From Selaginella moellendorffii (lineage: Eukaryota > Plantae > Lycopodiophyta), in contig NW_003314268.1 of the NCBI RefSeq assembly GCF_000143415.4, forward strand, positions 666,128 to 730,127: a stretch of DNA of 64,000 nt. The letters run 5' to 3'. A program made the position numbers and the translations under genes. This document shows positions 1 to 64,000 of the stretch, piece by piece (the first letter of the stretch is position 1; each line of letters starts with the position of its first letter). The notes under the pieces are model-generated. The model was given only the letters and a program-made list of their open reading frames with translations, did no database searches and was not told the DNA's origin.

Positions 1-1214
1 GTGATTTTCATATTGCTGAATTATTTGGTGTCTTAAAATGGACAATAATATTTACAACCCTATGGGATTTGAAGATAAATAAAGGGCAATCTTTTCTAAG
101 AACTCTATAACTATAGACCCTTCAACCAAATTATAAATTTTATCCATCATTGTATCATGCATTGTAGCTCTACATTCCATCATGTCATTTGATATAATAG
201 AACCAATTATTGTAGCTGATTTATGAGGGATGGAATGCCCTTTACACTTTGCACAAACAATAAAACCATATTCTCTCTCCTCTAAAAACTTTCAACTTGA
301 GTGAGGCTTTACTGGTTATCAGGGATGAAATATCCACTAATCTGTATAATTGAAAGGAAATATAAATAGTTTACATTACCTTGTCTTTAGAAGTGAGGCC
401 ATGGTGTGTTTTATAAACTTCATTGAGCCTTTAAATTTCTTTTGAATCAACTAGTGGCAAAAATAAAGTATTTTCAAGTGTTGCTAAATCACCCAATACA
501 CTCACGCTTTTCATAATATTAAAAAAGTAAGAACTTTGGCATGTATCCAACATATAGATTTGCTACAATATAATGATACTGCTCTTCATGTTCTAGATGC
601 ATATAAAGCTGTGAACAACATCTTAGAAATGAAAAACTAAATAGGAAAAAATATTACCATAGTCACATCCAAAAGATTATTAGAAGAAGTAATTTTTTTT
701 AAGGGAAAACACCAATGTTGGCATGTATAACTTGTGGATAAACTCTAGCAGCCATTAAAGATGATATAGAAGCACCTCTAGTTGGTTGTAATCTTAGTTT
801 AACATCAAAATCATTATAATTTGAATGATAGAAGAATATGTAACATAAAGAACTTTTTCTAAAGTTCCATGGTGGTAAATTGGGTTTTTCTGTTGTTCAA
901 CCCATTTGAAGGAAGAGAATTATAATCTTGTTAATTTTTAAAGAGTAAGTTATTAAGTGAGAAGCATTTGCCAACTATAAACCTATCACATAATCACTCA
1001 CACACAGATGAATTGCCATATACAGTTAAAGTTTGCAAACCATGCATATCTGTACAATCCATTATATAAGTTAGGTATTTTACACTTTTCAGAGTTTATT
1101 TTGCAAGATGAACTTTGTGATGCAATAGTGGCTTTTAGGATTTAACTTTGTCCTTTTTGCTTGTGAAACTACAAAACCAAAAAGAAATAAAAAAGAGTAA
1201 AACCAAACCTTCAT
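1..1214 (-). pseudogene. Decayed AT-rich coding-like region beginning with a signal-peptide-like segment; product unknown; runs off the window start
   Basis: ATG at 1214 gives MKVWFYSFLFLFGFVVSQA. Downstream there are open stretches (YNDFDVKLRLQPTRGASISSLMAARVYPQVIHANIG; YGFIVCAKCKGHSIPHKSATIIGSIISNDMMECR) separated by stops and frameshifts. No family recognised. Confidence 0.25.
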
Positions 1215-1449
1215 GGGAATTTCTTTTGGTTGATAAATCTTTAGTGGATGACAACTAAAAAATATCCATAGCACTATCCAACATGATTGATTAAACAGAA
1301 TTACCTCTAGTTAATTTATACTAGTAAAAAGAGCCAAAAATTAAAATCCAGAGCCAAAACACAAACTCATTTTGTAAGCCAAGTAAAAGTCAATTAGATC
1401 TTAGACGTTCATAGACATTGTCAAAAGGCTCTGTGTTTGAGAATATTCC

Positions 1450-3060
1450 CCAGCACAGCATCGTCTCTATTACAGGGATGGAATACTGCACCCTATTGAG
1501 ACGAAATACAGCCAATTAAGAAGATCCATTTAGCCTCATCTCCCAAAACATCTCCAAAGATTCCTCACTTCTTCCATTTCTGAGTGTAGCAAGAGAGGAT
1601 CAAGTTCTAGGATATGATATCATGATGATTCCATCCACAGATCCTGGAACATTAGTAAGTCTCCACATCAAATGTACATGGAGATTAATGGGTTTCTATG
1701 GTGTTCTTGTTTACTAGTGTCTCCCACAATCTGGGAGAGAAGAGACTTGGCTTGTGGCAAATTCCCTATAACAGCACAAGCATCAATCATTGATAGTAGC
1801 TGAAATCATTGAGCTTGATACCAATTTGATCCATGAACCTGGAAACTTTGAGAGCCTTGCAATTGCCATTTTGGACGTAGACCCCAATCAATATATTGTA
1901 AGTTAAAGTGTTTCTTTGGCTTATGCTCCAAAAGTACAAGCTCACAATTATTACAAACTATAATCTAATTAATCAAAAATTATAAACATGTTTAAGATTA
2001 ATCTTATTGAATATTAACTATTAGATGGTAGAATAAACTAGAATATACTAGGAAGTGTTTAGAAAAGTTTATATATTATAAATACAAACTTAATCTAAAT
2101 GAATAACAACCATTAAATGGTAAAATATTCTAGAATATCCAAGCATATTCTAGATATCACTTACATATTTACTTCATTCTAGAAGTGTCTTGCTTTGTAT
2201 ACATGTTTAATGACAGGATGTAAAACCAAATAGACTACTTGTGCATGACAAATTTACTTGGTTCTGGCATTGTATCTAAGGTCTTCCTGGCTTTTTTGAG
2301 TAGTCATCTTTGGCCAAATGCTGTGAGCATGCTTGTCCATGAAAGCACATCATGCTCCTCCATTGAATCAAACACAAGTTTTGCTTCTTCAAGGAATCCA
2401 TGATCAAGTTTTTCTCAGGCATGTTCTCAAATAAACACTTCGCTTCATTCATATGCCCTCTTTGACCATAAGCTGTGATCAGAGCTGTCCATGACACGAC
2501 ATCATGCACCAGCATCATCTCAAACAAGATCTTTGCATTCTCAATTTTATCCTGTTTGAGGTAAGCAGCCTATAGTGTTCCCATCTTCCATCCCCTCAAA
2601 TAATGTCTTAGCGTCTTCAACATGCCCATTTTCGGCATATGCCATAAGCAGAGCGTTCCAAGATATGACATTCCTTTCTTCCATGCTACAAAAAATACTC
2701 TTAGAGTTTTCCAGACCACCTTTTTGAGCATAAGCCAAGAGGAGAATATTACAAGATACAGATCATGGCATGGCATTTTAGAAAGCATTTCTTCTGCTGA
2801 TCCAAGATGCCTGTTACGAGTATATGCCACCAGAAGATCAAAGCTCCCACTTCGATCATACATCTGTATGATCATGTTATGAACGTGGATACCATTGCCC
2901 ATTACAAGGTCTTGCTGAAGCTTACTTGGGCATGGATGCGTTTCACTTGGGGTAGCGTCTTGCAAGACCTAATTATCTCAAGACTCAGTCCCCCAAGTCG
3001 TTGGCAAATGCCCAAACTGGGCATTTTGGTGGAATCTGAACACTATTTACAAAATTGTAG
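1450..3060 (-). pseudogene. PLS-class PPR pseudogene, interrupted by a solo LTR
   Basis: Fragmented PPR motifs in several frames: DVVSWTALITAYGQRGHMNEAKCLFENMPEKN, NVISWNALLMAYAENGHVEDAKTLFEGM, MIDACAVIGNL and DIIS*NLILSCYTQ..GRSEESLEMFWEMRLNG. Multiple stops and frameshifts. Confidence 0.85.
1897..2165. mobile_element. Solo LTR (269 bp) inserted in the PPR pseudogene
   Basis: AT-rich island with inverted termini TGTAAG...CTTACA, flanked by TATAT/TATTT (5-bp target-site duplication, one mismatch). PPR coding relics resume on both sides. Confidence 0.7.
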
Positions 3061-3407
3061 CCCACACAGCAATCACGTTTAGCTTATCCTGTTGATATAT
3101 TCTAGCACACGTGATGCTTGTGGAGAGCAAATATGGTATCGGTTTTGTGAATAATTCAAATAATTCAGTCTCACATACCAGGTGAAATAATATTTGTTTT
3201 CTAAAGAAAAACAAATTGATAATAATGTACCATTTTGTAAGTGCCTAGTAAGATAAAGCAAACGTCAGCTTTAAATGGGCGCACAGCATTGTCTCTGTCG
3301 CTAGTCGCTGCTTGATCTGATCGTAGGTTGCCACCCCAGATCATCGCTTTCATCCATTGTCGCGTGCTGTAAAATCGTTTCTTGGAGCCAGCCTTTTGAC
3401 TTTGCAG

Positions 3408-4470
3408 GTTGCTAGCTGGGGAGCTTATCTCCTCACGAGAGGGATACTCACAATGTCGTTTGCTCCGAGGGACACTCACGAAGGCCAAGTTCAGTTTGCG
3501 TTGGAGCGAGGAATTCCTGCGATGATCGGCATCATGCCTTCTCAGAGACTGCCTTATTCCGCGAGAGCATTTGACATGGCTCACTGTTCTCGATGTCTCA
3601 TTCCTTGGACTGCCTATGGTAAGTGTTAGTTGATACTTCTTTTTCTGCCAAAGATGAGATATATTACAATACCATTCCAGGTGGCCTCTACTTGATCGAG
3701 ATTGACCGTGTTCTTCGTCCCGGTGGCTACTGGATCCTGTCCGGGCCTCCTGTCAACTGGAAGCTGCACTGGAAAAGCTGACAGAGGACCAAAGAGGACC
3801 TGAGTGGGGAGATGACCGCGATCGAGAATATGGCGAAGAGCTTGTGCTGGAAAAAATTGCAGACCTTGCAATCTGGCAGAAACCGAAAGATCACACCGAC
3901 TGCTCCAATGGTCCCGAGTTCTGTGACAAAGAGCAGGATCTTGATTTTGCCTGGTGTAGTTTTAAGTGTCAAGACAACAGCACCTTGTTTGTGACTTCAG
4001 GCACAAACCTATGGAGGCATGCATTTCGAAACTCCCGGAAGCTGACCAAAGCGAAGATCTTCCAAGTTGGCCCTCTCGGCTAACCACGACACCATCACGA
4101 ATCTCCAGTCACTATCCAGTGAAGACAGCTTACTCAACTCTGGTTACAGAGAGCCTCGTACTACAAGAAGACGGTGCTACCAGTGCTTTCTTCGGGAAGA
4201 TACCGTAACATCATGGACATGAACTCCGGACTTGGAGGATTCGCGGCAGCACTCTCAATGAACAGCAGAATGTGGGTGATGAACGTAGTCCCCCACCGAT
4301 CCACGCTGATAACGTCTTCAGCCTCTACAAGGACCGGTGAGTTGATTGCTCGGTTTTAACTTGATATGTTCTAACGTGGCTGCTTGCGTTAGTAGATGCG
4401 AGATGAAAGACATCCTGATCGAGATGGACAGGATCTTACGTCCCGAAGGAAACGCGATCGTCCGTTTGCG
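3408..4470 (+). pseudogene. Putative SAM-dependent methyltransferase PMT (Methyltransf_29/DUF248) pseudogene, 5'-truncated
   Basis: Motifs [77 protein letters not shown] and EMDRILRPEG. In-frame TGA at about 3780 (WKS*QR), frameshift at about 3855, and missing N-terminal and some internal exons. Confidence 0.85.
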
Positions 4471-5865
4471 TCTCCTCGGCTTCGCAAAACCTCGCCTTTC
4501 GTGGCTGCACAATCTTCACATGTTGCTCCCTCTCCCGGATTGTGGGAAACAGGCTCCAGCACTGGATCATCACCAGCACCCAAGTCACGAACGAGACGCT
4601 CGCGCAGAGAGATATCGTCAGCCACCCGGGTCCCGGCTGCCGGTTTTTTTTCTACTTCCTCGTCCTTCGATCCTTTGGCCGCGGCTGCCTGTTGCTCGAT
4701 CACTTTCCTTATTTTCTAACTGCACCTTGTCTTCCAGGCTAGCTTTCTCTTCCTCCGATAGAGCTTCGTGACGATCCAGAGAAGAAGAAGACTCCAACAC
4801 TGTGGTGGAGTTGGAGTTGGAGTTTTCGGTGGCCACTGCCTGCTGCTGCTTGCTCGCGAAGCTCTCGATCTGTTCCTTGGTGTTGCTGGAAGACGAGGAA
4901 GAAGCCACGTGGTGATCCTCTCCGGCGATGATCGGTACGTAGTAGCTTGAGTTTGCTCCTCCTCGTCGTCTAACCGTGCGAGGCTTTTGTAGGCACTGTC
5001 GAGCCAAGCAGGCATTTCCGGAGAAAAGCTCTGCTCCATCACCTCAGCCTGGTTCATCGTCGATGATTCGAGCTGGCACCTCGTTCCACTCGGGAACATC
5101 ATCCTGGGAGGAAGAAGGAGCACTTCTTCCTCAACCGTTGGGAAAGCCATTGGAGCCTTGCCTCGCCTCTCGCCATTCTCTTCCGGAGCCTTCCCTTTCT
5201 TCCTTCGCAGCTCTCTCTCCGCGATCTTGCTCGAGACACCATCTTCTGTCCTTCCCTGTTCTTCCATCTCATCCTCTCGCCTCCCCGTTTCTACAACCTC
5301 TCCTCTATCCAGAGACAAAGCTCCTCCTCCATCTCCTCCACCGCCACCATCTAAACCCCGATCTTCATCCAGAAACCATTCCACCTCCTCTATGTCCGAG
5401 ATAAACTTGTTCTTGCTGGCGCACAAGTGATCATATTCTTTGGACTGGGTCGATCGCTGCTACTGCCACTGTTCTTCCCGGCGCTGGAGTTCACGCCCAC
5501 AGATTCTTGCTAGAAGTGATCTCCGGCTCCAAGAACGAGCCTTTGATGAGATACGTCCTCGGTGTCTCGGACTCCATCTCCTTTGCCGGATAGCTCTTCT
5601 CGCACTTTTCCATCTCTTTCGCTGGAAGGATCGTCTCGCACTTCGGGCTGGGCGATTGGGAAGCGCACCTGGGAGTGGTGCCGCCGCTCCGGGAGCTCTC
5701 CCTGGCGGTGGCGCATCGGGATTTGGCCTTGCCGCCCGCCGCCGCGATCAATTTCGCCGCCTCGCTCTTGCTCTTGCGGAGCTCGCTCGTCCCCAGTGAA
5801 AGGATTGGATCGTCGCTACCTGCGGTGTAGAGATTGGCGCCGGATTCCGGGTGCTTGCTCCTCAT
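4389..5865 (-). pseudogene. Hypothetical low-complexity, charged protein gene, frameshifted or needing unresolved splicing
   Basis: Chain of GC-rich minus-strand ORFs (5491-5865, 4716-5426, 4618-5007, 4389-4703) with E/S/K-rich content and a PAKEME duplication. Telo-box and site-II motifs lie upstream (5926-5979). No family recognised. Confidence 0.35.
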
Positions 5866-6824
5866 TGGATCGATCGACGAGAAGAATGTGACGCGGACGC
5901 GAACTTTCCCCTTGTTCCTAGCAAGAAACCCTAGAAGTGTGTAAGCCCTATCAACAAGCGCGCCCCTTGAACCTGGGCCATGCAAAAGTGGACGGCGCGG
6001 ATGTTGCCACGCAGGCAGCTCCAACGGCTTCGTTTTTACAAACACTTTTTTACGTGTAGCTTGATTGATTTTCCGTATATAACAAACCAATCAAATGGAG
6101 CTAAATTATTTAGTTGACATGTGGCGGATGATGAACACGTAACGTATTTTCCTACTTTTCTGTGTGTGGGTGTCCAAACCATGTGAAATCGCTTGATGGA
6201 TTTGAAAACCTCGATGTTGTGCCATCAGTCCTTATGTGGAACACAAAAACACATCCTTGCGATCTTTCTTTCCATCGCTTTGGGAAGCTTGGGCATTTTC
6301 GACCATTCATTCCTGTGATGCAATATTTGGCAGTAACTTCTTCAAGCTCGCTTCATTAATCGCGTACCAGAAAGTTTGTCCCTAATCCCGGGTTTTGAAG
6401 ATCCAGGTAATCGTGCGTTTGTATGATTTCCTGGTTTGCTAACTCAATGCTCTAGGCCTTCCCTAAATGGTGTCATAGCAATTGATGTTGTAGACAATGA
6501 CTCTGATATGAGAGAGAGAAACAAGAATAGAAGCGTGAGTATGTTATCACAAACCATTCGATTTCAAAACCTGTAGAAGAAAAGAAAAGAAAGTGGGATC
6601 CCATTTTCGTGATAAATCTTAACTGTTAGATTAGGATTTTTAAACCATGCTTACAAACCAAAAACGAAAAAGTTTGAAAGTCAACAGTATTTTGAGACCA
6701 CGCGGAATGACCCAGTCGCTTGATTGCTATTCATATGACCCCTAGATCGAGCAAATAGAGAATCCACACTTCAATCAATGCAAATGCAGTGATCGCGCTG
6801 GTGGTCTAATCCTCAATTTCTTCC

Positions 6825-9446
6825 ATGGGTTTGAGGAATGGCAGCAATCTTCATCTTTTTCCTCTTTTAGTTCTAGTCGCCATTGGAGCTGCCCGAGCTC
6901 TCCAGTGCTACCCCGTGAATCAGACCACGTCTTACAACAGCGATGATCTTGGCGACTACTGGCAATATCCCCTCGACACCGACGGATTGAGCGGGCGCTA
7001 CACGGGCTACTGGTCCAACACGACGTACATCGAATTGGGCGACATCACATTCCAGCTCTGGTTCCTCACTTACGACGCTCGCAACTTCACGCTCTCTCTC
7101 GTCGCCATGCGCGAGCCCACCCAGGAGTGGGAACTCTACAGGCCCGTAGTGTTGTGGACCGCCAACCGGGACAGGTACTTTGGAGAGGGCGCGACGCTCG
7201 ACTTTGGCGCCGATGGAGAGCTCATCGTCCGGGAGAATGGGCTTACAGTGTGGTCGACCGGCACGGCCGGGAAGGGCGTCACGGAGATGTGCATCACCAA
7301 TCTGGGCAACCTCTTGCTGAGAAACTCCACCGATCATATCATCTGGCAGAGCTTCGATTCTCCATCGGATACAATCCCCATGCAGGTGGCGTTCAAGCCC
7401 GGGAATCGACTCGTCAGCTGGGCTTCCCTCAAGGATAGCAGCCGAGGATCGTACAGCCTCGCCATGGAGGAAAATCGCCTCGCCCTCTACTTCAATTCGG
7501 AGGTCTACTGGAGTTTCGAGAGTGATGGTGGGGATCCAGGAAGCAGTGACTTGTTTGCGGCAGTGTGCTGGCAGAGGAATGGTCTCATGTCGCTCGATCT
7601 CCAGCGCAATGCGTCCATGCCGGGGTACGAAGGGTTTCTGTCGGCGGAGTCGTGCCAGAGCTCAGCACCCGTGAAGAGATTCGAGATGCTTCGTAATACC
7701 CAGAACTTCACGTATGGGACCTTCCTCAAGCTCAATACCATGGGCGATCTCACCGTCTACACCTGGACCACCACGGGCAACTACTGGTATGCTGCGTTTA
7801 ACCTCTCGAGCAACTTCAGCTGCTTCCTCCCTCAAGCTCAAGAGTGTGGCCCATACGGGATCTGCAACAAAGGGGACGGCCAATGCTGCCCTGGTTCTCT
7901 CAATTACCAGGGTGGTGTTTGCGGTGCTAGGAGGCCTCTGCCGCTTGATCCCAGAAGATGTGAGCCCCATGAGATTGTACGAATGGAAGGAGTTGACTAC
8001 TTCTCTACCAACTTTAGCAGGGAAGTGCCCGTGGTGGACGAAAGCGAGTGCCGTAGGAGATGCGAGGAGAATTGTTCGTGTATGGCTGCGTTTTTCAAGG
8101 AGAAATCGTGTTTCCAGACGCACGAGCCCATCCAGTCCATGATAACAGGGGAATACACGGGTCTTCTCAAGGTGGCGAAGACTAGTGTGGGAGATTCTGG
8201 AAATCAGGCTCTGGTGTATCGGGTGGCTTTGCCGGTGCTGCTGCCAGCATTCGTGTTGCTTGTGGCGCTTCTGGCTTGGATCTGCTGGAAGAAGTCTTTG
8301 GAGAAAGCTGGCGGGGAATCAGACAAAGAGGATGAAGAGCTGGAGATGTCCTTGCGGGATTGCATGCCCAGGAGATTCACTTACAAGGAGCTGGAGCAAA
8401 TCACTGGGGGTTTTAGCAAGTGTCTGGGACAAGGTGGATACGGAAGTGTTTACCGAGGAAGCCTAGAAGACGGTAACCAGGTTGCCGTCAAGAAGCTCCA
8501 GGGCTCGAATCAAACCAGCCGGGATTTCTATGCGGAGCTGGCGAGCCTTGCAAGGACGAATCACTTGAACCTGGTGAAGTTCATTGGATTTTGTGCCGAG
8601 GGGCCAAGGAAACGCTTGCTCGTTTATGAGTTCGTTGCAAATGGCTCTCTGGAGAAATGGATCTTTGTCGATGGTGGTGGCGATGATGATAGTTCTTCTC
8701 AACAACAGGATGGATCGGGTGGATTGTCGTGGGACTTCAAGTTCCGGATTGCCGTCGGCACAGCTCAAGGATTGTGTTACTTGCACGAGGAGTGTGCGGA
8801 GAAAATTATTCACCTGGATCTCAAGCCGGAGAACGTTCTCGTAGACATCGGATTCGTGCCAAAGATTGCCGACTTTGGGCTGTCCAAACTCATGAATCGC
8901 GAGGTGACATACCTGCAAATGACAAGCATGCGAGGAACTCCGGGCTATCTTGCTCCGGAATACTTGCAAGTCGGGACAATCACTGAAAAGAGCGACGTTT
9001 TCAGCTTTGGAGTGTTGCTGCTGGAGATCATCACCGGATGCAGAAACAAGTACATGTCAAGCGATTACCTTAGAAGCTTTTCACTCGGTGATTTTTCACG
9101 CCAGAAAAGTTTCACGAAGTCAATCAGCAAAACACGGAAGAACTTATGTGATGGTGGATCTTCAGGAGGAGTTGCTGATAAGTACCAAGCAGCTGGGATG
9201 GAGAGATTGAAAGCAGTGGCATATTTGTGCGTGCAAGATGATCCCGACATGCGGCCCTCGATGAGCACGGCTCTGAAAATGATGGAAGGACTGATTGAGC
9301 TACCAGAGACGCCACCTCTGTCGAGCTTGCATTTTTTCCTTGGCTATCGATCCAAGGTGAAGCTGCCATCGAGTTCCACGTCCAAGAGCTCCAAGTTTTC
9401 ATTCAGCTCGGTGGATGAAACTTCAACTTTGGTTTTCATTAATTAA
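6825..9446 (+). CDS. G-type lectin S-receptor-like Ser/Thr kinase (SD-2 type, non-RD), intronless, 873 aa
   Basis: Signal peptide; B-lectin (VVLWTANRD, VWSTGT, IIWQSFDSPSDT); EGF-like CGPYGIC; PAN CRRRCEENCSC; TM helix; kinase with GQGGYGSVY, VAVKKL, HLDLKPEN, DFG and GTPGYLAPE. Confidence 0.96.
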   Translation: MGLRNGSNLHLFPLLVLVAIGAARALQCYPVNQTTSYNSDDLGDYWQYPLDTDGLSGRYTGYWSNTTYIELGDITFQLWFLTYDARNFTLSLVAMREPTQEWELYRPVVLWTANRDRYFGEGATLDFGADGELIVRENGLTVWSTGTAGKGVTEMCITNLGNLLLRNSTDHIIWQSFDSPSDTIPMQVAFKPGNRLVSWASLKDSSRGSYSLAMEENRLALYFNSEVYWSFESDGGDPGSSDLFAAVCWQRNGLMSLDLQRNASMPGYEGFLSAESCQSSAPVKRFEMLRNTQNFTYGTFLKLNTMGDLTVYTWTTTGNYWYAAFNLSSNFSCFLPQAQECGPYGICNKGDGQCCPGSLNYQGGVCGARRPLPLDPRRCEPHEIVRMEGVDYFSTNFSREVPVVDESECRRRCEENCSCMAAFFKEKSCFQTHEPIQSMITGEYTGLLKVAKTSVGDSGNQALVYRVALPVLLPAFVLLVALLAWICWKKSLEKAGGESDKEDEELEMSLRDCMPRRFTYKELEQITGGFSKCLGQGGYGSVYRGSLEDGNQVAVKKLQGSNQTSRDFYAELASLARTNHLNLVKFIGFCAEGPRKRLLVYEFVANGSLEKWIFVDGGGDDDSSSQQQDGSGGLSWDFKFRIAVGTAQGLCYLHEECAEKIIHLDLKPENVLVDIGFVPKIADFGLSKLMNREVTYLQMTSMRGTPGYLAPEYLQVGTITEKSDVFSFGVLLLEIITGCRNKYMSSDYLRSFSLGDFSRQKSFTKSISKTRKNLCDGGSSGGVADKYQAAGMERLKAVAYLCVQDDPDMRPSMSTALKMMEGLIELPETPPLSSLHFFLGYRSKVKLPSSSTSKSSKFSFSSVDETSTLVFIN

Positions 9447-9479
9447 TGCATTTTATTCAGCATAGATAATTCCTAAACC

Positions 9480-11240
9480 CTAAACTCAGTTTATCAAGTG
9501 TTTACTTTTTAAACTTGTTTTTATAACAAAAGGTCTTTATTATCTATTTTGTGTTAACTAATGTGATAGTATTCCTAAAAGAAAAATGAAAGGGTCATTA
9601 ATTTATTTACAAGGATGTACCACTTATTTGACTTTAGTTTTTCAAAAAAATCTTTATATTAAAACCTTCCATTATAACAACACTAACAAAACATTGTTGA
9701 TTTAAGAAATAAAGGACATCAATCCAAAAAATACCAACAACACTAATATCTATGATTAACTTCATCAAGTCTTAGCAAATATTATGGCTATAACTATATC
9801 CTCATCTTTATCCTTGAACATGGGTGCCAATAATGTGAACATGTGTTAGAATATAATCATCTCCTACATGAAGGGGAGCTCAAGTACATATAAGGAGAGA
9901 TGATATTTTATAGCATTGTATTAATTAAAAAGTATCATCAAAGGTGGCTAGAATAAATGTATGCACAAGTCGGTATTTGCTATAACATGCCTAACTTGAT
10001 CAACTCTAATATATTTAGCTCCACACAAAATAAAAAACTTAAAAGTAAATACTAAATTGCATAATTGATTCAAATAACCCTTGATATACATTGTTGTCAT
10101 TTATATTTGTGTATTCTTTATGGTAATAGCCATACACATGAATATATATGAGATGAAGTGAATGGGATGAAGTAGATTTAGTTGTGTGTATAAATAATTT
10201 TCAGTTTGAGCTTCAATCATTGTAAATGGTGTGAAGTTAAATTTTCAACTTCATCCTTGATATAGATTGACTGTAGCATAATCATATATGTTACTTTAAG
10301 GCTTTTCTCTTTATCTTATACTCTTTACTTTTATTCTTTTTTTAATTTTTTTTATTTTTACCTTTTACTTTCATTAATTTTTTCTTCTTATTACTTTTTA
10401 TTATATTTCTTTTTTACTTTTTATTCTCTCTCTAAATCCCTTAAATAACCTTTATGCTTTAGTGATTGACCAGTTTATGATTATGTTAAGGATTATGTTT
10501 ATCTCTTTAACTTTGACATATTATTTAAGGCTAAGATTAAGGATGCTTGTCTAATTAAGGTTTATATTTTGCATTGTCATAAAGAAGATCAAGATTTTAC
10601 AAGAAAAAAGTAAAAGAAATATTGGAAAAAGGTGTTAAAAGTTTTAAAGCCTTTAAATATATAAACTTCATTTTATGACAAAACTTTATAGAAGTATTTT
10701 TTTCTATATTAATTATTGTTTTTTAAACAATACAATTATCCCAAATGTGTACTATCTTCCTCATACTACCGATCTTTGAAATTATCTAAGGAAAATTTAT
10801 TAATTCACCAAGTTAAATTTTGACAAGTGCTCATAGCTAAAGAAAATGTTTCTATAATTATTTTTATGCATAGTTTATATAAATTTTTGGTAATGCCATT
10901 TTATGTTCTGATGACTTTCTTGCAGATGATAAATAAAGCTCTTTGTAATATGTTAAAAGTGATTATTGACTTCATTGATAATGTCTTAATTCACTCCAAA
11001 AAGATGTAAAAAAAGCATATTTATGATATCCACAAAATGTTAAATCAATTATGGGAAGCTAGTTTGAAATTAAAGAAGTGGAAATATGTATTTAGATCCA
11101 AGAACAAGCTTGTGATTATGTTAAAGTTCCATACTCCAAAAATGTGAAACACTTCCTCAACTAAATGTAATGTTTTAGTAATTTTGTTGATCATTTTTCT
11201 AATTAGCAAGCATCACTAAAGTTGTCAACTTTGCACCATT
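9480..11240 (+). mobile_element. Highly decayed Ty3/Gypsy-like retrotransposon remnant
   Basis: Very AT-rich and CpG-poor. RT relics LYKFLVMPF and VIIDFIDNVLIHSK (10875-11000). A near-identical RT segment recurs at about 52225-52265 on the minus strand. Confidence 0.65.
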
Positions 11241-11241
11241 G

Positions 11242-12030
11242 CACTTGAACCTAGTGAAGTTCATAGGATTTTGTGCAGAGGGCCCAAGGAAACACTTGAT
11301 CATTCATGAGTTTGTGCCAAATGGCTCTCCAAAGAAATGGATCTTTGGCAATGATAGTTCTTCTCAACAATAGGATGGATTGGGTGGCTTGTCTTCCAGT
11401 TCCAGATTGCTGTTGGCACAGCTCAAGGATTGTGCTACTTGCACTAGGAGTGTGCCGATAAAATCATTCACCTGGATCTCAAGCTGGAGAACATTCTCGT
11501 AGACGTCAGATTCGTGCCAAAGATTGCCGACTGTGGGCTGTCCAAACTAATTGCGAGGTGACATACCTGCAAATGACAAGCATGCGAGGAACTCCGGGCT
11601 ATCTTGCCGGAATACTTGCAAGTCAGAACAATCACTGAAAAGAGAGACGTTTTCAGCTTTGGGGTATTGCTTCTGGAGATCATCACGGGATGCAGAAACA
11701 AGTACATGTCAAGTGATTATCTTAGAAGCTTTTCACTCGGTGGTTTTCACGCCAGAAAAGTTTCACGAAGTCAATCAGCAAATCGGAAGAATTTATGTGA
11801 TGGTGGATCTTCAGGAGGCAGCTGGAATGGGGAGATTGAAAGCAGTGGCATATTTGTGCGTGCAAGATGATCCCGACCTGCGGCCCTCGATGAGCACGGA
11901 TGGAAGGACTGATTGAGCTGCCAGAGACGCCACCTCTGTCGAGCTTGCATTTTTTCCTTGGCTATCGATCCAAGGTGAAGCGCATCGAGTTTCGTATCTA
12001 AGAACTCCATGTTTTCGTTCATGAAACCTC
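11242..12030 (+). pseudogene. Duplicated C-terminal kinase half of the S-receptor kinase (pseudogene)
   Basis: Aligns by eye to 8562-9420 with stops (CAG>TAG, GAG>TAG), deletions and frameshifts. Confidence 0.92.
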
Positions 12031-12787
12031 CACTTTGCTCAGATTGGAAAGAATTAACTAATGCTTATCGAAAGCTCATTAGCATCGGATGGCAAAATTT
12101 ACAGTACATTTTTACCATCAGCATCTCCATGATTCCAGCACTTGACAGATCCACCAGCGTTGTCTATAGAGCTTTTCTTTAAGAATGCTGTCAGAAACTT
12201 CTAACTCACAGGCCCAAGCCACAAGCAAAACCATAGAAAGCCTCATTGAAATTAGTCAAAGTTATGCCTTTGCACTCTATATGATGTTTTGATCACGATT
12301 AGCACGCCCGCCATTTCTGGAGCATTTACACTCCCGCCCAGGTGCAGCAATGTAGTGGCTACTGTTTCTAACCCCTCGAGACTCTCCCTAGTTATCCCGG
12401 GGGATACTGGGATCCGTAATTGTTTTCACGCAGCTAAGCAGCGCCTCGCGTAAGCTGGTAGCAACCCAGGATTATATTGCCAAGAATGTCACCTCGTTCT
12501 CCACTTCAACTCGGGGACAATTGCCCCGTTCTTGGAACGACACGGAGGATTGAGTGATATGCTGCCAACAAGCTCTCGAGCAACTTTAACTTTAGCTGCT
12601 TGCTTCACATGTAGTTTATGAAAACGGGTGTGTACAACGCCCTCACCAGGTGGAAAGATCTAAAACGCATTGAAAACAAACAGGTTCTTCGAGTAACTCT
12701 GGGAGCAGCAACTTTGGCATCTCCAGGGATAATCCTCTGAGGTGGCGAGCCACGTGATAAGAGGAGGAAGCGTCTCTCCAGGACTTC

Positions 12788-12930
12788 ATGCCAAGGCGAT
12801 TAATTTTCAAGGAGCTGGAAGAAATCGCTGATGGACGCGTTTACAGGGGAAACAAGCACAATGGCGTCCCACTTGCTATCAAGGACGAATCACTTGAACT
12901 CGGTGAAGTTCCTGGGATATTGCGTTGGTG
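12788..12930 (+). pseudogene. Third short relic of the S-receptor kinase juxtamembrane/subdomain I-IV region
   Basis: MPRRLIFKELEEI matches MPRRFTYKELEQI. The stretch caaggacgaatcacttgaac is shared with 8551-8570. Confidence 0.6.
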
Positions 12931-13115
12931 GCCACGCAAACTTTTATGGCACGAAAACTCAAGTCACGCTATTTGGTTAGATTGCTTCAAGAGTTAAAAT
13001 GGCAAGATTTGTGCCTGTGACTTGTGAAACGCAACTCTATGTTGACTTAATTCTGAAACTTGACTCCTTTTCATATGAACGCAGATCAGAGTAGACTCTT
13101 AAATCAGCAGCTAGA

Positions 13116-14407
13116 ATGCCTGGAGTTTTTCAAGCTTTTGCATTGATTCTTCTAGGAATTTTCACAGTAAAGCTCCCCACTGCACAGGAAATACAATGTA
13201 ACGGTGATGTTTGCTCCCCTCTCTGTGTTTCTCTACCCCTTCCCAAGCAGTCATGCTTTGAGAAACTCTATGTTTTCGGGAATTCACTCGAAGACATGGG
13301 AAATTTGGCAAGGGATACCTCTCTTTTTCTCCCACCCTTTCCATATGGTATTACAAATCCTGGGTGCCCCAAGGGCCGATTCTCAAACGGGGGGATCATC
13401 ACAGACTACTTCGGTAACGTTTTGGGCCTCTTGGTGTTCAATTCTAACTTCTCAATGTTTAGCTAGTTTGTTTGATCTTCAATTATCGGTACTTCCCTCG
13501 GATTGTGGCTGTACAACAAATTTCGCGTATGCTGGTGCCACTGCGTTGGAAATCCAGTACTTTCAAAGCAGGAACCTACGCACCATAGTTAACGTATCCT
13601 TCGACAACGAGACCCGGTGGTTTAACTCGTACAGAGAGAGATGTGAATCCGGAAAGTCCGCTCGCGTCGCTGCTCTTGTTGGCGGAGGTGGAAATGACTA
13701 CAACATCCAAGATGGTGCCAATAGAACACTGTCCGAGATTATGAGGACCGTCCCAGACGTGGTGCGTAAGGTGGTGGACACTGTAAAGGTGACGGGCTTT
13801 AAATTTTGAGGTGATCCTTGGTGAACATGTGATTTTGCAGTACTTGATGTATAAAGGTGTGGAAACGGTGATGGTTTTCAACGTGCCACAGACAGCATGC
13901 ACTCCAGCCTATCGCTTCCGGCACCGTGGCGAGGCCTTGGACGAGTTTGGATGCGTCATGGCGATCGGAGAAGTTGTCAAGTGGTACAACTCGTTGCTGG
14001 AAGCTACGTTGCTGGATCTCTACAAGACACAATATTCAGCTGCGAGGATCTTCGTCTTGAATCGATACAAATTTCTCAATGACGTGCTCAGAGACCCAAT
14101 GAAATATGGTATGGGAGTTTGAGTTAAACGACAGAGTTTCTTCACATCTTTTACAGGGTTTCTTCCTGATATCACACATGTAGCCTGCTGTGGAGGTGGA
14201 GATGAATTCAATGCGAGTGTCGTCTGTGGAGGACAACTTCCTTGCAAGAATCCTCAAGAGCATGTCTACTTCGACTTTGTCCACTTCACTGACCGTTTTA
14301 ACAAGCAGGAGATACAGGCATTTTCACTCACCGAAGAATACATCATCTCAAATCATTACAAGCAAACATCTTTGCTGGATGTGTGCGGTTGCGACTGCTA
14401 CACATGA
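13116..14407 (+). CDS. GDSL esterase/lipase (4 exons, about 13116-13413, 13462-13788, 13841-14108, 14157-14407)
   Basis: Signal peptide; block I FGNSLEDMGN; GRFSNG; NFAYAGA; GGNDY; ACCGGG; block V FDFVHFT. GT-AG introns of about 50 nt. Confidence 0.9.
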
Positions 14408-14580
14408 AAAGAATACATGCAAAGCATAATATGCATAGCGATTTGAAAAAGTCAAGATTAATCTAATTGATGGAAAATATATACCTTTCCATCTCAAATC
14501 ATGCATGTTGATCTGCCTAATCCAGGAATAAACACCTTTACATAGGAAAGAGATCCATTGGTGAAGCATTCCTTGCAAAA

Positions 14581-15890
14581 ATGCCTAGAGCTCTCGTTTT
14601 AATCCTTGTAGTAAATCTTCTCACGGCAAAGCTCTCCACTTCACAAACGACATCATGTACTACGCTCCTCATGAGCGTCTCTCTGCCTCTCCCTAAGCAG
14701 CCGTGCTTCGAGAAAATCTATGTTTTCGGGGACTCCCTTGAAGACATGGGAAACTTGGCAAAGAGCACCTCTCTTTTAATTCCACCCTTGCCGAATGGTA
14801 TCACCAATCCCGGGTGTCCCAAGGGCCGATTCTCAAACGGAGGAGTCATCACAGATTACTTTGGTACAGCTTCCACCATGTTTTAAGGTGATGAATAACT
14901 CTTGTCATGGTTTTCTGATTCCTATAGCTAGTCTGTTTGATCTTTAACGCTCAATGCTCCCATCGTCTTGTGATTGCACAACAAACTTCGCCTACGCTGG
15001 TGCCACTGCTCTGGGAATCGAGTATTTCCAGGAAAGGGACGTGCCAGTCCTAGTGAACGTATCCTTTGACAACGAGATTCGGTGGTTTCGCTCAAAAAGG
15101 GAGAGATGTGATCCTAGAAAGTCTGGTCGTGTTGCTGCTCTCGTTGGTGGAAGTGGAAATGACTACAATCTGAAGACGTCAGGAATCGAAGCGTATCAAG
15201 CATCATGGAGACGGTCCCGGACACAGTAAAGGTGGCGAGCGCTTGAGATCAGAAAACCTTTTGAAGTTAACAATATTTATCATGTTTTGCAGCTCTTGGT
15301 TTCCGAAGGCATTAGAACGGTGAGTGTTCTCAACGTGCCACAGCCAGCATGCACACCAGACTATCGCTTGAGACATCCGGCCGAGGATCTGGACGAGTTT
15401 GGGTGCGTTAGGGCGATTGGAGAAGTTGTCAAGAGGCACAACTCGATGCTGGAAGCTGCTTTGCTGGCCCTGTATAACAAGCCACATTCAAGCGTGAGGA
15501 TATTCGTCTTGAATCGCTACAAATTCCTCAATGACGTGCTCAGAGACCCGATGAAATATGGTAGTTCAAAGTTCAAAGTTGTTCTCAAGTTGTCTCCGAG
15601 TTTTTCTCCCTACCAATGTATGGAGATTTCTGTCACAGGGTTTGATAGGGATATCACACACGTAGCTTGTTGTGGGGGTGGCATACAACGCGAGTGTTCC
15701 GTGTGGGGGACAGATTCCTTGCGCAAACCCTCAGGAGCACGTCTACTTCGACTTCCTTCACTTCACAGACCATTTTAACTAGCAGGAGGTGCGGGCATTT
15801 GCTTCTACCAAAAACTATATCGTCTCAAACGAGAAAGTGATGTTGTGTTTGCGTGATCCCCGTCCCAAAGATGCATCAAAGTGCTATTGA
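14581..15890 (+). pseudogene. Tandem GDSL esterase/lipase paralog, pseudogenised
   Basis: FGDSLEDMGN, GRFSNG and NFAYAGA with the same exon layout as the first copy. TAA replaces CAA early in exon 2 (about 14946), there are deletions/frameshifts near 15170-15230, and a TAG at about 15780. Confidence 0.85.
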
Positions 15891-15997
15891 TATCAACTTT
15901 TTATTGAGATAGTATTAAATTTCAAAAAAAAAAAAAGATTTTGTAAACATAAAGGTGTGTATAATCTCTCTCTCTTTTCTACATTATGGCTTCCTCG

Positions 15998-16030
15998 TAA
16001 ACCCTAGAATCATAAAGTTTTAAACCCTAG
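15998..16030 (+). promoter_or_regulatory. Two telo-box motifs (AAACCCTA) just upstream of the WD40 gene
   Basis: aaaccctag occurs twice within 45 bp of the ATG. Telo-boxes are typical of plant translation and ribosome-biogenesis genes. Confidence 0.6.
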
Positions 16031-16037
16031 GAAAGCT

Positions 16038-17918
16038 ATGGCGATCCAGCAGGTAAGATGTGCGTGGGTTTTGTTGATAAAGAATGTGGCGCAGCAGGCA
16101 AGCGGTGGCGATGGCGATGGCGATTCTCCGGTGTTCATCGACCAAGCTGATGTTGATGGCGAAGTTTTGATCGATGAGCAAGGTAGAAATTTCTCATGAA
16201 GAGGACAAGCGAATGAATGCCTCTTTGTGATAGATTTGCCTGATGCCGAGGAGGACGGGGATGGGGAAGATGAAGAAGAAAAAGAAGAAGAAGAAGAAGA
16301 TGGTAATGATGATTCGATCCATATCTTCACGGGCCATACTGGTAAATTCGAAGCTTCATTTTTGTTCTTTCTCCTTGATCCAGAGTGTAAAAGGAATGCT
16401 TTTGCGTAGAGTCTGTCTACGCTGTTGCGTGCAGCCCAGTGGAGTCCAGCGTGGTGGCCACGGGTGGTGGCGACGACAAGATTTTCATCTGGAAAATTGG
16501 CGATGATGCCGCTCCATTAGAGCTCAAAGGTTTGTAAAAAAACATTCTTGCTATCGATCATGTCTCTTTTTTCCTCTTTCTTTGTGACAGAGCACAAAGA
16601 CTCCATTTCCTCGCTAGCTTTTAGTTTTGATGGAAAGCTTCTCGCTTCCGGAGGACTGGATGGCGTTGTCTGTGTTTGGGATGGAGTTGGATCCTTGAAA
16701 CACAGGCTGGAGGGTCCAGGAGAAGACATTGTGGTACTAAAGCTTTACCTTCTCTTCTAGTTTTCGAAGACGCTAGTGATTTTTCTCTTTGGTTTTTGGC
16801 AGTGGCTTTGTTGGCATCCCAGGGGACACATACTTCTGGCTGGATCGCAGGACTTTTCAGTGTGGATGTGGAATGCCGACAGTGGAGCTTGCTTGAGCGT
16901 GTTTACGGGTCACAGTGGATCAGTGATTTGCGGCTGCTTCACTCCAGATGGTATAAAGCTAAAGCACTCTCACACGACACGATTCTTTCGATGCCTTTAA
17001 TTGTTTCCTTTCGTTTCCAGGAAAGCTTGTTTGCACAGGCTCCAGTGACTGTAGCTTGCGAGTGTGGAATCCAAGGTCCGGCGAATGTATCCGGAACATT
17101 CAAGGTGACGAAGGAGTGACTTATAGATGGCTCGTTTACAAAGGTTTTTGAACTTACAGGGCATCCATACCACAGAGGAGGAGTTACGTGCGTCGCAGTA
17201 AGCCGTGATTCTAGCATTGCTCTTACGGGCTCCGCGGATGGAAGCGTTTGTCTCGTAAACATCCAAAGCGGAAGAGTAAGCTCTCTCTTTTATTCCTCTT
17301 GTAGCTTTCAGAGCTTTACTTCTTCCTCCATTCCTTCTTTTCAGGTTCTCGGCACTTTATCTGGCCACACACAGGCCATTGAAGCCATTGCATTATCCCC
17401 CAGGTGCTTGCCAGCATTGTTTCTTTCTCTCTTTTTTTTGTTTTTGCTTCTTTATTCTAAAGTTTGGCATGGCCTTCTCAAAGCTTGTCCCTGGCGGCCA
17501 CTGGCGGAAGAGATAAGAAGCTCATTGTTTGGGACCTCCAAACACTCTCAGTGCGCTTAACTTGCGACCACCAGGTAGAAAAAAAACCTCTCTTTTTTCT
17601 TGCAAATCCTCTCTTTGAATTGCTTCCGTGATGAGCACAGGACGATGTTTATCGAATAATCTGGTCGCCCTCGTCCGAGATGATCTACACGGCTTGTCTT
17701 GACGGCAGTGTCCATGCTTGGAACCCCCGGAGTGGAACACGTCAAAAGAGCTTCCACGGTCACAGTGACGGCATTTTGGACATGGCATTGACATGGTACT
17801 TCCAAACTCTCCCATTCTTTTCTCTGGAAAAAAATTGCTTTTTTTTCTACGCAGTGATGGCATGGCGATTGTGTCAGGCTCGGATGATACAACAGCCAGA
17901 GTTTTCGAAGTGAGTTAG
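16038..17918 (+). CDS. WD40 protein, AAMP/Sqt1-like (ribosomal protein uL16 chaperone family), multi-exon
   Basis: Acidic N-terminus followed by DDSIHIFTGH, VATGGGDD, EHKDSISSLAFSFDGKLLASGGLDG, WLCWHPRGHILLAGSQDFSVWMWN and SGSDDTTARVF. Many short GT-AG introns. Confidence 0.88.
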
Positions 17919-18408
17919 ATCGATCTTTAACATCGGTGTGGTGTGGTGTGCGTTTCTCTCTCTGGTCACCATCTCATCTCTTACAGTACAAGAAAGAACA
18001 AAGCTTGCTGTTTCATGTATAGCTGTGAAAGGACCCGACAATCGAATTAAAAGAACGCACACCCCTCGAAGCCTTTCGAGAAACGACGCGAGAGGAAAGT
18101 TTCTTCGAGTTCCTGGAAATCTCTCTCTCTACACACTTTTGTAGTTTGCGAAAAGAATCACGCTCTATAGCTACTCGCGCGCAAATTCCCAGAGCTTCTC
18201 TCTTCCCTTCTCTACCATAACTTACACCTCTCTAAAGAGCTAAAGTTTCTATCCCCTCTTCTCTTCTATCAGGAGCCGCGAATGCTTCTTAGCTACTCAT
18301 CTCTCAACCTGGTAGAATCGAAGGCTCAAGAGAGAAAAAAAAAAAAAAAAAAAAGAAAGCTAGAAAAGAATCTCTGGAAGAACAAAAGTACCTCGGTTTG
18401 TGTTTTCG

Positions 18409-21132
18409 TCACCTTCTTCCCAGCCCGTCCACGAGCGCAAAACCTTCCACCAGCCCTCTCGTGGTAGCCGAGCTCTCGGCTTCCTGGAACTCCTGGCTCT
18501 GCCTCTCTTGCATCATCAGCGATGGCGGCCCTTGCTGCTGGATTCGCTGCTGCTGCTGCTGCTGGCGATGGTGGAGCAAATGCTGCTGCCTCTGATCCAT
18601 CAAGTTCTTGAAACCATCGAACTTGAGAGCCTTGGTGCTGCTCCCTCCGCAAAGTAGCTCCGCTCCCTGTACCGCATCGAAGCTCAAGCCGAGCGAGCCA
18701 GTGTGACGCTCGGCGCTGTCGATCCACCCTCGCTTCTGGTGGCTCCGGCTGTTGCTCTGGAGCTTGCTACTCTCGGTGTTGTGAGCGCAGTTCTCGGGAC
18801 TCGAGAACAAGCCACCGCCGACGGCCGAGGCTCCTGCGTTGGTTGGAGTCGCTTCCGCGCTGGGCATTATGCTTAGCACCTCGGCCTCGCCCTGGACACC
18901 ACCACTGTCGTCCCTGTTGCTCTCGTCAAGCTCGTCAGTGGTTTCGTCCAGCTGCTTGCTGTTGTTGGTAGTGTTGTTGACGTTGCTGATGGTGGTGGCG
19001 GTGTTGCCGCCGCTGTTATTGTTTTGCTGCCCGGACTTCGTGGACGCGCTCGGCGTGCCAATAATTCCCTTCTGGTACAGCACGTCCAGCTCTTGAAAGT
19101 ATGGGCACGTCTTCGTGTTCTCGGGCCGCTTCTTGGTGCTCGTTTTGCGGTAGTACTTGTTGATGTTCTCCCACTTCTCCTTGCACCTCTTTGCGCTTCG
19201 AGAGTATCCCTGGCACGCCAGCCCCGCTGATATCTCCTCCCAAAACGGGCCCTTGGGACCGACCTCCTGGAACTTGGTCTCCATTGCGGCCCGCAGCTGG
19301 ATCAAAGCTTGGACTTCGGCTCTCGGCCACCTTTTGTTCATGGAGTCACACACCTCCTTGTGGTGATCGTCGTTGCTCTCGGCCAGGGTGTTGGAGTACG
19401 GTGAAGGAACCGGTCCCTGGTGTGGCATTTCAAGAACCTGACCCGTCGCCTTCTGAAGCGCACTAGCAAGCGCCGTGTCGTAATTGATTCTCCTCGTGTG
19501 TTCTTCCACCCGGAGCTCATATTCCCGGTTGAGCCTCGCCACCTCCTGCTTCCTCCACGTCTCGTCCCGCTTCATTCTCTCCTGCTCTCTCTTCTCGAGC
19601 AGCTCCAGAAAATTCTGCTGCATCTGCTCCTGCTTCTCCATAAACTTCTTAACTAGATTCTCGAAAAAGGCCATCCTTTCCTTCCACGACTTTCGCTTCC
19701 TCTTCTTCACGTTCTTTCCGTGGTCGCCGTACTCGCTGGTTCCACCACCGGGCTCGTCATACTCTGCAGATGACTCTGACGAGGAATTCACGTCAAAGTT
19801 GCTGTTGTTGTTGGTGGTGGTGGTGGCATGATCGATAATGTTGTTGTGATTTTCTCGTTGTTCCGAGCAATCACCTTCTGGATCTCTGCTACTTAAAACA
19901 CCTTGTGCCAACGCACTCGCCAGCTGCTGTGTTCCAACGCCGCTGTCACGGTTGTGGTTTCCATTGTTCCCTTCCTTGTGGAACTCCGTCGTTGTCGCAC
20001 CCATTGTAAGCCCACTGTTACTACCGTACAAAGCCTCTAGCTCCTCGAAGAAGCGGTAGCCTGTGTCTTCACCTCCGTTCCCTTCTTTTGTCTTTCTGAA
20101 ATAGCTGACAATGCTTTCGAACTTCTCCTTGCAGTTTTTCCCGCTCCGCATGTAGCCCATGGCTCCAAGTTTCCTGGAGAAAGTAAAAGTCACTGGTGAT
20201 AAAGGAAAGCTTAAAGGCAAACGATCACGACCAATGAGGGTGATATAGAGAAGCGTTTAGTAGCACAAGCAAATTCACGAGTCATTGCACAGAAGTTCAT
20301 TCACGAAGAAACCAAATCAATGCTGGTGATATAGAAAACTTAAAAACGAAAAGAAAATCCACAGAAGGAGAAAGGAAAGAATGTTTGTTCATGCAAGCGG
20401 ATAAAAAGGGGCAAAACTCCAAAAAGAGGAACAAACAAACTTCTCTAAAGGATGGCCTCTCACGTGTATCACCACACGCACCCCTTCCAGAAACCTAAAA
20501 CGCTTCCACAAATCCAGGAGCTCGCTCCAAGCGAAATCTTAGGGCTAAAACCATGAATGCAAGCTATCCACATACCTCGAGATCTCTTCCCAGAGATGGG
20601 GATGGGCGCCCCTCTGGAAACTCGACTCCATGTCCCCGCGAACCTTGATCAAGGCCCTTGCCTCGTCGCTGGGCCACTCGCCGCTGCCATCCTCACGATG
20701 ATCCCCCCGATCGCTTTCTTGCCGGCGCTGGGGGTGATCGTGCTGCTGTCCGAGATCGCTAGGAATTCTCGCCATAGCCACGGAGCAAGAAGACAAGAGA
20801 TGCTTGAAAGAAGAAGACGCCGGCGGGTCGTGAGGAGGAGGATTGGCATGGAGATTGTGAGCCAGATACTGGAGATGCGCGTGATGATCCCTCACGAAAT
20901 GCTGCTGCTGGTGCTGCGGCTGTGGAGGAGCTTGCACTGGCGGTGGCGGCGACATCGGCTCCCGGGAGATTCCCAAGAAATGACCCACGCCGCTGGCGCT
21001 GGAGGCCGCTGCCAGATTTCTTGCGGCGAGCATCTGCTGGAGTTCGTGAGGAAGAACATACTGCTGCTGCTGCTGCCGCAAATCCGATGCTCCTCCCCCC
21101 GCGGCAATCGGCACGCGGTTCCAATCCCTCAT
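18409..21132 (-). CDS. Trihelix transcription factor, GT-2 clade (two trihelix domains); exons 21132-20576 and 20173-18409
   Basis: N-terminal trihelix WPSDEARALIKVR..LWEEISR|KLGAMGYMRSGKNCKEKFE; central coiled coil; C-terminal trihelix RWPRAEVQALIQLR..WEEIS..GYSRSAKRCKEKWENINKYY..TCPYFQELD. Confidence 0.93.
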
Positions 21133-21681
21133 CTTTGCCGCGACCTAATCGATACCGGCGCCTAGCGCTCCTGCCAGGGATTCCGCCATGGCAAGAGGAG
21201 GCCGCGAGCACGGATCGATCGGCGCCCGCGGAAATAGGGCGAGATCGATCGATATTACGGCAATCTTGGGGGGCGTTGCGGACAACTCACCCCCGCGCTG
21301 GAAAGAAAGAACTGGAACAAGAGGAAGAAGCCGCTTCAAGAGAAAAGGTCGCCATTCTGTGGCGGAATGGGAGCGCCATCGGCACCATCCATCTGTCCAC
21401 CTGACCATTCCGCGGCATATTCCAGAAGAGAAGAAAGATTATCCGGGCTTCGATAAAATTCGAGGCTTGGATGGATGACGTCTGCCAAGGAAGCTACTTT
21501 GAGTTACAAAAGAGTTACCGATCGATCGGCGTAACTACTGGGCCGCATTCACTGTGTTGGTTGCCCGCCCCCACGTTTGGGTGGTCACTGGTAAGGTTTT
21601 TTACCAGCGGGTACTTAATTATTGCGACCGACACTGCATTTGGACATGCGTATTAGGTCCATTATACGAAGAAAATCAAAT

Positions 21682-21754
21682 GGGGATGTAGCTCAGATGG
21701 TAGAGCGCTCGCTTAGCATGCGAGAGGCACCGGGATCGATACCCGGCATCTCCA
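21682..21754 (+). tRNA. tRNA-Ala(AGC)
   Basis: GGGGATGTAGCTCAGATGGTAGAGCGCTCGCTTAGCATGCGAGAGGCACCGGGATCGATACCCGGCATCTCCA folds into an intact cloverleaf. Oligo-T Pol III terminators follow. Confidence 0.97.
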
Positions 21755-22670
21755 AACCTTTTGTTTTGTCGTTTTTTTATTTTTTGCTTTTCAAAAGCAG
21801 AATGTTTGTACACTATAATGTTACTTGGCCAAAGGCAAAAAACGAAAAGAGACTTTTTTTTCCGATTTTACCATATTAGAAGGATTCCTCAAAAAAATAA
21901 AAAGAAAGGAAAAAGTAAAAAACAAACAAAATCTTTCTAATCCGTAAAGTTTTGGAACCCCGTTTCACCCTGGGATGCATTCCTTTCTTGTCAAACCATG
22001 AAATAATTTAGGGAAAAATTTTCAACGGACAAGGAGAAAATGTTAAAGTGCGCCCACAATGATCGCGGGTATCGCCAATTATGAGAAGAACAACGCTATG
22101 TTAGATGTAGCTAGCAAAGAAGGACAGCACAAACGCCAAAAGTCGTCAACCAAAGCTCTAAAGTAGGTGCCCTAAATTTATATGAGAGATTCTCCCCCTC
22201 TCGTGGGCTAGTTAGTCTTCCACCGCGCTGTGGGGAGAGCGAAATATAGGGTTCTTCGCGGCGCGTCTCGTCCGGGCTAGCGGGCGGCGCTGCTCCAGGT
22301 ACTGGCATTTGGAATTTCTGCGCTTTACGAGTGAATCGGGAATCGCGAATCTAGCAGTTCGCATTGCCTTGCTGTGCTGCTTTTGGATTGTGGCTGGGTG
22401 ATGATGGGAGTGTCTCCTGTGTGTGGGGAAAATATGCCGTGACCAGCATCAAAGGCGTGATTGAATTTGCCTGTGTGGAGCATCTGGAACAGTGAATTCG
22501 AGTATCAGGAGTTTCCTTTTCTGTGGCTTGGTCTCGCCCCTCTTTATGCTTTGTTCCAGCGACTGATGCCGTTGAATGGATTTCCCTATATATTTGATGC
22601 CAAGTCTTTGAGGAGCTCCAGCGAGGGTCACAAGTCTTCCTGGTGTTGTTGTTGTTGTCTGTCGTGAAAA

Positions 22671-25600
22671 ATGGGACGATATCCATCGGGTCCAAAGAGC
22701 TGTGTGAGTGATCCTTCGTGTGATGTGCTCATCACGAAGGTCACGCATCCTGCCGTTGTGACGGTGTTTTGCTACTGGGGATTTGTCTTGCTCGTCTGCT
22801 GTTCTTTCCAGATCTTGAAGCTCTGGCTGATCCGAAAGAACCCAGTCAAGCCCGTGTTTCTACGGGAAGAAGCTCCAAAGTCTTCCAGGCCTGCCACAGG
22901 CAGCGAAGGTGCCTCAAGGTTTCAAGGCCAGGAGTTCCTGCTGGAGCCGGAGGAAGCAAAAGAGCTGCTTGTGACGGGCTACACTTGGTCCTACTTTGGC
23001 GAGTTTTGCTACTGCGTGTGCTGCCTGACGTCGTTGCACTGGCTGGCACTGTATGTCGTCATTTTGTTCGACACGTACAACAAGTGCGACATTGGTGGAA
23101 TTGACAATCTCTGCTTCTTTGGCAACTATTTTATCTTTGGAACCTACGAGCTGAATGCCAAGGTGAGCAGTTTTGCTTTTGCTGCTCTTGGCTTTGGAGT
23201 AGGATCACATCTATGTCCTTGCTCTTGTCCAGGTCTTCTTCACTGTCTGGTGGCTATCGGTTGTGTGGTACACCACCTGGGTGCTGTTTAAAGGGAGGGT
23301 ACACAACTGGTTTCGTCTTCCATGTCCGTTGTCTCAAGCGACTGTCGCTTTTGTTTGGGCCAGAGACCGGGAAGAAATCCTCTCAGCGAATGCGTTTGCT
23401 CTTGTCTACATCATTCGTCGCTTCAAGGTTCGGACCACAAGCTTGACATATGTTACAAACACAAACAGCTCTGCTTTTTGTTGTTGTTTTTCAGAATATA
23501 ATTATGCCTCCAGATGCTCAGGGCCATTTTGAGATTGTCGATATCCTTGAGACTGCCTCAGGGAAACGTTATTTTCTCTTTGAAGGGCTTCGTGTTCTCG
23601 TGGATGGTTCGCAAATCTCCCATGCGCGCATCCAAGTAGGAGCACTGCTCTCAGATTTTCATCAGGTACGTCTTCCTACTCAATAAAAGTACATTCGCTA
23701 AAATCATACCACTTTCAGTCTCCAACTGGGCTTAGTGCCGAGGATTCTAGCAATCGTTTAGAGCATGTTGGTTTGAACAAAATCCCGTTCGAACCCGAGC
23801 CATTATTTCAGAGTATCTGCGACGAGCTCTTCACTTTTTTCCACGTCTACCAGCTCATCATGTACATATTGCAGTACTGGAACAGCTATCTCTTCGTTGC
23901 AGCACTTATGACCTGCATTGTGCTGCTAAGCTCCTCGATCACCATCTATACACGAAGGCGAAGCCAGTACACGATTGCTGAGGTTTATCTGAGAAGGCTA
24001 CTTTCTTTTCGTTCTGCCATCAAAAGTAACAGTCCTGATGTTTACAGATCACGAAAATAAAAACGGACGCTGAGGTACTTCGGGGCGGGTCCTGGACTAC
24101 CGTGGATGCTTCTCTTCTTGTCCCTGGAGATATGGTCAGAGTGAAAAGCAACTGGCTTTTACCCTGTGACTTCCTTATTCTTCAAGGTTCGTGTAACTCG
24201 GAAAATATCATTTTGTATTTATTTTTTGTGTAGGTTCATGTATTACCGATGAAAGCGCCTTAACAGGCGAAGCGATGCCTGTTCAAAAATATGCAGCTCC
24301 TAATGTTTCTCTTTCGTATCAGTCACAAGGGAATGGTGCTAGACATACACTTTTCTCTGGTACCACCGTGTTACAAGCAGGCAGTTCTGGTGAAGAAGTT
24401 CGAGCTATTGTTGCAGAGACAGGTAATCTGTTTCACTCTTATGTAAGAAACATCAACTTGAATACATCTATGTTGAATCAGGGATGAACACGTCAAAGGG
24501 GCAAATTTTATCGTCGATACTCTATCCTCAAAAGATGATTTTCAAGTACGACGAAGAGCTGCCTATTGTTGCCTTCTTTCTCGTTCTCTACGGTATAGTC
24601 TGTTTCGCCATTTCGATTGTCTTCCAGGTAAGAGTTTTTTTTTGTTGACACTAGCGTGGCGCTAACAAAATGGATTTTGTAGAACCACGCCGGTGCCCAA
24701 AGTTACTGGGTCACCAAATGGATTTATTGTATGGCCATTGTGAGTCAGATCATGTCCCCGCTGTTGCCCGTGGCTTTGGAAGTGGGACAACTTCATTCAG
24801 TGGATCGACTCAAGGCAAGTGCTGTGTTCATTAAACGCAGCCTCTTACATCTTTTGTTTTTCTAGAGTCGCGGCATCTTCTGCCTCAATCCCAAACGTAT
24901 TGCTATCGCTGGGAAAATACGTGTGTTTTGTTTTGACAAAACTGGCACTTTAACCAAGGAGGGCCTCGACTTTGTTGGTGTCCATTGTGTTTCCAAGGTA
25001 GAAAACGAGAACTCGGTGTTTGAACCAGTCGTCTTACATGAGAAGCGAGATATTGAAAACACTACTGTGTTGCACGGACTGGCTACATGCCATGCGCTGT
25101 CCAAATTTGAAGGGATCTTCGTCGGAAATCAAGTTGAGGTACATGTTGTATTTTCTCTAATGAGCAGATGGATTGCAATATTGACGCAGGTGAATATGTT
25201 CAAATCTGTTGGCTGGGACTTCTATGAACTTGACGATCGATCAGTGGTCGTTCGCAGTGACGATGGAAAAGAGTTGAAGGTTGTCCGACGAAATGAATTC
25301 GATCATGCCCGAGCAACCATGAGCGTTATTGTTCAAGATGAAAGGGATGAGTTTCACATATACTGTAAGGTAATTTGACTGGCTTGTTATGGACCACTGA
25401 CTAGTAACTATTGTAGGGATCCTTTGAGAGAATCCAAGAGCTTAGTAAAGCAGGTACTTTACCTTTGGACTACATAAGTACAGCTCAAGCTCATGCACTA
25501 GAGGGGTGCTACGTCTTAAGTCTCGGATACAGGTACCCTGAGTCTTTTTTTTTGGTCAGTTGTGGATGTTTCCTTTGCTCCAGGAAACTGAGCCCTTCAG

Positions 25601-27704
25601 TGTCTCCGAAGGATGTCCTGGCACTTTCCCGTGAAGAAGTTGAAAAAGAGCTGGATTTTATAGCTCTGGTTCTTTTCCGTAACGAGCTGAAACCTGGCAG
25701 CAAGGAAACTATCAGAGCCTTGAAAGAGGGCGAGGTGTGAGATATTCGTTTGGTATGCTTGTTTCACATTTCGTCAATGCCTGAGGTCTTTCTAACGTCG
25801 ATGTTCCACGCCTGCTTTTAACTTTTTGTACTTGACCAGATCCGGCCTATCATGCTGACGGGGGACAATGCGCAATGCGGACACTATATAGCAAAGCAGT
25901 CAGGAATGGTGTCATCGCACGTTCAAGTCTTGGTGGGCGACGTTGTAAAAGAAAGGTAAGACTGTTTGTACTTTTAGCTTTTCAGATGTATCACGTCAAC
26001 CTTCAGGCTAGTTTGGAGTCCTGTAAAAGCCGAATCTTCAACTCACAGGAGCTTCTCAGAAGTCCTTGCGAGGCCACTTTCCACTGAAGAGATTCTAGCA
26101 CAGCACATTAAAGGACTCGAGGGAGGCATCATAGAGCTCGCCGTGACGGGAAAAGCATTCAATTTGCTCAGGACCTCTGAAGCAATGGACAGGCTTTTGT
26201 TACACACCCGTATTTTTGCGCGTTTCACACCGTCTGACAAGGTAAGAAAGTTAGTGTAAAGTTTCTTCGAGGTTTTTTTTTTCAACTTTTCTCTCGTCCA
26301 GGCGAGGGTTGCAACAATGCTCCGAGACAGAGGCTTGATTATCGGAATGTGTGGAGACGGTGGTAATGACTGTGGAGCATTACGGGCTGCTCATGCTGGT
26401 ATCGCACTCAGCGAGGCTGAAGCTTCTGTTGTTTCTCCATTCACTTCCAAAGACAAATCAGTAAGTCTCTTCCTTTCACGGATATTGGAAGATTAGTCAC
26501 TCGTTTCATATGATCGCAGATCGAATCAGTTGTTGACTTGTTACGAGAGGGGCGGGCTGCTTTGCATACATCGTTTGCATGCTACAAATTTCTAATTATC
26601 TACGGACTCATGTTTTCCATCCTAAAGCTGTGTGCTTATTGGTAAGAAAATAGACACTAAGGACGCATTTTTCACGAACTGTTCTTGTGCCTGTGCTTCT
26701 TTCAGGTATGGCATTATTCCATGCCAAATGGACTATTTCTTTATTGACGGTGTTGCGGTGTTAACACTCGGGTATGCAATGACTTTAAGCTATCCAGAAG
26801 CTAAGCTGGGGAAGGTTAGTCCCGCATGTCTGTAAGAACACTAATATGGTTGCGTAAACAGGATCGGCCAACTTCAAGCCTGCTGGGAGCTGAAAATGTC
26901 GCTTCCGTTTTGGGCATTTGGATTATAAACCTGTGTTTTCTCATCGCAGCAGTCGTGATGATGGCGAACGATCCCAATTATGTCAAATGGCCTGCTTCGT
27001 AAGTGGATGGATCTCTCCCGTTAAAGAATTCATGTTTTTCATTTGCCTTTCTAGATTTTCTCACGAGGCAAGCTGGTGGACACTAAGTGATAACTGGGAG
27101 TCGACTGTGCTCTTCTTCACGATGTACTTCCAGTTTATAACTTCCGCATTTGTCTTCACATTCGGGTCGGGCTTTCGGAAGAATGTTTTCAACAACCATT
27201 TGCTGATTGTAAGTATCTCCATCGAAACTCAGGAACTCCTTTTTTTGTTGACTCTCACATCTCTATTCTCGACGCAGGGATCTTATGCAGGGCTCGTCAT
27301 TCTGTTTTCCTTCCTCTTGCTTCTTCCACACAGCTCTCTCACCAGCTTGTGGCACGTAGCCAGCGAGCAATTCAACAGACTTGGCACAGACTCTCCAGTT
27401 TGGATCTTATATCAGGTCTGTCTCAAAAAAAGTCTTCATTCCATGTTAAGTTTTTGTTTTTTTTTGTTTCTCCTCTAGAAAGCTGGAGGAAATCCGTCAC
27501 CAGCAATGCCACTGCGCTTTCGACGGAACTTATGGCTAATTATCATCGCAAGCATGATTGGGAATTGTTTGTGGCAAAAGGTTCGTTGCTCAGTGTTATT
27601 TTCTTCACGTACTAAAGTTCTCCCTGCAGCTTTGTGTTGACGGCTTCATAGCAAAGACTATAGCAAAAAACCATCCCTCAAAACGGCCCACTTTCCATCT
27701 GTGA
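22671..27704 (+). CDS. P5-type ATPase (P5B/ATP13A-like, divergent), multi-exon
   Basis: [23 protein letters not shown], phosphorylation site [57 protein letters not shown] and [13 protein letters not shown]. Includes a GC-AG intron at 24815-24865. The start codon is uncertain. Confidence 0.92.
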
Positions 27705-27924
27705 CGGTGAATGTTCTCTTCTCTTTAGCAAAGTTGTTTCCATACTTACTAATAAAACTTTCAATCTCACAGGAACCAACTATGATTTTCAATTGATCTT
27801 ACGCGTATACACAGCTTAACAATCTTATCTACGCAATGCCATGGTATGAGATAGCTTTTTAAAGACTATTAAGCCTTTGTGTTCTTCGGCTATGGTGGCC
27901 AATACCTTGGCTATCGATAGCTGA

Positions 27925-29562
27925 TCAACACAGCGGCGTCCTCTTCTTCATCAGCCGATTAAACATGACAACGCTTCCCATCTTCCCATTCGCGGCATAC
28001 GTATGACCCAGTAGAAAATACGGGCTGGCATCCTCTTCGTCGATATCAATCGCGGCATCCGCAGCGTGGTCTCCGACCCGCTCGTCGCCAATGCTCCGGC
28101 AAGCGCAGAGAAGAATCCTCCAGCAAACCACGTTTGGATGGAACGGCATCGCGAAAATGAGCTCCACCGCCTCGTCCAGCTTCGCAGCTCGTCCGAGGAG
28201 ATCGATCATGCAGACGTAGTGATTGATGGTTGGAGCGAGACCATAGTCGCCGATCATCGAGACGAAGAGCTCCCATCCAGTTTGGATCACTCCGGAGTGG
28301 CTGCTGGACGAGAGCACGCTGATAAACGAGATGTGATCCGGAAGAACACCGTGAAGGACCATGGCGTGGAAGAGCTCGCGGGAGGAAGCGGTATGGCCGT
28401 TGTGCGAGTAGACGACCATGATCGTGTTCCAGATGACGATGTCTTTGCTGGGAAGACGATCAAAGACGTTCCTCGCGGCCGCGACGCTCCCACACTTTCC
28501 ATACATGTTGATGAGCGCGGCGGAGACGAAGGGATGGAACTCGAGGTGGGCGATGATCGCGTGGATCATCCGGCAGTGCGATCGATCCGAGTGAGATCCA
28601 AATGCCTCCAGCGCTGCGACGAAGGTGGTGCTGCTGGAAGGGATTCCTTCCAGATCCATGGCGCGGAAGAGCTGGATTGCGGGTAGAGGGCATCGGTTCT
28701 GGGCCAAGGCCGAGATCATCACCGAGCACGAGAAGGAGTCGTGATCCTGGAGAGCGATTTCATCGAACACTTGCTTGGCTCGGTGGGCATCGCCGCTGTC
28801 GCCCAGCGCCGCCACGATCGCCGTGCACGAGATCACGTCCTTCCCTGGCAAGATCGCCCAGAGATCCATCGCTTGATCCAGATGCCCGTTATGGGCAAAT
28901 GCTGAGATAGCTCCAGACCACGAAATGGAATTCCAGCTGGGCATCTTCTCGAAGAACTTGCCAGCAGAAAACGCTTTTCCCCCCTCGTCACAAGCCGAGA
29001 TCATTGCGTTCCAGGAAACCACATTGCGCTCTTCAATGAGATCGAACACCTTCTTTGCCGGATCAAATTCCCCAGTCTGGGCAAATGCTGCGATCATCGC
29101 GTTTCCGGACACTACATCCCACTGCGGCATCCGGCGATAGAAGTCCTCCGCCATCCGCCAAGATCCCTGCTGCTGCGAGCAAAACCCTATCATCGAATTC
29201 CAAGACACCACATTCCTGGACGCGCGCAAGAACAAGAGCTTTGCCTGGCACAAATCCCCCTTTTGGGCATATGCCGCGATGATGATGTTCCACGAGTAGA
29301 TGTTCTTGTGGCGGATCTTGTCAAAGACCAGTCGCGCGTCGGGCAATCGATCGCAGCTGCCATACATGTGAACGAGGAGATTGCCGAGGAAGGTCTGGCG
29401 ATCGTGGCGGTGCTTGGCGAGGAGGAGATGGAGGCGGCGTCCCTCGAGGAGGGATTTTGAGGCGCTACACTTGCGCAGTGCCACGGCGAAGGCCTGGATG
29501 TCGATGGCGACGCTCTCGTAGAGGGATTTCTTCCTCGTCTCGGCATTTTGGCACTCATTCAT
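27925..29562 (-). CDS. PLS-class PPR protein with E extension and no DYW (candidate organellar C-to-U editing factor), 545 aa
   Basis: Tandem PPR motifs (NIYSWNIIIAAYAQKG, NVVSWNAMISA), HYVCMIDLLGRA, E motifs WRILLCAC and PYFLLGHTYAANG. Intronless. Confidence 0.92.
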   Translation of the reverse strand: MNECQNAETRKKSLYESVAIDIQAFAVALRKCSASKSLLEGRRLHLLLAKHRHDRQTFLGNLLVHMYGSCDRLPDARLVFDKIRHKNIYSWNIIIAAYAQKGDLCQAKLLFLRASRNVVSWNSMIGFCSQQQGSWRMAEDFYRRMPQWDVVSGNAMIAAFAQTGEFDPAKKVFDLIEERNVVSWNAMISACDEGGKAFSAGKFFEKMPSWNSISWSGAISAFAHNGHLDQAMDLWAILPGKDVISCTAIVAALGDSGDAHRAKQVFDEIALQDHDSFSCSVMISALAQNRCPLPAIQLFRAMDLEGIPSSSTTFVAALEAFGSHSDRSHCRMIHAIIAHLEFHPFVSAALINMYGKCGSVAAARNVFDRLPSKDIVIWNTIMVVYSHNGHTASSRELFHAMVLHGVLPDHISFISVLSSSSHSGVIQTGWELFVSMIGDYGLAPTINHYVCMIDLLGRAAKLDEAVELIFAMPFHPNVVCWRILLCACRSIGDERVGDHAADAAIDIDEEDASPYFLLGHTYAANGKMGSVVMFNRLMKKRTPLC

Positions 29563-29664
29563 GGACTAGGTAGCATCGCTCTCGAAATATTTCCAAGCTA
29601 GGGTTCTAGCGAGCTTGTGGCGTGGATCTTGGCGCTTAGAGCTCTAGATCTCGCGATCCGGGCC

Positions 29665-31257
29665 ATGGCGACGTCGGCATTCCTCGAGGAGCTCAAGGTG
29701 AGAAGAAGTGTGAAATGCTCGATCTGTGTGAATGGTGATTGCTTGCGCGCGCAGGCAGCGGATCCATTCTTCGTCATGGCCGGCCCCAACGTGGTGGAAT
29801 CGGAGGAGCACATCCTCAAGATGGCGCGGCACATCAAATCCGTGACCGACGAGTGAGTAGCTCCTCCATTTCCTTCCTTTCTCATCGATTTCTTCACAGG
29901 CTCCAGCTCAAGCTCGTGTTTAAGTCGAGCTTTGACAAAGCCAATCGAACCTCCGCGCACTCTTTCCGGGGTCCGGGACTGGAAGAAGGACTGAGAGTGA
30001 GTAGAATGGAATTTCCATTGCCATTGCCGATAGATCTATCTCTTCGCTGTTCTTTCCATCCAGATTTTGGAGAGAGTGAAGGTTGAGTATGGTCTTCCGA
30101 TTGTCACGGACGTCCACGAGCCTTATCAGGTGAGTGAGAAGCGTTTCTTCTTCTTTGTTCTCTGCTCTCCAGGCTAATCGTTTCCTCGCTCAAGGATAGT
30201 GTGAGGCAGTGGCACGAGTAGCCGATGTTATACAAATTCCAGCGTTTCTTTGCCGACAGGTACTTCATATTTTCCCTTCGTTTTCTCTAGTTTTTTCTTG
30301 CGAGAAACTCTTGGCAGACGGATCTTCTTCTCGCAGCTGCTAAGACCGGCAAAGTGATCAACATAAAAAAAGGCCAGTTTTGCGCTTCCTCCGTAAGAAG
30401 CCTTTCTTATCACCTTGTTTCTCATGTGTTCTTTCTTACGCGTTTGCGTTTGTTTGTCTCTAGGTGATGACCAATTCAGCCGCTAAGATCAGGCTTGCTG
30501 GAAATCCAAACGTCATGGTCTGTGAGCGCGGCACCATGTTTGGCTACAGTAAGTATTTTTTGGATTCCAAATTCTCCTGCTGAGTGGTGTGGCTGGATTT
30601 TCGTGTAGACGACTTGATAGTCGATCCGAGGAACTTGGAATGGCTGAGAGAAGCCGAGTGCCCTGTGGTATGTATTTCTTCTAGAGTTTGTTCGGTTTAC
30701 TCTTTAAACTTCCTTTCCAGGTCGCCGATATCACGCATTCTTTGCAGCAGCCTGCTGGACGAAAAGTAAGAAACAACTTCTACATCACTCGAACTTCGAG
30801 CAACAATTTGGTGTTTTTTTGCTTGTGCTTGACAGACTGAGCATGGCGGTGTTGCTAGCGGCGGATTGAGAGAGCTGATTCCCTGCATCGCTAGAACTTG
30901 CGTGGCAGTCGGTATCGATGGGATCTTCATGGAGGTTAGTAACAATGTAAGTTTTCTAAAGTTACTAGATGTTCTTGCGAACATGCCAGGTCCATGATAA
31001 TCCTCTCAAGGCACCAGTTGATGCTCCAACACAATGGGTATAATCCTCTCACCTTTTGTTCTTCATCTAAAGGTACTCTATTGTTGCAGCCATTGAGGCA
31101 CCTCAAAGTTTTGCTCGAGGAGCTAATTTCCATCGCAGTTAAGTGCTCTTGGATTTCAAAAGAAAAAACTAACACATCTGATTTGGTGTAGAGAGTGAGC
31201 AAAGGCAAACAGCCATTTCCGATTGATCTTGAGCCAGTGAGAGATGATTTTTCATAA
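29665..31257 (+). CDS. kdsA: 3-deoxy-D-manno-octulosonate 8-phosphate (KDO8P) synthase, multi-exon
   Basis: [79 protein letters not shown] and GIFMEVHDNP. Confidence 0.95.
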
Positions 31258-31304
31258 CACCAATCTTCTACCAAGTGAAAGCTAAGTTCATTCATCAATT
31301 ATTT

Positions 31305-31665
31305 CCCCCGAGTTCCATCCCTTGTCTCTGCCGCACTCATCAACATGGAAAGTGTGCAGCCGCGAGGGTCGTCTGTGATCATCTCCCAGTTATCTAGAAC
31401 ACGGTGACAGTACTCACACAACTCTTCCTCCCTCGAGGCTCTTCCATGCGATAGTTCTTCACGATGCTCTTCCGGATCATACCCCTTCTATCTATCAGTG
31501 TCCTCTCGGCTCTAGTTCTTCACGATGCTCTTCAGGATCACACCCCTTCTATATCTATCGGCGTCCTCTCGGCTCGCTCCAACCATCGATTACTTCATCG
31601 ATCATGTCGCCCTCGCCATTGATATCTATGCGGAACATGGCAGCGTTGCCGTGTTTAACAACAGT
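31305..31665 (+). pseudogene. Deletion-riddled inverted relic of the 3' half of the PPR gene at 27925-29562, with an internal tandem duplication of about 61 bp
   Basis: cgagttccatccctt..ctcatcaacatg..gaaagtgtg matches the reverse complement of about 28545-28490, and further blocks match down to about 27960. Tandem copies at about 31452-31512 and 31513-31575. Confidence 0.75.
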
Positions 31666-31879
31666 GTCACATGATTAGTATATTGTTACTTGTGAAAGTA
31701 GTTTCATCTGATGATATTAATGATGATAATACGCAAGTGTTTTACAAGTGGCCGCTTAAAACACAAAGCATTTAGACACACGGAAAAAGCTTACAATCTT
31801 GCACGTGGCGGGTCACTATGTTCATGGTCGCAAATAAATATGAAAACCCAAGGCCTATTACACCATGCATTAATTTATC

Positions 31880-32806
31880 ATGAACTCAATAATGATATTT
31901 TTCTTATCTTCCTGTTTACTTATTTGCTTACATGCAAAACTTGAGCATGTTGAGCACCCAAATGTGCTCCCAGAAGGTTATCCACGAGATGTTGTTTTAT
32001 CTACACTTGATCAGGTGTTTGATACCATTAACTCTGAGTTAAGTTATCCTTATGGCCGTGCATATGCACTTTTTAATGTAATTGGATCATATCGACTTTT
32101 ATTGGCTGCATGGTTGCTCAATCCTGTAAATGATGAAGGTTATTGTAGTGGTCAGTATGATGTTTCTAATGGATTATCAGGAGAAGATGTTAAAACTGGT
32201 TTGTTTCCCATTTATCATGTCTTAAAAGATAAGACACAATGGGGTGGTTATGACGCTATGGTAATTATCAATGCAAATTTTATGCTTCTTTATTATCTTG
32301 AATATGGATCAAAGATTCCTACGGTCACAAATATGAACACATCATATATTAAAAATATAACAGGCTTGCAACATGGAAAGGCTAATATCTCCATTTTAGA
32401 TTTCCAAGATTGTTCAGTTGACAGCTCAAGTATGGTTAGTGGTGAAGATTATTTTGGGTTTGCAAAAATGTTCCCTGGCTCTAAAAAACTTTCAGCTAAT
32501 AGAAGATTTGAATTTGCTCTATTACACAATTGTGAACTTATTTTAGTGGATCTTTTAAATCATAATCAATATTGGACAAGTAACACAGGCCACTATGGGC
32601 AATATGGTTGCATTTTTCGCCTTCAAACAGATGGTAATTTAGTATTGTATCAAACAAATGAAATACCATTATTTACTATTAATAAATATTGTACACCTCA
32701 ACCTTGTGAAGAACCTTCTGTGTTAGCTCTTCAAGATGATGGAGACCTTGTATTATATCGCAGTTTATCAGGTGAGCGAGTTTTAGCATTAAATAAGATG
32801 TTTTAA
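31880..32806 (+). CDS. Secreted protein: signal peptide, unrecognised domain of about 170 aa, and C-terminal bulb-type (GNA) mannose-binding lectin; 308 aa, intronless
   Basis: Hydrophobic N-terminus MIFFLSSCLLICLHA. C-terminal YWTSNT, LQTDGNLVLY (full QxDxNxVxY) and LQDDGDLVLY. The 927-bp ORF stays open despite high AT content. Confidence 0.8.
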   Translation: MNSIMIFFLSSCLLICLHAKLEHVEHPNVLPEGYPRDVVLSTLDQVFDTINSELSYPYGRAYALFNVIGSYRLLLAAWLLNPVNDEGYCSGQYDVSNGLSGEDVKTGLFPIYHVLKDKTQWGGYDAMVIINANFMLLYYLEYGSKIPTVTNMNTSYIKNITGLQHGKANISILDFQDCSVDSSSMVSGEDYFGFAKMFPGSKKLSANRRFEFALLHNCELILVDLLNHNQYWTSNTGHYGQYGCIFRLQTDGNLVLYQTNEIPLFTINKYCTPQPCEEPSVLALQDDGDLVLYRSLSGERVLALNKMF

Positions 32807-32826
32807 ATTTATGATATAAGTGAAAT

Positions 32827-34536
32827 TTACTTAGAGTTTATTCCTAAGCTAATTCCAGTTAAAGCATAAACTTGGGACAAAAGAATGTAACCAGCAGAAG
32901 AAACCTTTGGAGCATAGTTGATGACAAGTCCAGCAGCTCGATTTGCTCGACCAATGTCAATCTGTGTCTTGCAAGCCCCCAAAAGAGTCATCCACTGGAC
33001 ATTGTTCTCTCGATTTGGCAGGCTTTGGATCAAGTCCTCGGCCTCGTCCAGCCTTCCATTTCGTGCCAAAACATCTATCAAGCAGAAATAGTGCTCTGCT
33101 ATTGGCAAAAGTTGGTAGTCGTCCACCATAGCCAGAAAGAACAGGAAGCTCTCGCTCAGCTTTCCTGCATGGCTGCATGCAAGAAAAACGGTGAGGAAAC
33201 AAATCTCATCAGGTTCTAAGCCTTCGACGTCCATTTGTTTGAAGAGATTCATGGCATTATCTGCTCGGCCGTGCTGGGCAAATCCAGCGCTGAGAACTGT
33301 CCAGGAGATAAGGTTCTTTTCCGGAACATCATCAAAGGCTTTCCTCGCCAGATCGAGATTTCCATTTTGCGAGAACACGGCTATCATGGTGTTGAAGGAA
33401 ACCATCGTTCTTCCTGGCATTCCGTGGAAAAGTTTTTCAGCTTCATCGCTCGAGCATTTAGTATCCCTTGCACAGGCTGCTAAGAGTGAGTTCCAAGAGA
33501 TGGCGTTTCTCCTGGGCATCGAATGGAAAATTTTCGTGGCTTCCTCGAGCTCGCCGTTGGAAGCGTAGCCTGTGATCATCGAGTTCCACGATGAGATTGT
33601 CTTCTCGACCATGGATTCAAACGTGGTCTCGGCTTGCTCCAGATTCCCCCGCCTGTGAAGAGCAGTCACAAGAGAATTCCAACTCACCACATTTTTCTCG
33701 GGCATGGATTGAAAGATCTCGTCCGCGTCTTTGATTTCCCCATGAACGGCAAAACCACTCGCAAGGGCCGTCCAAGAGACAACATCCCATTGTGGCATTC
33801 TCTTGAAAAAAATCTTTGATTGAAGCAAATCCCCGTTCCGCGCATATAGAGAAATCAATGAGTTATATGACACAATAGATTTAAAAGGCATTTGATCAAA
33901 CATTGACTTCACTTCTAGGAATCTTCTTTTGTGACCCAAACCCTCTATAATAACGTTCCAAGATGCCGAGTCTCTATACAACATTCCCTCAAAAATACCC
34001 CTTGCCATATCAATATGCCCAAAGTGGGCATATGCTACAAGCATAGCGTTGGAAAACATGACGTCATAGCTTGGAACCTTGAGATAGATATACTCAGCGG
34101 ATTCGAGATAACCTCGTAAAGAATAGGCGCGGAAAAGAGCCGTCCATGCGATAAGATCTCGCTGTGGCATACTGTCAAACAGGTTCTTACACAAATCAAA
34201 ATACCCAGTTTGGGCATATGCAACTGCGACGGTGTTCAGAACCACAAGATCTCTTTGTGGCATTTTCTCGAGCAGAAATTTGCATTCCAGAATTGATCCG
34301 TTCTGCGCAAGCGCAGTGATCAAAAGGCTCCAGGAGAAGAGATTTCGATGTTGGATGCATTGGAAGACAAACAGCGCAGAAGTGGGATCCGCGCACTTGC
34401 CATACATTTGGATCAAGAGATTGCCCAAGTAGCGATCGTGAGGCAATTGGCGGGTGATTTGGTTGTGGAGACGCTTGCCTTCTGAAATGTCTCGGCAGGA
34501 TTTTAGCAACTGAACAATAGCATTAAAGGTATTCAT
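32827..34536 (-). CDS. PLS-class PPR protein rich in short repeats with a truncated E extension, 569 aa
   Basis: Repeats of about 31 aa (DVVSWTALASGFAVHG, NVVSWNSLVTA), FLTVFLACSHAG, HYFCLIDVLARNG, WMTLLGAC and GYILLSQVY. Confidence 0.92.
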   Translation of the reverse strand: MNTFNAIVQLLKSCRDISEGKRLHNQITRQLPHDRYLGNLLIQMYGKCADPTSALFVFQCIQHRNLFSWSLLITALAQNGSILECKFLLEKMPQRDLVVLNTVAVAYAQTGYFDLCKNLFDSMPQRDLIAWTALFRAYSLRGYLESAEYIYLKVPSYDVMFSNAMLVAYAHFGHIDMARGIFEGMLYRDSASWNVIIEGLGHKRRFLEVKSMFDQMPFKSIVSYNSLISLYARNGDLLQSKIFFKRMPQWDVVSWTALASGFAVHGEIKDADEIFQSMPEKNVVSWNSLVTALHRRGNLEQAETTFESMVEKTISSWNSMITGYASNGELEEATKIFHSMPRRNAISWNSLLAACARDTKCSSDEAEKLFHGMPGRTMVSFNTMIAVFSQNGNLDLARKAFDDVPEKNLISWTVLSAGFAQHGRADNAMNLFKQMDVEGLEPDEICFLTVFLACSHAGKLSESFLFFLAMVDDYQLLPIAEHYFCLIDVLARNGRLDEAEDLIQSLPNRENNVQWMTLLGACKTQIDIGRANRAAGLVINYAPKVSSAGYILLSQVYALTGISLGINSK

Positions 34537-35285
34537 TCATTAGCTGTTTACAATGTCTTGTGGTGGCCACTAAGACAATAAGATGTCATGAGCCGTTCCT
34601 TCGCTGAACTCCTCTAGGTCTTCTGGCACCAAGCCTTCTGTCCCCTGATCTGCCTGCCACCCCTTCTGTGGCATCTTGGGTTGGAACCTCAATGTAATCC
34701 TCATTTAGCTATGGTGAGAAGTATTGTCACCCTTGTTTTGCATCTGACTCAGCTGCAGTGTAATCATGAGCATGGCATCTATGACTAAGGATTGCCACTT
34801 GATCTCCATTTCTGGTAGAAATTCTTTGGCTCAATGTTCACCTGTGAAGATTACATGTAGAACTGAATATTCTTTAATCAAGTTAATATGTTATTTTTTA
34901 ATTTAGTAGGTGTTAATTGGGTGTTTACACATGCAAATATATTCAATTGCATTTTAATTGCTATTATACAAATCAAAATGTGTTTGTGTGCATTATAATA
35001 TTTGCATAGGACATACCATATGCAAGGGGTATGCCACTTGCAATGACGTGTACAGCTCTATCATCTCCTCTTTTTTGACAGCAAGATTGTAAGCTCCAAT
35101 TTATTTGATGTACCATACTATGCTACAATCTCATCTAGCACTTGCTGCTACTGTAAAATTTTACTCCCCTAGATCAAACCTTCATCCTTTGCAAAGAGCT
35201 TGAGTGCTATGCTGTAATATATATGGTATTCACAAATTTTTCTTGTTCTGAAGTAGAGACCAACTAGACTCTAGATTGATCCCCA

Positions 35286-35692
35286 GGTGCATGTAATTAC
35301 ATAAGATCACAAGTGTGTGCTCAGTGCATCAGAAACCCTAATCAAGTGCTCCAACACAGTGATGACATTGCTAGATTGGCAAAGCTGGTGATGGACGATA
35401 GCCAATGTGTGGAAGCTCATGGCCAACACTCTTTTGGCAGTGAATGTCTATGATGCATGATTTAGGTACACTTTCAATCCAATTGAATCTCACCACACAT
35501 TTTTGCCATTCTTGCTAAACTTAAAAAGATGAAAAAGAAGATGTTGACATAGTAAATAACTTTGACATGGAATAAGAATTCATACATGGGCATGCATGCC
35601 AATATGTATATATGCATTTGATCTGTACTCTCAAGCTTTTCACCATCCATCACATAGGGAGCTTTGTGATAGTGAGAGACACACACACACAG

Positions 35693-35724
<32 letters not shown>

Positions 35725-36730
35725 ACAATTGTGTTTCTTGGGCCCAAGTAGAAGTGCAATCTTTTTTAAATTTATATATCTTGCAAGTTAATACATTTTT
35801 TTGTCAGACTGCCCACACTAAATACACCTCCCCTTTTTGGAGTCCCAAAACTTATCATAAATTGCTTGCCAGGTGTGGCTAATCAGCATGATAAGTTTTT
35901 AAATTTTTCCAAATCAAAAACTATTTATATATTTTTATTTAGACTATAATTTAGTATTATATTATTGTAAATAAAAGATACTGCTAATCATAGTAAATAT
36001 TGTGTTTTAAATATGAAAATGGATGGAAATATAGTGTTATACTCAAAAAATGAAAATTTCCAAAATATTATTGTACTCCAAAACCAAATTGATATGTAAA
36101 CACATCTCTTAATCTTTAAAATACTTGCAAGCTTTATATAGCATCAAATAAAGTTTTATCTAAACATCCTAGGATACTATGAAGAAAAATCCTATTTTCA
36201 TTAAATTGATATGGTAATGAATATTTGATTACATATGGTGCATCTTATATTTACACATATGCAGATACAATTAGGGGCCTACCACATGCATAAACACTTC
36301 ATGCCAAGTGAAGCTTGCAAATGCATGCCCAATGCGTCATAAGCCCTTACCAAATTGGCACAGCTGGCAACAGACAACAGCTAGTGTGTGGAGGCTCATG
36401 TCTAGGAGTCTTTTGGTCAGTAGTATTTATAATATATTGTTTAGCTACACTTCTATTCTGGTTATATTTTGCTATGCATTATTGCTATTTTTGTTAAACT
36501 TAAAAGATGAAGAAAAAGATATTGATATAGTAAATAAACTGATGAGAATTAATAATTCATATATTGGTATGTATGACCATACAGACCAATATATATGTGC
36601 TTTGAAAAAAAAGATGCATCCAAAATATTATTTTATTGAGTCATATATATGAATTCAAGGATTAAATTCATATATCTTGTAGGCTAATACATTCTTTTGC
36701 TAAGCCACCTATCCCAAGTACACCTTTTTA
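35286..36730 (+). repeat. Old diverged direct duplication (about 35365-35870 and 36345-36730) containing a Cys-containing exon-like segment
   Basis: attggcaaagctggtg..tgtgtggaagctcatg vs attggcacagctggca..tgtgtggaggctcatg. Also aaacttaaaaagatgaa..gacatagtaaataa vs aaacttaaaagatgaa..gatatagtaaataa. Confidence 0.6.
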
Positions 36731-37140
36731 ACCCCCAAAGATTGCAATCACAATTTGTTTGCCATTAGCAAGAATATGGAAGAGCATAAAATGCATTTGC
36801 ATAAGGTTTTCTTAGTACTATGTAATAACAAAATTTTATGTGAAAAAGAGTAAATGTGAATTTGCATAAGTACAATGAAATTAAAGGTGCAGCTATTTTA
36901 ATATGTCAAATCAATATTTGCACTGAAGAAGTTTTTTAACTTCTCTAAATTGAAAATCACATTTATATTTACATTTAGACTGTAATTTAATATTATATGT
37001 TTTATAATTCTAAAAGATACTCTATAAGAACTGCTAATCATGGTAAAGATTGTGGAACACATTGGCAAGAAATAATATGTTATGGTTTTCCATGTACTTT
37101 TATGTACGTTATGCATTTAGACGGAAATAACATTATATTA

Positions 37141-39612
37141 TCATCCAAAATCTAGCAAGTCCCGTACAAACATGTATCTAAAGCTTGAGTTATAAGGCAG
37201 CCATTCAAACGCCAAATGCTTGACACAAGCCTTGAGACTGAGAGAGTGTTGCTCGGGGAGATTGTGACACAGCCACTGCAGCAGTCCCCTGCTGCTAACG
37301 CCAATCTCGCTCAGAAAGTCGTGGAGGATTCTCGGCAGGAGTAGTGTATTCTTGGCTCCAACACCAACACTTGCTTGTAAAAACTCCAACTTCGCAATCT
37401 GGAGCTGGGCTCTGACATGGATTGCTGTGTAAACTCGCAACTGTGTAAAACAAAAAGAACAATATTAGCGATTTAACAATAACAATAATAAACATTGACA
37501 TAACATGTAACAACAATTATAAACAATTGACCTTACCGATGGATCAGAACGAGCTCCGGAGCAAAGTGCAAAACATACGAGGGGCTCCGGATGTGGAAGG
37601 CTGTACGTAAACGTACGTTTGATCCTCGGTTTGGGCCGCGCTAGGGGAGATATCAAAGCTTGCAGCCACTGCATGATCATCACACAAAGATTGGATCGAG
37701 TGGAGAGTTTCATTTGATTAAATGGATAGACCTCTCGAGAGTTTTGAGAATCTGATCGCCAAGCGAGAACAAACTGTGCTATAGTGTAGGCAGTCACAGA
37801 AACACTGCCAACCTTATAGGCTGCCTGCACTAAAGATCAAAGTATTCCATCACTAACCATATGTGAAGAACTCTCATCATGTTTCACAGACCTTGTGTAG
37901 AAGTGATTCTCGCTTAGATTTGCTGGTTGGGATTCCATAAGCCAAATGTGCCTGAGAGGAAGTTCCACATTCATACAAATATAACACCATAGACACTCAA
38001 TCTTACATGCATCACAAGCGCATTATAGATGTTGATCCAAAACGCTAGCTTTTCGTTGCAATCCATGGATGCTACATCCACCTTGGAGAGCTGTTTGACC
38101 ATCGTCCTAGAATTCCACATAAGCATATAAAAGAAACAGCTGAGAATTTGATAGCTTACTTGAATTCTTGAAGAGGCTGTGCTACGTAGCCGAGCTGCTG
38201 CTTGTCGATCGAGATCCAAGGAACCTCCACGACAAACCTGTACGCTCCACAGTCTCCCAGCTGCTTGGAGAGCTGGAATGGATTGCTCAAGAGGCCTCCA
38301 AGGTTCCGGGGGCTGGACGAACTCGACCAGGAGGAAAAGAGTGGAGATGGCGAGCTTTGAGGCACATCTGCGAGCTTGCCAAAGATCCCAGCCATGCCAC
38401 GAACGAGCGCTGCCGACAGCTCGCTGGGGCTTCCAACAAAACCACTGGAAAACCTCTCCAGCGTCAAGCTCGGGGGGGTTTCTGGCATCTCAGAGAGTTT
38501 CTACAGCAAAAAACGTTTAGAACTTACTTAAGTATCATACAAAATCCAAAGAGACAAACAAAATAATCATACCTTTCGGGCCCTTGGCTGGATTGCTCCG
38601 AGTAGATGATGCAACGGAGATGCCTAGACGAAGAACAAGACAAGAGAAGAGTTAGAAGAAACAAAAACACATTTTATTGTTACCTTGCTACTGACTGGAG
38701 AACTCGATGATAAGAGCGAGCTCGACAATCTGTCCCTGAAACTCGACTTGAAGATTGGATCTTGAGACAAGGGAGATTTTCGCGAGTGGTGGTGGTGATC
38801 ATCCTGCTGTTTCTTACGAACTAAGAATTTGATCACCTTGCTCGGGGTGTCTGGGTTTCCCGGAAGATGATCGGTGGCTTNNNNNNNNNNNNNNNNNNNN
38901 NNNNNNNNNNNNNNNNNNNNNNNNNNNNNNNNNNNNNNNNNNNNNNNNNNNNNNNNNNNNNNNNNNNNNNNNNNNNNNNNAACGTTTTCGATAAGGATCT
39001 TCCGGTAGAGCCAAAGAACTCGTTTTTCCAGATGGGCGACTTCGTGCTCGATCAGTGCTGTCTCAGCGATGAGGTCTCTCGCCTTGAAGCCAAAAATAAA
39101 ACAAAATGGAAGATTGGTTTTCTGGCAATCTAAGTTCGTTTGGAGCAAACCTTTGTAGCGATGGTTTTACAATCGGGGGAGAGGCAGCTGGAAGCATTGA
39201 CGAGAGCTTTTTCCAACGATGCCCGTGTGGCTTGCTCCTCTTGTAGCCGGATTTGGAGCAAGCAAACCTGGAGTGAGAACATTTTTGAGAACTAGAGGAA
39301 GAACTAGATACTTACATCCCGTTCCAGGGCGAGACGATGCTTCGTCCTCCAATCGAGACACCTCCAATTGCGATGATCAGTTGGAGTATACACGTCCCAG
39401 AAGGATCCATCCTCCGACCCATCGAAAGAACGCTCGTTCGAGGGAGCGCTGGACGAAACCACTTGACTATGAGAAAACCCAAAACGAAAACATTCTTACC
39501 TCTTCGATCTTTCATGCCTAGATTTGAGCTTCCTCCCAAATGGAGAGGAATCAAACGAGCTTGGAATGGAGAGGGCGTAGTCCTCCTCCAAGAAACAAGG
39601 CGTGAGCATCAT
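37141..39612 (-). CDS. Lzipper-MIP1 plus DUF547 domain protein (ternary complex factor MIP1-like), multi-exon, spans an N gap
   Basis: N-terminal RHERSKS; leucine zipper ARDLIAETALIEHEVAHLEKRVLWLY; DUF547 EKLAFWINIYNALVMH, AAYKVG and PEPLVCFALCSGARSDPS; C-terminal WLPYNSSFRYMF. Confidence 0.9.
38881..38980. other. Assembly gap (100 N)
   Basis: Run of N inside an exon of the DUF547 gene. Confidence 1.
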
Positions 39613-40142
39613 AACTCTGGAGCTCTTTTCTCAATCCATTCACTCCAACAAGACAAAAATCTTACAGAAACAAAAAAAAAAGGAAACCCTTTCACTTCCT
39701 CTTTAAATCTCTCCTCTCCGGGCGATGGCCAAACGCCAAGATCGAGCAGTCTCTCTCGACAATCTTTGCGGAAAGAGAGACAGCGGCAGAGAATCCCCAT
39801 GCGCGAGCCATAGTTTTCTTTGATCAAAGCTTTTGGAGGGACGATGGATCGTTTCAATCTATAAGCTTTCATTCAAAGCCAGCTATGGAGGGAAAGACAA
39901 AGACCCAGCAAACAAGGTGTGAAGGGTCAGTCTAGTCAGGCCAGGGATCTTAGTGTTAAAAAACACAAGAGTCAGTAAAAAATAGGAATCCCTACGCGTC
40001 CTTTTCAACGTAGCTACGTAATTACCGTGCTTGCAGGGCGCAGTCGCAGTAAATGCCTGCCCGCCCTCGAAAGCCGCGCTTTCTTTTCAAATTTCAAACT
40101 TCTTAGGGCTACAAACCTAACTATTAGTTAATTATCAGAAAT

Positions 40143-40213
40143 GGTCCCATAGTCTACTGGTTACGACATTGGACTTTGAATCCAAGAGCCGAGTTCGAAT
40201 CCCGGTGCAACCT
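40143..40213 (+). pseudogene. tRNA-Gln(TTG) pseudogene
   Basis: GGTCCCATAGTCTACTGGTTACGACATTGGACTTTGAATCCAAGAGCCGAGTTCGAATCCCGGTGCAACCT. The anticodon arm and B-box are intact, but the acceptor stem (GGTCCCA/TGCAACC) and T stem are mismatched. Confidence 0.75.
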
Positions 40214-40819
40214 ATATATACAAATTAAACTATATATATACAAAGATTCATTTTTTAATTAAACACAGTGATGGTAAAACAAAATTAATTAAACCCTAAA
40301 TTTTAATTATAAAGTTTGTAATTTCATGCTTATGAAAGCTAAAGAGATATATGGATTATTTTTAAATTATGAAATTTTATTACTTTTCTTGTAACTGGTT
40401 TGTATAAAATTTTAAAATAATTCTCACTTCAATGTTTTTTAGATGCTTATAATAAAAGATTAATATCAACTAATGAAAATGTAAAAAAACCTTGATTGTA
40501 AACTTGTTGTGCTTTAAAAATGCCTTTTTGTTGTGTATGTAACTAGAAGATACATTTCTTAATTAAAATATAATCTAATCTAAGTAAAATTTTCAGTTGT
40601 TATTTCTATTATAATATTTACTTTCACTTTCTTAAGTTCTTTTTCAATTTAATATTTTATGATAATTTAGTATCATAGCAACCAAGTTCCAATTTTGCAC
40701 AATATGGGAAATAAATATATGGATAATTAGAAAAAAAGTGCCCTTCAGGGCAAAAAAAAAGTTAACTGCTCAAAGATTTTATAAAGAAATATAGCATAAC
40801 ATGATTAAGCAATTATTCT

Positions 40820-42759
40820 TTAGAGCTTTGAGTCAAAGATAAAGCTGGTCTTTGGCAACCAAGATTGTGCAGCTATGAAGCTACTTGGAGTGAACTTCCG
40901 GGCAAGGCGAGGCCCATTGAGAACTTTAACCCATTTCACTCGATCTCTCATGCTGGATCCAGGTCCCCAATTCTTATACTCAGCAAAATATGATGTCTGT
41001 AGACCAAAGGATCCTCCTGAAAAAGAGAAAATTGATATGAATATAGATTCAATTGATTTACCTTCCCAACTCAGCCATCCACGTGGCTGCACCATGGCCT
41101 CCATCTGAGATCTCAGCCACACGACCCGCGCAAACTCCTTCCATGGACGGCCCAGATACACCGGAAACGCACCGCCAACCCGGCACATATGAAACGAGAA
41201 GCCTGTGTTTTGGGCGGGGTCTGACCGGCCCTGAGCGCTGACCACCGTCTGTTGACCGTGGACCGGTACCTTTGACTCGAAGCTGCAGTTCTGGAAGACG
41301 GCGGCAGCATTGCCAAACACAAAGTCAACGGTGCCGGTGACGGTGCACTCGCGGTAAAACTGGCGAAAGACGTGGGCGAGGAGCGTGTCCTGGTTGCCGT
41401 GGATGGAGCAGCGGTAGAATGCCGCTTGATCGGCCCCAACCCGGAGTGCCACTGCCTGCTGGGCTTGAGGACCAGACGTGTTCTCGATGGTCAGCTCTCG
41501 AGCCATGAAGTTCTTCCCCTCGATAACTACACAAGAGAAAAAGCTCTTTAGTCAATATCAAAGTCTAGATAGACTCCGGAAGGACCCAAGAAACGAAACT
41601 ATAAGATCAAAGGATTGATTGCCAAGACCAGGAAACCAACCATAAGATCAGGCAAACTCCAACTGGAATGGAACTTTCTCTTACCGACTGTGGCCGACGT
41701 TCTGGTAGTGATCCCGGGTTGCATCACATTCTTGTTCCCCGTGATGATTGTTCTCCCCTGGCCGTCGCCCACGAACATCAAATTCGTGTGGAAACTCCTC
41801 ACAGTCACGTACTCCCGGTAGACTCCGGCCTTGATGTGGATCACGTACCTCCGCGCGCTCATCCGTGGGGCGGCGTTGATCGCATCCTGGATCCGCCCAA
41901 ACTGCCCCGACCCGTCCTGCGCCACCACCGCGTCCACGACGTGAGCGCCGTTGACCAAGCCCCGGCCAGCGGTGACCAGCGCTGGCGGCGCTGACCCGCG
42001 CTGACCTCTCGCAGCCAGGGATGCCCGCCACGCCGCGACCATGGGGTTGACCAGCGCCAGCGCGTTGCTAATCAGCTTCTGGACCCGTTGACCGGCGGCC
42101 CGGAGGCGTTTGACCTCTGGGTCGCCGCTGACCTCGTCCAGCTCGTCCATGCATGTGTCGTGGAAGGTCAACGCCGCGCTCATCCACGTCTGGATGTCAG
42201 CAATCTCGGACTCGTATCTCCCCTGCACGAATTCCTCCAGGGAGGCCTGGAGCTCGGCGATGGCGCTTCCCAGGAGCTCGGAGCAATCGTCAAACGCGGC
42301 CTTGGCCCTGACGCTGTGGTGGTGGTGGTCATCGCTCATGAATTGGGCCGTGAGATTGAGCATCTCCTCCACGCCCTGAATCGCAGCCCTGGTCGTTTCC
42401 TCGAGGAGTTCTCTAGGCCCGGACTTGGCGATCTGGGATCTGGCCAGGGAGGAGAGACACACGTCTGGGAACCTCGTCGACTTGCAAGCGTTGCTTACGG
42501 TGAACTCCTCGCCCCTTTTTTCCTTGAGGAGGACCAGTGGGAGGGAGATTGAGAGGGAAACAATGAGGACGAATAGCAAAGAAATCGCGAGTACTACCGC
42601 TGGGCGACGGAGGAACCTCGAGCACCGACGATCATTGACAGGATTTTGGTGATCCACTCGATTGCTTTCGACGATCATGGCATTGCCAATGACGTGATCT
42701 TTACCTTCCTTCCCAGATTCTTCTTGATCATGACGAGGAGAAGAACCCACAGTGGCCAT
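40820..42759 (-). CDS. Pectin methylesterase with N-terminal TM anchor and PMEI pro-domain (3 exons)
   Basis: TM helix; PMEI CKSTRFPDVC, AFDDCSELL, IQTWMSAALTFHDTC; PME VVAQDGSGQF, GVYRE, QAVALRV, GNQDTL, GTVDFVFG and YLGRPWK. Introns at about 41684-41528 and 41061-41018. Confidence 0.94.
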
Positions 42760-43169
42760 TTCTTCGATCAAAGATTTGGAGAACCCACGACGAAATTGAG
42801 TGCAGGGAAGTGAATGATCGATGCCCGAGCGAGCTCTCGAGCATCAACGAAGCTGGGATTGGAACTTCTCTCAAGCTTTATAGCAAAGCTTAACTACAAC
42901 CATATTTCTTTACTGCATTCCAAGCCAAGTAAAACGGTGACAAGCAAAAGAAAGTAGGCAAACTATACAGTTTGATGAACGCAATCTTTGCTTGACTTCA
43001 GGAATATTCATTGTACCGTTGGATAATATAAGCTTATACTACGAATATTGGTCAATCCAGCTTCTCGGGATGAATTCGGTGTTGGTGACGTAGCTGGCGA
43101 CTATAGCAGGTCTGATCGTCTCTAGCATTTCGTTTCTCTCTCGGTTGAGGTTTGTTTCGAGCAGGGACA

Positions 43170-44410
43170 CAGCTATCACCATCGCTACCACTCCGCCCAC
43201 AGTCCATTGCGTACGCCCCCGCACCGGGAGAGGCAGCAGGAGATTTAAGGCAAAGCGTCCTTTATCAACATGCCCGTCTTCGAAGGCACGTATTGTCATT
43301 TTTGGAATTCTTCTAGTCTTATGTGATTTTGCTTTTACTCAGACTACTGCTTCCCGATTAGAACCACTATTAATATCATTGTTTTTTCTTGTTTTGTTCT
43401 TTTATTTCACAGGTGGAGTTGCTTAGCATGTAAATTTGAACCGATCCAACCAAATGAACGATCTTCAATCCACTGGGAGCTCTCGCTAGCAACTAGCGAG
43501 CTATGTGATGGCCTCTGGAGCAAACTACGTAAGAATCTTATTTTCGAGCTGGATTTGTTTGAGGTCAACTTCCATTTTCTAATCAAGTTACGAGGACAAA
43601 CTTACCAGGAATCCTTGCGAACGTACAAGAAGATCCCAAGCACGAGTTTTTCTAGCGTGCTCTAGATATCATTGTTTCTTGTTTCTAGGATCAAAGTCGG
43701 ATCTCGGATCTTTCGAAGATGTTAAATTTTTTGTATAGATGAAACATTATAGATTTCAACATTAAATCATCGTTTTCACAGCTAAATCAAAGAAAATGAT
43801 ATGAAAAAAAACTATCACGATTCTGGGCTATTCTGCTGCTGTGCTCGATCAAACTTGTCACAGCTCTTTAGCTGCTTCCTCTTTGCTTTTTGAAGCTGCT
43901 GCCCCTGCTCCACTGGGCGAACTTAAAACTCAAGCTGCTGCCCCTGCTTGGTTTAAGAAATTTTTAGTCTTTAAGCTGCTCAATCTTTGCTGCTCGATCT
44001 TAGCTGTTTCAGCCTGCTCTCTTTGTCTCCAAGTTTTAAAATCAACTTATGATTTTCCATTCCCACTTGCTCGATTCTTATGATCTCTGACGCTGGTTTT
44101 ATCTTTCGCTGCTTCAAGTCCTGCTCCACCCTCATTTACATATTCTTCTGGCGGCCAGTTGGCAGTCAGACTATTTTCCAAATAGAAAATAAACATAATC
44201 TCTCAAGGTTATTTACTCACAAGTTGGCCAGAATAAGCAGCTGCTTGCGTAGTCTCTGAGATGTTTTATTTATTTAGTCTCGAAGAGACGGCCTCCTACG
44301 ATCTGGACTAAGTAGGAGCTCAGAAGATTTATTACCACAGCAGAAAAACAAAAAAATACCGTAGAATTTGTTGCTAATATGAATGGAGCTACCATCCACA
44401 AAGTGTGTGT
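43170..44410. repeat. Segmental duplication, copy 1 (decayed minus-strand multi-exon locus); copy 2 is at 62805-64000
   Basis: Long near-identical blocks shared with the window end, e.g. cagcaggagatttaaggcaaagcgtcctttatcaac and tttaagctgctcaatctttgctgctcgatcttagc. Confidence 0.92.
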
Positions 44411-44479
44411 CGCTTATAGTCTGCTTCTCCTGTTTAACAACACGGATGAAATAAATGGAAGAGGAAAAAGAGAATGACT

Positions 44480-46500
44480 CTACGTACCCTCGGTCCAGAT
44501 TGCTCGATTGTAAAGGTGGCCATTGAACCTCTGAATCGCCAAGTAATCTTTGCACCAGCTTCCACGTTCCATGAAACTCGTCCGATCTTTTGTCTTTATG
44601 ACTGTTGCTTCGTCTTAGAGTTCGCTCCAGCTCCTATAGTCTCCACATGTCAGAGGCGAACATCAGCCACTTTTCAGTCTTTGAGAATCCGAAGCTCTGG
44701 CTCCACCGCCACAAGCAGCTTCTTCGAGTTCGAGATCATCTCGCCATCATCATCTTCTTGAGTAATCGTTCCTGGCTGATATACTATCATCCAAGCACCT
44801 GTAAGAGCGATCCTGGACAGCGTTGATTCCGTCAACTAGAGAGCTTTGTCTTGATCCATATCAGCATCTCATCTTTTGCTTCATCTCACATGTCTCACGA
44901 CGAAATTTGATGGACTCTGCTCCACTTCCAGAGCCCGGCTGGCCGACTGCTCCGAAACACGGTCGTCCACCGTCACTTTCGACTGCTTGAGCTGCTTCAT
45001 CTGGGCCACCGTCTTGTACAGCTCCGAAACTTTGGAGTCGAGGGAGGATATCTCCTCGAAAAGGTTGATCTTCTGTTGACTTAGAAGAGTGTGGAGGCTG
45101 GTTTCTGGCGCTTTGGAGGTCTGCTACTGCTTTCCTGTGTTGCCGGAGATTTCAATACACTTGGAGCTCTGTTCTGGATTTGACTCACGAGAGCTGGCTT
45201 CTCCAATGCTAGAGTTCGAGTACTGGCCTCGACGTGACCAATCCTTGCAGCCGACTTCTCGATCTTCCAATTCTCGTTTCTTCGACGTCTCTGACAAATG
45301 CTTCTGCCACTTCAGGGCTTGATCGTGCTCAGAAGCTCGAGTAGGAGCACGCAAAAACAGAGCTTGAGGAGTGGCTTGCTCTTGTCGCATGTAGCGTCCA
45401 TTTGATCCGTCAAACCTCTAGAGCTCGGTGGTCCATGGCAACCAACCTGTCCAACTGTGCTCTCTGATCCCTCGGCTTGTCTTCCGCCTCAGCCTTCATC
45501 CTTCGTCAATGCTTCGTTCAGTTTCCTCAATGCTTTGCAGCCGGCACGTCTCTCTCTCCTCGAGCGCCTCGAGCCCCGTGATCCTCTCCATCAGCTGCCA
45601 GTTACTTGCTTCTCCAGCCTCGCCTTTGCGCTTCCAAACTCCGGCATCCTCTTCTCGACGTGCTCCTCACCGAGAGCTCCACCTCGTGCAGTGGGTTCGA
45701 CTCCGTCAGCAGTGGGGCTCCTGTCCGAACACTACCTCATTCCACCAGATGATAGAGAACGTTTAGCGTAGTCTGTCTTATAGTCTCCGCAGCCATCCGA
45801 AACCCCAGTCGCGAGCAGCTTCAGCTATATTGTCGTCTCGCCATCTTGCAGCCATCTGGCACTGGTTTACGTCGTTCCTCGCTACTATCATGGACAGCCT
45901 TACCGCAGCAGGCGCTCCTGAATCATCTCCGTCCACTGGAAAGCCGATAAGAGAGATCCCTCCTTGCTCCAGACACTGTAGAGTGTAGCCCAATTTGATC
46001 CATTGATCTTCTCTTGACTTAGAAGAGTGTGGAGGCGGGTCTCTGGCCTGTTTAGACGCCCGAAGTGTGATGGACTTCTCCGCCTGGAGCCCTGAGACAC
46101 GGTTGTCACGCACTGCTTTCACGTCTTGGACAGTTGCAAATCTTTGGAGTCGAGTCCTCGAGAAGGTCGATCTTCTCTCGACTTAACTGGTCTATAGCTT
46201 TAGTGGCCTCCTCCTGTGCTGCTCAACTTGCTTGGAGATCCAACTTCTGGATTTGACTCTTGAGAGTTGGCTTCTCCGATGCTAGAGTCCGAGCACTGGC
46301 CTCCAGTTGACCAATCCTTGCAGCCAACTTCTCGAGCTCGGAGCCAACTTCATTTCTCGTTTCTTCGACGTGCTTAGAACAGTTTGCTCGTGTTCTCTTC
46401 TCAGGTAAACCCAGGGTCTAGTCGTCTTAGAGTTCGCTCCAGCCCGGCCGATCATCTTCTCGCCATCATGGTTCCGACAAAACAAACACTCATCGTTCAC
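44480..46500 (-). pseudogene. Decayed coiled-coil protein sequence built from internal repeats of about 1 kb
   Basis: Blocks at about 45170-45290 and 46240-46370 are homologous (ctggatttgactc..gagctggcttctcc..gctagagt..cttgcagcc..tttctcgtttcttcgacgt). E/K/L-rich frames are broken by frameshifts. Confidence 0.5.
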
Positions 46501-46574
46501 TTCAGCTCTCTACAACAAACACGGAAGTTATTAGCAAACGGCCATCTGGAATCTGGAAGGTATATCAAACTTAC

Positions 46575-48027
46575 CTGTCTCCTCTTGAATTCGGCAACAA
46601 AATCTCTCCCCGCACGATCATATAGTTCTTTTGCCTCCTTCACGAAGACCACCTCGCCGGACTGAAGCTTCTTCCACGGTTTCCTCTCACTCGGGATCCT
46701 ATCCAGCATTTTCTGGAGCCTCATCATCTTCCGCGCTCGCTTGATCCTCTCTCGGTCGCTGGATTTGCCGTTGAGCTCCTCGTAAAGCTGCTCGGTGAGT
46801 CTGATCAGAATCCGGAGCGCGCTAACACTCCAAGACTTTTCCTCGTGCTTCTCCTCTTCTGTTTCCTCGCGCTTTTCCTCTTCCAAGCTGCGGATCTTCT
46901 TCTCGGTTTTTCCCCTCTGGTTTAGCCACCGGTTTGCCTTGTGGAAAGCTTCGAGATACGCGAACTCAACATAGCCCCCTCGGCCATCGCTAAGATGGGT
47001 TTCACTCCGCCGTCGGGTGCCGTCGGGAAGAATGTCCTCCGCTGAGGAAGAGAAGCGAACCATCTTCGGCCTGGAACCTGCAAGTCCAGAAGGCCATCGT
47101 GAGTCACAGTAGAAGAAGAATGCGAGAAGCAAAAGGAACCATACCTGGACGACGACCCCCGGCTGGCAGTAGAATTGGCTTGGGTCGCTGCTCCTCCTGC
47201 TTGGGTTTGTCATTCTCCTGCTGCTTCATCTTCTCTTGATCGTCTTCCCGTTCCAGAGGCTGCTTGATCGGCTTGATCATCTGCTCCTCCTCTTGTTCCA
47301 GCTGCTGCTTCATCGGCTTGATCATCTGCTCCTCCTCTTGTTCCAGCTGCTGCTTCATCGGCTTCATCCGCTGCTCCTCCTCCTGTTCCTGCTCTTGCTT
47401 CATCGGCTTGATCGGCTTGATCGGCTGATTCGGCTGATTCTTCTCCTCTCGTTCCAGCTGCGGCTGCTCCTTGTGACCTTGCTCCTGTTTCACCTCGCGC
47501 CTGAGTTCCTTCGTCTCATGGGCTTCTTTCTCCTGCTCCTCCTCGCTCAGCTGCTCAGCTTTCTTCTCTTGCTCCTCCTCCTTCAGCTGCTTCTCGGCTT
47601 CCTTTTCCTCCTCTTGTTCCAGCTTCATCGGCTTCATCTGATCGGCTTCTTTCTCCTCCTCGTTCACCTGCTCGGCTGACTTCTCTTCCTTCAGCTGCTC
47701 CGCTTTCTTCTCTTGATTCTCCTCTTCGTCCTCTTTCTCTTGTTCCGGCTTGATCGGCTTGATCGGCTCCTTGTGCCCTCGCTCCTGTCGTATCGCTTCT
47801 AAGACGATTTTCACCTCGTGCCTGAGTTCCTTCAACTTCAAGGCGGCGGCGTCCATGGCTTCTCCCGAGACGGCCTCACAGACACGATCTTGGACCTTCA
47901 GCTTCGAGGCCGCCGCGTCCATGGCTTCCGGGTGGACCTTGTTGTCGCCCTTGTGCGCCTTTTTTGGTCGAAAGAGAGACCACAAACCTGTGACGCATCC
48001 ACTGCGCTCCTGCTCTGTTCGCGCCAT
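46575..48027 (-). CDS. Hypothetical E/Q/K-rich repetitive protein (first two exons, intron at about 47144-47078); may continue into the decayed coiled-coil region
   Basis: ORFs 47104-48027 and 46497-47213 join through a GT-AG intron. Tandem KPMKQQLEQEEEQMI repeats and a twice-repeated EAMDAAA.KLK. Splice donor at 46574. Confidence 0.55.
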
Positions 48028-48999
48028 AGCTTGCCCTTTGCAAAATGCCTTTAATGCCCTAACCCTTACTAAATCTATTTCACTTTAATGCGTTCGTTTA
48101 CATTTCTCGGCAGTGACTTAGGCAGCGCCCTGGCTCTTGAAACTCAGGCACGCTGGAACCAGCTCACAGGCTGCATCCCAGAAGATGTTTACACACTCTC
48201 ATCTCTCAATATCTAGACTTGAGTCTGGAACAAGTCCCTGGAGCTGGTTTCTAATGCTTCCAGCTTGAGAGTGCTGATCAAACCAGCTACTGGATACCAT
48301 CTGACCTCAGTAAACTTTCCAGAAGAAAACAAAGAAACGAGATGGTAGCTATAGTAAGTACAGTCTTTATGTGCTTTCTTTGTTGGTGAATGTTTAGATG
48401 CTTACCCTAGATGTGCCATTCTTAACATGCAAACTTTTTGACATGACAAAACTTCAAGAGCATTGAATTCACAAGGTAAGTGCTCTCTATCATTCTCCTT
48501 AAAGCTTATGCTTTACGTCATGCAGGAAAATGCAAGTCATTTTTGGTCATGTTTGCTGTTGAGCTGCATCTTGTTACCAAGCACACATACTTCTGCCACC
48601 AATTTGCTTTTTGAAACTTTTGTATGACATTGAATTTAGCAGACACAAAACTTTTTATTTGTTCTTTTTTAGATACAACGTCCTATGAGTCCATTCTGAG
48701 TTCATCGTCAAGCTCAGGTGGTTCAGAGGAAGGAGGAGAAGCTGTTTTTAGTGATGGAGAGCATGTGGAGTTCGAGGACAATATTAGGGATGATGCTGTT
48801 GCTTATATGGTGGAAGAATCGTCATCAGATGGAGATCATTATGCAGAGAAACTTATTTTCGGTCTCAAGGAGATATTTGATTTCAGCCATATCCCACTAA
48901 AGAAGCAATCTTGAATTCTGAATAAAGAAGAACAATATTTCTATGTATTACAAACAATGCTTTATGAGGGATGCAAGTCGTCTAGCTTCCCAACTTCAA

Positions 49000-51900
49000 C
49001 AACTTCAAATAGTACACTGTTATGACCCAGCACTAAATAACAAAGACAAAGACGTTTAACCTTGCATAAACTATGTTATGCCTTCTCTTGAGGTTCCTTT
49101 AATTATTCTACATATAGTTGAGTTATCAAATAGTGATTAAAAGTCTCTTCCTTTAATCAGAATAGTCTTTTTTGTCATCTTTACTTTGCAAATTTTGCAA
49201 CTTTTTAGTATTCAACTTAATGCTAATAAAAGATTAACTATTCTTTTTTCTTTATTACTTATTCTTCAATTGTGAATAATCAGTTTTATAATATCCAAGT
49301 TCACCACAATGATGATATAAATTGGTGATGATCATAAATTTGGAGTCTAACTTGCCACAACACTTGATACAATCCTTTCTACTAAGCAAAGAGCCCTTTA
49401 AGTAAATTATATACTATAAATTTGGAAAAATAAACAAATACCAATCATCCACTTTATACTCCAGATATGGATAATAATGAGAATTATAACATTGCTATTG
49501 TCTCATTTATATGCAGTAGAAATGTTTAACAAACTTTGATCCAAGTAATTATAAGTAACCAAAAGGAACGACTTGAGAGATGATCCATAGGGGTTCAAAT
49601 ATAAAAGGAAAAGGCCCATGAAAAAGAGTGCACCCCCTTTTCCAATCAGTTAATGGTCTTGGGATATTTGGGGTTAAGTGTCCTTGGGTTTGAATAGTAT
49701 TGGGTTGGGTTCCCGGAAAGTCTAGATTCAAAAGTTTACAGTAGTGCAAGAATGGTAATCAAATATTAATCCTAGATCCTAGCAACTCATAGCAATTGTA
49801 AAAGTAAACTCAACTCTATTAGCAATGTTAGATCATGACCATATATACTTTATATGGTAAAACACCCTATACCTCTATAATATACACATATTGAAGACAT
49901 AAAAAATAACAATCCTAATCTCAATATTAAAAATTCTTATACATTGTGATCATCCTTTTAAAGGTCCAATTAGCTATTTCACCAAATCATTCATTTGAGG
50001 ATGATAAACACTTGTGAAAATGTGATATATCCTTAGTTAAAATGTCAAAATATAAAATGCCTCATCCATAAATGTAGAACTATTGTCTAAAAAAATCAGC
50101 TCTAGATGAGAATGTTAAAACACCACTCAATTAAGGAGAAAGTATTTAACACTTGTCATAGATGTACTAGCATTAGCACTAACTTCTACCTATCAAATAA
50201 AGTAGTAAAAAGCAATAATAACACACTCATTGTTAATAGTTGACTATGAAAAAGGCCTTATCAAATCAAATGCCACTAATTCAATATCAAACTACAATTA
50301 ACTCTAATTATCTTACAATAATAAAGACAGTATTATAAGTTTAGTACTAAACTCAGCTATGCACAAACCGAATAACATCATATCGTATCTTTGACCAATA
50401 GAAAGATTTATATAACTTCTCAGTCATATGATGATATCTCGTATGCCTAACTTAAATAGAAGAGTTATTATGGGTGTGGAGAAAATATAGAATAAGGCAC
50501 CACTAGCCTCAAATATATATCAAAATTAGTCTTCACAAAGTAAAAATGGTCATCCTCAAGGTGATATTGAAAATACAACTATCAAAATAGCAAGTCATCA
50601 ATAACTAATATAGAATTCCTAAACTACCCACAAATCCTTCAAACCCAAAGTTTATCCTTTTGAGTCTCACAAAAGCTCTAGATCTTGTAAATATTGAATA
50701 TCAAACACAACAACTACTAATGATACAAAATCTTTGTTTAGAAAATCTACTAATGTTGAAACAATAGACTTGTTAAAAATATATAAAGAGGTAAAAAAAG
50801 GAGAGGTCAAGAAAGGGTATTAGCATTACATAAAGAGCTTCCTAGGGTAATAAACAACCTCAAAGTTATATAGTTGAAAACTTTATATCCCACTATGTTG
50901 TAAAACTAGTTATAGCGCACCCTATCTCTCTCCCCTTAAGCCAACTGAAAAAGGGGTAATTAATTAATAAAAGAGTTTTTTGTGGCTATTTTATCTCCCA
51001 CGGTGATAGTGTATCTAAATCTCATTCCATAATCATATGTGTTACACTCACCCCCCTTCAAAGATGTCAATGTCCTCATTTACTATTGACTAATAACCCC
51101 TATTGAGCCAAAGGGGAATCAACACTTCCATTTCTGCACTAAATCTACTAATAATTCCATTATATAAACTAGCTATTCCAAGGGAACCAACACTTCTATT
51201 TCCATATTGAATTTACCAATTCTTTTATTATGTAAATCAGCTATTCCATGTGAGGCAATTAGTCATCCACTCATACCACAGTTCCACAGTGGATACTTTC
51301 GTTCGTGGATGCTCTACTAAGAGGAAGGATGTACATATGGATGCCCAATACGTACGATTTCAAATTTAGGAGTAGGAATATATGTTGCTCAAGGGTATAT
51401 TATATTTTTAAGTAACTACTAATTAATAGGATTTGAACCCGTGCCATTTACTCTGATACCACACTATCTTTCTCCCCTTAAACCAACTGGAAAAGGATGA
51501 GAGAACCCTTAGTGGCTATTTTATCCTTATTTATTCCTGAAAGTTCCAAGAATCCACAATAACAATATATCCAAATTTTATGCCATGATTAGATGCACCA
51601 CATTAGCAAAATTCTTCCATTTAATAATGAAAAGACTACAACATAATCACCTTTTAACAATGTCTAAAAACTATGCAAATACGTATAAATATTTTTGAAA
51701 CTTCTATTTTCATGGAGTAGTTCACCTCCATTAATTGCAACATATGGCTAATATACACAATAGAATTATATTAACCAAACACAATCATGCTCTTTTGCAA
51801 CAACACACCTTTGAGATAATGTCAAAAGCATTTACAAAAGGTTGAGTGTAGTCAAAATACTCAAAAACTAGAAAAATTGTCAACACATCTTTAAGATCTA

Positions 51901-52900
51901 CGAATGTCTATTCACAATCCCAAATTAGATGAAAAATAATATGAACAACTTCATTAATGCTTGCAATGATAAAAAAGACAATAACATGAAAAAGATATTA
52001 CACCTTGCCAAGAAAGTATTGCATATTGTTCATGCATTTTGGAGTAGAGAACTTCATAACATCCACAAGTTTGTCAGAATCAATTTGTAAATTTTCATGA
52101 AAAATATAATACTCAAGATATATGCATTTTAACTGTATCAATGTCAAATTAACTTCCTATAGCTGATCCCAATGTTTTACAAACATCACAAGTGTGTTCC
52201 TCCTATGTCCCTTTAAAGTGGATCAAGACATTATCAATGAAATCAATAGTCACCTTTAACATATTGTAAAGAATATCATCCAAAAAGTCTCCAAAGAATT
52301 ATTCAATCTATACAGCATCATAAAAAATTTATATAAATTAAATGGGTTATAAAAAGTAATATTTAGAACATCCTCCTTATATAAACAACTAAATCACTTA
52401 ACCACACATTTGACCACTTGGAGGAGTTTCACTCACCATTTTTATAAATTTTATTCCCATCTTAAGGACTTGCTAGCCTCATGAATGACTTGTGTGCCAC
52501 TCAACTTTTGCACTTGGTCCAAATGCTCCAAATGTCAAATCCCACAATAAACACCTAAAGATACCAATGATATATCATCCTATTATACTAAGGCTATATC
52601 CATTCACCTTTATTTAATTGGTAGTCTAGAACCACCTATACCACAATATTGTGTCCCAAAGATTGGGCCATTTGTCCATGAGTGGTCATCTTATGACCAC
52701 ATTTTAACATCCTTAAGATGCCTAGAGACATAGAAAACACCCTTCTTTAATATCCCATTTTCAATCTCCATCTAATCCTTTTCCATCCATAGTTGTGCTT
52801 GCCAACACTACCATTGTGTTAGCCCAAAGGCTTGAAGGCCTGACCATTAAGTCCTATCCACCTCTAAAACTTCCTTGCCATGTGATTATATGCTTGGTCA
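49000..52900 (-). mobile_element. Decayed Ty3/Gypsy-like pol remnant, same family as 9480-11240
   Basis: RT relic NMLKVTIDFIDNVLIH at about 52225-52265 on the minus strand; PPT-like aaagggggtg at about 49631-49640; extreme AT bias. Confidence 0.6.
50911..51602 (-). mobile_element. TRIM-like miniature LTR element (about 690 bp) nested in the Gypsy remnant
   Basis: Direct repeats of about 140 bp (50911-51046 and about 51462-51602), iMet PBS TGGTATCAGAG (reverse complement at 51451-51461), PPT AAGGGGGGTGAG (51047-51058), flanks CTAGT/TTAGC and a non-coding interior. Confidence 0.75.
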
Positions 52901-53379
52901 CTACACAAGAGGATTACTCTTTGTCCTTTCCACAGTCTAGGACTTTAGGATAATATTTCGAAACACTATAGCCCAATGCGAACCTTGTGGGTACTCTCCC
53001 CACCTTCTGCCTCTAGGTGCCCTAGCCATGTGGCCCATACCAAATATCCAAGTAGGTAGTAACACCTACACTTCTATAAGACACAAATCCTTAAACCCTA
53101 AACTCTAGACCACTTAAGTAGTTTAAGGGAAATTAAAACCTTTCTATCTTTGCTCTTCTTGCAATAGCTATCTAGAGTGGAGCCAAGAGGGTGCCATGTA
53201 GTAATGGTTGAAGTGGAAGCCAGACAAGCGTAACACATTTGAATTAAAAGCTTTAACTCAAAAAGTTGAGAGCAAGAGTGGAACTCCCATTAAAAGCATA
53301 AAGCAATCAATAAGCAAGCCTCTAGAAAAGGGAAACAAAAGGATCAACATATGACACGTGGAAGTGTCAGAATTGAGTC

Positions 53380-53720
53380 CGAGATGGACCTGAGATGGAA
53401 TCCGAGAAGGAGTCCAAGATAGAGTTCGAATTGAAGTTTGAGATAGATGCGAGATGGAGTCTGAGAAAGAGTCCGAGATGGACTTGAGATAGACCCAAGA
53501 TGAAGCCTGAGATAGAGTTTGACATGGACCTAAGATCAAGTCTAGATGGAGTCTAAGAAGGAGTCTGAGATAGAGTCCAAAATGGAGCCCAAAATGGAGC
53601 TTGAGACAGGGACCGGGATTGGGACCAAGATAGAGGCCAAGACCTAAATCGAGTCCAAGACCAAATCCAAGACTGAGTCCAAGACCTAGTCCAAGTTTGA
53701 GTTTGAATCTGAGGTGAAAT
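53380..53720. repeat. Degenerate 12-bp tandem array (GAGATGGAGTCC-like)
   Basis: Recurrent gagatggagtct, gagatagagtcc and gagatggacttg units. Confidence 0.7.
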
Positions 53721-54069
53721 CCCAAAGTAATTATTTCCCAAGTGAGCTTTAAAAGGATAGTAAGGGGAGGACTTCAGTGGAACTAATTTGGCTAGTAAAA
53801 CCAATGTGGCTAAGGAAGGTTATACCCATATGGTGGGTGATGATATAACCATTGAGAAGTCCAAGACTAAAGTGAATATAAATAGACAAGCAGGGTAACT
53901 TGGTGAAGTATTCAAGAGCCAACTCTAGCTCCCCCGGGAGATTGAATAGTCAATGCTCCCAATTTAAGTGTGGGTGGCACTACCTACTTGGATACCTAGC
54001 ATTGCTCATCAAAACCTTGCTCTATCCACATGGCTAGGGCACCCAAAGGCAGAAGGTGGAAAGAGTATC

Positions 54070-57000
54070 TATTAGGGCATTTTTTAGCCCCAACTATGGA
54101 TCCATCCCTCACATATAAACTCACAAAGCCAGAATTTCAAACTCAACTACAAGAGAAAATGGGGAGGACCCTTAATATTTTACCCTCGCATGGTTTTTAT
54201 ACAATCATTTGGAATATTTTGAGAATCAAAATATCCTCTCCCTCTCTCTCAAGACACCCATATCTACAACTGGGGAGTAGGAGTAGTAGTGGGAGTAGGA
54301 ATAAAAATAGGGGTAGAAGTAGGAGTAAGAGTGGGGCAAGAGTAGGGTTAGGAGCAAGAGTAAGAGTTGCTTCTCTAGTTGCAGCACGTGATGCGAGGAG
54401 AAGGCAGCAATGAACTAGTGCCACAACAAGCAATTATTGGTGGGTGCACAAGACTTTGGTGTGCAAGAACCCATGGCTAAGATGCTCCCATGTGCTAGAA
54501 TGTAGTGTCTAGAGTGGGGTAATTGCTGAAACAAAGAGAAATGGAAAAGAAAACAAAAGATGAAAATAAAAAATAAAATAAAGATGAAAGTAGAAGATGG
54601 GAAAGGAGTTTAAAGTGCAAAGATACAGGGAAAACCTAGTGGGAAACTATGTGGTTGAATTAGATACTCAAGAAAGTAGGAAAAGAGGGAAAAAAGAGGA
54701 AAAAAGAGCAAAAAAACCAAATGGAAAGAAGCTCAAACACTCTCGAAAGTGAATATGCAAATGCAATCTCAAGCTCATGTAGTTTGTGCTCAAAACTTTG
54801 GCTGAGAATGAAGAAGAAAACATAAAGACTATATTGCCTAATGGTGGTAACTATGAAATAAAAGATGAACTATAATGGAAGAAAGTGATGATAGGGGATC
54901 TTAATAGATGGATGATATGATTGAGTGTGTCCAAGGATGGGCTCTAATCTGATGTAGTGAAATGTGAAGTCATAGCTACTGCTCACACCAAAAACTGCTG
55001 TTCAAAAGGTGGCAAATTGTTTCACTTATGATTTGAGCTAGAAGAAAAGGGTGTTGCCTTTGTTAGCCACACCTTTGAAAGCAGTTGGATGCCCTTTGCA
55101 ATCAGGCTATTCTACTAGAAGAAGAAATCAGTTCTAAAAAGAAGAAAGTTGCAATATGTGACTAGTTCATTGAATATCTCACATGTTGTGCATGAGAATA
55201 TCTTGATTTGTGTTTTTGCTTGTCTAGAAGAGCCTTTATGATGAAGTGTTGTCCACAAATGTCTAGTATGAATTGATGATGAATGGTGGAAAATGTGAAA
55301 GATATTATTAGGTATGTGTAGTGTGTGGTAGAGAATTCTAGAGTATAGATGATATAGAATGGTGATGAAAATGTGAGGATGGAACTGATGTAGGGAAAAA
55401 AACTAAAGAAATGAAGCACAAATCAACAAGAGTCGAGAAATTTTCATATAATCAATAATGCAGCTAGAGCATGTTCATTAAAAGAGACTTTCTCCACATA
55501 ATTCCTTGACCTGAAAAAAGATGTAAAAAGAGTGAGAGCAGAAAGAAAAACAAAAAAAAAACAAAAAAAGTAAAAAAATAAGTGCAAGTGGCTTCTGTGA
55601 TGGGTGATGATGATGGAAGCATCAAGAGGATGCAAGGAATCCTATAGAAGGCCTAGAATGCCACTGAAACTAACTTAGTCACCCTCAAGTGCTAGATTGC
55701 ATCGAAAATGCCTAAGGTGGTGAATAATGTCATTGTAAGAGAATCTAGGATGCTGGAACTGCTTGGAAGGATGGGAGCCTCCTGAGGATGGTAGAAAGTG
55801 TCCCCAAGGACCTATGGAAGTCATCATGTGTCGCTGATGAAGATCTAGTGGTTGAGTGAAGTGTTGATAGTGTCGGAGAATGCTTCAAGTGTTGTAGCAG
55901 GATGAAGTTGGGATCCAGCCATGAACCTTAGTTTGGGAAGAGCTGAGATGAGGTGCCAAGTTGGGAGAAACTCCAAGGAAAAGTCGAGATGCTGCTAGAA
56001 AATGCCTGCCACCTTTATGTCATGGTCGTATCCCAAGTGAGTAGCAAGGCTGGATTGCAAGTCTGGGGTGAGAAGTGCCACCAAGAGTGTAGTCACTAAG
56101 CTGGAAAGTCAAAAGTGTACTCAAAAGTGTTGATGTAGTCCATTCCATGTTGAAGAAGTCAATCATATTGTAGTCAACAACTTGGATCTCCAACAGCGTG
56201 TCATCCTCGATAAGTTTCAGGAAAAAAACCTTGAGAGCCTAGTCAACTTCAATAATGGAAGAAGCATCCACTTGAGACAAGCTAGATGGAAGTAGAGAAT
56301 GACCATGGGTATTGAGAAGAGTTGCTACATAGATGCTGTCGGTAATCATTGATTCTCCCTTGGCCCAAGTTGTCATGTAAGTTCGTCCTAAGATAATGGA
56401 GTCCTTCAGCTTCCCAAATCCTAGCTGTTGGAAGTCCACAACAAGGAAATTTAGTATGGAAACCACTCCTTGCACCAAGATCTTGACATTCCAACAGATG
56501 CTTGTAAGAACAATTCAGTGATTGGCTAACATTTTGAGGATGATAGTTGTGTTTCTCACCACTTCCAAGCCACTAGAAAGTGCCAAGTTGAGGGAGATGA
56601 TGTTGCTCTGGGATCTAGAATCAAGTAATGCTTGTGTTGTCAAAGATCTATCGCTGATATGGACCTCCACAAAGAATGCTTCGGGATCATAAGTGGTCTG
56701 AGTGTTGATGATGTGGATGTCATACTAATGTTCCATGGGGATGCTTGTGGACTTGGCAAGGCCTCTAGCTAAGGAGTAAAACCAGGTACATATTGCAAAA
56801 GCTCACCAAGTGTGATCTAGACTGAAGTGTCAACAATCTAAGCAAGAACCTCTTATGGGACTTGAGAAAGAGTGGAGGGCAGCTGGGAGACCCCACATTG
56901 AAAGTTGGATGAATATCCAGTTGTTGGATTTGAAGTTGTGGCCAAGGATGTGGGTGGCATTGCAAATACCGAAGCATGGGGTAACTTGCATGCCATGAGA

Positions 57001-59728
57001 GATGGGGAAGTTCTAGAAACTAGAGTTGGATCTTGCTCACCATCATAGCAGCCATTTTATAACCGTCCTCTACAACATAAACTATGTTGACATGCATCAG
57101 TGTCTTTCCATAGCTCAACGAAAGGGTGTCTTCGATCACTTTCTACTCCAATTGTTGCTGGTATCTATCTCTAGCCATGGAAGAAATATGTTGTCTGGTA
57201 GAAGTTACTGTTGAACATGCTGGACAAAAGGTGATTGAAGTTCTAAGTGAAGCTTCCAACATCTCTCTATGCTGTGTATCATAACATCGCAATGCGAATA
57301 GTACCAAGAACGAAGAGGGCATCTTAGTCTCCCTACCTACTGTAAGCGGCATGCTTTAAGCTCCTCAAGTAGCTTCTCTTGCATTTATCATTGCTGCTAG
57401 ATAATCTCCTTGTATCTTGCACGCTTTGACAATGCCTTCTCGATCATTGAGGGAACTCTATCATCACTGTGCAGGGCTGGAGAAGAATGGATCATGGTAG
57501 CACACGAGCTCTCATCTGAAGGTGGGAGGAAAACCTGCTCTACCCTAGGAATCTTGAAATCTTGGAGAAGATCCCACTTCAAAGTCTCTACTACAGCAAA
57601 TGCCTCATAACACATCCAAAACTCTTGCTTAAACATCTTGCATTTGAGATTTCCCTTGAGGCCAAAGATGAATGTAGTGATGCCATGAAGTTCATTTGTG
57701 ATGAGGACACACTCCTTCTAGTAAAACCTAAACCACATCACATATTCTGGCACAGATTCACGTGCTCCTTGCCAAAAAACGAACAAATCCATGAGTAAGT
57801 GATTTGTTGGTCATTGCTAATCAAAGTGACCTTAGAAAGATGCTTTGAATGTGGAGTTGTCAGCCATATCTACCTCCAAGAGTGTCTCTACCCACGTTTC
57901 TGCTCGGCTAGTGAGCGATTGTAAGAAGTCGCAAAGCTTGTGATCATCCTCGATGATGCCATTCAACCTGTAATATTGCTTGAAATGAGTGACATGTGTA
58001 TTGGCAAAGATGTCGCCATTGCCAGATAAATATGTCAAGTCAGTGCCTCGCTGTAGAATGTGGATTTATGTAAGAAGAGCCATGGATGGTGGACTCCCTG
58101 ACTCGATATCTGTAATGAATGATGAATCTTCCTCATCAAAAAGAGTAGTTTGATAATTGAACTCTCGTAGAAGGTGTGAAAAATGTCCCCATACCCTAGG
58201 CACTGTATGGAAGTTTGCTAGTTGCCATCTCTAACTGGAACAAGTGCGAACTAGCATAAAATGTCCACTGTGTAATAGATGCCAGGTTGTGGAAAATACA
58301 ACGCACTAAGAACTTTGACTTGTGTGAGAGCAAAGTATCTAAATGGGATAACTCCAAATAAAAGAGTATCCTCATGTAGATTTTCCCAAATAAAATCACT
58401 TTCACTCTTGCAAATGCCAATTTCTCACAACAAAAGAAAAAAATATTGCAAAGAAAAGAGGGAAAAAAGAAAAAATTAAACTCCGATACTCAAAATGCCT
58501 AAGAGGAAAATATTTGCATGGAAATCTCTTGACTTTGCACACAAAAATGGGTGTGGATGGACTTGTTTAAAAGTTTATACTCAAACCAAGAAAATGAAAC
58601 CAAAACCATGAGTTAAAATGCCTAAAATCTCAAAAAAAAATTGATTCAAACATTAAATTCTAGACAATAAGAAGGAAAACAAAAGAAAATGCACTCCCTA
58701 GTACAAGAAACACTCATTTTTAACATTGGTAAAAGGTAATAACATGGCTGTAATGATTTCCATGAGAATGACACCTCAAATTCCCTCAAGATTAAGCTAG
58801 AAACTTGCAAATTTGAGTTATGAAGCACTGTGAGAGAAAAATTACTCCATGTCATAACTTAAAGTGAATTGGCTACCAAGAAAGGACTCTCCGAAAAGCT
58901 TGTCTTTAGATTTACATGTCCAGAAAAAAATTTTCTTGAATCAGTCCCAAAATTGCAAGTTTAGAGTGTTGAAAAATTTGCCATGAAAAATAGAGGAGTG
59001 TGATGGACAAAATTTCATTGAATTAGTAATTGAATCCTCCACAAAACAAGGTGCTCTTTAGCTTGTTGGAAAGAGGATGCCAAGTCATATTGACCCAAAG
59101 AAAGAAAAACCAGAATCAATATACTAATCATGAGAAATCACTAGAAAACCAAGTGGAAAGAGGTAATGTAGAAAATTAATGCAACGAAAAAAATCTTTAA
59201 ACTTACACTTTAGATTCATGGAAGTTGAAACCCCTAATGGTCCTAGGGTCTCTAAGAATATGAATCTAACCCCTAGAACTCAAGATTTTTCTCAATTTCC
59301 TAAAACAAACTCTCCATTCTTTCAAAAAAACTAAACTAGCTTATTCATGTTGAGTTCACCAAGTTTTAGGTCATCTTTCAGTCCTAACCACGGATCCATC
59401 CCTCACATACAAATTCACAAAATCGTAATTCCAAACTTAATTGCCAAAAGAAATAGGGAGGACCTTTGATATTTAGCCTTTATGGAGTTTTACTATTTGG
59501 AATATTTTGAGAATCAAAATTTCCTCTCCCTATCTCTCAAAACACCCATAGCTACAACCAGAGAGTAGGAGTGAGAGTAAGAGTGGGAGCAACAATAGTA
59601 GTAAGACCGGGAGTAGGAGTAAAAGCGGAAGTAAAAATAGGAGCAAGGGTAGAAGTGGGAGTAAGAGTGATCTCTTTGGCTATAATATGTGACGTAAAGA
59701 TAAGCAACAATAAATTAGTGTTGCAACA
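54070..59728 (-). mobile_element. Decayed LTR element with gag and aspartic protease relics only
   Basis: Direct repeats at about 54070-54428 and 59365-59728, both ending ...CAACA (TG on the minus strand). Gag-like relic HFKQYYRLNG..FLQSLTSRAETW (57832-58038). Protease relics ALLDSRSQSNII (about 56600-56640) and IILGRTY. No RT or integrase relic seen. Confidence 0.7.
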
Positions 59729-60758
59729 CTTGAAACAAGAAATGCACCCAAGTCTTAGGATTTAGAAGGTATTGTGATTAAGTTTTGTTGTACCTAGGCA
59801 TGTAAAAAACCTAGAGGCTTGGTGTGTTTAACTGGTTGTGCCTATAAGGAGTGTAATTAAATCTTAAGTCTAATTTAACCCGAGGAGGGGGATTAAAAGA
59901 AAAATTTACAAATCTATAGATGGATGGCTAACACTCCATTGCTTGTGCAGTGAGTAGTTAAATCCAAGTAGAACCAAGTAGGAGATGGTATAATAAGTGG
60001 GGACCTTGGCAAGGGAACTTAATTAATGCCAAGGCAAAGGTGGTCAAATAGAAAAGGTAAGTTGGCAAATTAGAAAAAAAATATTTATGGCTTATATCAA
60101 ACTCCAAACCCTTTGTGCAACAAAATGAAGATTTGGTACACACTTAATATCTTTTACGAACACTAACTCCCCATATCCAACTTTTGCATGTAAAATAGTA
60201 TTAGATGGTGTTTAGCCCAATTCTGGCATACTGGTGGCCTATAACAAAAAGGTGGATACCCCACTGACTAAAGCAACATGGAACTTGAGATTATTCCTAA
60301 GCTAGATGCAGAATCATGGCAATACAATCTAGCAGGAGCCAAATTAATATCTTAGATGGTCAACAATGCTTCCAAATACTATCTTTACTATACATTTAAA
60401 ACCCCCCACAACCCCTCATCCCTCACCCTAGAAAAATGTATGCTTTTAGGCTTTCACCCCAATCTCAAGAACTAGTTTATGGGATTTGAAAATTTACTAA
60501 ATATGGAATAGAACTAAATTGTGAATTGGGATGTAGGAACAACACTATGGCAGTCTCTAAATTCCATAGATATGCCTTTTAGATAAATTTAACCACTTAC
60601 TATAAATAGCAGCAAGGACTGAATGGGACTAATACATAAGGTATGATAGTGAGGCTGTTTGGTGCACACAATAAGTTATCATAAAGCATTATTGAGGAAC
60701 TATACTCAACATATGAGGGTTCTTGTCATTAGCTAGTGCAACATATAACACATTTAGC

Positions 60759-60858
60759 NNNNNNNNNNNNNNNNNNNNNNNNNNNNNNNNNNNNNNNNNN
60801 NNNNNNNNNNNNNNNNNNNNNNNNNNNNNNNNNNNNNNNNNNNNNNNNNNNNNNNNNN
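60759..60858. other. Assembly gap (100 N)
   Basis: Run of N within AT-rich repeat DNA. Confidence 1.
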
Positions 60859-62048
60859 TTGATACCTAAAGCCACATTTATGATATTTTACAATATATGC
60901 CCAATGTACATGATAGAATGATGCTAACTAGGCATAATTATGCTAATTGTGAAATTTTGGAATTTGGTGAATATGACGTTCTACTTGGACTTTTAATACA
61001 AAAAAATACACTAAGAATATTAGGAAATCCTCTTGATTGGAACTTTGGACACATCTAGAAATATTGTTGTTGAGAAGAAACAAATTAATATCCTTGCAAG
61101 GACTTTATATTGCCAAAATAACCTAGTGTTTTGGAGATTGTAGCATCTTTGTCAAGTTCTTCTAGTCAAGCTGGTAAAACTCACTAGTCTATTGGTATTT
61201 AGAAGTGCCCTTATAATAAAGTTGGTTGGGCTCACTAGTCCCTCAGGGGGTTTTTTCTAAAATTTAAGAGCACTCGATTCCTCATGGTTGTCAAGAGTGT
61301 ATAATAGAAGTATATGATTTTTTAGTTTATGACTTTCTTCTAGCCAATTCACCAAATTCACCTAGGTGTTAGGACCAAACATTACACAATAAATAAAATA
61401 TTAAACACATACCATCTACAAGATCTCTTCTAGTTATGAGGTCTATAGGCAAAACTTTAAGGATATAGTTGAAGTATGAAGAACAAAGAAGCAATTAAAA
61501 ACACAAAGGCTTTGATTTTCTTACTGTCCCAAACATTTCAATCAGCAATGTTAATCTAACTTTTCTTTGATCTCTTGGGCAGTTTTCCACCATAAAGGAT
61601 TAAAGGACAATAGTAATATTGATGGTAGAGGGAAAGAAAATAGGAAAAGTAAAGAATAATTGAGTAAGTGAGTGTTGTGATGGAAAATAATAAGTTTTAA
61701 TCTTTAGGCAGCAGTGCTTCTTTGTATTCACTTATGTTGGTGTTGTTGGAGTTTTTGCTTCACATAAATATCCTATTTAAATACTATGATTTATTAAAAA
61801 ATTAAAAAACTATATCATTAATCTAATTTTAAATCCATTTTTATTTATTTAAAATATAAATTTTTTATTACTTTTATTGTAACAATTTCTATAAAGTTTT
61901 TAACATTAATTGTTATATTAAGAATTTTAAAATATCATTATTTTAATATTTTTTAGATAAAATATATTTTATTATCAGCTAATACAATTGTAAAAAATTT
62001 AGTAGTTGTATACCAGTCTGGTGTTATACTTTAAGAATACCTTTATAT

Positions 62049-62071
62049 TGTGTGTGTGTGTGTGTGTGTGT
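62049..62071. repeat. (TG)n microsatellite
   Basis: Uninterrupted run of TG dinucleotides. Confidence 0.9.
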
Positions 62072-62804
62072 AACTAAATATATATTAAATTATAATATTT
62101 TCTCAAGAAACATAAAATAGTGAAACTAATAAAACTTTATTACCAATAAAAAGTTGCTTTAAATATTAGCATTCTTGATTTCATAGATTTTAAGAACCCA
62201 TAAAAATATAAACTTGCAACATAATAACTAAATAAAGGAAAATGTCGTAAAGAGTAAAAAGAATCAATTAATAATCAAATTTCTACTTGGATTACAATTC
62301 TCAATTTAATCAGTATTTAGTAGGAACTTTTATTTATAATAACCAAACGAAGACAAGTGTTTCTACTTATCAATTTCCTATACAAGAGTATCTAAAAGAG
62401 TGCTTGTGTGTGGAGGCTGGTAAAATGTTGCAATGCTGATCTATCTATCAAACTGCAAGAAATTGCAGAGGTGAAGGGAAGTCTCTTGCCAATTGTTACA
62501 AGTGCGATGGCCTTTAGACTCTCATTCACGATTTGAAGCTTTCTTTGATGCTCACGTACAGCAATCTTACAAGTTTGATTGGTGGCGACGTGCAGAAATT
62601 TAGTTTTTTTCCCATACAATGGTAACAACTTTGACTGTCTGGAAGGAGGTGGGCAAGCCTTTTCATCCGCTTATGACCTTCTAGACCAAGTCAAATGGCT
62701 TTATACCATATGGAACAACTGGAGGTGCGTACATATTAGCTCCTGAGTTCTTGCTCTAACGTGGTGTCGTGGTGTCGTGTGCCTGGGTGCCTAGAAAGTC
62801 GAAC

Positions 62805-64000
62805 ACCTTCGCTATCACCATCGTTACCCCACAGTCCAGCAGGAGATTTAAGGCAAAGCGTCCTTTATCAACGTGCACGTCTTCAAAGGCTTTGGAATTC
62901 TTCTAGTCTCATGTGATTTTGCTTTTTCCCAGAACCACTGGAGGTTCTTGTTAATAGTATGACTCTCATCATTGTTTTTTCTTGTTTCGTTCTTTTTATT
63001 TCACAGGTGGAGCTGCTAAATTCCCAGTGGATTGAAGATCGTTCATTTGGTCGGGTCGGTTCAAATTTACATGCTATGTGATGGTAATGCGTCTGGAGCA
63101 AACTATGTAAGATCTTATTTTCCTCAGCTGGATTTGTTTTTCCATTTTCTAATCAAGTTACGGGGACAAACTGATCAGGAATCCTTGCAAACGTACAAGA
63201 AGATCCACGATGTTAGAGACAAGTCTACAGATTGCAAATACTCGGCCTACATGGTAAAGTTCACGAGTTTTTCGGGGGATGCCTTGCCAAGCGGCTGCGC
63301 CGCAAGCCCTAGCGTGCTCTAGGTATCATCTTGTTGCTAGGATCAAAGTCGGATCTCGGACCTTTCAGAGATTCAAACATTATGAATTTGAACATTAAAT
63401 CATCGTTTTTACAGCTAAATCAAAGAAAATGATATGAAAAAAACTATCACGAGTCTGAACTATTCCGCTGCTCACTGCTCTTTAGCTGCTTCCACTTTTC
63501 TTTTTGAAGCTGCTGCCCCTGCTTGGTTTAAGAAATTTTTCGTCTTTAAGCTGCTCAATCTTTGCTGCTCGATCTTAGCTGTTTCAGCCTGCTCCCTTTC
63601 TCTCCAAGTTTTAAAATCATCTTACAGTTTTCCATTCCCACTTGCTCGATTCTTATGATCTCTGACGCTGGTTTTATCTTTCGCTGCTTCAAGTCCTGCT
63701 CCACCCTCATTTACATATTCTTCTGGCGGCCTCCTATGATCTGGACCAAGTTGGCAGTCAGACTATTTTCCAAATAGAAAAGAAACATAATCTCTCAACT
63801 CACAAGTTGGCCAGAATAAGCAGCTCCTTAGCGTAGTCTCTGAGATGTTTTATTTATTTAGTCTCGAAGAGACGGCCTCCAACGATCTGGACCAAGTTGG
63901 AGCTCAGAAGATATTCCACCAGAGGAGAAAATTAAAAAACAAAAAAATACCATAGGATTTGTTGCTGATACTAAAGGAGCTACCATCACAATTTGTGTGT
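62805..64000. repeat. Segmental duplication, copy 2 of 43170-44410, same orientation, runs off the window end
   Basis: Colinear near-identical sequence with indels and one micro-inversion. Confidence 0.92.

Follow-up and report, generated by a model that had tools for sequence, protein, structure and literature searches.

In the fourth membrane helix (M4), P5A pumps (Spf1/ATP13A1/PDR2) carry PPELP and P5B polyamine pumps (ATP13A2/Ypk9) carry PPALP preceded by an acidic residue. To our knowledge, P5B is absent from flowering plants. The conserved polyamine Site1 residues of P5B are W251, D254, D463, Q944, F963 and D967 (PMC10082790). A third P5 clade received the name P5C in 2025 in work on the Toxoplasma fatty-acid exporter TgFLP12 (Nat Commun 2025, PMC12217143), with TgFLP12 (TGGT1_289070) and PfATPase3 (PF3D7_0504000) as its type members. 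TgFLP12 resides in the outermost of the apicoplast membranes and has been tied to the export of C14:0, a role drawn from genetics and lipidomics, not reconstituted transport; the main text of that paper describes no M4 motif or pocket (PMC12217143). P5B-like genes of seed-free plants were reported by Pedersen et al. 2012, who filed the Selaginella moellendorffii gene studied here as P5B under the name SmP5B2 (D8R5P0, SELMODRAFT_439526), which corrects the background assumed in the original prediction. According to the same paper, S. moellendorffii has a P5A gene as well, and mosses have only P5A and genes of the xPLLP type described below (PMC3355532). Palmgren 2020 contains nothing on P5B.

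The window analyzed here is a stretch of 64,000 nucleotides of S. moellendorffii DNA. Within it, a P-type ATPase gene extends from an ATG at 22671 to a stop codon at 27702–27704; no second P5 gene was found in the window. The gene model is as follows:

22671–27704, + strand: P5-type ATPase coding region, SELMODRAFT_439526 / SmP5B2, 22 exons, 1264 aa
22671–23162, 23233–23427, 23495–23665, 23719–23982, 24048–24186, 24234–24422, 24482–24627, 24683–24814, + strand: exons 1–8
24866–25138, 25190–25369, 25417–25532, 25584–25734, 25840–25955, 26007–26241, 26302–26460, 26520–26641, + strand: exons 9–16
26706–26814, 26862–26998, 27055–27208, 27278–27415, 27479–27580, 27630–27704, + strand: exons 17–22
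24815–24865, + strand: 51-nt GC..AG intron after the M4 exon; joint 24812>24864 in all four transcript runs, which fits GC..AG after a shift of 2

Splice junctions 1–16 were taken from spliced transcript contigs (four runs from four independent studies) that skip the introns at GT..AG borders and, in one case, at a GC..AG border. The last five junctions were placed by collinear homology to P0002 and P0176 together with GT..AG sites. Because spliced contigs from four independent studies span the gene, SELMODRAFT_439526 (SmP5B2) is a real, expressed locus. The model is collinear from Met1 to stop with homologs of 1246–1266 aa, and its product shares 97% identity (with gaps) with the public protein P0176, all of 1004 aligned columns being identical. 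The joined 1264-aa product was used for local alignment and trees only; the queries for searches, family scans and folding were single exons or the public proteins P0176, P0174 and P0002.

The window product and the public protein differ at three points of the splice model and are otherwise identical. In the public model, which is 1246 aa long, splicing from a cryptic GTGAGT donor at 24740 removes 25 residues of the M4 core, ending in DRLK, as comparison with P0176 showed. That model is also longer by 7 residues at one further junction and by 6 at another, and we followed it at the latter; a canonical intron after exon 18 (26999–27054, GTAAGT...TTTCTAG) adds FSHEAS, matching the public model. 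A public protein that lacks the M4 core is what one would expect of a decaying or unexpressed copy in which relaxed constraint had produced an odd M4. The gap is, however, an annotation error at the GC..AG intron, and the transcripts keep the exon. The 1264-codon reading frame is open with every catalytic motif intact, contigs come from four studies, and land plants in general have conserved this M4. We therefore reject the pseudogene reading, to which we assign almost no probability. The skipped M4 core is a new observation, and the public Selaginella model needs correcting, since in its present form the core of the substrate-binding helix is absent.

The original prediction held that all catalytic P-type motifs were intact, and we located each of them, including KGSFE:

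24263–24274, + strand: A-domain dephosphorylation motif TGEA, residue 431
24935–24949, + strand: phosphorylation motif DKTGT with Asp600, within the P5 signature CFDKTGTLT
25858–25869, + strand: P-domain motif TGDN, residue 823
26353–26370, + strand: P-domain hinge motif GDGGND, residue 951

The protein thus has the DKTGT Asp, TGE, TGDN and GDGxND that define a P-type ATPase, and PF00122 and PF00702 match the public protein. Ala stands where Ser is usual in TGEA, as it does in 30 of 80 clade members. Assignment to P5 follows from CFDKTGTLT and from the type V model TIGR01657, which scored above its curated cutoff (618 bits) in the two proteins scanned, P0176 (633) and its paralog P0174 (665); the P5A and P5B controls scored 1104 and 1167.

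We then compared the membrane helices with those of ATP13A2, using the following segments:

24683–24814, + strand: exon 8 with M4; 17-residue M4 string at 24728–24778, SPLLP at 24755–24769
23863–23898, + strand: M1/M2 stretch of 12 residues, placed by aligning homolog P0002 with ATP13A2 chains in HMMER and by column counts
26592–26751, + strand: M5–M6, spanning the intron at 26642–26705, placed by HMMER alignment of P0176 to ATP13A2 chain 8iem_P and by column counts
27092–27115, + strand: NWESTVLF segment before M8, placed by alignment and column counts

The M4 string (residues 548–564) reads SPLLP at exactly the coordinates first proposed, and the by-eye alignment of its acid to Ala held up: in the HMMER alignment to solved ATP13A2 chains, Ala550 occupies the D463 position. 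The M4 exon alone had no match in the PDB at E ≤ 1, and single short exons mostly had none in Pfam or the PDB. In M1/M2, ATP13A2 residues W251, D254, Y256 and Y259 correspond to Q, N, Y and V in the window protein. In M5 (LIIYGLMFS), Y is at the Y940 position and F at that of Q944, and in M6, Q, D, Y and D are at the positions of D960, Q962, F963 and D967 (chain 8iem_P numbering plus 40 gives canonical ATP13A2 numbering). Site1 therefore reads Q, N, A, F, Y, D: D967 alone is kept, F963Y is conservative, and the other four polyamine residues are replaced, in three cases throughout the clade. The substrate site therefore looks different from that of ATP13A2. The retention of acids in DYFFIDG (the D967 position) and NWESTVLF, noted in the original prediction, was confirmed by HMMER. 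The NWES Glu is present in 61 of 80 clade members and 7 of 11 canonical P5B proteins.

The motif extends well beyond this gene. In M4, (S/N/T/P)PLLP is found in over 100 cluster representatives; among the top 150 representatives, SPLLP occurred 44 times, PPLLP 15, NPLLP 11 and TPLLP 5, and PPALP 13 times. The third position is L in 68/80 clade members as opposed to A in 11/11 P5B proteins, and SQ and GQ flank the motif. In an IQ-TREE phylogeny of 41 rows (24 from the xPLLP clade, TgFLP12 absent), the xPLLP proteins formed one clade (UFBoot 100, SH-aLRT 99) on a stem of 0.68 substitutions per site, with the window gene inside a land-plant subclade (100/99) and P5A as a separate clade (100/100). 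FastTree with 99 rows recovered the same xPLLP split. Canonical P5B was not resolved as a strong clade. An AU test rejected a clade uniting the plant proteins with PPALP P5B (lnL difference 238.6, p 3.8e-90).

The clade comprises ferns, lycophytes, mosses, liverworts, green algae, Chromera, oomycetes, zygomycete fungi, Euglena and the amoebozoan Copromyxa; none of the members listed comes from a seed plant or yeast. Neither the word-index nor the representative searches, including one with Chromera P0184 as query, returned an apicomplexan sequence. The conserved region of P0184 retrieved oomycetes, plants and fungi in the word-index search. One beetle-labelled record (P0312) in the clade listing is unexplained.

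These data bear on the possibility that SmP5B2 is an ordinary P5B polyamine exporter, orthologous to ATP13A2/Ypk9, in which SPLLP is a private and functionally neutral substitution. ATP13A2 is the top solved-structure match in both sequence and fold, relatives are publicly named "ATP13A3/4-like", and D967, Y940, Y256 and the NWE Glu are kept. Against this, the motif is shared across a clade that is separate from the PPALP proteins, so a private substitution within P5B is rejected. Column counts showed clade-wide replacement at D254, D463, Q944, Y259 and D960 with Y256, Y940 and D967 kept, PF12409 is absent, and TIGR01657 scores only about half as high as it does on P5A or P5B. An ordinary polyamine exporter is accordingly very improbable. 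The original prediction of a divergent P5B-related lineage retained in a seed-free plant agrees with the clade support and the AU rejection, although its "candidate uncharacterised pump subclass" is outdated: the gene was named in 2012, and P5C was named and TgFLP12 characterized in 2025. Overall, that interpretation is partly supported; the finding stands, most of it having been known before, and the motif-level signature of the clade is new.

We conclude that the xPLLP clade is very probably the P5C of the TgFLP12 paper. This identification, with TgFLP12 itself not in our tree, would follow from the taxon distribution, which matches the published one for the named members, from the Chromera paralogs, and by elimination, since mosses have only P5A and these genes. 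SmP5B2 is an expressed, catalytically complete P5-type ATPase of this third, non-canonical clade.

The original prediction also noted extra hydrophobic segments and a Cys-containing loop near the N-terminus. Hydropathy placed three segments there:

22671–23289, + strand: clade-specific N-terminal extension, from hydropathy and conservation in 63 clade members
22671–22703, + strand: conserved start M-x3-P-x-G-P-x2-C
22752–22808, 23013–23069 and 23233–23289, + strand: hydrophobic helices 1–3 (residues 28–46, 115–133 and 165–183), the third in exon 2
23082–23114, + strand: Cys-pair loop of 11 residues between helices 2 and 3

An AF2 model of the 60%-identical paralog P0174, which lacks M10, has N-terminal helices at 27–56, 103–131 and 154–177, and solved P5 structures align to it only from residue about 58–93 onward. 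The P5B N-terminal domain PF12409 had no match at E ≤ 0.01 in P0176, P0174 or the Chromera, oomycete and fungal members (control: Aplysia 13A3, 3e-21). Likewise, the P5A 2-TM hairpin PF23143 had no match in clade proteins (control: Kwoniella, 3e-17).

This architecture raises the question of whether the protein could work like P5A, dislocating or flipping hydrophobic helices or peptides instead of pumping small molecules. The predicted helices 103–131 and 154–177 are long enough to span the membrane, like P5A Ma and Mb, Spf1 aligns from model residue about 59, M4 is hydrophobic, and apicomplexan relatives have been argued, in a modelling paper, to be compatible with a dislocase. Yet the gene lies outside the P5A clade and lacks PF23143, and its M4 reads SPLLPVA in place of the PP(D/E)LPxE (PPELPxE) of P5A. 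The Y940 and D967 positions are P5B-like where P5A has N and G, and S. moellendorffii already has a P5A gene. We reject membership in P5A, and consider a dislocase-like function improbable.

As a P5C pump, SmP5B2 would be expected to run the usual E1/E1P/E2P/E2 cycle in an endomembrane and, like P5B pumps and TgFLP12, to transport its cargo towards the cytosol from the luminal (exoplasmic) side. It would probably bind that cargo in a manner unlike polyamine binding by ATP13A2. In most clade members the substrate site appears, from sequence, less acidic and more hydrophobic. Land plants have Glu565 in M4b (PVALE) and Asp at the Q962 position (QMDY), which, like the D967-position Asp, occur in 10–12 of 12 plant sequences. 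At the M4b Glu site, V/T/K takes its place in algal, alveolate, oomycete and fungal members, which have A/G/V at the Q962 site; the D967-position Asp is kept throughout the clade. As the two plant acids are absent elsewhere in the clade, the function of TgFLP12 may not transfer to the plant proteins.

The cargo of the plant pumps may be amphipathic or lipid-like, a fatty acid for example, a possibility to which we give appreciable but minority weight. The plant members might instead move a cation, either a polyamine-like organic cation or a metal, by means of rearranged acids (Glu565 in M4b, Asp1036 and Asp1041 in M6). The conserved plant Glu and Asp and the D967-position Asp speak for a cationic cargo, but the D254 and D463 positions and that of the entrance acid D960 are uncharged, and we regard this reading, like that of an organic cation held by the rebuilt acidic site, as possible but doubtful. 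The remaining weight falls to some other cargo. A more specific and rather unlikely proposal is that land-plant members are 13-helix pumps, with an extra helix before a P5A-like pair, a Cys-bearing tail and a luminal Cys-pair loop. Here, an acidic site (the M4b Glu and two M6 Asp) would have been rebuilt on the hydrophobic P5C pocket, so that the cargo would differ both from the polyamine of P5B and from the fatty acid proposed for TgFLP12, and its pathway would later have been lost or replaced in seed plants.

Although widespread in eukaryotes, the third P5 clade is not known from the usual model organisms (animals, yeast and Arabidopsis), and functional data exist for one member only, in Toxoplasma. 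The seed-free plants Marchantia and Physcomitrium, with one or two copies and good genetics, may offer the simplest route to the cargo and to the reason for the loss in seed plants. The residue-level signature separates the clade from polyamine pumps and argues against names such as "ATP13A3/4-like" and "polyamine-transporting".

Compared with P5A (Spf1, ATP13A1, plant MIA/PDR2), the window protein is likewise of type V (TIGR01657) with extra membrane helices ahead of the N-terminal domain, but differs in its M4 motif, its P5B-like M5/M6 positions and its clade. With P5B (human ATP13A2–5, yeast Ypk9, CtYpk9) it shares the overall fold (TM-score 0.82–0.83, Z about 30, 26–31% identity), ten core helices, Y256, Y940, D967 and the NWE Glu. 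It departs from P5B in having SPLLP instead of the invariant PPALP, in the substitutions D254→N, D463→A, Q944→F, Y259→V, D960→Q and W251→Q, in having three long N-terminal helices, without PF12409, where P5B has a short membrane hairpin, and in its placement outside the PPALP proteins. Like P5C (TgFLP12, PfATPase3), it belongs to a strongly supported third clade distinct from P5A and P5B with the same taxon spread, and in the tree of the P5C paper, as in ours, canonical P5B was not a strong clade (PMC12217143). Unlike TgFLP12 of the apicoplast membrane, the plant protein has land-plant-specific acids in M4b and M6 and no plastid-type presequence, since fungal and oomycete members share its conserved N-terminus.

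The P5-type ATPase gene (SELMODRAFT_439526, also named SmP5B2) appears in the window as many short open frames that, taken in order, spell out a P-type ATPase. Base composition, together with a PPR-type ORF shortly downstream on the other strand, pointed to plant DNA. Its coordinates, with those of two neighboring features, are as follows:

21681-21755 (+): tRNA-Ala (anticodon AGC), ~ 0.9 kb upstream of the pump start codon
22671-27704 (+): P5-type ATPase gene
22671-22715 (+): N-terminal tip, M-x3-P-x-G-P-x2-C-x3-P
24728-24778 (+): 17-residue M4 string containing SPLLP
24779-24781 (+): Glu565, in M4b (PVALE)
24815-24865 (+): GC..AG intron
26731-26733 (+): Asp1036, in M6 (QMDY)
27925-29562 (-): 545-aa ORF without introns, with PPR-like repeats, convergent with the pump gene; 220 nt separate the two stops

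Public sequencing runs containing ~ 58% of the window's sampled words came from seven studies, and contigs from four of these studies were aligned to the window. Each of four runs provided one long contig, in which 23 short stretches of 47-105 nt were skipped. After small shifts permitted by the aligner, 15 of the 16 listed skips had GT..AG borders, and the sole listed skip with GC..AG borders was 24815-24865. The three extra letters at joint 26460/26523 are accounted for by a GT..AG intron at 26461-26519 and an adjoining synonymous difference at 26522. Intron skips bounded by splice sites mark the contigs as copies of spliced RNA, and the gene is therefore transcribed and processed. For the final five junctions, which lie outside the listed contig joints, placement relied on collinearity with homologs and on consensus splice sites. 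The resulting model comprises 22 exons and 1264 codons with only a terminal stop, and its translation aligns collinearly, over its whole length from Met1 onward, with homologs of 1246-1266 aa.

The public Selaginella moellendorffii protein of this gene (P0176) is identical to the window product across 1004 aligned columns. It lacks 25 residues ending in DRLK that form the core of M4, SPLLP included: the public model uses a cryptic GTGAGT donor at 24740, within the exon, and the real donor is the GC at 24815. The 75 nt of M4 core are retained in the transcript contigs of all four runs, and the public gene model needs correction at the GC..AG intron 24815-24865. The public model also has seven additional residues at the 25955/26007 junction, where RNA backs the window version, and six (FSHEAS) that were adopted in the final window model after reading of the DNA. 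Single-base differences between window and contigs occur at 22453, 23748, 23796, 24268, 24760, 25461, 26522, 26754 and 27532, some of them common to all runs. The two checked, at 24760 (Pro558 codon) and 26522 (Ile codon), are synonymous, and the differences probably reflect haplotype or strain variation.

P5B-like genes had been recognised in seed-free plants before: SmP5B2 (D8R5P0, 1246 aa), which is exactly the window locus, was already catalogued alongside SmP5B1 and two Physcomitrella genes, with none in Arabidopsis (Pedersen et al, 2012; PMC3355532). Reviews still state that P5B was lost from plants.

The features on which the original prediction was built were all located. The M4 string with SPLLP lies exactly at 24728-24778, and the catalytic motifs TGEA, DKTGT, KGSFE, TGDN and GDGGND are all present in the product and make up a complete catalytic apparatus. 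Three hydrophobic segments and an 11-residue loop with a Cys pair precede the N-terminal domain. We transferred ATP13A2 numbering through HMMER alignments of P0176 and a fern homolog (P0002) to solved ATP13A2 chains, anchored by the DKTGT Asp (D513 of chain 8iek_P). The M4 acid that had aligned to Ala by eye is indeed Ala at the D463 position, and the acid noted as kept in DYFFIDG is the retained Asp at D967. In M5/M6, Y940 is also retained and the changes are Q944 to Phe, D960 to Gln, Q962 to Asp and F963 to Tyr; in M1/M2, W251 is Gln, D254 is Asn and Y259 is Val, with Y256 retained. In the polyamine pump, W251, D254, D463, Q944, F963 and D967 are conserved and surround the polyamine entry site, whose entrance acids are D254, E456 and D960 (Mu et al, 2023).

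We then asked how widely the motif is shared. Scanned in full with HMMER, 1.84 billion representatives gave 1511 matches to the catalytic exon. Among the best 150, M4 read SPLLP in 44, PPLLP in 15, NPLLP in 11 and TPLLP in 5; PPALP, the canonical P5B motif, was found in only 13, which were lower-scoring, and minor variants occurred in others. Judged from these proteins, SPLLP is a clade character and not a private change. Named relatives come from ferns (Adiantum, Ceratopteris), lycophytes (Diphasiastrum and a second Selaginella gene), mosses (Physcomitrium, Ceratodon, Sphagnum), liverworts (Marchantia, Riccia, Calypogeia), green algae (Trebouxia, Tetraselmis, Botryococcus), Chromera velia (three paralogs), many oomycetes, zygomycete fungi (Blakeslea, Syncephalis, Basidiobolus, Coemansia, Bifiguratus), Euglena and the amoebozoan Copromyxa. 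Seed plants, yeast and animals were not found among the named relatives, bar one beetle-labelled record. This record (P0312, labelled Zophobas morio, 1089 aa, "ATP13A3-like") belongs to the non-canonical clade because its M4 reads FTISQVLTPLLP; the label conflicts with the stated absence of the clade from animals, and P0312 may be an assembly contaminant or a transfer.

Two paralogs were seen in each lycophyte, P0001 and P0173 in Diphasiastrum and P0174 and P0176 in Selaginella. The best partner of the window gene is P0001 (66% across the C-terminal 735 aa), and P0173 is the partner of P0174; this pairing across the two genera suggests a duplication older than the lycophyte split.

Trees were built with FastTree (99 rows) and with IQ-TREE (41 rows, LG+C20+F+G4, 978 columns), the latter rooted on bacterial P2 pumps. 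Three groups were recovered in both: the P5A clade had support of 100/100, no strong clade was resolved for the PPALP proteins, and all non-canonical proteins formed a single clade (100/99, stem 0.68). The window gene falls within a land-plant subclade (100/99) whose sister is Trebouxia (100/100), followed by other algae and Chromera, with oomycetes, fungi, Euglena and Copromyxa on the outer branches. SPLLP could instead have been a private substitution within canonical P5B, the reading that would have undone the original prediction. This is not what we found, because constraining the land-plant genes with the PPALP proteins cost 238.6 log-likelihood units (AU p 3.8e-90; the tested group was named after the first tree was seen, which weakens the formal p but not the size of the difference).

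Residues at aligned positions in 80 non-canonical clade members, 11 canonical P5B and 5 P5A proteins (ATP13A2 numbering).
Position: clade; P5B; P5A
D463: F 46, A 12, Y 8, never D; D 11/11; L 4, I 1
D254: F 34, N 11, Y 10; D/E 9/11; D 5/5
Y259: V 40, M 21; Y 9, F 1; Y 5/5
Q944: F 29, M 9, G 8; Q 11/11; T 4, S 1
D960: Q 31, E 20; D 10, N 1; D 5/5
M4 third position: L 68; A 11/11; E 5/5
Gln preceding motif: Q 55; I 9, V 2; S 5/5
Gln following motif (GQ): Q 59; T 6, L 2; V 5/5
Y256: Y 67; Y 10; Y 5/5
Y940: Y 70; Y 11/11; N 5/5
D967: D 72/72 ungapped; D 11/11; G 5/5
NWE Glu: E 61; E 7; L 5/5

These columns show that the predicted substrate site differs systematically from that of the polyamine pumps. 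The earliest clade branches (Copromyxa and P0124) are intermediate, carrying Glu in place of D463 and keeping some of the P5B residues. Within the clade, land plants have Ala rather than Phe at D463 and Asn at D254. They alone have Glu in M4b (window Glu565) and Asp at the Q962 position (window Asp1036); algal, Chromera, oomycete and fungal members have V/T/K at the first site and A/G/V at the second.

The N-terminus is also distinctive. Clade members matched neither the P5B N-terminal domain (PF12409) nor the P5A hairpin (PF23143), and both models matched their controls. TIGR01657 scores were 633-665 bits, barely over the cutoff of 618, compared with ~ 1100 for P5A and P5B. Among 63 aligned members spanning plants, oomycetes and fungi, 44-62 conserve the N-terminal tip motif, which no Pfam family covers; ~ 35 conserve the loop Cys pair. 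An AlphaFold2 model of residues 1-1200 of P0174, the 60%-identical Selaginella paralog (mean pLDDT 87.7, pTM 0.85), has three long N-terminal helices (27-56, 103-131, 154-177) followed by a beta-rich N-terminal domain. By fold it is closest to ATP13A2 in E1 states (TM-score 0.82-0.83, Z ~ 30) and next to Spf1 and ATP13A1; alignment to all solved P5 chains begins only at model residue ~ 58-93. Should helices 2 and 3 cross the membrane like Ma/Mb of P5A, the Cys-pair loop and the conserved N-terminal tail would be luminal and the pump would have 13 membrane helices.

The pump would follow a normal Post-Albers cycle with phosphorylation of Asp600 and would transport from the luminal/exoplasmic to the cytosolic side. 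Because the N-terminus is common to fungi and oomycetes, it is unlikely to be a plastid transit peptide, which argues for residence in the endomembrane. In most clade members the pocket is aromatic and aliphatic and retains one conserved Asp, a composition that fits an amphipathic cargo such as a fatty acid. For the land-plant subclade a cationic cargo is a live rival, because the M4b Glu and the QMDY Asp put back two acids there.

A third P5 clade, P5C, was recently defined around TgFLP12 in a study that likewise reported a lack of strong clade support for P5B, and TgFLP12 was linked to C14:0 export from the apicoplast, with no rescue by polyamines (Nat Commun 2025; PMC12217143). The non-canonical clade has the same taxon distribution and tree shape, and mosses have only P5A genes and genes of this clade (PMC3355532); we therefore consider it very probable that the clade is P5C, in a tree built without TgFLP12 itself. 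The proposal of a divergent P5B-related lineage was right in substance, but the label of an uncharacterised subclass is out of date, since the gene had been listed in 2012 and the clade received its name in 2025. The present analysis adds a residue signature for the whole clade, its distinctive N-terminus, the acids specific to land plants, transcript evidence for the gene and a corrected public model at the GC..AG intron. The main text of PMC12217143 has no description of an M4 motif or pocket, and the term P5C was not found elsewhere in the literature searched. In a modelling paper, PfATPase3, a P5C member according to PMC12217143, conserves the ATP13A2 tetrad and aspartates only partly, in agreement with the pattern in the window clade.
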